Shown here in pieces: positions 1-64,000 of a DNA stretch of 64,000 nucleotides. The stretch's first letter is position 1; each line of letters opens with the position of its first letter. The position numbers were made by a program, and so were the translations under genes. Where the stretch lies: contig OX597819.1 of NCBI GenBank assembly GCA_951406725.2, positions 110,236,001 to 110,300,000 of the forward strand, written 5' to 3'. The notes beneath the pieces were generated by a model. The model was not told the DNA's origin and did not search any database. It worked only from the letters and a program-made list of their open reading frames with translations. The stretch is from Octopus vulgaris (lineage: Eukaryota).

Positions 1-280
1 CATGCAACTGAAGAGAAAGGGAATTGGTGGGTGAAGAGGTGAGGGTTTATATCTATTGTGGGTTGAGGGTTGTGATATTTGGGGAGATATACAGCTCTCG
101 TGATGGCGACTTAATCATCATCATCGTCGTCCTCGTCTTCGTCGCCGTCGTTGACTTCACCCGCATCGTCCTCTTCACCATCATAATATGCGTCTACCTC
201 ACTATAACCAGTCAATCAGTCAATCAATCAATAAATCAATCAATCAATCAATCAATCAGTTTGTCTGTCTGATTGCCTAC

Positions 281-413
<133 letters not shown>

Positions 414-492
414 AGTCTGTCCAGTTCCTCTTTTTCTTTCTTTGTCCTGCGTATAAATGTATGTGTGTGTGCATATATTATATATACATGTG

Positions 493-528
<36 letters not shown>

Positions 529-744
529 ACTCAAATCTGCTTGTCTCTCTATCCACCCCTTCATCTCTCTATCTGCATTGATCGAGCAATACGTGTAACC
601 AGCCAACCTATCTTCTGGACCACTCGGCCATACCGCCTCAACCACAGAATTGGGGTAAAGAAATAAGAAACAATAAAATGAGAACAAAAAGAGAGCAAAA
701 AATGAAGTTAGATTGAAAAAAGATAAAAATTCCTAAACTCTTAC

Positions 745-857
745 TTCTTCTCCAGGGTTGGTCGGGTGATGAAGAGGAAATTGGGAAATAAGAAGAGATA
801 GCATAAGTATCTTTTATGGTCCAACAGATGGACAGCATAACCAGACTTGACCAGTGC
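745..857 (-). CDS. DH-PH gene exon, start of PH domain (ALVKSGYAVHLLDHKRYLCYLFLFPNFLFITRPTLEK)
   Basis: Acceptor cttttcgatctag, donor AA|GTAAGA, phase 2; 'LVKxG...R..xLFLF..xL.IT' PH strands typical of DH-PH proteins, most like BCR/ABR. Confidence 0.85.
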
Positions 858-981
858 CTAGATCGAAAAGAATAATACACATCATTTGAGAAACACATAA
901 TGGGAAAGTGGGGGCGATGAGGGAGAGTGAATGGTGTATGTGTGTGTATATCTGTGTGTGCGTGTGTGTATGAATGTATGT

Positions 982-1205
982 CCACGGGCATATGGCGTAA
1001 TGGTTAAGAGCGCGGGCTACTAACCCCAAGATTCCGAGTTCAATAATGATAATAACACCAGCAATAGATATCTTGGGAATGAGAACCCAGGTTGTGTTCA
1101 AAATTCTACCAGGACACCTGATGATGGCTGAAGAATAAAACAGCCGAAATGTTGTGGTAACAACAAACAAGATGAGGACACACATCCGTCCATTATAAAT
1201 AATTC
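982..1205 (+). mobile_element. Solo tRNA-head + hammerhead element (pLTR-derived, SINE-like)
   Basis: Homologous to 16837-17099; A box TGGCGTAATGG, partial B box GAGTTCAAT; CTGATGA-TGGCTG..CAGCC-GAAA at 1118-1149. Confidence 0.8.
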
Positions 1206-1239
1206 TTGGGGCTTGTTTTAGCAACATGTAAGTCATCCG

Positions 1240-1810
1240 TTGGAGAGTGTATCAAACGGTATGACCAACTCCTAAGTGACTTGGATGGTGCTCTGATGCA
1301 ACAATACACTAATGCATTGAAGATCAGCACAAACTTGTACCGGTTTATTTTATACAAGATGAGTAAGAAATAACAATAGAAGACCGTAAGTAAATGCACA
1401 AACTTCTGCATGCATAGTACTATTGGTTGAATGGTGCAAGTCAGTTTGAAGAAAGTACTGCTATTCTCACGCTATGTCGCAATAAAGATGCAGTACTCTT
1501 ACCCTATGGCAATGTCTGATTTGACAAAAAAAGTTCTGATAGCTGAGCTGGCGGTACCTTGCGAAGGTAATGAATAGGAATATGAAACGAAAGCATTAAA
1601 AATATGAAAGATATAGGAGAATCGTATTAGACACGAGGATGGCAATGTACGTCTTTTCCAGGAGAAGTGATATATTGGTTAGATCCACTATGCTCTGCTA
1701 GGTTTGAACTGGACTTGGGAGATAGAGAAAAGATGTGATTCGTGAACTGTAGAAGATAGTAGAAAATACTTTATGCTGGATATATCAGGATAAAATTAAA
1801 ATGCAGCAGT
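1240..1810 (+). mobile_element. Decayed Hero/R2-type restriction-like endonuclease 3' fragment
   Basis: KKVLIAELAVPCEGN and GWQCTSFPGEV resemble the RLE motifs ELTVPWE and GW..PVEVG. Confidence 0.55.
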
Positions 1811-2035
1811 TGTTGTTTATCCGAAGGTGAGCTCCGACAGACCAGATCTATTATTATTAAAGGCGTTGCAGCTGTGACAGGCCTATCTTAATTTCAGCTT
1901 AACATGTCTTCGTTAGCAATATTCTAAGTGCCCTTTCGTTAGCCATCGTATTGTATTTGTGAAAGATTTTGATTGGCTGCTGTTTCTAGCGTGTCGTATT
2001 TTAGATTGCTACTGAAAGATGTGAAAATTACGTAC

Positions 2036-2140
2036 ATAATTAGGCATTCTCGTGATGTTGTCTGTCGGTTTCAGGTATTCTAGAACCTTCCTCAGACTGG
2101 CATTATCTTCGTGATGCTGTGGCGTATACTTGATCAATTC
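2036..2140 (-). CDS. DH-PH gene exon, end of DH domain (ELIKYTPQHHEDNASLRKVLEYLKPTDNITRMPNY)
   Basis: Acceptor tttctttgtcacattcag, donor TAT|GTACGT; 105 nt, phase 0/0; classic Dbl-homology 'ELLKxTPxxHxD...L..AL' motif. Confidence 0.88.
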
Positions 2141-2688
2141 CTGAATGTGACAAAGAAACAGGAGAAAATATCACATGCAGTCAATCAGCGTATTGCGAGT
2201 AAACATCTGAGTACTAACGAGAAGTGAGGCAAGGATGCATCTTCGACTATCATTAATGGTTATATATTCTGGATATCTATGTGAGCATACGTGTGTGCGT
2301 AAGAATGTGTGCATGCGTGTGTATATGTGTGTGTGTATTCATAACGATGCATTAAAATATCAATTTCATCCAAGGATAATTACTGTTGCTACTGTATATA
2401 TGTGTGTGTGCTCTCATGTGTTTATTCCTTCCCTGCCTGAGGTTACCGTGGTCTTTTCCGTAGGCTTTTCTTTCCACGGACAAACATAATCTTGCTTCTA
2501 CATTTTAAAAATTCTTCTGTGATACACGATCCCTTTTGATCGTCTTTTTTTTCCTCGAGCCCTTTTGATCGGACTTTTACTTTTTTTTCCACTTTTTTCC
2601 CTCTTTTTCTTTTTAATTTTCGAAAAGAAAAGCTCTACATTTGTATTTGTCCCCTCTGTGTTCAGCCCTGTGTGGCCAATAAAGGAAG

Positions 2689-2798
<110 letters not shown>

Positions 2799-2832
2799 AT
2801 ACATACATATACGTAAATATACGTAAATGTGA

Positions 2833-2932
<100 letters not shown>

Positions 2933-3059
2933 GTACATATATGCATGTGTATAAATATATATATACATATATATGTGTGTGTGCATGCATATACAGGTTC
3001 TTTACTGTTTTGCTCACACGTGCTTTCCACAGCTGCGATAAATAAGGGCGCCCTCTTGT

Positions 3060-3780
3060 TCACCTGGACCGCATGTTGTCCAGAAATAGCTCCCTACATG
3101 CAGAAATACATCTACGCATTCAAAAAGTATCTGTAGCATTTGAGAAGTTTGGAAAGAGAGTCTGGGCAAATCGCAACATCACCAACGAAAGCAAGGTGAG
3201 CGCTTACAAGGCTTGTGTACCAATGGTTCTATTGTATTCTTCTGAAACATGGACAGTGCACCGTAAGCATCTCAAGCTGCTTCGGTGCATTTATCCAAAG
3301 TGTTTGAGACACGCTCACCGTCATGTGGCAAAGTAAAACAACTGACGCAGAAGTCCTTGTAAAGGCAGGTTGCACATGCATCCAGTCATTCATCATATCT
3401 ACACAAATGCGTTGGACAGGTCATTCTGTGCGTATGGAAGATAATAGGATTCCAAACCATCTGTTCTACGGTGAGCTGTGCACTGGAAAACGTCCTTGGC
3501 ACGAACAACGATAAAGGTACAAAGACTGCATAGACGGCAATCCGAAGAAACTTCAAATTTATGTAAAGAACTGGGAAGAACTAGCTTTGGGAAAAGCTGA
3601 GTGGAGGAAGCATGTAAGGGAAGTTTGAAAAACTTTCGAGGGGGGGGGGTCGCCTTGAGCATGAAAGGCTTCAGAAGGGCTATCATTAGAACCTCGATGA
3701 GGACACAAAGCGCTGTGAAATGTGTGGTCGTATACTCTTTCCTAAGGCTGGGTATGTCAACCATTTGATGTCCCATGAAA
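3060..3780 (+). mobile_element. RTE/BovB-like LINE 3' fragment
   Basis: [13 protein letters not shown]...KVSAYKACV..LLYSSETWT and QMRWTGHSVRMEDNRIPNHLFYGEL. Confidence 0.85.
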
Positions 3781-4248
3781 GATCAACTATATGAAACGTC
3801 CTTCTTGCTAGACTTGGTGATTTGACGTGAAGTGTGTGAAAAGGCTTGCGAGTCGATTTGGAGTTTGAAGAGATATACGATGGTTCACAGAAATAATGTC
3901 TCACAAAGTGACCCGACCAATCAAGTGGCAGTCTCAACTTTCATCTCTCACTTATGCTACAAACCACGTAGATCCAAATCTGCAGGGGGGTTGGGAGCTG
4001 AATAATCATCTAAGAGGTCATAAACGAAAGACCGGAAATGCCACTGACAACGAAGAAGATGTGGGAGATGTACCTTGAGCGAAATTTGGCTGCTATGTCT
4101 AGGAAGTCAATTGGATAATGTAGAGTCTTCCTTGTTATGCGGATATGGAAGGAAGGAGAGTCATTTATCTCTCATCTCCGGTTCTAGCAGTAGTCTCCTG
4201 CATGTGATTATCAGATAAGGTTGGGTTGATGTCAATAACAATACTTAC

Positions 4249-4301
4249 TCTAACTTCGTAGTAAACTCTGTAGCGCAGCCATTCTGGGTGCTGAAGCATC
4301 A
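4249..4301 (-). CDS. DH-PH gene 53-nt exon (LMLQHPEWLRYRVYYEVR)
   Basis: Acceptor tctctttactttaag, donor AGA|GTAAGT; supplies the required phase 1 to 0 bridge. Confidence 0.6.
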
Positions 4302-4482
4302 CTTAAAGTAAAGAGACAAATAAATCCATTAGATTAGTAATAAATTTACAAGCAGTAAAACAAAAATCACCATCTTCAGTATCATCAATAACAGAAGTAA
4401 CAAGAATTAATATGAGTAATTAATTTTATGTTATTTGTGTTATTTTTGTAGTGGTGGTGGAGTAGTTTCCCTGGATACTTAC

Positions 4483-4548
4483 AGGGTTCCGAAACTGGCG
4501 GTTGAGAAGAAAAAAAGGGTTCTATAAACCGGAAACATGATCCAAATG
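4483..4548 (-). CDS. DH-PH gene 66-nt symmetric exon (AFGSCFRFIEPFFSSQPPVSEP)
   Basis: Acceptor ttgttgcaag, donor CCT|GTAAGT; phase 1/1 and skippable. Confidence 0.5.
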
Positions 4549-4900
4549 CTTGCAACAAAATAAACTTTTCCAAAGGCTTTCATGATACCAAGCAGGGGTG
4601 TTAAGCCGCTCGATGAGTTAAACCTCCCACCTAAATAGGCCTTAGCGGGATTTGAACTCAGAACGCAAACATATACTGCAAGGCGTCCGCTCTGATGCTC
4701 TTACAGTTCTGCCAATCCACCAAAGGTACGCAAACGCTCTAATGAAACAATTACTATATCATTCTATCTTTCGTTAGTTTCTATCTATCGCTTTCATGGT
4801 AAAACTTCAACAACTTATCTCTGTTTCTTTTTATACTGTGGTAGTTCTCACACGCTAATTTTCTACCAGTAACTACACAGATGCATCACGATCTCTCTCT

Positions 4901-4944
<44 letters not shown>

Positions 4945-4949
4945 GATAT

Positions 4950-4986
<37 letters not shown>

Positions 4987-5333
4987 CATATATATACATA
5001 TATAAAATCCATTCTGTCTGTGTGTGTGCGCAAAAAAAGCCGACTGGCTTGAAATAATGCCACAAAATGCAGTATATTTAAGAGACCAAAAAGGATACAA
5101 AAGAGATATTTTCTTCAAACTTGGCATGAAGGAAGGAAAGACTATTTGATTTCTTTGGAATAGAAAAAAAGCCTGTCTTTATTTCTTCTTTTGCTGGTGT
5201 CTCAAATTTAGGTTAAATCAGTGTTTCTCAAAGAGGAGGCTTATGGGAGGCCCGGACAAGTTGTTTTGAGAAAATTTGGTTTAAATGTTTGACAACTCAG
5301 CACCGTCCATTGAACGAGGAGTGCGTTTTGCTC

Positions 5334-5534
<201 letters not shown>

Positions 5535-5668
5535 AAATGAATTATCTTGTTACGGATTATTCAAAAGATAACCGATACCTGGGTAGCAAAAATCACAACA
5601 GAAAAATCACGGTTGAGGTTACGACCATGGGGTCTCAAACCCGTGCCTTAGTGCGGAAATTTGAAGTT

Positions 5669-5923
5669 TATATATTTAGTGTAGGAAGAAATGGAGCTGA
5701 ACGAAGATTTAACAAAATTCCTTTTTATTATTTTCTACATATGTTTCAAAGGCTACAAAGTCCCTAATTCGGATTGAATAAGGAGACCATTTTGCAGCCT
5801 TCTCTTCAGGAATGGTCTTCTTATTCAATCCGAATTAGGGACTTTGCAGCTTTTGAAACATATGTAGAAAATAATAAAAAGGAATTTTGTTAAATCTTCG
5901 TTCAGCTCCATTTCTTCCTACAC

Positions 5924-5933
<10 letters not shown>
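5669..5933. mobile_element. Fold-back element (about 120-bp near-perfect arms) containing a hammerhead core on - (5809-5736)
   Basis: Arms are reverse complements; minus strand CTGAAGA, 12-bp stem II, GAAA-CATATG-TA; adjacent to (TA)n. Confidence 0.8.
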
Positions 5934-6005
<72 letters not shown>

Positions 6006-6290
6006 TGTATGTATGTATGTATGTATGTATGTGCACGTGTTTCTGTTTATATACGTATAAGTGTGTACGTGTTTCTGTTTTGTCTCTACACCACTTGACA
6101 AACGGTGTTGGTTTCTTTTTTACGTCCTCATAACTCAGTTGTTTGGCAAAAGAGCCCGATAAAATAAGCGTCAGACTTTAAAAGCCACAGACACTTGGGT
6201 GGATTGTGCCTTAAATTGACTACTGTCCAATGACTGAAACAAGATAAAAATACAGATATTGAAGCGAATAGAGTAGCAGTATTCACATAC

Positions 6291-6321
6291 CTGAGAACGG
6301 GTCATAAGGTTTTAGTACAAG
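6291..6321 (-). CDS. DH-PH gene 31-nt exon (LVLKPYDPFS)
   Basis: Branch point CACTAAC, polypyrimidine tract and ctacag acceptor; donor G|GTATGT, phase 1; LxxKP resembles the DH CR3 motif. Confidence 0.7.
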
Positions 6322-6390
6322 CTGTAGATGAGAATAAAAAGAAGAAAGGGCGTTAGTGTTTGTGTGGAATAATATACAATATAGACAAAC

Positions 6391-6480
6391 ATGGCAAAGT
6401 TCATTTTGGAAGCGCACGGCGTGGATCTTCGGGCAAGTGTTGTCCACATTAGTTTCGGAAATTATGCTGAAGCCCATCGA
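6391..6480 (-). CDS. DH-PH gene exon (SMGFSIISETNVDNTCPKIHAVRFQNELCH)
   Basis: Acceptor aaaccag, donor CAT|GTTTGT; only the phase-0 frame is open. Confidence 0.65.
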
Positions 6481-6542
6481 CTGGTTTTGAATATACATGT
6501 ATATTTGCATAGGATGGCCGAACAGTATCAGTTCACAGAGTC

Positions 6543-6592
<50 letters not shown>

Positions 6593-7345
6593 ACACACAC
6601 ATGTATGCATACATACATATACACATACACACATGCATGTATACATACGTACATACATGCGTGCATATATGTGTGTGAATGTATGTATGTATGTATGTAT
6701 ATGTGTGTGTGTATATGAGCTCATCTCTCAGCGCTTGGTGAGCGGCATTGGTTTGTTTATGACCCTGTAACTTGACACTACGCCAAAACAAACTACCAGT
6801 ATAAATATCAAACATAAAATGAACACTGGGGTCGAATTGTTTGACGACACAAATCAAAGCAGTGCCCCAGCGTGGCCGCAGTCCAATGATTGAAAGAAAT
6901 AAATCTATTTATTTATGCGCCCATTTCAAGTCTAGCCACCGGTTTCCCGGTTTCTATGGCGTATGTGTCCCCACTCCCCAGTTGGACGGGACGCCAGTCC
7001 ATCGCTGCGTTACTCAAGAAATAGGAAGAGAAAGTAAGAGAAAGAGTACAACAGGAGTCGCCACCACCCCCTACCGGAGCCTCGTGAAGCTTTAGGTATT
7101 TTCGCTCAATAAACACACACAACGCCCGGCCTGGGAATCGAAACTGCGATCCTCCGACCGCGAATCCGCTGCCCTAACCACTGGGCCATTCCGCCTCAAC
7201 GAAAGAAAAAAAAAAAAAAAAACAATGTCTCAAAGAGATAAAGCCATTTGTTGACAATTCGCTTTATGAAATGCCTACTGCCTACCCTGAATATTTACTT
7301 ACGGCAAATGCCTCGATGAGCTGTAACGCGAAACTAACTACAAAC

Positions 7346-7453
7346 CAGATTCAACATGTTGTCGACTTGTTCTACGCCACCGTTCTTTTCAATATGTGCC
7401 TTGATTTTAACCATGTTCTTCATGTATGATTCAAATTTGGGAAGTTCAGAGAT
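7346..7453 (-). CDS. DH-PH gene exon (ISELPKFESYMKNMVKIKAHIEKNGGVEQVDNMLNL)
   Basis: Acceptor tttgatttctag, donor CTG|GTTTGT; 108 nt, phase 0/0; DH 'L..Y..Y..N' pattern; not in ORF track. Confidence 0.75.
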
Positions 7454-7544
7454 CTAGAAATCAAAAATGTCATCATCATTAGCGCCATCATCATCATCAT
7501 CAACAACAACATTATGACCACCACCACCACCACCACCACATATA

Positions 7545-8064
7545 CCGTAAATCCTCGAGTACAATCCGCATTTTTTCCCAAAATCTGAAGGTCAAAATTA
7601 CCCTAGTGTGCACTATATACGAGGTTGAAAATGAAAATTATTTTCTAAGCAATGTCCGAGTCTCTATTTGCTGTCTGGCAATGTTTATTCAGACGCATTT
7701 TGTGATGTCGGGCGCGAAAATACCTTAAGCTAAGCCTGAAGCAATGAAGTCATAAAAGAATCATCCATAACTTGCAATAAGCAACCTTTATTAAACGTTA
7801 TTACTGTAATTACTGTTATTTCTTTATTTTCTGCAAACAAAATGCACAAAAAAGCTACACGTTTTCATTATGTTATATATACAATAATAATAAAGGACGT
7901 TACCGTATACATTTTTACAAACCAAGTACGTTATATAGACCTCCTTGATTCAAGTTAGAGAAAGGGTTGTATTATACACAAGGTTTAGGTTTTTCAGAGG
8001 TACAGCCTCCTAAAAAGCCCCTGCGTATTATACTCAAGGGCGGACTATACTCGGGGATTTACGG
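7545..8064. mobile_element. Tc2/pogo-type MITE
   Basis: TA-CCGTAAATCCTCGAGTA ... TACTCGGGGATTTACGG-TA. Confidence 0.8.
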
Positions 8065-8093
8065 TACTCGCATTAATATTTCGTTATACTTAC

Positions 8094-8282
8094 GAGCTTG
8101 TCATAGGGAGGACACATTATCGGATCAGATAAATCACGCTCGATGGCTTCCGATAAGTTTGCCATGAATTCTCGTGTTGGCGGTATCACTTCATTCACAA
8201 TCTCATAGATAGCCTTGATTGACCCCGAATCCAATATTTTTTCTTCTTTTGATTTCGCTTGCTTTTCCAGAATCTCTCTCAC
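8094..8282 (-). CDS. DH-PH gene exon (VREILEKQ...ILDSGSIKAIYEIVNEVIPPTREFMANL...PYDKL)
   Basis: Acceptor acaccag, donor CTC|GTAAGT; 189 nt, phase 0/0; aligns by eye to the DH 'L..xxIxxIFxxVxE..xxH.EF...L' segment. Confidence 0.85.
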
Positions 8283-8623
8283 CTGGTGTCATATAAAACA
8301 AATAACTTACTTTTAAACACACCATCACAGTCTTCAACAATTCAAGCACAAGCCATCGTCGTATTAGAAACAACAGGTAAAGCTCCCTCAAATCACATCT
8401 CACTGTCTAAGAGGAACATATCTTATAACGTATTTCTATGTGCACCGATGGGATGGTCACATCTGGACTGGCTTTGCTTTTAGAAATACCATGCTTTCTT
8501 TACAAAAACACAGAATGATCAAAGAAATGTCATCAAATACCGCTATATACACACATACCCGTACATGCATACACACACACACTCACACTCACACACACAC
8601 ACACATGCACAAACACACACACA

Positions 8624-8704
<81 letters not shown>

Positions 8705-9921
8705 CAAATGTTTCCACAACTGCTGTTGATGTTCGTTCTTGAAACACAACAATAAACATTTAGACAACAAACCGTTGTTTTCGCTTTGTTTATTCATCCC
8801 CAACTCACCTTACTTCGTTTACATCATATATCAGTTTCAAATATTGACACAAGGCCAGCAATTTCGGACAGGGGTTAAGTCGATCACATCGACCCCAGTT
8901 TTCAACTGGTACTTATTTCATCGACCCCGAAAGGATGAAAACCGAAGCCAAACCCGGCAGAACTTGAACTCAAAGTAAAGGCGGACGAAATGTAGGAAAG
9001 GATTTTTGCGCAGCGCATTAACAAATCCGCTATCTCGCCACCTGTGGTCACATCATATATTAGTTTCAAATACTGGCACAAAGCCAGCAATGTCGGGAGA
9101 GGGGTTAAGTCGATCACATCGACCTCAGTGCTCAACTTGTTTTGTCGTCCCCGAAAGGATAAAGGGCAAAGTCAAACCCGGCGAACGAAATGCGGCTAAG
9201 CATTTCCCCAGCGCAATAAAGATTCTTATTTCTTTACTACCCACAAGGGGCTAAAAACAGAGGGGACAAACAAGGACAGACAAACGGATTAAGTCGATTA
9301 TATCGACCCCAGTGCGTAACTGGTACTTATTTAATCGACCCCGAAAGGATGAAAGGCAAAGTCGACCTCGGCGGAATTTGAACTCAGAACGTAGCGGCAA
9401 ACGAAATATTGGTAAGCATTTCGCCCGGCGCGCTAACGTTTCTGCCAGGTCGCCGCCTTAAAGATTCTGTCAGTTCGCCGCTTTCAGTCACATCATATTT
9501 TGACACCAGTATAACATTGTAAAAGGTAAAGAGGTAAGGGGTAAAGACCCCTTTCGGCCATGAATGACCATGGGATTGCATCAAGGAAATTGCCCCCCGA
9601 GGCTCAAGTCTAGGCAAGGTTGTTTATGGAAGACCAGCAATCAACCATGCATAACAGCCTCTCTTCTCCACGTCACCGATGTTATCCAAGGGAAAGATAA
9701 AGGCCGATACATCTTGGGGTCAGAGACGTCACAACTCATTTCTACAGCTGAATGAACTGGAGTGACGTGAAATAAACTTGCTCAAGAACACAGTACACAG
9801 CATAGTCCGGGAATCGAACGCACTCCCTCATGATTGTGAGCTCGTCGCTCTACCTACAAAGCCATGCGCCTTCACAGCACAACATTAATACGTTATTTAA
9901 CTTCTGAGGTCGAATTCTTAC

Positions 9922-10131
9922 CTCGGTGAGATTCAGTAAAGCACTGGTGGAGTTAAACTCTGTGCATGAAATTTCTCCGACGAGGATTTTCCGTAAGGTG
10001 AGCAACAGTTTCAGTTTGAAGTTGGTCAGAGCATCGTGACTGGGTGTTTCTGTCCAAACAATCGGATGGACAATATCTATTTCGGCTTCTTTCACACGAT
10101 CTTCTTGCTGCTGTTGTTCTTGTTGGGCAGC
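9922..10131 (-). CDS. DH-PH gene exon (AAQQEQQQQ...LLLTLRKILVGEISCTEFNSTSALLNLTE), start of DH domain
   Basis: Acceptor ctccacccag, donor GAG|GTAAGA; 210 nt, phase 0/0; resembles the DH first helix (..ILxxE). Confidence 0.8.
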
Positions 10132-10199
10132 CTGGGTGGAGGTAAACGAAAGGCAATTAGTGAAGGTGGACAATGCAGAGGAGGCAAGGTCTGTGCGTG

Positions 10200-10341
10200 T
10201 GAATGAGATAGCGAGAGGGATAAAAGTGAAGAGACAAAGAACAGAGAGAGAGGAGGAGAAAGAGAAAGAGAGAGAGAAAGAGAAAAGGCGAGCAGGGGGT
10301 GATAGACATTGAGAAGATCTAACGGAAAGTTTTGAGAGGAC

Positions 10342-10412
<71 letters not shown>

Positions 10413-10619
10413 GCGAGCAGGGGAAGTAGACGGAGAGAAGATTTAAGGGGAAGTTTGAGAGAAGTGGAGTGACGGGGAGAACGAGAGGGAGAGAGAGGGA
10501 GATGGATAGATAGAAAGAGGGAGAGAGAGAGAGAGAATGAGTGTGTGCATGTGGGTGTGTAAGTAAGAGAGAGAGAGAGAGTGAGAATGTATGTGTATGC
10601 GTGTGTGGGTGTGTAAGGA

Positions 10620-10650
<31 letters not shown>

Positions 10651-10723
10651 AAGACAGAAAGAAAGAGAAAAGGCGAGCAAGAGGTAATAGACATTAAGAA
10701 GTTCTGACGGAAAGTTTTGAGAG

Positions 10724-10781
<58 letters not shown>

Positions 10782-11027
10782 GAGCAAGGGAAGCAGACTG
10801 AGAGAAAATTTAAGGGGAAGTTTGAGAGAGGTGGAGTGAGGGAGAGAACGAGAGGGAGGGGGAGAGGAAGATGGATAGATAGAAAGAGGGAGAGAAAGTG
10901 AGGGAGTATGTGAGAGGAGTGATTGATGAAGGAAGAAAGAGAGGCTGCAAAGAAGGATGCTTCAGTGTCAGAAGGCGAGGTGGAATATGAAAGGGAGAGG
11001 AAGCAGGAGAGGGTAAGAACAGAAGAG

Positions 11028-11070
<43 letters not shown>

Positions 11071-11095
11071 GGCGGAGAGGAAGAGAAAAAGAAGG
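10200..11095. repeat. Polypurine (AG)n region with a duplicated unit of about 300 bp
   Basis: 10260-10530 resembles 10655-10900. Confidence 0.9.
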
Positions 11096-12134
11096 CAATG
11101 TGATCATGACCATCGCCAACATCATCACCGAGTGGAGGCGCAATGGCCCAGTGGTTAGGCAGCAGACTCGCGGTCGTAAGAACGCGGTTTCGATTTCCAG
11201 ACAGGGCATTGAGTGTTTATGGAGCAAAAGCACCTAAACTCCACGAGGCTCCGGCGTGGGGGGTGGGGGTGAACCCCGCTGTACTCTTTCATCACAACTT
11301 TCTCTCATTCTTTCTTCCTACTTCTGCCACAAAGCAGAGTAACCATAGTGTAACCCACTATGGTGTGGTAAACTTTCATACCCTAGTCTAGATTGCGAAT
11401 CCTCTGTACCCCAGGATGGTTCAGCTCGCCACCCGTTAAAAGCCACCGTTTACGGAATGAGGATCACAAAGTAGCTTTCGCGCCCGTGCAACCGACAGTC
11501 TATCGCGTGTGGTGGGTGGATCTTCAAGTTGCCACACGCACTCTTTGTAGCTTAGAGTAGGCTCGACTTAGAGATTGTTCATTGTGGCTAATGGCGTGAG
11601 TCCTGATTAGAAGAAGAAGAAGAAGAAGAAGAAGAAGAAGAAGAAGAAGAAGAAGAAGAAGAAGGAGGAGGAGGAGGAGGAGGAGGAGGGGGAGAAGAAG
11701 AAGAAGAAGAAGAAGAAGAAGAAGAAGAAGAAGAAGAAGAAGGACATCATCACCGCTCCCGGTCCACTATCGAGACAACTGGATCGCCCAACACCACTAC
11801 TACCACCACAAGCCAACCAGGGGCTCTCCAGATGGTTGCTCGACCTGCTAGAAACAGCAGCCATATTTTTCTCAAATCACACTCCCCCCTGCCTTAAATG
11901 GGGAGAAAATGCGTTACTTAATCTACTCGATGCACTTAGAAAGATGGAGTTGATCACGGGTAGAATAAGCCTTCTTGGTCTGGACTGGTTCTAGAGCTAA
12001 ATAACAAGTCCCCCCACACACACACACACTGAGCATTACTTTAGCAATAAACACTGCTTCACCCCACCACCCGTACCAATAATATTAGCAAAAACATAAA
12101 ATGTACAGCCATCATCATAACCTCGAGTATTAAC

Positions 12135-13151
12135 ATCTACCACCATCACCACCGCTGCCGCGACGTCGATGACGACGACAACCACCACCACCAATACCAC
12201 CACCATCACCACCACCACCGCCACCTATACCACTATCACCACCGGCACCACTACCACTACCACTACCGCCACCGCCACCACCACCATCAGGACGACCACC
12301 GCCACTACCATCACCGCCATCGCCATCACCACGGCCTCCACCACGATCACCGCGACGATGACGACGACGATGACCGCCATCACCACCACCACCACCGTCA
12401 CCACGATCACTACCTCGCCACCGCCACCATCAAGACAATCACCACCACTACCACCACTGCTCCACCACGACCACCACTGCTCCACCACGACCACCACTAC
12501 CACCACGACCACGACCACCACAATCACCACGATCACTACCACGCCCCGCCACCATCAGGACAATCACCACCACTACCACCACCACACGATCACTACCACG
12601 CCACCGCCACCATCAGGACGATCACCACCACTACCACCACCGCCATCGTCATCACCACTGCTCCACCACGACCACCACCACGATCACTACCACGCCACCG
12701 CCACCATCAGGACAATCACCACTACCACCACCACCACCACCACCACCACCATCACCACGATCACTACCACGCCACCGCCACCATCAGGACGATCACCACC
12801 ACTACCACCACCGCCATCGTCATCACCACTACGACCACCACGACCACCACTGCTCCACCACGACCACCACTACTATAATCACCATCACCATGCCACCACC
12901 ATAACCACCACCATCACCACCGCGCCACTACCACCAACATCACCAGCCCCATTAGTACCAGCAACATCCCCACAGTTACGTCATCATCACCAGCATCTCC
13001 AGCATCCTTCATCGCCGTCATCATATTTACCACGAACTCCACCAGCAGCCCCAATAGTCAACATCACCATCACCATCACCATCACCATTCTAGTACGAGT
13101 ACCATTGCTCTCAAGGCTACTACCACCACCACCACCACCACCACCACCACC

Positions 13152-13227
<76 letters not shown>

Positions 13228-13230
13228 ATA
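12135..13230. repeat. Compound (ACC/ATC/ACG)n repeat with internal duplications
   Basis: Directly visible. Confidence 0.95.
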
Positions 13231-13595
13231 TCAGCACCACTATCACTATAAAAACTAACCCCCCCCCCCAGTTCCATCATCGAAATTGACCCAACAAGGC
13301 TTTTACGAGGTTACTTGATTTGCTAGAAATGGCAGCTGAATTCTCTTCAACTCTTCTTACCCTATCGTTTTGTTAAAAGCTGTGTAAACACATTAGATAA
13401 TGTAGTCAGTCCTACGCATAAAAGGTACACAAACGCCGCCGTCGTTCAACCAGCTTGAGATAGCAACCGAATTTCCCCTCAGGCGGCGGCCATGACCTTC
13501 GCAGTTTTTCGGCTACCAGAGAGCTTGATGTCGCTAATGTGCCTAGCATCTTAAAAATGGAAAAACACGTTTTTGGATATAAATATATATACACC

Positions 13596-13983
13596 GGTGG
13601 AGGCGCAATGTCCCAGTGGTTAGGGCAGCGGACTCGCGGTCGTAGGATCGTGGTTTCGATTCCCAGACCGGGCGTTGTGAGTGTTTATTGAGCGAAAACA
13701 CCTAAAGCTCCATGAGGCTCCGGCAGGGGATGGTGGTGATCCCTGCTGTACTCTTTCACCACAACTTTCTCTCACTCTTACTTCCTGTTTCTGTTGTACC
13801 TGTATTTCAAAGGTCCGGCCTTGTCACTCTCTGTGTCACGCTGAATATCCCCGAGAACTACGTTAAGGGTACACGTGTCTGTGGAGTGCTCAGCCACTTA
13901 CACGTTAATTTCACGAGCAGGCTGTTCCGTTGATCGGATCAACCGGAACCCTCGTCGTCGTAACCGACGGAGTGCTTCCATCC
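13596..13983 (+). mobile_element. tRNA-derived SINE family A, young copy; other copies at 17685-18071(-), 6915-7200(-), 11131-11320(+), 53375-53625(+)
   Basis: A/B-box-like head (TG.CCCAGTGG; GGTTTCGATTCC); direct repeat ATATATACACCG on both sides. Confidence 0.85.
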
Positions 13984-14496
13984 ATATATACACCGATGGG
14001 ATGGTCACAACCGGAACCCCTTTTAATATTGGTCTGCTCGGCCGAGGATGACTTTGGGTTAAACATCAAGCAAAGGAACCAGCGAATGTGCTTCTAGGTT
14101 CGGTCTGTTAGAAATAGCAGCTAAATCTAAATCTCGACATGGGAATAAAGATGTATCGGTTTTAATTTTTGACACAAGGCCAGCAATTTCAGGGGATGGA
14201 TTAAGTCGGTGACATTGACCCTAATACACAACTGGTACTTATTTTATTGACCTCGGTGGATTTTGAACTCAGAACATAGAGACGGACAAAACGCCGCTAA
14301 GCATTTTGCTCGGCGTGCTAACGATTCTACCAGTTCGCCGCCTTTTCTTAGATCAGTGGTTCCCAGCCTAGGATCCGCGGACCCCAGGTGGTCCGCAAAG
14401 GTAGTACTGGGGATCCGTGAACTAAATTCAAAATTTCATATATATCTATATATATGATTGATTGTTGAAATACATAAATCCGGAGGAGAAGATTTT

Positions 14497-17099
14497 TGTA
14501 CATTATTTACATATTGTTTGTTGTTAACACAACGTTTTGGCTGATATACCCTTGGCTGATATACCCTCCAGCCTTCATCTTGGGGAAATTTCGAACCTGG
14601 GTTCTGATTCCTAAGGTATTTTTCGATGTTGTTGTTATTATTTCGTCTTCTTCTTCTGATTATCATTATTATTATTATTATTACTATTCAGGTCGATCTC
14701 GGAATCTTGGGGTTAGTAGCTTGCGCTCTTAACCACTACGTCATATGCCCGTGGGCAACAATGGAGTGAATTTTAGGGCTTATAAATCTAATATTCTCCT
14801 ATCCTTCTTTAATACCGGTTTCCATATGCTGTTCATATCTGCACTTGGTCTGCTTAGGAGGTTGTTGTGTCCTAGCATATGTTCTGCTTCATTTAGTTTT
14901 CGTATTTTCCAGTGGTGTTCTCTGTCTATTATTTTAACTTCATCCCACAGGAGGAAATGGTCTCCATTTTTCCATACATGATCAGCTATACCCGATTTAT
15001 CAATATCTCCCCATGTTACAGCTTTGCGATGTTCCTCTACCCTTATTTTGAGGGGGCGGCATGTTCCGCCTTTGTATAACCTACCACAGCTGCAAGGGAT
15101 GGAATACACGCAGTCTTTGGTCATGTTCTCTTCTATTGGTGGTTTTACTCGAAGTAGATATTTGCGAAGTGTTGTATTACTTTTGAATTCTGTCCTGATG
15201 TCATGGGCCGCATATCTTTTGTATCTTTTCAGAGAGGCCTTTCACATAGGGTAGACAGACTGTGGACAGTTTATCGGTTTCATCCTCTCTTTTCTTCCTA
15301 ACCGGAGTGGAGAGTATGCTTTTGGGGCAGTTGTTGCTTAATGAGTTGTTGCTTTCTTTGTGGTGGATATCGTGATCGTTACTTATATCCATTGCTCGAT
15401 GTTTTAGGCACTGAGCAATCCCTCTCTTTACACTGTATGGCTGGTGGGAGTTGAAGTTGAGGTATCGTCCAGTGAAGGTCGGCTTGCGGTATACGGATGT
15501 TCTGAATCCATAGTTGGTGCGTGTTATTAATTCGTCCAGGAATGCTAGCTGATTGTCTTTTTATTTTTCCATTGTGAACTGTATGGATGGCTTTATTGAG
15601 TTCACATGATCTAACAGCACTTGGACATCTTCCTGGTGGGGCCAGAGTATGAAGGTGTCATCAACATATCGTAGCCATAGGATTGGTTTTAGTGGTGTTG
15701 ATCCTAAAGCCAAATTCTTAAAGTATTCCATGTATATGTTTGCTATTATCGGTGATAATGGCGAACCCATAGCTAAACCCTCTGTTCTGTCGATATATAT
15801 CAGTGTCTGTACTGAAGTAGGTAGTTTCTACACAGAAGATCAACAATTCCATCAAGTTTCTTAGTGCTATACTATTGCGTTCTTTTAGATGGGTGTCAGT
15901 CACTAGTTTTTTCTTGAATTACCTATAGTGCTTCACCAGTTGGGACTTTGGTGAACAGGTTTATCACATCTAGACTCAGCATCTGGTTGGATGCAATGGG
16001 GGTATCATTGATCAATTCTGTGAAGTGGGTGGAATTCTTCACGTACAATGTTGACTTTCCTACTAATGAACTCATTATATCCACAAGGAAGCGGCTCAGT
16101 GGATGACATGCTGAACCTCTACAGCTCTCTATAGCTCTTAATGGAATACCATCCTTGTGAATCTTAGGAAAACCGTACATGTGTGGTTGTTTACTGTAGT
16201 GTTGAGTCAGTCGTCTGTACTTCATTGGTGTAAAGTGATCCTTGTTCTTGATCAAGATCTGTGACAACTCTCCCTCTGTTTTCAAAGTAGGGTCTTTACT
16301 TTGCCAGTTTTTCCGAGTAGTCAGACTTGTTCATCACCACAGTAACATTCCCCATTGTCTGCTGCAAGTATTATGATCGAATTGTCACTCTATAGTCTTT
16401 TGATAGCGAACGTTTCTTCCTCAGTGATGTTTGGTTTGGGAAGTTTCGCTTTTTCTAGTACCTGTCTCACTTTCCCCTTTAGTTCATCTCCCTGAGCTTT
16501 TGGTATCTTTATGGCTATCTCTTCAATAGGGGCTATTATGTCCAAGTATGGAATGCGCTTGAAGGTTGTTGCAAAGTTGAGACCTTTGTTCAGTACTGCT
16601 TCTTCAGAGCTTTCTAGATGTCGGCTACTTTTATTAATCACTGCTTTCACGGGTGGGTGACGTACTTCAGTCTCCTTCTCTGACCTTTGAGTTTCATAAA
16701 CTTTTTAATCTGGCGTGTCTTCACAATTTCACCATCTGCAGACCGAGTGCAGATATGAACAGCATAAGGGAACCGGTATTAAAGAAGGATAGGAGAATAT
16801 TAGATTTATAAGCCCTAAAATTCACTTCATAATTTCCCACGGGCATATGGCGTAATGGTTAAGAAGCGCGGGCTACTAACCCCAAGATTCCGAGTACAAT
16901 TCCAGGCAGTGACCTGAATAATAATAATAATCATAATAATAATAATACCGAAAAATACCTTAGGAATGAGAACCCAGGTTCGAAATTTCCCCAAGACACC
17001 TGATGAAGGCTGGAGGGTATATCAGCCGAAATGTTGTGTTAACAACAAACGAGATGAGAACGAATATCCGTCAATTGTAAATAGTGTAAATAATGTACA
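14497..17099 (-). mobile_element. Decayed, 5'-truncated Penelope-like retroelement (RT + GIY-YIG) with inverted pLTR
   Basis: Fragments LNKGLNFA, YGFPKIHKDGIPLR, SLDVINLFTKVP, MGSPLSPIIANIYME, WLRYVDDTF, LPYVKGLSEKI, CVYSIPCSCGRLYKG; about 360-bp inverted arms 14497-14853 and 16738-17099; several stops and frameshifts. Confidence 0.93.
16995..17040 (+). ncRNA. Minimal type-I hammerhead ribozyme-like motif in the Penelope pLTR
   Basis: GACAC-CTGATGA-A-GGCTG(loop)CAGCC-GAAA-TG-TT-GTGTT; stem I GACAC/GTGTT; very short stem III as in PLE hammerheads. Confidence 0.7.
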
Positions 17100-17124
17100 C
17101 TCTAAGATGTAGAGCAGTTAATAT

Positions 17125-17268
17125 TATAGTGGGGTAGGTCGGTTTATGGGGTTGCCCTGGGTTTCTTGCTCATAAGGGGTTTAGCTTTACAGCGTATCTT
17201 CAGACCTCAAACAGCAGTGTTTGGTGTCTGAAGATAAACCCAGGGTAACCCCATAAACCGGTCTATCC

Positions 17269-17275
<7 letters not shown>
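17125..17275. mobile_element. Small palindromic MITE
   Basis: 40-bp TIRs tatagtggggtagg..ccctgggttt / aaacccaggg..cccactata, plus an internal 18-bp hairpin. Confidence 0.7.
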
Positions 17276-17309
<34 letters not shown>

Positions 17310-17684
17310 GATAAGCATATTAAGAGGTGGCCATGGGAAAATTCATATAAATAAAAGGGCCGGGAACCACTGTCATAGAGTCATAGATAGACACATTGGA
17401 CAATGTAGTCTTACACATGGAAAGAAAAGGAAAAGGAAAAGGAAAAAATAAAAAAATATAATGGGATCATAACTAACTGAAACTTCATCGATGATAGATC
17501 TTGTGGTTAGGATTTTACACTCAGGATCGCAATATTATGGTTTCGATTCGAAGACCAGGCGGTGCTTTGTGTTCTTGAGGAAAATACTTCATTTCACGTC
17601 GCTCCAGTCCACTCGGCTGTAAATGAACAGCCCTACGACGTACTAGCATCTTCCTCGGGGGGAATGACGAGATCTTAGTCATGT

Positions 17685-18071
17685 TTTTTAGAAGCACTCC
17701 GTCGGTTACGACGACGAGGGTTCCGGTTGATCCGATCAACGGAACAGCCTGCTCGTGAAATTAACGTGTAAGTGGCTGAGCACCCCACAGACACGTGTAC
17801 CCTTAACGTAGTTCTCGGGAATATTCAGCGTGACACAGAGAGTGACAAGGCCGGCCCCTTGAAATACAGGTACAACAGAAACAGGAAGTAAGAGTGAGAG
17901 AAAGTTGTGGTGAAAGAGTACAGCAGAGATCACCACCATCCCTGCCGGAGCCTCGTGGAGCTTTAGGTGTTTTCGCTCAATAAATACTCACAACGCCCGG
18001 TCTGGGAATCGAAACCGCGATCCCACGACCGCGAGTCCACTGCCCTAACCACTGGGCCATTGTGCCTCCAC
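17685..18071 (-). mobile_element. tRNA-derived SINE family A, young copy
   Basis: Near-identical reverse complement of 13596-13983; 12-bp TSD TCTTAGTCATGT. Confidence 0.88.
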
Positions 18072-18320
18072 TCTTAGTCATGTACACGGCAAGGGAACCA
18101 GATTCCCCATCCCATGAGTTTTAAAACACGTTGCTGTAATGTAATATAACTGCTTTATCAAGATTGATCTAGGACTAAGAACATTACTATCACATGTTAG
18201 TGTAGTTAATCAATGTGCTAGAAACAGCAACCAAATCTGCTTTAAATCACACCTCACTCTAATTGTTAAAAAATACAAAACCTAAACAGAAATAACATAT
18301 TACGTAATGAGAAAACTCAC

Positions 18321-18542
18321 AGCTTCGGCTATGTACATATCTAGGGTCTCGTATTCACCCATGTCACGCAAAACACACTCTAGTGTCAGCGGGTCTATGT
18401 TGGTGTCATCATAATTTACTTCCATCAAATTGGCTCTGCCATACCATTCGCATTCTGGATCAGGAACTTCAGCAAAATGGGTTTTAAGACTGCTGTCTGG
18501 GACACAGCATGATTCGTTCGGCGTGTTAGACTGCCGAACCAT
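18321..18542 (-). CDS. DH-PH gene, probable first coding exon (MVRQSNTP...DMYIAEA)
   Basis: Non-repetitive ORF ending at donor GCT|GTGAGT, phase 0, matching the next exon; frame is open only up to a stop at 18624-18626; upstream acceptors at about 18620 and 19579. Confidence 0.6.
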
Positions 18543-19770
18543 TGTTGCTGTTATTTTTTCTCTACTGGATGTGCTATATGTGTTGCTATTGTTGTTGTTA
18601 ATACCACACTGGCTGAATTTCTGTCAGTAGATAATATGTCTGTTGATAACGTTACTGTTTAAATATGTCACTAATGGTGCAGTTTTTGCTACTGTAGTCG
18701 ATGAGATTTTGTTTGTTCTAACTTAGCTTTTGATAATGCTATTGTCAAGATAATGTTGCTATTGTTGCTGCAAATGTCGTTGCCCACAATGTTGATAATG
18801 CTATATATCTAACGTTACCATTGTAACTTTTACTGTTGCTTTTGGTACTGCTGTTAAAATGATATCGCTAATTATTTTGTTTTGGTGTTGATGTTGCTGC
18901 CGTTGCGATGTTATCTATATTGCTACCGTTATCATGTTATCGATGTTGCTATAGTTGTTGCGAACATGCTCCGTTGATTTTTTAAAATATTTTTTTAGCT
19001 ATTCATGTTTCCGTTGTTATTGTTGTTATCACAAGTTGCTGTGTTAACTCTAGTTGCTGCAGCTGCTGCTGCTGGTATTATTAATGATGTGTTACTATAG
19101 CTACTGCTGACGTATTTCTGCCGTTGCTAATGATATTCTTTGTTTATTGTTGATGTAGTTATTATGCACCTTCTTACACCTCCTTGTAGCTACTACTACT
19201 GCCGCAATTAACGTATCTGTTTATTTCATTACACCGCTTTTTTCTTTCTATGGCTGTTTCCCTTAACATTGTAACTTGTTGCTAATTTTGTCACTGAATA
19301 TTTCACATTTTCCAGTTTCAACAGCCGTTGCAAATTTGGTCTTTCTTGCTGTTTTGTTCTCTCGCCGTCCTCCTCTCTCTTCTATGGTTATGTTGCTTTG
19401 CTGTTCTGCTGTTGTTTTATAGTTTATGGTACCATTTTAACTGAACTTAGGTGGCTACTACCGTTTGTTCATGCTGTTACTGAAACAGCTGATAATTAAA
19501 ATAACACTAGTCTCAGCGCCTATTCCAGCCGTTTCTTGGTCAGCTGCCGCGGTTGATTGAAATGAAAAAATTGCTGCATCTGAAAAATATTACGAAAAGC
19601 GGACATGTTTAATTTTGGTCAATCATATTTTATTTTAGCTAATATTATTACAGTACATTGCAATTAAAATGGCAAGAGTTACAAGGGAGCATCTTTGAAA
19701 CTCGATCGAAACCAATACCATGAAATCTCTTATTCGAATTCGCGGGTTTATCAAATGTTATTACTTTTTA

Positions 19771-20382
19771 CAGTAATCCCTCGACTATTGCAGAACATCC
19801 GCGATAGGTGAGAATCCGCGAAGTAGAAACAGTAGTGTACTGTATATTTTTTAAATTTATGTCTATAATTTGTATATATTTATTTTTATTATAAATGCAC
19901 AACAACACCTCACATTCGCCTCCTGAGTTTCATTTGCCATACAGTATGTTTGATTCTTTGTTTACACATCTACGGTACACCACGTATTCTCTTTTAATAT
20001 ATATTTAATTAATGTGTTATACAGTGCAGTACTGTACTCTATTTGTATGTATTAATTTAATTACTTTTAGGCGTGAAAATGTTTATCTTATCACAGAAAT
20101 AATCAAAATCTAAAAAGAAACGAATATCTATCGGCCGTAGAAACCCGCGATATACTGAGGAGTCCGCGATATGAATTTACATAGGAGTGGCTGTGTGGTA
20201 AGTAGCTTGCTTACCAACCACATAGTTCCGGGTTCAGTCCCGCTGCGTGGCACCTTGGGCAAGTGTCTTCTACTATAGCCTCGGGCCGACTAAAGCCTTG
20301 TGAGTGGATTTGGTAGAAGGAAACTGAAAGAATCCCGTCGTATGTATATATATATATATATATATAGATGTATATATATATA

Positions 20383-20459
<77 letters not shown>

Positions 20460-20734
20460 GTGTGTGTGTATTTGTCCTCGCCCCAACATCGCTTGACAAC
20501 CAATGCTGGTGTGTTTACGTCCCCGTAACTTAGCGGTTCGGCAAAAGAGGCTGATAGAATAAGTACGAGGTTTACAAAGAATAAGTCCTGGGGTCTATTT
20601 GCTCGACTAAAGGCGTTGCTCCAGCATGGCTGCAGTGAAATGACTGAAACAATTAAAAGAATTATATTAACCAGAAAAATCCGCGATGTACTGAGGGCGC
20701 GATAGGTGGACCGCGATATGGCGAGTGATTGCTG
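19771..20734. mobile_element. Tigger/pogo-type MITE with nested SINE (about 20182-20660)
   Basis: TA-CAGTAATCCCTCG ... CGAGTGATTGCTG-TA; internal CCGCGA repeats. Confidence 0.75.
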
Positions 20735-21166
20735 TATTTGTCTTTCACAGTTCTACATTGACAAAAGATTCAGTATGTGTACATTGTGTGTGGGTGTATG
20801 TATATATGCTTTGTGTGTGTGGGGGGAAAGGGTGTTGAGCGTGCATGCGTGTGTGTTGTGTGGGGTGAGTGTGGATGCATATGTGTGTGTGTGTGTGTGT
20901 CTGTGCGGATGCGCGCGCGTTTGTATGTGTGTGTTATGTCAAACTTTTACAGTCAACTCAGAGCTTCGTCCTGGATTGTTTACGACTGTGGAGTAGATAA
21001 AGAGATAATGGACAAGACTCAGGGTAGACTCTCGGCGTTTAATATAATAAACATATCCATCTACTCTACCGAATGTATTGAGTTCTACATCAGATTGTCT
21101 TTTCTCTTGTAAAGTATATTTAAACATACTCTACAATGTGACTATATACATACACACACACACACA

Positions 21167-21230
<64 letters not shown>

Positions 21231-22149
21231 TACACATTATTTAATGTCCGTCTTCCATGCCGGCATGGGTTGGATGGTTTGATAGAATCCGACGAATCTC
21301 TAGCTCCAATGTCTGTTATATGGTTTCCACGGCATGTTGCCCTTCCCAAAACCATCCACTTTACAGTATGTACTGGGTTTCTTTACAATACCTAAGACGG
21401 AACAGAGTTTGTATAAAATATCATTTGTTGCCCATGTAACAGGTCATTCCTCTCCACATCATTGATGTTGCAGGGAAGGGCAAGGACCAAAGCATCTTGG
21501 CACAAGTGCTGTGGTAGATATTGCCAGAATAAAACTCAAGACGTCAGGCAGCCTAAAGCAATCCAACAATAGATTTGCCCTCAGAGTTTAATCCCAAATC
21601 CCTCTCCACAGGCGGGTGCAGCTATAAGGCAATAGAGGTTTGAAATAAGGGTTTGTCCTCCTAGATAAGAGTTTGCCTCCTTAAGCTGACGAGTTCTGTC
21701 TACACTTATATATCAAGTCAGTCTCGCTTTTCCGAGACGGACCTGGAAAAATGAGGACTTGAGGCCACGAACGGAAATGAGAAGACTGACAAACTAGCCG
21801 GTTGATTGATTGATCGTTTGATCGAGCGAGTAATCAACAATCGATTAGGTAAATGGTCAATTAGTTAACTATTGACTAATAATTATATGTAAATTAATGC
21901 GGGTGCGTGTTTCTTATTGGTAAAATGATTTGCCAAACATACAACATATAAAATATATATTTCAGATATATGTATGTAAGTGTGTGTGTATGTGTGTATG
22001 CGTGTGCATGGATGCGCAATGTTAGGCACCAGTCGGATGAATGCCATCAAGTTTGGTCCCGAGTCAACTGGAATTGTTCCAACGTTGTTGTAAATCAAGG
22101 ATGCATGAGCCTTGGGTGAGTTAGGGTTTTCTGGACGGAAGCTGGGTCT

Positions 22150-24300
22150 TAATTAACTCCGGATATGTCTTCTGAGTCGAGTTGTCTGATTGTTGAGGTA
22201 TCCAAAATGTACAATGACAACAGGTAACATCACTGATGAAATGTCTAAGCGCATCAGACATTGATGTGTGAGGAAACCTGTATGGACTAATCAATGACTA
22301 CAAGAACAAGGTTCATTAATTACCTCTTGGTAATTAAGGTGGCGATAGATCGCGGGACAACGGACAGTGAAGGTTAGCAGACTCGCCTGTATCTTATATG
22401 AAGAACCTGCAATAAGCCACCGATCAACCTAAGGAAAGATAACCCCAAAGATTCTTGAGAGGTAGAAAGATGGGATCGTAGAACAGCCAAGAATGAATGG
22501 TGAATTTGAAATGTGCTGCAAAAAGATACGTCAGAATCCTCATTACCTGAAGATCCACCAGGCCAAGATGAAGTGTGTGCAGACGGTGCAAGAGTCACAG
22601 CGTATAGGAACCTTCTCTGTTGTGACGTAAGAGGAACTAGTTCCGGAATCAGGCCATAGTTCTCGAAACCTTTTGGTGTTGCTAACACAAAGTAACAAAA
22701 CATAATTGAGTAAAGTGGTCCCAAGCTAACATGGAGAAGGAGTAGGTCGAATTTGATAAAAAAGAATCTTGACTCAACCTGGAAGTAAGGACTAAGGGAA
22801 ATGCTGATTGTCGGTTCCAGATAATGACTACCATCATCAGCCGAACAGTTGAAAGGGTAGGGACTGGTGGAGGAAAAATTACCGAAACATTATGAGCAAC
22901 AGAACCAATAAGACCCACCTCCTCAGTGAAAAGCTAAGAGCTTTAGGCGGTAGTTCAAGGGGGTAAAATATGAAGAGAAGGGACTTCTCCCAGAGCTGCG
23001 AAGTATCAACCGCAAAAAAACTTATGACTTAGAGGAAGAGCTGAGTGGTGTCAGAGACGGCGACAGAAGAGTGTCAGAGTGCAAGCTGTATTTTAACAAA
23101 CCCTTATAAATTTATGAAACAGCTGCTGAGCCGAAATGCACCATTCGAATGGTGATATACACACACTTCAGAGACACCTTCGAAAGTGCATCTAGGGACT
23201 ATGACCTCGGCCACGGCACATCTTTGATCAATCTTCCAATACCGACTCTAGAATTTGATGGAAAGCAGCTCATTTGGAAAGAGGTCTACAAGTTTGTCAA
23301 GAAGGCAAGTACAAGTTCATCTTCAGAACCGAATAGATAACCTTAGAAAGTATACAAGAATTGCCTAAGGGTACTATGCAGGCTTTAAAGAATCCCGAGA
23401 TGATATAGAAGAAAGGTAAGGTGGTTTGTCAGTGAAAGGTTGAAAAAAAAAGATCCAAACAAAAAAGATCGAAGAACATCAGTCAGTTTAGAGTCCTCTC
23501 GTTACTCAGTATTAAAGTAAGATATTCTAAAGTATTGTTTCTGGGTGTCTGACTGGCTGGGTATTGCCAATGTCTTTGGATCCATACCCCACAAGCCAAT
23601 AGAAGAGGCATTGAACAAGCACCATGTTCCAGACCGTTCCTAGACTACTAAAACAGCTTCAGCCAGTGAGTCTCTGCTGAATCTGAAATAACAGGGCAAC
23701 AATAGTTCGAGACGGGTAACATGTTAATGATATCTTTTTGAGTTTACTATCAACATGCATTTAAAGTCGTCTGAGGAATAGCACAGCCTCTTACCAAGTC
23801 TGATGTCCTGAACCCTTCAATCAGGATTTTTATAGTTGACTTGGTTGGGACAACAATATCGTAGGGGACAGGAAAGCCCTTATAAAGCTGTTTGAACTTC
23901 AAGTCAGTAAAGTCTAAGTTTCTCATGCATTGAAGAAAGGTAAGGACAGGAACAAGTTTTGCACCACAGTTGGGAGTTGTGATGGGTCACCTCATCAGCA
24001 GACTGAAGCGAGTGTTCATGGTGACCTGTCCTGGAGGGGTGCTACTGTACCAAGAGGCCTGTGACCCAAAGGTTTTTCATGCTGGTATTAAGGTCAGACC
24101 AGGGCGGAATCGAAGAACAGCAAGTACTATAGATACTGCAGAATCGGGGCTAAGGTCTACAAAACCCTGGTGAATGTAGTGCCTAGTAAATGGACTGACA
24201 TGGGTGGTGGCCGAGCACTTTGCTATGACGTGAGTTAAAGATGTGAGATTGCAATGTAAGATCCTCACTGACGGTAACACCGGGCATATGCAGTAGTCTT
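22150..24300 (+). mobile_element. Highly decayed Hero-like non-LTR retrotransposon
   Basis: FDGKQLIWKEVYKFVKKA..S..PN, ISQFRVLSLLS and WLGIANVFGSIPHK fragments; boundaries approximate. Confidence 0.7.
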
Positions 24301-24394
24301 AAGGGTTCTTATGGTATGTTGTTCATATTTAGAGGTGGGTCTGTTGAGATATTTTCTTGATATGTGTATTGATCGTGTCTTTGAAGGAAAAACT

Positions 24395-24715
24395 GTCATG
24401 ACACATCGGAGTGTGTTTCGGAGGTTTCTATTCGTAAATCAGGGCAATTTATTGTAAGAGGAACAAAGGGTAGTGCTATCCGCAAAGAATTGGGTATTGT
24501 GGGAGGTAGTGGCAGATAATTCGTTGGCGAAAAAGTGTAAAGAACCAAACTGAACATTGGAAAATACCAGAATTGAGAAATTGGGTTGGACGGGAAAAAT
24601 TGTGCTGCCAGCACAACACACGTTGCGATGGTTTGATGTGACAGGCACGCCAGATGGGATATAGTCCGTAGGCAGTTAGTTTTGCTTCGAATTTCACCTA
24701 TCACATATAACAATG
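24395..24715 (-). mobile_element. CR1/L2/Jockey-like RT remnant
   Basis: AKLTAYG, NSGIFQCSV and NELSATTSHNTQFFADSTTL resemble degenerate GVPQGS...FADD motifs. Confidence 0.5.
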
Positions 24716-25602
24716 TTTTGCTGATGTTAAGTCAATGTTGATTTACGTGTACATATTTCATTAAGTATGGATAAATGAAGCATGTCTTTGTATAATTAAC
24801 CTCAGTATGACCAACAGAATCATTGTTGATAGGCTCAGTCGATAAGGTCAAATATAGTCAGCTGTTAGGTCAACTATATATACCATGTGGCAAAACTAAC
24901 GTGGATCTGCAGGTAAGTCCTCCAACTTGACATCACAAGATGATATTTATTTATATCTAAGAATTGTAGTAAGATGGAGTAACGAGTGTTTATTTGTTTT
25001 GTGGTGCTGAGATCTATTTCTCCTGCAAAGAAAACAAACTGTTCTCGACCGGCGCCGAAGAATTTACCGTTCATCCATTTCAAGCTACTCAGCGGAAAAC
25101 AGATAAATATCGGTACAGTCCGTGTTTGATTTGTAAAAATGAGTAAAACAATCTAAGGGCGAGCAAAATATAATGACGACTGCAGCGAAATTTGAACTCC
25201 CATTGCAAAGTTGCATTGGAGCTAGTACTAAATAATGTATGTCATTTAATATAGAACTACAAAACTTTACAGCTGCAGACACCATTATTGGTTTCATACA
25301 GTACATATTGATTTCTATAACAAACATAAGACCTTTATGAATGTTTACGTATTAACATCTCAATCTCCCTCCTCCTCTCTCTCCCTCCCTCTCCCTCTCT
25401 CTCTCTCTCTCTGCTAGCGTACACTTAAAAATCTACATGTTGAACTAGTTACTGAACAGATTTTTTATTCTCAGAAATCGATCCATAATTCCCTAGAATC
25501 ATGCATCAATTATAGATAAGCCATAATGGATCAAATAATTCGTCCTCTTGCGGACCACACAGTAGGTTAAGAAAGTACAGTTCAAGTTAAATATCAACTT
25601 AC

Positions 25603-25690
25603 CAGCCTAGTCAGCGCAGTAACGGACTATTCTGTTTTTCTTTTTAAAACGAAAAGCGACACCATGGAACGCACTGAGACGTCTATTGCA
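25603..25690 (-). other. Probable non-coding first exon of the minus-strand gene, with uORF MVSLFVLKRKTE* (25665-25627)
   Basis: Consensus donor CTG|GTAAGT at 25602 just downstream of a CpG-containing promoter; 5' end approximate. Confidence 0.55.
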
Positions 25691-25699
25691 AATTTGACA

Positions 25700-25756
25700 C
25701 CACATTGGTCACGTGGCTATGAAATTCCCCGTGATTGGAAAGTCACGTGATTGGTT
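25700..25756 (-). promoter_or_regulatory. Promoter: three CCAAT boxes with two CACGTG E-boxes (NF-Y + USF/MiT-TFE type)
   Basis: + strand reads ATTGGTCACGTGG...GTGATTGG...GTCACGTGATTGG within 55 bp. Confidence 0.65.
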
Positions 25757-26037
25757 TCTATGTAGGAAAGAAGTCGCTGAGCTAGTACTGTTCCAATTTA
25801 TTAACGAAATAACATGATTCTTTCGAAGGACAACAATATTCCTTCTCTGTTTCTTCTTTATTGATTCATTTATTTTACAAATACGGCCAGAACATTCCAG
25901 GATCTTCTAAATTCGGAGAAGGACGGAAAACAACAAAAGTTTAATGAGGCATCTGCTTGTAGATATCTCTTCTCAAAAATTTCTTTCACAATCAAATATT
26001 CAATTGAGTAGACTATATCTATCTATCTGTCTATCTG

Positions 26038-26129
<92 letters not shown>

Positions 26130-26130
<1 letters not shown>

Positions 26131-26333
26131 TTTTACTCTTTTACTTGTTTCAGTCATTTGACTGCGGCCATGCTAGAGCACCGCCTTTAGTCGAGCAAAT
26201 CGACTCCGGGAATTAGTCTTTGGAAGCCCAATACTTATTCTATCGGTCTCTGTTGCCGAACCGCTAAGTGACGAGGACGTAAACACACCAGCATCGGTTG
26301 TCAAGCAATGCTAGGGGGACAAACACAGACACA

Positions 26334-26427
<94 letters not shown>

Positions 26428-26592
26428 TACGACAGGCTTCTTTCAGTTTCCGTCTACCAAATCCACTCACAAGGCATTGGTCGGCCCGGGGCTCTAGCAG
26501 AAGACACTTGCCCAAGATGCCACGCAGTGGGACTGAACCCGGAACTATGTGGTTGGTTAGCAAGCTACTTACCACACAGCCACTCCTGCGCC
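26130..26592 (-). mobile_element. SINE family C (GGAGTGGCTGTGTGGTAAG...) with internal TA/TG microsatellite; other copies at 20182, 30365, 35930, 37620, 38940, 52520, 56170, 58145
   Basis: tRNA-like head GGTTCAGTCCC, CCTTGGGCAAGT block, AAAGAGT tail; many dispersed copies. Confidence 0.85.
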
Positions 26593-26820
26593 TATATATA
26601 TAAAATATATATAAATGTAAGATCCAGGGATTGAGGTGTAGGAAGAAACTTATCTTCAAGCAATCCGTAGTAAATATATATAAAAAAGAAAACCTTTCAG
26701 GGACAATAGTTTGTATTTTTTTGTTTGAGACGTTGTGATTTTTTTTTCTTATCGAAGTACGATAAACTGAAAAAATTTTTTTTATATTTCTCAGTAGGCG
26801 ACCGAGGTCACCGGATGTGC

Positions 26821-27053
26821 GAATAAGAGAATACAAGAGTTGCGGAATGGAGTAGATAAGATCCGGGATACAGATGTTTCATAGCGAGCGGAACCTCAGA
26901 GGTGATAAATATCCTGGCGAGATGTATATTGAAGGCTACTCTTCAGGCCGAGGATATCTGGATGAAATGAAAGTTTACATTGCCGCTCGCTATGAAACAT
27001 ATATATAGCCCTGATCTTATCTACTTAATTCCGTAACTCTTGTATTCTTATTC
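26821..27053. mobile_element. Fold-back element (about 70-bp arms)
   Basis: gaataaga..atgtttcatagcgagcgg / ccgctcgctatgaaacat..tcttattc. Confidence 0.7.
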
Positions 27054-27925
27054 CCACACCCGACAACCCTGGTCGCCGACTCTCTGAGTGTGTGTGTGTG
27101 TAGTATATATACAGGGTAGTATATACCCTGTAGTAAATATAAGGCGGCGAGCTGTCAGAAACGTTAACACGCCGGGCGAAATGCTTAGCGGTATTTCGTC
27201 AACGTTACGTTGTGAGTTCAAATTCCGCCGAGGTCGACTTTGCCTTTCATCCTTTCGGGGTCGATAAATTAAGTACCAGTTACGCACTGGGGTCGATGTA
27301 ATCGACTTAATACCTATGTCTGTCCTTGTTTGTCCCCTCTGTGTTTGGCCCCTTGTGGGTAATAAAGAAATAAGTACATATACAGGGTGATTCAAAAGTA
27401 GTCATATATAGGAACGATTTATCTTTTTTATAAGAAACAGTTTATAAGAAGTTTTTTTTTTCTTTTTTTGTGGCAGGGTGGTAATTAGCTTGTTTACCAA
27501 CCACATGGTTGCGGGTTCATTCCCACTGCGTGACATCTTAGGCAAGTGTCTTCTACTATAGCCTCGGGCCGTTCTTGCTCCACTTACTCCAGATGGAGCA
27601 AGAACACATACGGAAACGAAAAGTAGCGCCGGGGATCAATGAAATAAATACCAACTAAATCTTCGGTTCAATCTGTTTAGCAATTCTTTCTCACTAAGAT
27701 GCAAATAAATATGCAAGATAATTTTTAATTCTTTATTCCGCAAGAATCGACTAGAGAGTCAGTCAGTTCGCCCATCTGTCCGTCCGTCTGTCCCGCCGTC
27801 CGTCCGTCCGTCCATCCATCCATCCATCCATCCATCCATCCATCTATCCATCCATCCATCCATCCATCCATCCATCTTCTCTGCCCACTACTTAATTACC
27901 AAGCGTGACTAACTGAGACTATATA

Positions 27926-29204
27926 CGAGGGGCGTTCAATAAGTAATGTCCCTGACCCACTTGCATTGTTGGCGCTAGCTGAAATTTTGCGTGTGCAATT
28001 ATTTATAGTAGGTGGCAAATTACAGCTCTGAACTAATCGGGGTTTCTGATTTACAGGTGTTTGAACTGAGTCAAGTGTGAAATGGAGCCTGTTGAGTGTC
28101 GAGTAGTGATCTGGTTTTTGTATTTGAAAGGACGCACACCACGGAGACTTTTGATGAAATGAAAGTAACTTATGGTAACGATGCCCCATCATATGACCTT
28201 GTAAAACGCTGGCATCGTGAATTCAAACATGGTCGGAACTCGGTGGAAACAGCTCCCAGATCTGGTCGCCCCCTTTCTGCCATTGATGAGGCATCTGTCC
28301 GTCAAGTTGAGGCTGCCATTTTGGAAGATCGACGAATAACTATTCGCCAAATAGCCCATGAAGTCAAGATTAGTACCGGGTCTGTGGAAACTATCATTCA
28401 TGACTATTTGCATATGCAAAAGGTGTCTGCCAGATGGATTTCCAGGTTGCTAACACCTTTCCAGAAGCAAGAACGCGTCGAGTGCTCGAGGATGAATTTG
28501 GAGATGTGCCAAGAAGATGAGTCAAAATTTTTCAAAAGACTGATCACACAGGATGAAACCTGGGTCCATCACTATGATCCAGAGACCAAAGCCCAGTCAA
28601 TGCAGTGGAAGCACCGTGACTCAACTCCTCCAAAGAAGGCAAGGGTGCAGCCCTCCGCTGGCAAGGTCATGCTCACAGTCTTCTGGGACCAGGACGGAGT
28701 ATTGATAACAGATTTCCTGGCAAAGGGTACCACAATTACAGGAGCCTATTATGCTTCACTTTTGAGGAAATTAAGAGAAACTATCAAAATCAAGAGGCGG
28801 GGCAAGATCAGCAAAGGCATCCTCCTCCTGCAGGACAACGCTCCGGTCCACAACTCGCTTGTCGCCAGATCGGAAGCACAGGCGTGCTGCTATGAACTCC
28901 TCTCCCATCCCCCTACTCTCCTGACCTTGCACCCTCTGATTTTCACCTCTTCCCAGCCATGAAGTTGTTTTTGAAAGGAAAGCGTTTCCCAGATGATGCA
29001 GCCTTGATTTCTGAAGTCACGTCGTGGTTGGAGGACCAAGCTGAGTCTTCTAAAAAAACGGTCTCCAGAGCTGTATCAAACGATGGGAGAAATGCGTAAC
29101 TCTGGGTGGTTCCTATGTAGAGAAAGACTAATAACTGTGCAAAGTTTCGTTGCTCTACTGCTATGGGAAGTGGGTCAGGGGCATTACTTATTGAACGCCC
29201 CTCG
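27926..29204 (+). mobile_element. Full-length mariner DNA transposon (DD34D, irritans/Hsmar2-like TIR); transposase is a pseudogene
   Basis: TA target duplications; about 36-bp TIRs CGAGGGGCGTTCAATAAGTAATG; ATG 28082; TQDETW, LLQDNAP and (frameshifted) YSPDLAPSDFHLF; frameshifts near 28143 and 28912, further lesion near 29050. Confidence 0.95.
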
Positions 29205-31316
29205 TATATTATCTAATCATCTCGTTCTGGGCCAAATCCAAGGTCTCCCAATAGAATATGTTCTCTCCTTTGAAATCCTATCCTGAAGGGGATACTGAGG
29301 ACCTTTCGCAGCTAGCTACGATTTTGACTTTAAAAACAAAATGCTGAAATTACTCAGAGATGTAGAGGCACTACCCAAATCCTTTGCATGTTTCTCTCGG
29401 GCTGGAAGGGAAATATTCAATTGATGCCCAGGTTGGACATCTGCAACCTCGGAAATCCTCGGACAAAAAGGGAACCAGAAGTGACCGAATGACAGATAAG
29501 GAATGAGGCATCTAGTTAAATGCCTTCAAGAACGTGAACTTCGCTAAGGCCACCCAAGGACCAGGTGGTGCAGTTGAAGTGTAGTCCTTGGTCCCGCGTG
29601 ATCGAGTAGTCCTATAGCATACAGGTGGCAACTGAACGATAAAGTGTAACCCACATGTCTTTCTTTTCAGTTATACTATTTTACCAACTAGCTGATGATC
29701 AAACTACTCATTTCCATAAAGTGTATGGCGAGCTGGGTTTACATTTTAAACAACTGATCTCCGTAGTGTGACAGTCTAACCATCAGTTAAACTGGACGAC
29801 TTTGGTAGACGTATTCTCACTCGTCAGTTCTCTATCAGCAAAATAAATAAAACGTTACAAGTAAAAACAACAACAACAATAATAATGATAATGATAATTC
29901 ATTCTAATTTTGGCACATGACCAGCGATTTTGAGGGAAGGGTGCAAGTCGATTATATTGACCTTAGTATTTATCTGGTACTCTAATTGACCCCTGAGGGA
30001 GGTAAGGCAAAGTTGACCTAGTGGTGCAATTTGAGGAATATTTGGCGCCTATTTCAAGATTCTTCGTTTAGTTCCATTATCCATAACGGAAGTCAAATAT
30101 GTTTTCAAAGTAAATGTGGTCAACAAGAGTAAGTCTAGGGGACATTTAAGGCGGTGAGCAACGTTTCGTCTGTCTTTACTTTCTGAGTTCAAATTCCGCT
30201 GAGGTCAACTTTGCCTTTCATCTTTTTGGGGGGTCGATAAAATGAGTACCAGTTAAGTACTAGAACCAATGTAATCGACTTACACCTTCTCCGAAATTGC
30301 TGGCCTTGTGCCAGAATTTGAAACTATTAAGAACTTTTTTTGTAACATGTCAATTAATTTGCTTTACTCTATTACTTGTTTCAGTCATTTGTGGCCATGC
30401 TGGAGCAACGCCTTTAGTCAAGCAAATCGACCCCAGGACTTATTCTTTGTAAGCCTAGTACTTAATTCTATCGGTCCCTATTGCCGAACCGCTAAGTTAC
30501 GGGGACGTAAACACTCCACCATCTGTTGTCAAGCGATGTTGGGGGACAAACACAAACACATAAAAACACACACACACATATATATGTACGTATATACATA
30601 TATACGACGGGCTTCTTTCAGTTTCCGTCTGCCAAATTTGGTCGGCCCGAGTCTATAGTAGAAGACGCTTGCCCAAGGTGACACGCAGTGGGAATGAACC
30701 CGGAACTATGTGGTTGGTAAGCAAGCTACTTTATTTCATAAATATTTGCCATGAAGGCATTACAAAAAGGGGACGAACAAGAACAGGCAAACATAAAAGG
30801 GTGAAGTAGGTATATAGAGCCACTCCTGCGCCTATGTTCAATTTAGTTCAATTTTTGTTTAACTAAGTCACGTCATTTTTGTTGGGTAATTAGTTTTCAA
30901 ACCGAACGGGCTCAACAACATTGACATTCACTATTACTAAAACAGTAAAAGTAAATGTAACAAGTATCTAATAAAGCAACCAGTGAAAGATGATTTAAAA
31001 GGAACGAAAAAAAGAAAAAAGAGAGAGAACTAAATCCCTGGGTGACACCGTTATGGGAGTGAACTCTTGCGGTATTAAACATGTTTTGTATCACGAGTTA
31101 TGTTTTCTTTAAAATGTTGGTAACCCAGTAAAAGTATTAAAATGTTATCAGTGAAAAGAATCAAATAGAAATAAAACCAACAGAAAATTGCTAAATAGAG
31201 TAACAAAATAATGAGAGAAATTATAGAGCCTTTATTTAGAAAATAACAGAAAGACAAAATAGATTTGGAAAATTTTTCGCAGAGAACTATAGTCACTATG
31301 TACACCGGTTAAAGCA

Positions 31317-31724
31317 ATGAACACATGGCATAAAAAACTACGTAACGTTTTGTGTTCGCTGAAAAAATTTTCCGGTTTTACCACTCGACAAGTTCCACGC
31401 CCCAGACTTTCGCTTTCACATCGAAATATTTACAAAGTGGACACACCAATCAACAACAGAACAACGCCACCAATTTGGATTTTATGTATTTCATTTGTGC
31501 GAAAGTTGATTGGTGGCGTGGACGGCGCTAATATCTCCTCACCATCAAAGAAATCAATATTACCGTTGTCGTTAAGAAATCGATATTATTACCCGGTCAT
31601 GTCCAGTGATGTTTTCCCCTGCGAAGAGATCGAAGAAAGTCTCCTGCCACCGGAATCGGTGAGAGGAATGACTCAACTGGACAGATCGGCTTTTAAACAA
31701 ACGATATTAGTCCCAGCTTTAAAG
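31317..31724 (+). CDS. TRMT5: TRMT5 exon 1 (N-terminal extension + LLPPESVRGMTQLDRSAFKQTILVPALK)
   Basis: ATG 31317; second in-frame ATG 31599; motif PPxxVRGMTxLDRxAF typical of metazoan Trm5; donor AAG|GTATGT at 31725, phase 0. Confidence 0.92.
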
Positions 31725-33603
31725 GTATGTGTTTGTTAGACTCTTTGCACTCCCCGTGTTGTCGTTTGCCCCTGTATGAGTCCTGATAGAGTAGACCTAC
31801 GATCAAAAGCAATCAAACCGTGACCAACCCATCTTTTTTTATTCTTTTATATATATCCTGAACTTATCATTTTGGTCACCCGTTTGCTTTTCTTTTAGAA
31901 CAAATAAAGGGTGTTACTGAAAGAAATTTGGCTGTACTTTCTAGCATGTCTAACGACTGCGTCGAAGCTCTATTCTTGATCAACAATATGTTAATCCGTT
32001 TATAATTTTTATTACTCAGCTACTTCCACGCTCAGACTTTCCTTCACACATCGAAATATTAACAAACTAAACACACCCAATTCAACAACGCAACAACGTT
32101 GCTTAGCACCGTCTCTTGTTTCTGCTCATATCCTTTCTTATTTGTTTGTCTATGGGTGTTGAGTACATATTCTCTAAACGAGCAAACGAATGGCTATTTC
32201 CTGCTTGTGTGGACAGCAGTTCCACTGCACCTCAAGACTTGAAGTCTGTTCAAATATCGAAAATAACGCCTTTTTTTTGTTTTGATTTAAAAAAATAAAA
32301 AACACCTACAAACGAAGAGCTGCTTGTACCAAGCCCCCCCCCTTTAAACCAACGACGTAGAACTTCTTTTACATATTTTATGTTGTCAACTTTTCACGAC
32401 AGTTGACATTCCTGTTTATGGTTACTGTGCAAAAGAAAATAAATACTTCGATTAACTTTTCGGACTTTGATCGGAATTCTTGTCACACAATTCTTTAAAT
32501 GTTGTAATTGTTGCTATTGTTTTAGCCTTAAGCCGGGTCTGATCAAGCAATCTACGATCAAAGGCTATACAGTTGTGATCATTCCACCCTTTCCTATACC
32601 TGGGACCACATAATCCAATATATTCGTTCTTTAAGACAGTTGGGTGTGATTTGAAGGGATTTTGATGCCATTTCTAATAGGTCCAACGACCTCGTAGAAG
32701 CTTGTTTCTGTCTGGATTGGTGTTGTTCGAACCCAAGTCCCTTTATAATTTTATTCACATCCGGGGTGCATAAAATGAATCTAGATCAACTCCGATACTT
32801 GACTATATTAAACCCAGAAGAACGAAGAGCAGTATTGACATCGGCGGGATTTGAGCTCAGAACGTAAAGGGCCGTAATCAAATACCACGAGTTACTTTGA
32901 GCTGATGTTCTAACCGTATCGATCACCATCATCTTAGATCAGCCGTATGGCTGAAGGCGTTGACATATACGTGAAGACCACAGGATTTCGTGGTGTTAAG
33001 GCGTTCCAACTGTGGCCATCCTTTTTAGGGGGCGGGGAGGGGGATGCATTATTACAGCTTAGTGTTCCCTACCCTCACCACTGGGACTTTGCTTTTTTGT
33101 TAATAATGCGTATTTTTGCATGTTGTAAAGGAAACAGGCAACATATTTTCCGTTTTGAAAACTTTGTTTCGGCGCTTAAACTCCGGGATATCCGGACCAC
33201 TTTTTATCACACTATCCACTGCTTTCTTTAAGACAGCTGGATATGATTTAAAGCAAATTTTGTTGCTATTTCTAGCATGTTGAATGGTGATGCGATATTT
33301 AAAAATCGTCAGTGTAATCTTTTAATTTCTTCCCATACGCCACTATTGATTAATTTTTCACAGTAACAGTTCGTTTATAGATTCACTGTTGGGGGCCCTC
33401 TTACGAAATAACAGCCTTGAAAACAAGGAATATATTACGTAATACAGTCAGGGGTATACTTAATGAGAGCCGACCTTGGAGATTTAAACAACAACAAAAA
33501 CAGGCCATTAATGAGGTCTAGTAAATATTTTTCCGATGACAAATATTGTACCTAGTCGACCTTGACAGTATCAAAAAAATGTAATACGAGGTTATATTCA
33601 CAG

Positions 33604-33646
<43 letters not shown>

Positions 33647-34241
33647 ATTGCTTTTATTTTTGGCATTCCATGCATGGTCTTTGGAAATGCGTTAGGCTAT
33701 TCCGTGCTCTCATTATAGACGAACAGTTGATCAAGCAAACACACACACACACGTTGTTTTGTTCTTTTAAGTTTCATGCTAAGATTCTGAGCTCTGCTTT
33801 TTTTTTTTTTTCCTTCGAATGAAACTTAAACGGAAGAGTAGTCAAGTTGAACTGGTTTCTTTACAATAAATATTTACCCCTTGTTGAGTATTTTGAATAT
33901 CTCTTTGTTCGTGTTACTACTTGCATGCATGTATGTACGTATGTGTGTGTGTGTAAGAAATCTTTATATATATATATGTGTGTGTGTGTGTGTATTTGCT
34001 TTGATGTAAAATTGTAAGAAGAAAAAATAGTCCACTCATGCTTTTCATTAGTGCGCCGTATTTATTTATTTATTTATTATTTCTTTTACAAGGAAAACAT
34101 TTTTACAATGACTTCGAAGGTTCGACCTACTGTCATCAGAATCTGTGTGTATGTATGCGTACATTTGTATAGTTGTCAAATGTTAATACTCAGTATTAGT
34201 ATGGATGCTCAGTGGTGATAATATAAGTATGTGTGTGTGTT

Positions 34242-34301
<60 letters not shown>

Positions 34302-35530
34302 CTAATGGGTACTGTGTTATGTAATCGGCTTGAAGGACTAAAAACATACTTTATATTTAGTGGTTATTTAGAAAAGTCCAAAACGAAGAATTCTATTCAA
34401 AGTTCGATAAGTAATCGTAAAACTTAACATTTCTTGCTTTGCATCATTAGCGTAAAATATAGTTTTAGTTGATAGTATAAAACACACACCTCTGTTTATT
34501 TAACTTCAAATAAAGGAATTATTTCTGTTTGATACAAACGACGTCTGGCTGTTTTTTTTTTTTGTGTGAAAGAACAAATTAGAAGCGAAATAAAAAAAAA
34601 AAAACTAGGACACTTAATAATACTCGAGCAATTATTATTATTATTATTATTAGATGTTCTAATTTTTGTTGTTAGTCAAGCCCCTCTGCCCGCTACACAT
34701 GTAGACATTTTTCTACGCCTTGAATTAACGAAAGCCTGGGAAAAAAAGAAAAAAAAAAAAAAAAAACTTCCTGCGTTAGTTGTTAGCTGTCAGTACAATA
34801 TCCTTCAAAACTGCTTTTTGTAATTCGCTAACACTAACACTACTCCTAGCATACCTATGCACCCTTTCCTCTTTTATTTTCGGCTCTATTCTATTTTTTT
34901 TTTCTTGTGCACTATATGAATTCACTTCTCCTTATCATTGTTCGCTTTCTTTACTTCACTTATTGCTGATTTCTGTCCCCCCCCCTCATTTACTCTTTTG
35001 TATCAAGTTGTAGAGCTCTTGAGCACTGTATACGATAACCTCGTTATTATTGCATATCTTCTACCTTTTACTTGTTGCAGTCATTAAACTACGGTCATGC
35101 TGGAGCACCTCCTTCAAAAATTTTTAGTCGAATGAATCTACCCTAGTGTTTATTATTATTGTTGTTGTTGTTGTTGTTGTTAATTCTGCCAGAGTCGGCT
35201 TTGCCTTTCATCCGTCCAATATCGATAAATTAAGTACCAGTTGCGTACTGGGGTCGATCTAATTAACAGGCCGCCCCTTTTCCCAAAATTTCAAGCCTTG
35301 TGCCTAGAGTAGAAAAGATTATTATTATTATTATTATTATTATTATAAGGTGAGTTGGCAGAATCGTTAGCGCATTGGACAAAATGCTTAGCGGTATTTC
35401 GCCCATTGGTACGTTCTGAGTTCAAATTCCGCCAAGGTCGACTTCACCTTTCATCCTTTTGGGGGTCCATGTAATCAACTCATCCCTTCCCCCAAAATTG
35501 CTGCCCTTGTGGCAAAATTTGAAACCATTA

Positions 35531-35561
<31 letters not shown>

Positions 35562-36665
35562 GTTTTACTTTTAATCTGCATGTTTGTTACAATCACTTGC
35601 CGAAACACACCTAGTGTCCTGGAGCGAGTGAAGGATAAGAGATATTACAGTATGACTGAAAGCTTGGGGAGGGGGAGTGGCAGTAGTGAAATATCGTCAT
35701 GTAATACAACCCATATATTTAAATGGATAGCGTTTTTTCTAAGGATGTGGACAGTACTTGTCAGCACAATCTTTTGGATTTCTCTGAGACATGGTTCTCC
35801 TGGGATTTTCTTTAGATGTTTCTGACATCCCTTTTTTTTTATCATAACTAGGGCACCCACAATAACAGGAACAGTTCTTGTTTTAAGATGCCACATCTTT
35901 TGTATTTCAATTTCCATGTCCTCATTCTTGTATTAATTTCAATCATTTGACTGCGGCCATGCTGGAGCACCACCTTTAGTTGAGCAAAAGACCCCAGGAC
36001 TTATTCTTTGTAAGCCTAGTACTTATTCTATCGGCCTCTCTTGCTGAACTGCTAGGTGACGGGGATGTAAACACACCAGCATCAGTTGTCAAGCGATGTT
36101 GGGTGGACAAACACAGACACACAAACATATACATATATATATACACACACACACGCACAACAGGGTTCTTTCAGTTTCCGTCTACCAAATCCACTCACAA
36201 GGCTTTGGTCAGCCCAAGGCTATAGTAGGAGACACTTGCCCAAGGTGCAACACAGTGGAACTGAACCTGGAACCATGTGGTTGGTAAGCAAGCTACTTAC
36301 CACACAGCCAGTTTGTCAAATTCCTTTACAGATATATTTTTATCAGTGGGAACACTTACATCTGTTAATCTACAAATATTTTCTTCTCTGTCTTTGATGA
36401 TTATGTCTGGTCGATTAGCCTGGATCGTTCTGTCTGTGTTGACTGGAAAATCCCAGAAGATAGTGACATCTTTCCTTTAACATCTGGCTCAGGATGATGT
36501 TCATACCAGTAAGCAAGAGTGTTGATTTTGTAGTGTTTACATATTTTCCAATGTAAATACTCTCCTACCCTATTGTGGCTATTTTTGTATTCGTTTGTTG
36601 TCAACACAGGACATCCCGAGACGAGATGGCCTATTGTTTCGTCAAATGTGTCACAGAATCTGCAT
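35562..36665 (-). mobile_element. R4/Dong-like non-LTR 3' fragment in (TAA)n, interrupted by a SINE (about 35930-36310)
   Basis: ETIGHLVSGCPVL..EYKNSHNRVGEYLHWKIC zinc knuckle; EIQKMWHLKTRTVPVIVGAL...EIQKIVL; flanked by ATT repeats. Confidence 0.8.
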
Positions 36666-37505
36666 TATTATTATTCTCACGGCAGCAAGCTGGTAGAATT
36701 GTTAGCACATCGAGCGAAATGCTTAGCAGTATTTTCTCTATCGCTACATTCTGGGTTCAAATTCCTCCGAGGTTGACTTTGTCTTTCATCCTTTTGGGGT
36801 TGATAAATTAAGTACCAGTTGAACACTGGCTGCCTTTGTGGAAAAATTTGAAATCATTATTATCATTATTATTTTTATTAAGGCTGCAAGCTGGCAGAGT
36901 TGTTAGCATGCTAGACAAAATGCTTAGCGGTATTTCGTCTGCGTTACATTGTGAGTTCAAATTCCGCCGAGGTCGACTTTGCCTTTCATCCTTTCGGGGT
37001 CGATAAATTAAGTACCAGTTACGCACTGGGGTCGATGTAATCGACTTAATACCTATGTCTGTCCTTGTTTGTCGCCTCTGTGTTTAGCCCCTTGTGGGTA
37101 ATAAAGAAATAGGTATTTTGTCTGTCCTTATGTTCTGAGTTCAAATTCCGTTGAGGTTGTCTTTGGCTTTCATCTTTTTGGGGTTGATAAATTAAGTACC
37201 AGTTGCGTACTGGGGTCGATGTAATCGACTAACCCCTTCCCACCAAATTTCAGGCCTTGTGCCTATAGTAGAAAGGATTATTATTATGATTAAGGTGACG
37301 AGCTGGCAGAATCTTTAGCATGCCGGATGGAATGCTTAGCAGCATTTTGTCAGTCTTTACATTTTGAGTTCAAATTCAGCCGGGGTCAACTTTGCCTTTC
37401 ATCCTTTCGGAGTTGATTAGATAAGTACCAGTTACGCACTGGGGTTGATGCAATCAACTTAATCCCTTCCCCCAAATTTGAAACCTTGTGCTTCCAGCTG
37501 AAAAG

Positions 37506-37559
<54 letters not shown>

Positions 37560-38576
37560 TAGTCTTATCACATACTTTCACTGTACTACAGAGTGCAGCT
37601 GTGTGTATTATTATTATTATTATTTCAGCCTGGTACTTATGCTATCGATATCTTGTGCCAAGCCACTAAGTTACAGGGGTGTAAACACACCAACACCGGT
37701 TGTCAAGCAGTGGTGGGGAACAAACACAGATACAATGGCACACACACACACACACACATAACAGGCTTCTTTCAGTTTCTGTCTACCAAATCATTCACAA
37801 GGTTTTGGTCAGCCCAAGGTTATAGTAGAAGACACTTGCCTGAGCTGCCACACAATGGAACTGAACCCAAAACCATGTGGCTGGGCAGCAAACTTCTTAC
37901 CACACAGCCATGCTTGCTCCTATGATCCAATCTGTTTTCGTCATGTTCATTCATCATTCTGTCTTTCTCTTTGTTTTCTATTTGTCATTTCAAGGTCATG
38001 GGGAGCTGTATGCTTGACAGGTTAAAGTTGTGTGTGGAAACTTAAAGAAGGGTTAAAGAGATCTGAAGTTTTTTGAGGTTGTGGGTAAGCAAGGGTATGC
38101 AACCTGTAGAAAATCCAGCTCCAAACATGCCTCATGATAGTAAAGGAGAATGGGTACCAGCAAGTCCAAAGGTTTCGGTGGGCTGCACTTACCTACCTTG
38201 GTTGCTATGGCATTGAGGTAGATCCAGTTCCACCCCCTCCCCGTTAACGGGGACAAAACCCAGATTTAAAATACTGGATGATGATGATGGGAGACACTGT
38301 CTGAGGGGTTAGAGTTAGAGGTGAAAATGATGTCAAGTAGTTTCGAGGTCATAGAGGCAGTATGTGTCTGAGGATTTAGAGTTGTGTGTGGAACATTAAG
38401 GAGAAGGTGAAAGGTTGTATCCCCTTTATGGGAATATGTGATGTTAGAAGTGACAACTTTTTAATGCACATAAATGGTTGTATTGAAGATGATCAGGCTG
38501 GAGAGATTTTTCTGGTACCTGGGTAACAAAAGTTAACACAGGCGACTGTTTTAACCCTTTGGTATTCAGATTACAG

Positions 38577-38812
38577 AAGGCGGTGAGCTGGCAGAAATGT
38601 TAGCACGCCGGGCGAAATGCTTAGTGGTGTTTCGTCTGCTGCTACGTTCTGAGTTCAAATTCCGCCGAGGTCGACTTTGCCTTTCATCCTTTCGGGGTCG
38701 ATAAATTAAGTACCAGTTATGCACTGGGGTCGATGTAATCGACTTAATACCTATGTCTGTCCTTGTTTGTCCCCTCTGTGTTTAGCCCTTTGTGGGTAGT
38801 AAAGAAATAGGT
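38577..38812 (+). mobile_element. SINE family B (AAGGCGGCGAGCTGGCAGAA...), representative of more than 20 copies, e.g. 9225-9460(-), 27141-27373, 36880-37500, 39685-40095, 40563-40775
   Basis: tRNA-like head with B box GAGTTCAAATTCC; central GTCGACTTTGCCTTTCATCCTTTCGGGGTCGATAAATTAAGTACCAG resembling the Meta/MESC SINE domain. Confidence 0.85.
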
Positions 38813-40864
38813 ATTCAGATTACTCTGTCAAATGTAATACTTGTTTATTCACATTGTTTTGAATTCATCATGCATTATCTTAGCATTGAGATTTCAATGA
38901 TGTGATAGTCTATTATTAGAATGACAATGTAGGGTTGCCATTTGATTGCGGCCATGCTGGAGCACCGCCTTTAGTCGAGCAAATCACCCCCAGGACTTAT
39001 TCTTTGGAAGCCTCGTACTTATTCTATTGGTTTCTTTTGCCAAACCGCTAAGTTAAGGGGACGTAAACACACCACCATCGGTTGTCAAGCGATGCTGGGG
39101 GGACAAACATATACACACATATACATATATACGATGGGCTTTTTTCAGTTTCCATCGACCAAATCACGCACAAGGCTTTAGTCAGCCCAAGGCTATAGTA
39201 GAAGACACTTGCCCAAGGTGCCATGCAGTGGAAATGAACCTGGAACCATGTGGTTGGTAAGCAAGCTACTTACCACAGAGCCACTCCTGACCAGTTTAAA
39301 TGCTAAATTGTTAAAGCCCAATGGCTATTTGTGATACTAGTTCCTGAACAGACTCTGAGATTCCATACATCACTGATTAGGGAATTAGTTACTATATCTA
39401 GCTGGACATCTGTCACTGACAAACCTAAAGAAGGGTGAAATCATGTGATCTGGTTGTTCTAGTGGTCATAGCAGGCAGTTATCACCCACCAGTGATATAA
39501 ACAGGTGTGCTTATATGCAACACAAGTCCATATGAGAGGTTCTCTCATGGTAACTATTGCAATATTCTGTGTTCTAACCAAGGTTATGGAGTCAGAAACA
39601 GTTAAGGGGTAACTGGAGTCGGTGTCAGTAAAACTATACTAACTCTGACTCAATATCTTTATTCTTTAATATTAACCAGTTATAAAGTCGGTGAACTAGC
39701 AGAAACGTTAGCATGCCGGGCAAAATGCTTAGCGGTATTTCGTCTGCTATTATTCAAATTCCGCTGAGGTCGACTTTGCCTTTCATCCTTTCAGGTTCAA
39801 TAAATTAAGTACCAGTTACGCACTGGGGTCGATGTAATTGACTTAATCCGTTTGTCTGTCCTTGTTTGTCCCCTCTATATTTAGCCCCTTGTGGGAAATA
39901 AAGAAATAAGAAACATTAGCATGCCAGGCGAAATGCTTAGCGTTATTTTGTTTATCTTTATTTTCTGAGTTCAAATTTTTCCGAGGTCGACTTCGCCTTT
40001 CATCCTTTTGGAGTCAATAAATTAAGTACCAGTTGCATACTGGTGTTGATCCAATTGACTGGCCCCCTCCCCAAAAATTTCGGGTCTTGTGCCTGGGTGG
40101 ATGGATGCATGCATGCAAACAAACATAACTGCATTGCATTACAAATAATAGTGCAAAAACAGAGATAGCCAAGGGTATTTATTGAGCAAGAAAGTTAGGC
40201 TGGAAAGGGTAGAAGTGAATTTGTGAAAAGATGGGTGACAGCTGGTAAAATGGTTAGGGTGAATGGCCCTCTTGTAGGCCCACATCTGTAGATTGGAGAA
40301 CAGCATTTGGGTATGGGTTTGTGTCAGGATAATTCTGGGTGTGTTGGATGCCTTTATAGGGCCTAGTTGAAGTTTCTCCTGTATCAAGAGAACTGCATCA
40401 TTCCTCTCATCATATACTTTGTATACTTTATCATATTTCACCATCTTTTCCGTTTTCTTCTTTTCATTTTTATGTAAATCCCCCCACAAATTGTTGACTG
40501 TCCTTGTGATATCAACCTCATCTGTGTCCCTGTGGTTAATAAAAGAAATTATTGTTATTATTAAGGTGGCGAACTGGTGAAATTGTTAGCATTCTGGGCA
40601 AAATGCTTAGTGGTATCTTGTCTGCCGCTATGTTCTGAGTTCAAATTTCGCTGAGGTCAACTTTGATGTTCATCCTTTTGGGGTCGATAAAATAAGTACC
40701 AGTTGAACACTGGGGTGGATGTAATCGACTCATCTCCTCCCCCAAAATTGCTGCCTTTGAGGCAAAATTTGAAATCATTATTATTATTATTATTATTATC
40801 ATTATTATTATTATTATTATCATTATTATTATAATTATTATTATTATTATCATTATTATTCCAG

Positions 40865-41249
40865 GTACCTCGTAAACACATCTCCCTCCTCAGCAAGCGT
40901 CTGAAGAAATCCTTGGCTCACTTCAAAAAAATCAAATCCATTGCAGAGCTTTCTGAGTCCGACCCACATCATGATGACTTCCGGCTATTTCTGTTCGACC
41001 CGTCCAAGTACCGAGATGCTGACTGCTTCTCTGAGGAGGAACGCCAGTTGCTACTCGAAGCAGGTGTTGATGTTGAAACGGCACTGTTCTGGGCAGAAAT
41101 TGGGTTGAGTTATGACAATTGGAATGCCTCTGAGATTCTTCGAGCCATTCTGCCAAAAGGCTTTGACAATGTGTCTGGGTTCAGCAATGTTGGACATATT
41201 GCACATTTCAACCTGCGAGAAGAGACTCTACCCTACAAATTCCTTATAG
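40865..41249 (+). CDS. TRMT5: TRMT5 exon 2 (VPRKHISLL...LSYDNWNASEILRAILP...SGFSNVGHIAHFNLREETLPYKFLIG)
   Basis: Acceptor ttccag|GTA in phase 0 with exon 1; Trm5 GHIAHxNLR motif; donor G|GTTAGT, phase 1. Confidence 0.95.
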
Positions 41250-41421
41250 GTTAGTAATTATTATTATTATTATTTATATTATTTTGCATATGCACAATGG
41301 GTTAGACTGTTGAAAAAGAAATATTCCTTACATTGAGCTACAACGTATAACCTTAGATGCAAAAAACCTTCCTAAGTATTCTGGCTTTCCTTAATCACAC
41401 TTTTCTGGAGCTGTACTAAAC

Positions 41422-41635
41422 CATATCAGGACTATTATCCCTCTTGGATAATCCCCCCCTCCATAGGACAATTCCCTCCAACGACAACTACTACCCACTA
41501 GGACAATCACCCGGGCTTGGTTAATTACTCCCTATCCAATATATTAAGAAGTTTTAAATCATCATCTGTTGTCCTCAGTGGGTAATAGTCCTTAGTGGGG
41601 GTTTATTGTCCATGGGGTGGTAAATGGCCTAGACT
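41422..41635. mobile_element. MULE-like MITE
   Basis: 10-bp TSD TGTACTAAAC (41412-41421, 41636-41645); subterminal GGACAAT / ATTGTCC repeats in inverted orientation. Confidence 0.6.
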
Positions 41636-42749
41636 TGTACTAAACTAGGTTTTCTGCTTATTTATATTTATTATTATTATTATTGAGTGAGAGAGCAGTG
41701 CATGCCATCAAAGTGACATCATCATCATCATCATCATCATTTAGCGTCCGTTTTCCATGCTAGCATGGGTTGGACGGTTCTGCTGGGGTCTGTGAAGCCA
41801 GAAGGCTTCATCAGGCCCAGTCAGAGCTGGCAAACGGCCACGAACGGATGGTGTTTTTTATGTGCCACCGGCACGAGGGCCAGGCGAGGCTGGCAACGAA
41901 CACGAAATGGGGCGGTGCTGGCGGACACTGGGGTAAAATACACAAAGCCCAGTATATCCATCATGATTACCTGTCTGATAAGGATAAACCAGGCACATGC
42001 ATCACAATCATATGTGCGCGACATGGTGATAACATAACAAGATAATCAGTGCATCACCTTGCAGGTGAGGCTCAGAATTTTCTTCTGGTCGAGTGTCCCA
42101 TCCTGCTCAAAAGGTCTCTGAATAAGGATTGTTTAAGGATGTTGAACGAACCACCTATGTTTCCAGAGGTGAATTATCCAAACCTCTAAGAATTCCTTTC
42201 AGCACATGGCTATGATGCTCCCCTACTACTTTTGCTTGTGATCAGAGATGCACATATCGTCAGCCACTAAGGGACATGGCCAACTGGTTAAGGTCAAACA
42301 ACTGACAAGCAAATCTGTGGTATTGAGCAGAATATTTGCTGTAGCCCATCTTTTATACCAAGACAAAATAATGTGCATGATAACACTACCAATCAGTTAA
42401 GATCAGAAGCCATGAGAGCCACTGTCTGGTACTGCATCAGGGTGTATTCATCATCATCATCATCATCATTTAGCGTCCGCTAATTATTATTATTATTATT
42501 ATTATTATTGTTGTTGTTGCCGTGGTCTTCGTTATCATCATCATTATCATTAAGGTGGCGAGCTGATAGAGTTGTTTGCATGCCAGGCAAAATGCTTGGT
42601 ATTTCTTCTGAGTTTAAATTTTGTCGAGGTTCACTTGGTCTGTCATCCTTTCAGGGTTGATAAAATAAATACCTGTTGAACACTAGGGTGAATGTGATCA
42701 ACTTACTCCCACTCCTGAAATTGCTGGGTTTGTGTCTAAAATTTGAAAT

Positions 42750-45300
42750 CATCATCATCATTGTTTAATGCCCATTTTCCATGTTGTTTGACAGAAGCTG
42801 TTCAGGCTTCAGTTGTCTGTTGTGACATGGTTTCTATGCTAACAATTTCACAGAGTGTGCTTGGTGCTTATAGCATGCCACCGGCATGGGTACGTTTATG
42901 CAGTACCAGCACCTGTAAAGGACAAGCTTGTATGTATGGATGGATGACAACGATTTTACTTAGCTTGACACGTCTTCTCAAGTACAGCAAATTGCCACAA
43001 CTCTCGGTCCCTTGTCATTTCCTCAGTAAGGCCCAGTGTCCAAAGATCCCTTCTCACCACTTCGTCCCATGTCTTTCTAGGTTTGTCACTTCCACAGATT
43101 CCCTTCACAATTAGAGCTCGGCACTTCTTTATACAGTTGTCCTCAGCCATGAGCATCACATGACTAAACCCTTGCAGTTCCCTTTCTTACACATATCTTA
43201 CACCCAGTTTTCCTTGTAACTCATTTACACTCTGTCATGTGTGCACACTGACACCACCCATCCAGCAGAGCATGCTAGCTTCATTTCTTTCAAGCCATTG
43301 CAAGTCCTCTGTAGTCAAAGCCCATGTTTCACTATCATGTAGCATAGTTGTATGTACACAGGCATCATACAGTCTGCCTTTCACTCTGAGGGAGGAGCCC
43401 CTTGTTACCAACAAAAGTAGAAGCTCAATGAACATTTGTCCAGCCTGTTCTTATTCTAGCAACTACACTTCCAGAACTTCCTCTTCCACTACTAACTTGG
43501 TTGCTTAGGTAACAGAAGCTGTCTATTACTTCTAATGATCCCCCATATGTTTGAGGTAGTCTATTGTCTGTGCATTTTTAGTGCATATTGTATCTGCACA
43601 TTTTCAACACACAGAGACTATTTTCTCCATTACCCTTCCTGGGATTCCACTACACCTCTTATGTGTCCAATGCTTGCACTGGGTACACAGTATGGAGCTT
43701 CTGTCAACACCTTTCTTACATCAAGCAGGGCCATCTCCCTGTAGGGACTTGTGGTTTGTTTGATTCCCTACTTACTAGGACCTTGGCTTTTGCTAAATTA
43801 ACTCTAAGGCACTTAGATTCTAGGCCTTGCTTCCACACTTGAAATTTCTTCTCTATGTCAGGTAGAGATTTAGCACAGAGGAGCTATGCCATCAGCATAG
43901 AGGAGCTCCCAGGGGTAGCCGATCTTGAATTCCTCTTAAGGCCTGGAAGATAAGCAAGGGGTGGCTGATCCTTGGTGAACTCCTACCTGTACACTGAATT
44001 CATTGCTATACTCGTTGCCAACCTTCACCTTACTGGCAGCATCCCTGTACATGGCTTGTACAGCTCTCATTAACTACTCATCTGTCCCTAGCTTCTGCAT
44101 TGATCACCAGATAAGGGAGCAGGGGTCCCTGTCAAAACCTTTCTCCATGTCGACAAAAGCCAAATACAGAGGTTTATTTTTGGCCAAATATTCCCCTGTG
44201 GTTGCCTTATCAGGAGTAGAGTATCAGTCGTGTTTCTACCTGGCACAAATCTGAACTGCATCTCATCTATGCTAACTCTCTTCCTAATTAATTGAGCTAT
44301 GACCCTTTCTGTGATTTCCATCAACTGGTCCAGCAATTTGATTTCTCTGTAGTTATTTCTGTCTAAGGCATCACCTTTGCTTTGTAGCAGTTGACTATAA
44401 TGCTGTTACACCAATCGTTGGGTATGGCTCCCTTGTGGACTACCTGATTAACAATACAGGTGACTACTCTGCCAGATATTTTAAGCTTCTCAGCAGTGAT
44501 TCCTGATGGGCCAGGGGCTTTCCCTGTCTTCATATCCTTAATTGCTTTATCTACTGAGCTACTGTCAATTCAAATAGCTGGTCCCTCAGGTGGGTCGACA
44601 GTAGGCAGACTCTCCTTGTCCTATGCATTCTCTACATTTAGCAGCCTTTCATAGTGGCATTTCCAAGCCTCTTTGCAGAATTACTAAAAGCAAGTGAACC
44701 ATCATCCATGCAGACACACTTCTCTCCTATAACATCGTGATTTTCTCTCACACAGTCTTGCAATCTGAAGCACTTCAAGTCACACTGCAGAACATTGGCA
44801 AGCTTCTTCTTTTCTGCTTCCTTCTTGGCTAACTATATCTGTCTCCTAACCTTCCTTCTGGCTGTATAATACTGTTCCCTGCTACCACCACACTTCCATT
44901 CCTGATTCTTTTCTCTAATGGGCCTGTCAACTACACTGTTCACAACCATGTCACCTTTGGTTGAGAAGGTACTTTGAACCAGCCACAAATTTGGTCAGTG
45001 GCCCTCAGCAGGTAATCCCCTAGGAACCTCCAGTTGTCCTCTACATTATATGACTCCATATCCTCCACTTTTTCATCGGTGGCACTCAAATGCTTCAAGT
45101 AACATGTCTCTAAATCTCTGGCTATTCAGAGAACCCTTAAGATTCCAGACCTTTCTTTTCTACACAGGTTGTCTTCTTGGAAGCCTTTCAGCTATGATTC
45201 TGGAGTCACTAATGACTAACCTATGTTGAGGGTGGGATGAATTCTTCACCTGGGAAAACATTTTGCATTTATAAGCAGCCATCTTTCCTGTTTTCTGGCA
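42750..45300 (-). mobile_element. Decayed RTE-clade LINE (RT, C-terminus, (GAT)n tail)
   Basis: KAPGPSGIT, IDEMQFRFVPGRNTTD, KGRLYDACVHTTMLHDSETW, KPRKTWDEVV fragments with many lesions. Confidence 0.88.
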
Positions 45301-46370
45301 TGGTTTAAATCACATCAAAGGCAGCTTTGATTTTGATTTTCAATTTCTGTCTCAAGGGCCTCCCTTCTGGTGATAGAAGTATTAGTTAAGAAGGCACACT
45401 GCTGATTCTTTTCTTTAATGGACTTGTCAACTACACTATTCCACAACCATATCACCTTATGGATTGAGAAAAGACTTTGCACTAGTCACAAATTTGGTTC
45501 AGTGGCCCTCAGCAAACCCTTCATTTCATGTTGCTCCAGTCCACTCTGATGTAAATGAGTTCATAAGCAGCCATCTTTCCTGTTTTCTGGCATGGTTTAA
45601 ATCACATCAAAGGCGGCTTTGATTTTGATTTTCAATTTTCCAAGGGTTGGTGATAGAAGTATTAGTTAAGAAGGCACATGGCTGAGTGGTTAAGGTGTTG
45701 CACTCCTGATCTTGTGATTATGGGTTCAAATCGCCAGGCTGAGTGTCGCTGTGTGTTCTTGAGCAAACCCTTCATTTCATGTTGCTCCACTTCACTCAGA
45801 TGTAAATGAGTTCAAGCAATAGCTGGGAAGTTAACCCCTGTGATGGACTACCACCCTATTATAATCTCATTAATTTCTACCTGATGGAAACCAGATTAAG
45901 CTCTACCTCATGAGTCCTGGGTCTTATACAATCAACCATATCTACCCCTGTACCCATAAAATATCTGTGTTCTTGTACTTAAATCATAAGATTCTGATTT
46001 CGATTCCTGAGTTGGGTGACACATTGTGTTCTTGAGCAAAACACTTCATTTCATGTTGCTCCAGTCCACTCAGCTGGCAGAAGGGAGTAATCCTGCGTCC
46101 TGTCCAGGTGGGGAGTATATATGCCATGAAACCAGGGAGCGGGCCCTTAAGAGTTGGCAGGGCTCGAGAAGGTAACTTTTATCCTTCTATTTTTACCTGA
46201 TGGAAACCAGATTAAGCTCTACCCTTATGAGTCCTGGGTGTCATATAATCAACCATATCTACCACTGTACCCATAAAATATCTGTGTTCTTGTACTTAAA
46301 TCTTTATTTATTTGTTTGTTTCTATGTTAACTTTTTTTTTGTTTTTCATTTTGTAATTTTTGGCTTGCAG

Positions 46371-46559
46371 GACAAGTTATTTTGGACAAGGTACCAAGTG
46401 TGAGGACAGTAGTTAACAAGACCAATATTATTGACAATACCTTCCGCAATTTCCAGATGGAGCTGTTGGCTGGAGAAGACGATTTCTATGCCACTGTCCG
46501 AGAGAATAAATGTATCTACCAATTTGATTTTTCAAAGGTTTACTGGAATTCCAGACTTT
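46371..46559 (+). CDS. TRMT5: TRMT5 exon 3 ([16 protein letters not shown]...[12 protein letters not shown]...[12 protein letters not shown])
   Basis: Long polypyrimidine tract + ttgcag acceptor, phase 1; Met-10+/Trm5 [12 protein letters not shown] motif; donor T|GTGAGT, phase 1. Confidence 0.96.
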
Positions 46560-49059
46560 GTGAGTAAATATATTCATCCATTATATTGTTGTTGAGACTA
46601 TTATTGTTGTTGTTGCTAAGGTGGTGATCTGGTAAAACAGTTAGCACATCAGACAAAATGCTTAGCAACATTCAGAGTTCAAATTTCTCCAAAGTTGACT
46701 TTGTCTTTCGTCTTTTTGATGGTTAATAAGACAAATACCTGTAAGTACTGGGGTTGATGCAATCAACTTGCTTCCTTCCCTCAAAATTGCTGGCCTTGCG
46801 CCAAAGTTAGAAAGGATTGTTGTTGTTGCTATGGGAGCGAGCTGGCAAAACTATTAGTCATCATCATCATCATTGTTTAATGTCCGCTTTCCATGCTGGA
46901 ATGGGTTGGACGGTTTGATTGAGGACTGGTGAGCCAGAAGGCGGCACCAGGCTCAATCTGGTCTGGCAAAGTTTCTACAGCTGGATGGCCTTCCTAACAC
47001 TAACCCTTCCGAGAGTGTAGCGGGTGCTTTTTATGTGCCACTGGCACGAAGGCCAGTCAGGCGGTTCTGGCAACAATCATGCTCAAAAGGTGTTTTTACA
47101 TGTTACTTGCACGGGAGCCAGTCTGGCAGCTTTAGCAATGGCCATACTCGAATCTTGTTTTTCACGTGCCGGTAACGTGATGCTGGCAGCGATCATGCTC
47201 GAATGGTGCTTTTCATGTGTCACCGGCACAGGAGCCAATCCATGGCCCTGGCAAAGATCATCAAACAAAATACCTAGCAGCATTTGTTCCTTTTCTTTAT
47301 AGAGTTTAAATTCTAGTAAGGTCGATATTTTGCCCATCATCCTTTCAGGACCATTAAAATAAAATTCTGTTGAGATGCTCTGTGTTTCTTTCAATTAATT
47401 TTAAATATAACAAAGAATTTAGTAAAATAACTTAGTTATCATTAAGCTAGTGTTAGGAACATAAATTGTGACTAAGGTTTGGTGGACGATTTTAATTCAA
47501 TATTTATGGAAACAAGACATTTGTACTATAGATCCACGGGCGGTTTCAGCCAGGTTGGTATCTAAGGGGTTAAAATAAAATACCATTTGAGCACTGGGGT
47601 TGATATAATTTACTTAATTCTCCCCATAAAATTACTGACTGTCTGCCTAACTTAGTAACAGTTATCATTGAATATGAGTTGGCTGATAAAGAGTGGGTTG
47701 GCAAAGTCATTAAAGTATTGAACAAAATGCCTTGTGGTATTTGTCCTGGCTCTTTATGTTCTGGGTTCAAATCCTACTGAAGTCAACCCAGGCTTTCATC
47801 TTTGTGGGGGTCAGTAAAATAAGATGCCATTCAAATACTGGGGTTAATTTTATTTGACTCATCAAATCTTAGTGTTTGTTTCTATATTAGAAACACTTGT
47901 CCATCATCATCATCATCGTTGTTGTTTTAACTTTCATTTTTCTCCATGCTTGCATGGGTTGGATGAAATTTGTTGAAGTGGATTTTCTATGGCCTGATGC
48001 CTTTCCTGTTGCCGACCCTTATTTATTTCCAAGTAAGGTAATATTTCCCTCCACCCAGACATGTTTACACGGAATGCTGGAAATGAAGTACTCTGATTGC
48101 ATGACTGAAACTTGCAACTAACACATGTCAAAGCAAGGAAACAGTAACACACACACACATACATATGTATTTATACAAACATACATGCACACAAGAGGCT
48201 TCTTTCAGTTTCCACTCACAAGGTTTTGGTTGATCTAGCACTATAGTAAAGGATACTTGCCCAAGGTGCTATGCAATAAGATTGAACTCGGAACCATGTG
48301 GTTGGAAAGCAGACTTTTTACCATACAGCTAAACTTATCGTTAAATTCTGTTAAGGTTGACTTTGTGGTTCATCCTTTCTGTGTGAGACCTTAGACAAGG
48401 AGTGTCTTGCATTTTCTCCAAGTTTCTCAAAGCCTTGTGAATGAACTTGGAAGACAGAAGACGGAAACTGTAAGAAGCTCCTTGTGTGTTTATTTACATT
48501 TGCATTCCACAGAAGTTGCAAACAATAAATGGTGATTCTCTCACAACCCTTTGCAACAAATCTTCCACTTGCTTTGCGCCCTCAAAGACATAAAAAAGGG
48601 ATCCCTGACTTGAAAGACTAGTAAGGGGGTTATTATTGACAGGGAAAAGTATCCAGCTGTAAAGCAGTACTTTGATTATATATTCATCTAACCCTTGCTA
48701 GCATGATAAAATGGACGTAAAATGAACTGACGAACTTCATCATTCTCATCACCATTTAACGTCCGTTTTCCATGCTGGCATGGGTTGGAATGTTTGACAG
48801 GGGTGTTGGCTAGGCAGAACACTGCACCAGGCTTCACTGTCTGTTTTGGTAGGATTTTTATGGCTGGATGCCCTTCCTAACACCAACCAGAATGGACTAC
48901 TAAGTGCTTTTCATGTAGCATCAGCACCGGTGAGGCCTGTTTTGGCATATGTATAACTTGTGTATAAAAAATTATGAATAACAAATTGTTTAACCATTAG
49001 TTGTCCATGCTAGCGGGGTGCAAAGAGCATCATATGAGTGTGACCATTGACAGAGTGGC

Positions 49060-49500
49060 TAACCGGCTTCTGTGCCAGTGGCCCTTAAAAGGCACCATTC
49101 GAGCGTGATCGTTACCAGCGTCGCCTTAAAGAGCACCATCCGAGCATGATCGTTGCCGGAGCGGCTATCTGGCCTCCGTGCTGGTGGCACGTAAAAAACA
49201 CCATTCGGGCGTGATCGTTATCAACATTGCCTTACTGGCATCTGTGCCGGTGGAATGTGTAAAAGATTCGAGCAAGGTCATTGCCAGTACTGCTTGACTG
49301 GCCCCGTGCCGGTGGCACATAAAAGCACCCACTAGACAATCGGAGTGGTTGGCGTTAGGAAGGGCATCCAGCTGTAGAAACTCTGCCAGATCAAGATTGG
49401 AGCCTGGTGCAGCCATCTGGTTCGCTAGCCCTCAGTCATTCGTCCAACCCATGCTAGCATAGAAAGCGGACGTTAAACGATGATGATCATGATCATGATT
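49060..49500 (+). mobile_element. RTE-tail-related short element with internal GTGCCGGTGGCACGTAAAAAGCACC repeats; copies at 41720-41930, 46860-47250, 60130-60430, 61200-61550
   Basis: Shared tail GGAAGGGCATCCAGCTGTAGAAA...CCATGCTAGCATGGAAAGCGGACGTTAAACGATGATG. Confidence 0.75.
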
Positions 49501-51429
49501 TTAAATAACTGTATGCATAGCTATGTGACTTAAGAGGCTTGCTTCCAAACCATATAATCTTTGGTTCAATCCCACTGTGTAACACCTTGGGTAAATGTCT
49601 TCTCTAATTGTCCTGGGCTAACTAAAGCCTTGTGAGGGAATTTGATAGAAATCCGGCGCGAGCGCGCATGTGTATGTACCTTTGTCTTGACCTCATGTGA
49701 TAATTGTAAATGAGTATCACCGTCCTACAAGCAGTGTTGTTTATGTCCAGTTTTCTACGAGAAACATGTCTATTCATGTAAAAATATTACCTTGCTTGGA
49801 AATAGATGAGGGATGGTAATAGGAAGGGCATCCGGCTATGCAGAGTTTTTATTAGCAATTCTGTCTGGCCTATGTAAACATGGAAAAGTATGGGTTAAAC
49901 GATGACAATAATAATAACGGACTCCTTTGTACCGGAGAGCGAAAAAATATCTTGTAATATTTGTTCCAGCACTTTAGCGTCTAAATTCATTTCTCATTGA
50001 GGTCAATTTAACCTATCATGTTACCGTAGTCGATAAATTAAAGTACAAGTCGAGTACAAGATCGTAAATCAATCCTCCTCTTCAAATCTTTAGCTTTAAT
50101 GTTTAAGATATCTGATATACATAACGTCAAAAGTCAAGAAAAAAAAATTTAACGTATCAAGGGAAGTAACTCATACACAGGAACAACAGAGTTGTTTCCC
50201 TTGAAACAAATTTCGTATCGATATTCCGTACACTTGTTTGCTGTTTTGTGTTTGGACACAAAAAGCGAACAAATAACCGGAATTTTAAGATACCAGTTGA
50301 GAGGTTGGAGGTTTGTCTCATGTAAACACAACTAGGAGTATCTATGAAGTGTATTTTTAGTTAAGTCTTCACTATCCAATCTTTTAGCTTATACTATTGC
50401 TTCTGCCTAAAGCCCTAAATGAAAGATCGTACTGTGTACTTTGATAAAGGATGCAGCAAATTTTTCAACTGTGTTTGCTGTAGGATCTCCTATCGAAGTT
50501 TGGTGCCTTTGGGATCGATCCCTCTCTCATCTTTTGAATTAGAGGTCGCCGCTCAGATCGCATTATTGCAGTGTGCTGCTGCTGATGCTCTCTCACTGTG
50601 TTCCATCACGGTTGCAAATCTCTTCTCTCCACACTTTCGAAGTTTATTTAAAGGAAAGGGTGCTGACTTGGGTTGATACTCCACTGTCATCTCATGAGTT
50701 GCTGCTAGAACACAAAAGGCTGGAACAGACATTTTATCTGATCCTTTAAAAATTTCACTAATTCCTTATTCCAGATTGGTTCATTTTTGATCCTGTAAAG
50801 ATAAGATAAACGGTGAAGTTGACTTTGGCATGAGTGGAACTCAGAGCCAAAAGATTTGGAACTAATACCACAAGGCAGGACTCTGCCAATTCACTGCATT
50901 TTTGACTTATATGGTTAATCCACATTATTCCGTAAGGAGCATAGGGCTAGTTTCCTGGTTTCTCTGATGTATATATATTCCTCCCTTTGCTGGACTCCAC
51001 ATTTTTACCGGCTGAATTTACTGGATCAGCGTGAAATGAAGTGTTTTGCTCCAGAACACATTGCATTGCTCAGTCCAGGAATTGAAACCACACTCTTATG
51101 ATCACCCTTACCACTAAGCCATGTACTCCACTTTTGGCTTATATATATACAGATATAGTTCCACCACAAGATCCAATCTTTGTTGTGGTATGGTGGCCGT
51201 ATACCTCAGTGACCCTGAGAGCATTGCCAGCAACAGTCTCTTAGTAGGGTTTCCCATGCTGGACAGGTCAAAGGATACAGGCCAGACTAATATAGATCAC
51301 CTGTTCCCACAGGTAAAAATGGGTTTGTTTAGGGCCAACATTATGTTGAACGTTTTTTCAGATTAGTTTCTGTATAAAAAAGTGGTGTGTATTGAACCTG
51401 AGCTTATTTTTCTTTCTTTCTCTTTGCAG

Positions 51430-52263
51430 CCATGGAACATGAGAGGATTGTGTCAAAATTAGAGAAGGGTGACGTGGTGTATGATGTGTTTGCTGGTGTA
51501 GGTCCATTTGCCATCCCTGCAGCAAAAAAGGGGTGTGTTGTGCTAGCCAATGACCTGAATCCTGAGTCATACAAATCCCTTGTGCACAATGCAGCCATGA
51601 ACAGGATCAAATCTGACTTCTGTGCCTACAACCTGGATGGTCGGAAGTTCATCAGAAACAGCGTGAAGGAGGACATGTGTTGTCGATGGTTACAACTGAT
51701 TGATGCAGAAGCTATCCACAGCGGTGTGGATTGCAGTAATGTCAGTTACACTGATAATAATAATGAAAAAGCTGTTGGTGACAACATTGGAGGTTGTAAT
51801 AGTGGTGGAGGTATTATTGGTGCTGTTGTTGGTGGTATTTGCACAGACATTGGCAATGCTGCCTTCACAAAAAATTGGACTTCTCCTGCGTTCCACATTG
51901 TCATGAATCTACCCGCCATTGCTGTTGAATTCTTAGATGTCTTTCAGTCCATGTGCAGCGATATCCCTGTCACCAGCCCCGTAGTGTCTCTGCTGGAACA
52001 GAGGACGTACCTCCTGCCTCATGTCTATTGCTACTGCTTCTACAAGGGTGACAACCCCGAGGCAGATATTGAAAAACGGGTGCGCCAGGCACTCAGATGT
52101 GATCACCCACCTCAAGATCTTGTAATTCGCTTTGTACGCAACGTGGCACCAAGCAAAGACATGTACTGTGTAGAGTTTGTTGCATCGAAGGAGCTGCTAT
52201 GGAGACCAGTAACACAGACAAGGATGAAGGTAGATAGCCATGGAAATAGCAAATGCTATGCAG
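51430..52263 (+). CDS. TRMT5: TRMT5 exon 4, SAM-binding catalytic domain
   Basis: Acceptor tttgcag|CC ATG, phase 1; motifs DVFAGVGPFAIP, ANDLNP, NLDGRKFI, HIVMNLP, VYCYCF, VRNVAPSKDMYC; strong donor CAG|GTGAGT at 52264 (unspliced read-through would stop at TAA 52272-52274). Confidence 0.96.
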
Positions 52264-53692
52264 GTGAGTGTTAAAAGTTAACATATTACAACAACAGCAA
52301 TAGTCTTTGTGGATTGGATACATATGTATGTATGAATGCATGTACATTGACATACATTAACACACACAAACACACACACTCACACATAATATATATATAT
52401 CTAATATACAAAAGTGTTACTCAGGCACTCAACTTTGAGCCCACTGCATCTCATAGCAGAGACAGCTGTAAGCTAATGAAGTTCATATGTTAATCATTTA
52501 TTTCTTTGTTATGAAGGTGTAGGAGTGGCTGTGTGGTAAGTAACTTGCTTACCAACCACATGGTTCCGGGTTCAGTCCCACTGTGTAGCACCTTGGGCAA
52601 GTGTCTTCTACTATAGCCTCAGGCTGACCAAAGTCTTGTGAGTTAATTTGCTAGACAGAAACTGAAAGAAGCTTGTTGTACATATGTATATATGTGTAAG
52701 TATGTGTGTGTATATGTTTGTATGTCTGTGTTTGTCCCCCTTATATCGCTTGACATCTGATGCTGGTGTGCTTACCACCCCCGTAACTTAGCGGTTTGGC
52801 AAAGGAGACTGAGAGAATAAGTACTTGGCTTACAAAGAATAAGTCCTGGGGTCGATTTGCTTGACTAAAGGTGATACTTCAGCATGGCCATAGTCAAATG
52901 GCTGAAACAAGTAAAAAAGTAAAGAGTATACAGGATGAAGTGGTGAGAAAGGATCACCAGATGTTTGGCCTCACAGAAGGGGTGACAGGGGACTGAGACC
53001 TCTGGCAGTTTACTGTGCTAGAGAAGACATGTAAAGCTAAGTAAATATATGGCCATCCTTGCATACTGGTATGATGTCCCCTGTATCCTGCTTCAGCTGA
53101 GTGTTCATAATCTTGTGGGCTTGTGGGTGACAGTGCCACGTAAAAAGCACCTGTGCTGGTGCCACATAAAAGCACCCGATCCAGTTAAAAGTATACAGTA
53201 CACTCTATAAAGTGGTTGGTGTTAGGAAGAGAATCCAGCTGTAGAAACCACAACAGATATGGAGTCTGGGCAGCTCTTTAGCTGACCATCTCCTGTCAAA
53301 CTGTCTAACCCATGCCAGCATGGAAAGCAGACATTAAGTGAATATGATGATGATGATGATATATATTCCCGGTGACGTGTTGTAGCCTTGAGCAAGACAC
53401 TTTATTTCACATTGCTCCTGTTCACTTGGTTCGTAAGATGAGCAGTACCTGTATTTCAAAGGGCCAGCCTTGTCACACTCTGTGTCATGCTGAATCTCCC
53501 GGAGAACTACATTAAGAATACATGTGTCTGTGGAGTCCTCAGCCACTTGCATGTCAATTTCAGAGCAAGCTCTTCTGTTGATCATATCAGCTGGGACCCT
53601 TGTCATCGTAACTGACAGAGTGCCCCTTTTTTCCTTTACGCACACACACATACACATATGTGTATGTGTGTGTCTTTCAAATTTGTTTACAG

Positions 53693-53793
53693 GAAACGTT
53701 TTGAATATGAAAGCTGGCCACAGTTTAATGATGCTGATTGGTGAACCAGTTTTTTGGGGTTGCATTGAGCTCTACCAACATAATGTAGGATAG
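53693..53793 (+). CDS. TRMT5: Candidate TRMT5 terminal exon (GNVLNMKAG...HNVG*), with 3' UTR to about 54010
   Basis: Acceptor tttgtttacag, phase-1 frame open to TAG 53791-53793; unique sequence; AATAAA at 53987-53992. No conserved motif to confirm it. Confidence 0.45.
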
Positions 53794-55779
53794 ATACAGT
53801 AGTAGTAACAATAGTTCTTGGATGGAATTTATAAACACTTAATGCAGTACTACATGTGTTTCCACAAATCCCATGTCTCTTAAGACCACAGTCCATATTC
53901 CTGGGATGATTACAGTGTAGTCCGTAGTATCTGTGGCATCATGTTGATCATCTTCATGGATTCATCTCTTCAGGCAATATAACATTAATAAATGTTTAAC
54001 TGAAGGTTGTTTATCCCTTTTGAACTGTATAAAGTTTATGAGTTCCTCTCCAAGGCACAAGTCTGGGCAGAGTTGTTTATGGAAGACCAGCAGTCGCCTA
54101 TGCATACCAAGCTCCCCTTTCCATGCCACTGATGTTATCCAAGGGAATGGTAAAGGCCAATACAGCTTGGCACCAGTGACGTCACAACTCATTTCTACTG
54201 CTGAGTGAACTGGAGCAACGTGAAATAAAGCGTCTTGCTGAAGAACACAACACATAGCCTAGTCCAAGAGTCAAACTCACTACCTCATGATTGTGGGTCT
54301 GATGCTTTAACCACTGAACCATGCACCTTCATGTGCTGTATTGTCTCACCAACATTTGATAGCTTGTCTCCAACGCAGCTAAAGAGTTCTCTCCATTTTG
54401 CATCTCCTGCATTCATCTTCTCATCACCAACCAATTCACAGCACAGACTGGGTGCATTTATGAAGAGGTTTTCTCCAGCAAGACTTAAGAATCTCCTCTA
54501 ACTTCTCTTGCCTCTACCCAGTTCTCCTTGTTATGCCGTTCAGATTCAACCGGTTACCATTCGTATTACCAACACATCAACACTTTGTAGTAGTTTTAAT
54601 TTAACCCTTTAGCATTTAAAGCAGCAGCATCTGGCCCAGATATTCTACTTGTTTTATGTTCAAACTGACCAGGTCTGGCCTCTCACGCTTATCCTACAAT
54701 GTCATTTTAAAAATGAACTCTCACATCATTGAAATCCTGAAGCTGCAAGATAATACATGATTAACTGAAAACAGTGTGAATAAATAACCATTGTATTTGA
54801 GAGAGTAACCTGCATATGAAAGGGTGAAAGTTATCTCTTTCATAGCTGAGTGACCTACTCTGAGGTTTGTGAAAGACTCTCCCATCTCTACTATGTAATC
54901 ATTTGGGTAGAATTCCACCCATGTGCTATTCAAGCTTGTTTGCATTGTCCAGGTTTTGAGACAGCTTGGGTTGCCTTTTCTCCTTGGCAGGCAAGGAAGC
55001 ATTTGTTCTCTTTGCTATGATTCTAAAATAAATGGATATAGCATAATCACTGTTATGGGATCGAGTGATAGTGTGGGGTTTGTCTTCAAGGTACAAGGGG
55101 AGGAAGAAAAGACTTCCTTCATTCCTTCCTTCCTTTGTTCCTTTCTTTGTTCCTTCCTTCATTCGTTCCTTCCTTCGTTCGTTCCTTCCTTCGTTTGTTC
55201 GTTCGTTCGTTCATTCCTTCCTTCGTTCCTTCCTTCCTTTGTTCCTTCGTTCCTTCCTTCATTCGTTCATTCCTTCCTTCCTCTTTCCTTCCCTCCCTCC
55301 CTCCCTCCCTAATATAGACTCATAAGGGCCAGTTTCCTGGTTTCCATGGTGCATATATTTCCAACCAGGGTGGGATGCTGGTCTGTCGCAGGCTTATTCC
55401 TTTTTGCCAGCTGAGCGCACTGGAGCAACGTGAAATGAAGTGTTTTTGCTAAAGAACACAACGCGTCGCCCCATCAGGGGAATTGAAACCACAATCTTAT
55501 GATGAAGAGACCAGCTCTAGTAAGAAAAAAATGATTTTAACAGTATTTTGTGGCATAGAAAATCATAAATTTATTCTGTACGAATACTTTTTGCACCTCT
55601 ACATATTTATAATTGAATATAAATTCCTTAGTTACTACAATTTATTAGTTTCTTTTCCATATTCTTAGTTTATGCCTGTGTATGCAAATATAGTATTGGT
55701 ATATCCCATTTATGTTCATTAGAAATTAAATAAATAAAGAATTTTAACATGTACGAATATTTATTTCCCCCCACTGTAT

Positions 55780-56101
55780 ATATATATATAAGGAAAATAA
55801 GACAAGGTAGAAAATGGTAAAATAATTTTATCATGAAGAACATTTTAGTACTAGTTTCAGACTTTGCGACATTTTTAACTTAGAGTAAAATATGAAAAAG
55901 AATTAAATTGCGGAAAAATTAAACGAAATGTTTTTTAAAAATATTTCCATAGTTTATTTAATTTTTCCACTATTTAATTGGTTTTCATGCTTTACTCTAA
56001 GTTGAAAAAGTTGCAAAGACTCAAAGCGGTACTAAAATGTTCTTCATGATAAAATTATTCAAGCATTTTTTACCTTGTCTTATTTTCCTTATATATATAT
56101 A
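55780..56101. mobile_element. Fold-back element (about 140-bp diverged arms) in (TA)n
   Basis: taaggaaaataagacaagg... / ...ccttgtcttattttcctta. Confidence 0.75.
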
Positions 56102-56129
56102 TCAACTCACGTGTTCCTTTTCAACCTTC

Positions 56130-56174
<45 letters not shown>

Positions 56175-57150
56175 GTGTGGTTAGGAAGTTTGCTTCTCAA
56201 GTATGTGGTTTCAGGTTCATTCCCACTGTGTGACACCTTGGGCAAGTGTCTTCTACTATAGCCTCAGGCTGACCAAAGCCTGGTGAGTGGATTTTGTTGT
56301 CGGAAACTGAAAGAAGCCCGTCATATATATGTATATATATAATAATAATATTAGGGAGTAAATCCAAACTTACAGGGAAAAATTAGATTTAGGGTTAAAT
56401 CTAATTTTATAGTATAAATATATATTATATTAAATTAAGGATAAAATCACTATTAGGCAAATCAAACAGTGAAAATCATAAGCCAATACATAGAAATAAA
56501 ATTAATTAAGTGTCTTCTGCTATGGCCCGTGGCCAACCTTAGCTCTGTGATTGAATTTGATAGGTGGAAGTTACCATTGTATGTATAAATGTGTGTGTAA
56601 GTGCCTGTGTCTCATTTAATGCCTATGTATATACATATATATGTGTATTTATATTTATACATGTATACACATACATGTATAAACACAAATTTTATCGTCT
56701 GTTTTGCCATGCCTGGACAGGCAGGTGGATTGTCTCCCGGATAGTGTATGCCCAATCCATATGGTCTTTTGTCAGCACCTCCATAACATACACCAACTTC
56801 TGATCTGTCTTCACCAATTTGTTACAAGTCTTCCTCAGTCTTCTCCTCCTCCTATGTGTGTGTGTGTGTGTATAAATATGTGTGTGTGCATGTATGTATG
56901 TGTGTATATGTATGTATATATATATATATATATATATGTGTGTATGTGTGTGAGCATGTGCATGTATGCATGTGTGTATGTGCATGTATGCATGTGTGTA
57001 TGTGCATGTATATATGTGTATATATGTGCATATATATATATATATATATATGCACACACACACGTACATGCATAGATGTATCTTTACCCACACATGCACA
57101 CACACATGAATATAGGTACATACATGTTCAGTGTGTATGATTGGGTGTGT

Positions 57151-57203
<53 letters not shown>

Positions 57204-57379
57204 CATGACTGAGATGTATGACCCCAGTCAGAACAACAGCTGTGTACAGTTACTAACACAGATATTGCATCCATCTCTAATCTCTGCTGTCAAACAAACC
57301 GTGTGTGTGGTTTAACAACATTTTGTAAAGGGCACCGTAACCTCTAATCATTCCTTTCGATGACCCTACCCTTCTCTGT

Positions 57380-57805
57380 GCTGTGTATGCCATCGCACAC
57401 TCCACTGCATTCATGTCTGTAAAACTGCATTTATCAAAACTCGATTGCACTCTGGTGCCCTTTGCAATCCTACACTGTTCCACATTTGTTTCCGTGGGAG
57501 GGTATTCAACAGCAATACAAGTCACTCGTAATTTCTGTACTTAATTCTGCATTCTTATGCACTGCGCTTTACTTGAAAACACTGCGATCCTATACACTGC
57601 ATTCTGCTTGAAAACACTGCATTTGTATACATCTCACTTCATTCAAAAACATTGCATTCCTGTGTACTGCACCTCCCCCAAATACACTGCATCAGGTACA
57701 CTGCACTCCACTTGAAAACGCTGCATTTCTGTGCACTCCTTAAACATTGTCTTCCTTGACATTGTACTCGATTCTGCAACACTGTATTGCACTCCACTAC
57801 ACTCT
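57380..57805. repeat. Degenerate ACACTGCATT-based tandem repeat
   Basis: Recurrent (A)CACTGCA(TT) every 20-25 bp. Confidence 0.7.
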
Positions 57806-58688
57806 GTCTGATTACTACCACCACCTCCACAACAGCAACAAGGAACCACTGTTGTTTTTGTAGTACCACTTTGCTTTCTTTAAGTAGTTGTTATGTCTAG
57901 TGCCCACCTAAATGGCGAGTGAGGTATCATGACTAAACTAACCTAACATGGATGATAATTTTATAAATTTTACTCTAAAAATGGATTCTATAAGCTGAAA
58001 TGATAAAAATTTACTAAAGACGAAAGTTGTAAATTTATTTTATACATTGCAAATTAATGACTTCCTTACGCCTGATGAGATCTCATTTTATTTTAATAAC
58101 CATTACTAGTTTTATCATGTATAATATAATTACTACCATAGATGCAGGAGTGGCTGTGTGGTAAGAAGCTTACTTCCCAAGGCAGTGGACTGGCAGAAAC
58201 GTTAGCACATCGGGCAAAATGTTTAGTGGTATTTCGTCTGTCTTTTTGTTCTGAGTTCAAATTCTGCCGAGGTCGACTTTGCCTTTCATCCTTTCGGAGT
58301 CGATAAATTAAGTACCAATTCATACTGGGGTCGATCTAATTGGCTGACCCCCTCCCTCAAAATTTCTGTCCTTGTGCCTAGAGTAGAAAAGAAGCTTGCT
58401 TCACATGGTTCTGGGTTCAGTCCCACTGCATGGCACCTTGGGTACGTGTCTTCTACTATAGCCTCAGGCCGGTTAAGCTTTGTGAGCGGATTTGGTAGAC
58501 AGAAACTGAAAGAAGCCCATCGTATATATATCATCATCATCATCATCGTTTAGCGTCCGCTTTCGATGATGATGATGATGATGATGATGATATATATACG
58601 TTATATATATATTCGTTATGGGGGACGTAAACACACCAACATTGGTTATCAAGGGATGGGAGGGGCACAAACACAGACACACAAATAC

Positions 58689-58725
<37 letters not shown>

Positions 58726-59826
58726 CATACATACATATGGGGAGAAATACATACATAACTACATATATATGTATGTATGTATGTATTTATGCATCTCTGT
58801 TTACATTCTCATAACTTGGCAGTTCAAGACTGATAGGATAAGTACTAGGCTTACAAAGAATAAGTCCTGTGGGTCAATTTGTTTGTCAAGTCGGCCTTGG
58901 TGCAATTTGAACTCAGAGCATAACGGCAGACGAAATGCCACTAAGCATTTCGCCCAGCGTGCTAATGATTCTGCAAGCTCATTGCCTTATTCTTCTTTCT
59001 CCATATTAACATATATGTATGCATGTACACATGCACACACACCGTTACATTCTGTGTTCACATTCCGCCAAGGTCGACATTGCCTTTCATCCTTTCAGGG
59101 TCAATTAAATAAGTACCAGTTACGTACTGGGGTCGATGTAATCGACTTAATCCCTTTGTATGTCCCCTCTGTGTTTAGCCCCCTGTGGGCAATAAAGAAA
59201 TATATATATATATATATACATACATATAGTTGAAATTTACAGAAAAACAAAAGACAAAGACAGGTGTATTAGTTGTTTGACACTTGGGAAAGGGAGAAAC
59301 AGCTGCCCACAGTGCAATGTTGAAAGATTGAACCTCAAACCAAGTGAGCATTTTAACCACACAGCCTTGCCTGTGCTTTGTATGTGTGTGTTTATAATAT
59401 ATATTATCATCATTGTCTAATGCCTGTTTTCCATGCTGGCATGGGTTGGACAGTTCGACAGGGTATATATATATACATATGTACATCTGTATATGTGTGT
59501 ACATACATATACATACACACACACACACACACACACACATATAATATATACACACACACACATTACAAATATATATATATACACATGGATATATGTATAG
59601 GACTATGTTAAGCTCCAAAGCTTTGTATGTGTGTGTGTGTGTGTGTTTATAATATATGTCATCATCATTGTCTAATGCCTGTTTTCCATGCTGGCATGAG
59701 TTGAACAGTTCGACAGGATATATATATATATATATATTTATATAATAATAATAATAGTAGTAGAGAATATAATTCCAAAACTTACAGGAAAAAATTCAAT
59801 TTAACAATTTTAAATCAAATTTCACA

Positions 59827-60115
59827 ATATATAATTTAGAGAAAAACCACTATTAAGCAATTCAATAAAGAAAGATATTATTCACACCATATAGAAAACA
59901 TATACTATAAAAAAAAACCTTATTTTAAAATTCAATAAAGTAAAATAAATAGTAAATAGTAGTAGTAGTAAGAAGTCTGTTTACTACTATTTACTATTTA
60001 TTGTACTTTATTGCGTTTTAAAATAAGTTTTTTTATAGTATATGTTTTCTATATGATGTGAATATTATATTTCTTTATTGAATTGTTTAATAGAGGTTTT
60101 TCTCTAAATTATATA
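59827..60115. mobile_element. AT-rich fold-back element (about 130-bp arms)
   Basis: tataatttagagaaaaacc... / ...ggtttttctctaaattata; related one-armed copy at about 56340-56510. Confidence 0.7.
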
Positions 60116-60485
60116 TATATATATATATAAGCACCATCCGTTCGTGTCTGTTGCCAGCCTTGCCTGGCCCTCGTGCCGGTGGCACATAAAAAGCACCATC
60201 CGTTCGTGGCCGTTTGCCAGCTCTGACTGGCACCTGTGCGGGTGGCACGTAAAAAGCACCCACTACACTCACGGAGTGGTTGGCGTTAGGAAGGGCATCC
60301 AGCCGTAGAAACACTGCCAGATTTGACTGGGCCTGATGAAGCCTTCTGGCTTCACAGACCCCAGTAGAACCGTCCAACCCATGCTAGCATGGAAAACGGA
60401 CACTAAACGATGTTGATGATGATGATGATGATGATATATATATATATATATACTTTATTTAAAGCAGCAGAAAATTCAACAAAAC

Positions 60486-60523
60486 CTGTTACTCTGAGTT
60501 TCACGTTGCCGTTCGTCGGACAG
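60486..60523 (-). ncRNA. Minimal hammerhead ribozyme-like motif (U4C core variant)
   Basis: Minus strand: CTGT-CCGACGA-ACG GCAA CGT-GAAA-CTC A GAG-TA-ACAG; all three stems pair; AATAAA about 30 nt downstream. Confidence 0.7.
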
Positions 60524-62130
60524 TTACGTACATCTATATATGTGTATAAATACATATATATACAGGGTTTTACCATTGGGTGCCCTATTGTTTTTAATAT
60601 GTATTTATATTTGGTTTTTGATAATTTGGTTATGATGTAAAGTTGTTTTGACTGATTGGAGAGTTTATTCATTATATTTTTCAATTTATTTCTACTCACT
60701 TTCTCTCTCTCTCTCTCTCTCACACACACATATATTATATACTAGCATGGACAACGGACATTAAATGATGATGATATAAGTATACACACACACACACTCA
60801 TACATACATAGACAGACACTTTGCTTCATCTGATAGGGTATGTGTGTGTGTGTGATGGGAGTTGGGTTGAGGGTTCCTGCTTTACCAATTCTACATTGCT
60901 GAGAGACATGATAAATATTTACAGTGTTGCCACCATGGTATGCTCTATACATTAGACACACACACACTCTCTCTCTATCACACACGCACAGAGTCACACT
61001 CTGATACACAAAACATGCATACACACACACACTTTTGCACACGTGTGTGTATATACTTTCTTTGCATATATAACACTATTACCATTTGCACACATAGACC
61101 ACCAACCTATTAACAGGTAAAAAGGAACTGACATTGAAAGAGCATTTAGCCTGTTAGAAAAAGCAGCTAAATCTGTCAGAAATCGCATCATACTATATTC
61201 ATCATCATCATCATCATTTAGCGTCCGCTTTCCATGCTAGCATGGGTTGGACAGTTCAACTGGGGTCTGTGAAGCCAGAAGGCTGCATCAGGCCCAGTCT
61301 GATCTGGCAATGTTTCTATGGCTGGATGCCCTTCCTAACGCCAACCACTCCGTGAATGTAGTGGGTGCTTTTTACGCGCCACCCGCACAGGTGCTAGATG
61401 GAGCTGGCAAACGGCCACGGTCGGATGGTGCTTTTTACGTGCCACCTGCACGGGGCCAGGCGAGGCTGGCAACGGCCACGAATGGATGGTGCTTTTTATG
61501 TGCCACCGGCACGAGGCCAGTTGGGACGGCGCTGGCAACGGTCACAAACAGATGGTGGTGCCAGACGAGTCTGGCAGGCAAAATGCTTAGCGGTATGTTG
61601 TCTGTTGCTACATTCTGAGTTCAAATTCCACCGAGATTCAGTTTGCTTTTCACTCTTTTGGAGGCCAATAAATTAAGTACCAATCAAGTACTGGGATTGA
61701 TATGATCGACTATTCCCCTCCCACAAATTTAAGATTTTGTGCCTTTAGTAGAAAGGACATTACAAAAATAAAGGACGTAGTGACTGAAAGGCAAAGTCAA
61801 TCTCAGTGGAATTTGAACTCAGAATGTAGCAACCGGTGAAACGGTGAAATACCGCTAAGCACTTTGCTTGGTGTGCTAACGATTCTGCCAGATCACTGCC
61901 TTTTTTATTTTTATAATTTAGTATGATGTGATTTCTGGCAGATTTAGCTGCTTTTCTAACAGGCTAAATGCTCTTTCAATGTCTGTTCTCCAAAATGAGG
62001 GGATGGTTTTGGGTGGATAGTCTTTTATCATAGGCCTACAAGCCATACACTTGAAGAAACTTCAAAATCACTATCAATAAAACTATCATGTGTGTGTGTG
62101 TATATATATATATATATGCATGTATGTATG

Positions 62131-62200
<70 letters not shown>

Positions 62201-62231
62201 TGTATGTATATATATATATATATGTATGTAT

Positions 62232-62277
<46 letters not shown>

Positions 62278-62279
<2 letters not shown>

Positions 62280-62414
62280 GAGTCATAGCTACAAGTTTGT
62301 AACAGGTCTGAAAATTATTACATAAATATATCTCTACATTGCATATATTTGCATCAAATTGTACTTGGGATTAAAAATTTTTATTTTAAAAAATGTTCCA
62401 AACTTTTGGTCATG

Positions 62415-62420
<6 letters not shown>
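62278..62420. mobile_element. Tiny Tc1-like MITE
   Basis: CAGAGTCATAGCTACAAGTTTG / CAAACTTTTGGTCATGACTCTG inverted ends inside CA/TG repeats. Confidence 0.55.
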
Positions 62421-62485
<65 letters not shown>

Positions 62486-62493
<8 letters not shown>

Positions 62494-62835
62494 AGAGATA
62501 GAAACACCCACAACTTCATCAACTCCAAATAATATTAACTCAACCAAGCTATAAAATGTTAAATAATATACTTACTATTTATATATTTATAATCCCAAAA
62601 TCTGGGGAAAGTAGACCTGACAATTGGGAGTGCATAAACATAATGAGTTTTGGAATGAGACTTTGTGTCTTAACAATACCATATGTACCCCCATGAAACA
62701 CATATAGTTCGTAATATGAAAATTTGGGGATTATGAATATTTATAGTAAGTATATTATTTAACATGTTATGGCTTGGTTGAGTTAATATCGTTTGGAGTT
62801 GATGAAGTTGTAGGTGTTTCTATCTCTAACAATAT
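62486..62835. mobile_element. Fold-back element (about 115-bp arms) with a degenerate hammerhead-like core in the spacer
   Basis: atattgttagagatagaaacacc / ggtgtttctatctctaacaatat; spacer CTGACAA-TTGGGAGTGCAT..ATGTACCCCCAT-GAAAC. Confidence 0.75.
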
Positions 62836-63070
62836 TTTGATATATATGAATTAATTATTGAGAGTAATTCAATTGAATATTTTTAATTTGAATGTCTCAT
62901 TCCTATGACACTAGAATTGATATTCCCTAATTATTATAATTATTATTACAGTCATCTGCTAAAATAAGTCTTTTTTTTTTTTAAAAAAAGTCACTACATT
63001 ACTGACCACCAGTAGATCATATCTTCATATAGTTAATGTATATTTAAGTTTGCAAATATGAGACTAACAG

Positions 63071-63808
63071 AAGTATGGAAAGCCATTGGTGCCAAGGGCC
63101 AAAATCGCAAAGTATGGAAAGCCGTCGGGGCCAAAATCGCAAAGTATGGAAAGCCGTCGGGGCCAAAATCGCAAAGTATGGAAAGCCGTCGGGGCCAAAA
63201 TCTCAAAGTATGGAAAGCCGTCGGGGCCAAAATTGCAAAGTATGGAAAGCCGTCGGGGCCAAAATCTCAAAGTATGGAAAGCCGTCGGGGCCAAAATCGC
63301 AAAGTATGGAAAGCCGTCGGGGCCAAAATTGCAAAGTATGGAAAGCCGTCGGGGCCAAAATCGCAAAGTATGGAAAGCCGTCGTGGCCAAAATCTCAAAG
63401 TATGGAAAGCCGTCGGGGCCAAAATCGCAAAGTATGGAAAGCCGTCGGGGCCAAAATTGCAAAGTATGGAAAGCCGTCGGGGCCAAAATTGCAAAGTATG
63501 GAAAGCCGTCGGGGCCCAAAATTGCAAAGTATAGAAAGCCGTCGGGGCCAAAATCGCAAAGTATGGAAAGCCGTCGGGGCCAAAATCGCAAAGTATGGAA
63601 AGCCGTCGGGGCCAAAATCGCAAAGTATGGAAAGCCGTCGGGGCCAAAATCGCAAAGTATGGAAAGCCGTCGGGGCCAAAATCGCAAAGTACGAAAAGCC
63701 GTCGGGGCCAAAATCGCAAAGTACGGAAAGCCAGCAATGCCAAAATCACATAGTATGGAAAGCCAGCAATGCCAAAATCACATAGTACGGAAAGCCAGCA
63801 ATGCCAAA
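63071..63808. repeat. 32-bp minisatellite, about 23 copies (CCAAAATCGCAAAGTATGGAAAGCCGTCGGGG)
   Basis: 32-bp period (63099, 63131, ...); no spacers; degenerate units at both ends. Confidence 0.97.
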
Positions 63809-64000
63809 GATTTATGTAGATGCTTATGGTATCTGATATGGATATCTGATATGGTATCTGATATGGCCACACAAATACAACTCTTGAACATTCAGATTTC
63901 TTTGTCAAATGTAAACCTTATTTATTCACATTGTTTTGAATTAATCATGCATTTTCTCATAGCTTCACAATTTCTATGATGTGGTTGTTTATTTTTAGAA

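What the first reader, a model, noticed from the sequence alone, without database searches (positions are those of the whole stretch)
982..1205. Solo tRNA-head + hammerhead unit: candidate SINE mobilised by Penelope
Seen: a diverged copy of only the tRNA-plus-ribozyme part of the pLTR, beginning 4 nt upstream of the tRNA head. Stem II (GGCTG/CAGCC) and the CTGATGA/GAAA core are kept while the stem II loop is largely different (aagaataaaa vs gagggtatat). Established: known SINEs borrow LINE tails. Inference: this may be a non-autonomous Pol III retrozyme-like SINE that parasitises Penelope machinery.
Basis: partly seen in the sequence, partly recalled or inferred. Interest (0 to 1): 0.7.

Follow-up and report, generated by a model that had tools for sequence, protein, structure and literature searches.

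The report
Penelope element with tRNA-type promoter

Summary
The unit at 982-1205 is real: tRNA-like head, (AAT)n, minimal hammerhead. Copy 5' ends pile up at the head (38 of 55 insertions that reach it stop there, about 10 times the background rate), and head-bearing arms outnumber arms with the upstream Penelope UTR about 5-8 to 1. Random truncation is refuted.

An independent SINE is not supported. Short and ORF-linked copies show no diagnostic difference (0 of 191 columns). The odd loop is a second Penelope subfamily plus decay. The 3' 'tail' is the start of the ORF, and head-start copies sometimes run on into it. Full-length elements also begin at the head.

Best reading: a Penelope/Poseidon-type element whose pseudo-LTR begins with a tRNA-Arg-like promoter; internal priming of reverse transcription 250-290 nt downstream would yield these short copies. 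The element's sense strand has no shared TTTT run over about 2.9 kb, which hints that Pol III transcribes the whole coding element; this is untested. This copy is dead (B box partly deleted, ribozyme decayed). The scan noted this family before on other DNA (five notes).

The parts
982..985 (+). 5' leader; family copies start at about -6 (GCCCAC), the predicted Pol III start
   Evidence: loose ends of RNA reads at -7
986..1044 (+). tRNA-derived head (best match host tRNA-Arg); A box 993-1003 intact; B box starts at 1038 and its 3' half is deleted in this copy
1042..1078 (+). (AAT)n spacer and linker of the pLTR
1079..1081 (+). ATG that opens the Penelope ORF when this unit is the 5' pLTR of a full-length element; the frame is broken in this copy
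1113..1158 (+). minimal type I hammerhead: stem I 1113-1117/1154-1158, core 1118-1124, extra nucleotide 1125, stem II, GAAA, palindrome 1149-1152 (decayed to ATGT), predicted cut after 1153
   Evidence: architecture as in PMC4209133; integrity counts
1159..1205 (+). 3' part of the pLTR, ending near the first of the family's two 3' ends (inferred reverse-transcription start); no poly(A), no T run
14510..14782 (-). 3' pLTR (UTR, head, hammerhead) of the broken Penelope copy in the window, subfamily 1
14783..16720 (-). 5'-truncated, frameshifted Penelope ORF (RT, GIY-YIG-type C terminus)
   Evidence: (RVT_1, E 1.3e-08)
16738..17101 (+). inverted pLTR of the same Penelope insertion

Best explanation
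[quoted passage not shown] Steps: (shown) full-length elements are head-hammerhead-tail, ORF, UTR-head-hammerhead-tail; (inferred) transcription starts about 6 nt before the head; (inferred from the anole PAc biochemistry) the element's protein nicks DNA and starts reverse transcription at two internal sites 250-290 nt downstream, at the start of the ORF; copying back to the RNA's 5' end gives the short unit, often with a second inverted arm and a 9-13 bp TSD (shown as structure). The hammerhead is carried along uncut. Short copies are predicted to be mostly dead ends, because they lack the ORF sequence downstream of the start sites.
For: 5' ends: 38 of 55 insertions that reach the head end in -20..+8, per-base rate 0.040 versus 0.002-0.004 elsewhere (89 insertions from 90 loci). 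Exact 20-mers: head 5148, UTR 65 nt upstream 1027; calibrated about 15,000 versus 1,900 (n=32-45). 56 of 89 insertions have inverted arms; TSDs and a one-sided tail are visible. The tail encodes the ORF N terminus, homologous to P0023 (61% over 165 aa). 0 of 191 columns separate 74 short from 58 UTR-linked subfamily-1 arms; shared rare variants are no commoner among short pairs (38/2689) than mixed pairs (67/4289). Both subfamilies have short and ORF-linked copies. Among 73 loci chosen for the pLTR-ORF junction, 4 of 5 that reach the head stop there and run 29-179 nt into the ORF body; L230 and L235 start at +3 and 0. All but one of 30 ORF-selected loci carry head sequence (23 pass the fuzzy match, 6 show a partly deleted or cut head). 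A/B boxes sit at tRNA positions; best match tRNA-Arg, z 8.4. No shared T4 run on the sense strand in 18 long copies. PMC11167929.
Against: No transcript start was seen: three RNA runs of a related organism cover both directions equally and show no start peak at the head. Pol III use rests on sequence only. The T4 deficit is modest once codons are controlled (12 versus 44 summed over non-independent copies; single copies P 0.03-0.59), and one Neptune comparator family has only 4 runs in 2.8 kb. One junction locus (L426) extends to -62. The 'dead end' step borrows from a lizard element; Adineta pLTRs were reported to suffice for mobilisation in trans. Loci were chosen by exact patterns, mostly on contig C1, which favours little-diverged copies. 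The hammerhead fold is not the minimum-energy fold in 3 of 3 copies folded.
Confidence: 0.62

Rival explanations
1. An independent SINE: short copies are themselves transcribed by Pol III and re-copied in trans by the Penelope protein.
For: 5' peak, copy excess, A/B boxes; pLTRs sufficient in trans in Adineta. B boxes match more often in head-start arms (50 of 86) than in UTR-linked arms (26 of 69), though the groups were sampled differently.
Against: No diagnostic position or short-only clade beyond one duplicated locus; the two subfamilies differ by an in-frame 6-nt indel that keeps the ORF start readable; no terminator or poly(A); head-start copies with ORF-body sequence.
Confidence: 0.18
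2. The head fixes the 5' end for another reason: it is a captured SINE relic at which Pol II starts, where the RNA is processed like a pre-tRNA, or where reverse transcription or second-strand joining tends to stop.
For: PLE promoters described so far lie in the pLTR and are Pol II-like; the head is not called a tRNA; translation of an uncapped RNA is a difficulty (established knowledge).
Against: Ends fall at -7..+3, where a Pol III start is expected, not at the 3' foot of the structure where an enzyme would stall; T4 deficit on the sense strand only, absent in most comparators.
Confidence: 0.15
3. A retrozyme: the hammerhead cuts tandem RNA into monomers or circles that are then reinserted.
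For: Minimal type I hammerhead; non-LTR retrozymes are proposed to derive from pLTRs.
Against: Copies are dispersed singles or head-to-head pairs, not head-to-tail arrays; they extend 50-90 nt past the predicted cut and do not start at it.
Confidence: 0.03
4. Ordinary random 5' truncation of Penelope.
For: 34 of 89 insertions do end downstream of the head at the background rate.
Against: Tenfold jump in the end rate at the head; same pattern in subfamily 2 (6 of 8 independent insertions that reach the head stop there).
Confidence: 0.02

Closest known systems
Penelope/Poseidon-clade PLEs, esp. PAc of Anolis (PMC11167929, parts 1-2 of 4 of the text read) and Pen2a of Adineta (PMC3846280, passages)
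   Same: pLTR-ORF-pLTR, hammerhead overlapping the ORF start, two 3' ends with a 30-40 nt tail that is ORF sequence, inverted 5' arm, TSD of about 10 bp
   Different: No tRNA-derived head is mentioned in what I read; their pLTR promoters are Pol II-like (TATA/Inr proposed); no 5' peak with a 5-8-fold excess of pLTR-only copies is described
Schistosoma Sm-alpha / Sj-alpha hammerhead SINE-like elements (seen through the review PMC6765202, passages; originals not read)
   Same: Pol III-type promoter joined to a hammerhead in a short dispersed repeat
   Different: Those occur as tandem repeats whose ribozyme frees monomers and have no ORF-bearing partner that shares the whole unit; here the unit is the pLTR of a coding element
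TRIMp3: Cassandra, Helenus, Ajax (PMC10886601, passages)
   Same: Small-RNA-derived Pol III promoter inside a terminal repeat
   Different: Non-coding LTR elements; the paper argues that their autonomous partners must use Pol II. Here the repeat belongs to a coding Penelope-like element
Non-LTR retrozymes (bioRxiv 10.64898/2026.07.22.740005, part 1 of 5 read) and non-autonomous Chlamys/MRC1 (PMC8557442, passages)
   Same: Non-coding relatives of PLE ends
   Different: Head-to-tail arrays; no tRNA head in the parts read
Octopus tRNA-derived SINEs of Ohshima and Okada 1994 (seen only as a citation and one sentence in PMC4824008; the names OK and OR2 and their tRNA-Arg origin are recalled)
   Same: tRNA-derived head in a probably related host
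   Different: OR1 is described as a CORE-SINE; sequences could not be compared, so prior cataloguing of this head is not excluded

Membership tests
EN+ Penelope-like element (pLTR) | RT plus C-terminal GIY-YIG-type endonuclease in one ORF linked to the unit | tested here: met
   RVT_1 hit; homologues 58-68% identical with PF00078 and PF26215; the endonuclease piece got no Pfam hit and is assigned from its motifs (own knowledge)
EN+ Penelope-like element (pLTR) | Direct pLTRs around the ORF, inverted 5' arm, one-sided 30-40 nt tail, TSD | tested here: met
   (family level; this copy shows no arm or TSD)
EN+ Penelope-like element (pLTR) | Minimal type I hammerhead in the pLTR | tested here: met
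   motif present; all elements intact in 18 of 83 arms; no Rfam hit
tRNA-derived SINE | tRNA-derived head with A and B boxes | tested here: met
   (tRNA-Arg best of 35 distinct host tRNA calls; not all isotypes sampled); B box broken in this copy
tRNA-derived SINE | Defined 5' end at the head, high copy number | tested here: met
tRNA-derived SINE | Own lineage, amplified from non-coding masters distinct from the partner | tested here: not met
tRNA-derived SINE | Transcribed by Pol III | not testable with these tools
   RNA runs laid were uninformative about starts
tRNA-derived SINE | 3' poly(A), simple-repeat tail or T-run terminator | tested here: not met
   3' ends are two fixed sites in ORF sequence
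Non-LTR retrozyme | Head-to-tail arrays of hammerhead monomers, ends at the cleavage site | tested here: not met
Non-LTR retrozyme | Self-cleavage and circular RNA | not testable with these tools
   needs an assay

The most novel reading that the evidence does not exclude
An autonomous, protein-coding retrotransposon transcribed end to end by RNA polymerase III from a captured tRNA-Arg promoter: its 2.9-kb sense strand has been purged of TTTT terminators, and it acts as LINE and SINE at once.
Probability: 0.3. Interest if true: 0.8.

Novelty: new variant of a known kind. Interest (0 to 1): 0.52.

Why it matters
Pol III promoters are the mark of non-coding parasites (SINEs, TRIMp3). A coding Penelope element that carries one in its pseudo-LTR would blur the LINE/SINE split, give a route by which hammerhead SINEs and retrozymes arise from Penelope ends, and mean that thousands of repeats annotated as SINEs here are Penelope by-products. 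The sharp 5' end also marks the template RNA's start, which makes the PLE promoter and internal-priming questions directly testable. The single copy at 982-1205 is a dead fossil of no importance by itself.

Tried and rejected
Rfam and ARAGORN: nothing relevant; relaxed ARAGORN gave only noise. The look-up of sequencing runs: no RNA holder listed. Covariation: no compensatory double change in 10 stem pairs over 83 arms; uninformative for copies decaying from a few masters. Folding did not give the hammerhead as the minimum-energy monomer or dimer. The first subfamily-2 5'-end run was an artefact of a reference that held an inverted tail and was redone. An apparent second peak at +131 in subfamily 2 is one old insertion carried in a multi-copy segment (9 loci with shared flanks) and was counted once. 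No close Penelope relative without the head was found in this genome; metagenome relatives are distant (30-55%). In one search, 27 of 73 loci had no scored pLTR piece (very short or rearranged 5' ends) and were left out of the 5'-end list. The tree gave 39 label changes with no shuffle control, so it carries no weight alone. Literature searches found no description of a tRNA-headed PLE; Repbase, Dfam, SINEBase, subscription journals and supplements were not seen, and the Ferbeyre 1998 and Gunnery and Mathews 1995 papers were not held.

Full report
1. Observation. The described unit is present at 982-1205. It matches the pseudo-LTR (pLTR) of a broken Penelope copy in the window at 16837-17083 (E 3e-44) and 14757-14510. 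That copy has RT and endonuclease pieces on the minus strand and an inverted pLTR. The window lies in a 2.8-Gb animal genome. Earlier notes call the host an octopus; I did not verify this.

2. This copy is decayed. About 23 nt with the 3' half of the B box are missing. The palindrome ACGT of helix III reads ATGT, and the frame from the ATG at 1079 hits a stop. There is no TSD and no inverted arm. The 'different loop' belongs to a second subfamily (S2; loop GAGAGTAAAT, several linked changes) with a few private changes. An exact S2 probe has 106 hits, an S1 probe 2643. S2 also has UTR- and ORF-linked copies.

3. The 5' peak is real. I took 90 of the 100 listed places (of 2643) for an exact hammerhead probe, all on C1, which are 89 insertions. 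Counting from head G1: 34 of 89 end at +9..+141 (0.0036 per base), 38 of 55 at -20..+8 (0.040), 2 of 17 at -50..-21, 4 of 15 at -200..-51. Complete arms start at GCCCAC, about -6. Ends at -11..-20 look like alignment run-on into the inverted arm. In S2, 6 of 8 independent insertions that reach the head stop there. Exact 20-mers give 5148 (head) versus 1027 (UTR, 65 nt upstream); rough calibration gives about 15,000 versus 1,900 arms. RNA reads of a related organism show loose ends at -7, so the boundary is shared.

4. Penelope machinery moved the short copies. 56 of 89 insertions have a head-to-head second arm; many show 9-13 bp TSDs with a tail on one side. Long and short copies share two 3' ends about 35 nt apart, with no poly(A) or T run. 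This is the PLE signature (PMC8557442 passages; PMC3846280 passages).

5. The unit is the element's own pLTR. Full-length copies read head-(AAT)n-hammerhead-tail, then ORF, then UTR-head-hammerhead-tail. The ORF opens at an ATG before the hammerhead, and the tail encodes its N terminus (61% identity to P0023 over 165 aa). Of 30 loci picked with a foreign protein, 23 pass the fuzzy head match, 6 show a partly deleted or cut head and 1 is cut before it. No column of 191 separates 74 short from 58 UTR-linked S1 arms, and short pairs share rare variants no more often than mixed pairs. Only 73 places match a probe for the pLTR-ORF junction. Of these, 46 had a scored pLTR piece; 5 reach the head, and 4 of them stop there and run 29-179 nt into the ORF body; one extends to -62. 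L230 and L235 start at +3 and 0. So RNA that starts at the head and continues into the ORF was a template.

6. Mechanism. In the anole element PAc, reverse transcription starts at two internal sites just inside the ORF, these define the tail, the template needs the first 172 nt of the ORF, and hammerhead cleavage is not required (PMC11167929). Applied here (inference): RNA starting at -6 offers its first start sites 250-290 nt downstream, and copying back to the 5' end gives the short unit. Long copies need a tandem template and the second pLTR-ORF junction. Short copies end at the start sites and would lack the downstream binding region. The hammerhead fits the minimal dimer type with an extra nucleotide before stem II (PMC4209133, part 1 and passages). 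All elements are intact in 18 of 83 arms, with no compensatory change.

7. Which polymerase? The head has A and B boxes at tRNA positions and best matches host tRNA-Arg (z 8.4; 35 distinct tRNA calls, not all isotypes). In 18 long copies no T4 run is shared over about 2,900 columns, while 29 A4 runs are; totals are 16 observed versus 70 expected by base shuffle, and 12 versus 44 by synonymous shuffle. The copies descend from few masters, so this is close to one observation: P for single copies is 0.03-0.59. Comparators without a head: a Neptune-type family has 9 runs in its 2.3-kb ORF (7 expected), another 8 (5.8 expected), a third only 4 in 2.8 kb; distant relatives L401 and L408 have 15 and 13 (13 and 11 expected). 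This favours Pol III read-through of the whole element but does not show it. Three RNA runs (one study) cover the family equally in both directions with no start peak at the head, as expected for passive transcription in host RNAs.

8. Comparison and novelty. It is a member of the EN+ PLEs by structure. It works like a SINE in output (defined head, thousands of short copies) but fails the own-lineage test. Closest analogues are the Schistosoma hammerhead SINE-like repeats and TRIMp3. Eight searches found no tRNA-headed PLE; repeat databases and supplements were not seen. PMC13282606 (passages) gives only class-level counts. Five earlier notes of this scan describe the same family; they pointed me to PAc and Pen2a and one already suggests Pol III for the whole element. 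They are leads, not support. What I add by test is the lack of a short-copy lineage, head-start copies that run into the ORF, and the T4 deficit with controls. Verdict: new variant of a known kind, interest 0.52.

Noticed in passing
window 13597-13978 (+) and 17691-18071 (-): Two 96.6% identical copies of a different tRNA-headed repeat lie inverted on either side of the Penelope insertion.
   Followed up: no
window about 1490-1810 (+): Frameshifted relic resembling the C-terminal restriction-like endonuclease of R2/HERO-type non-LTR elements (assignment from recalled motifs).
   Followed up: partly
window 28096-28962 (+): 288-aa open frame of a mariner transposase (Transposase_1, E 7e-25).
   Followed up: partly
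window 51402-52274 (+): Large exon of a TRM5-type tRNA methyltransferase gene (E 1e-16).
   Followed up: partly
window 22233-22276 (+): Third hit of the bare hammerhead core pattern; no sign of family membership, probably chance.
   Followed up: partly
window 63040-63800: Tandem array of units of about 32 nt, open in several frames.
   Followed up: no
L311, L315, L330, L331, L334-L336, L338, L339: One truncated S2 insertion rides inside a multi-copy segment of 2 kb or more, 89-98% identical, dispersed over several contigs; the carrier is unidentified.
   Followed up: partly
L291-L293, L310: A young Neptune-type Penelope family with intact 781-aa frames, 96-99% identical, in partial tandems; ARAGORN found no tRNA in the related loci L261-L290.
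   Followed up: partly
P0001-P0030: Proteins 58-68% identical to this family's C terminus occur in unnamed assemblies; host range and possible horizontal transfer were not examined.
   Followed up: no
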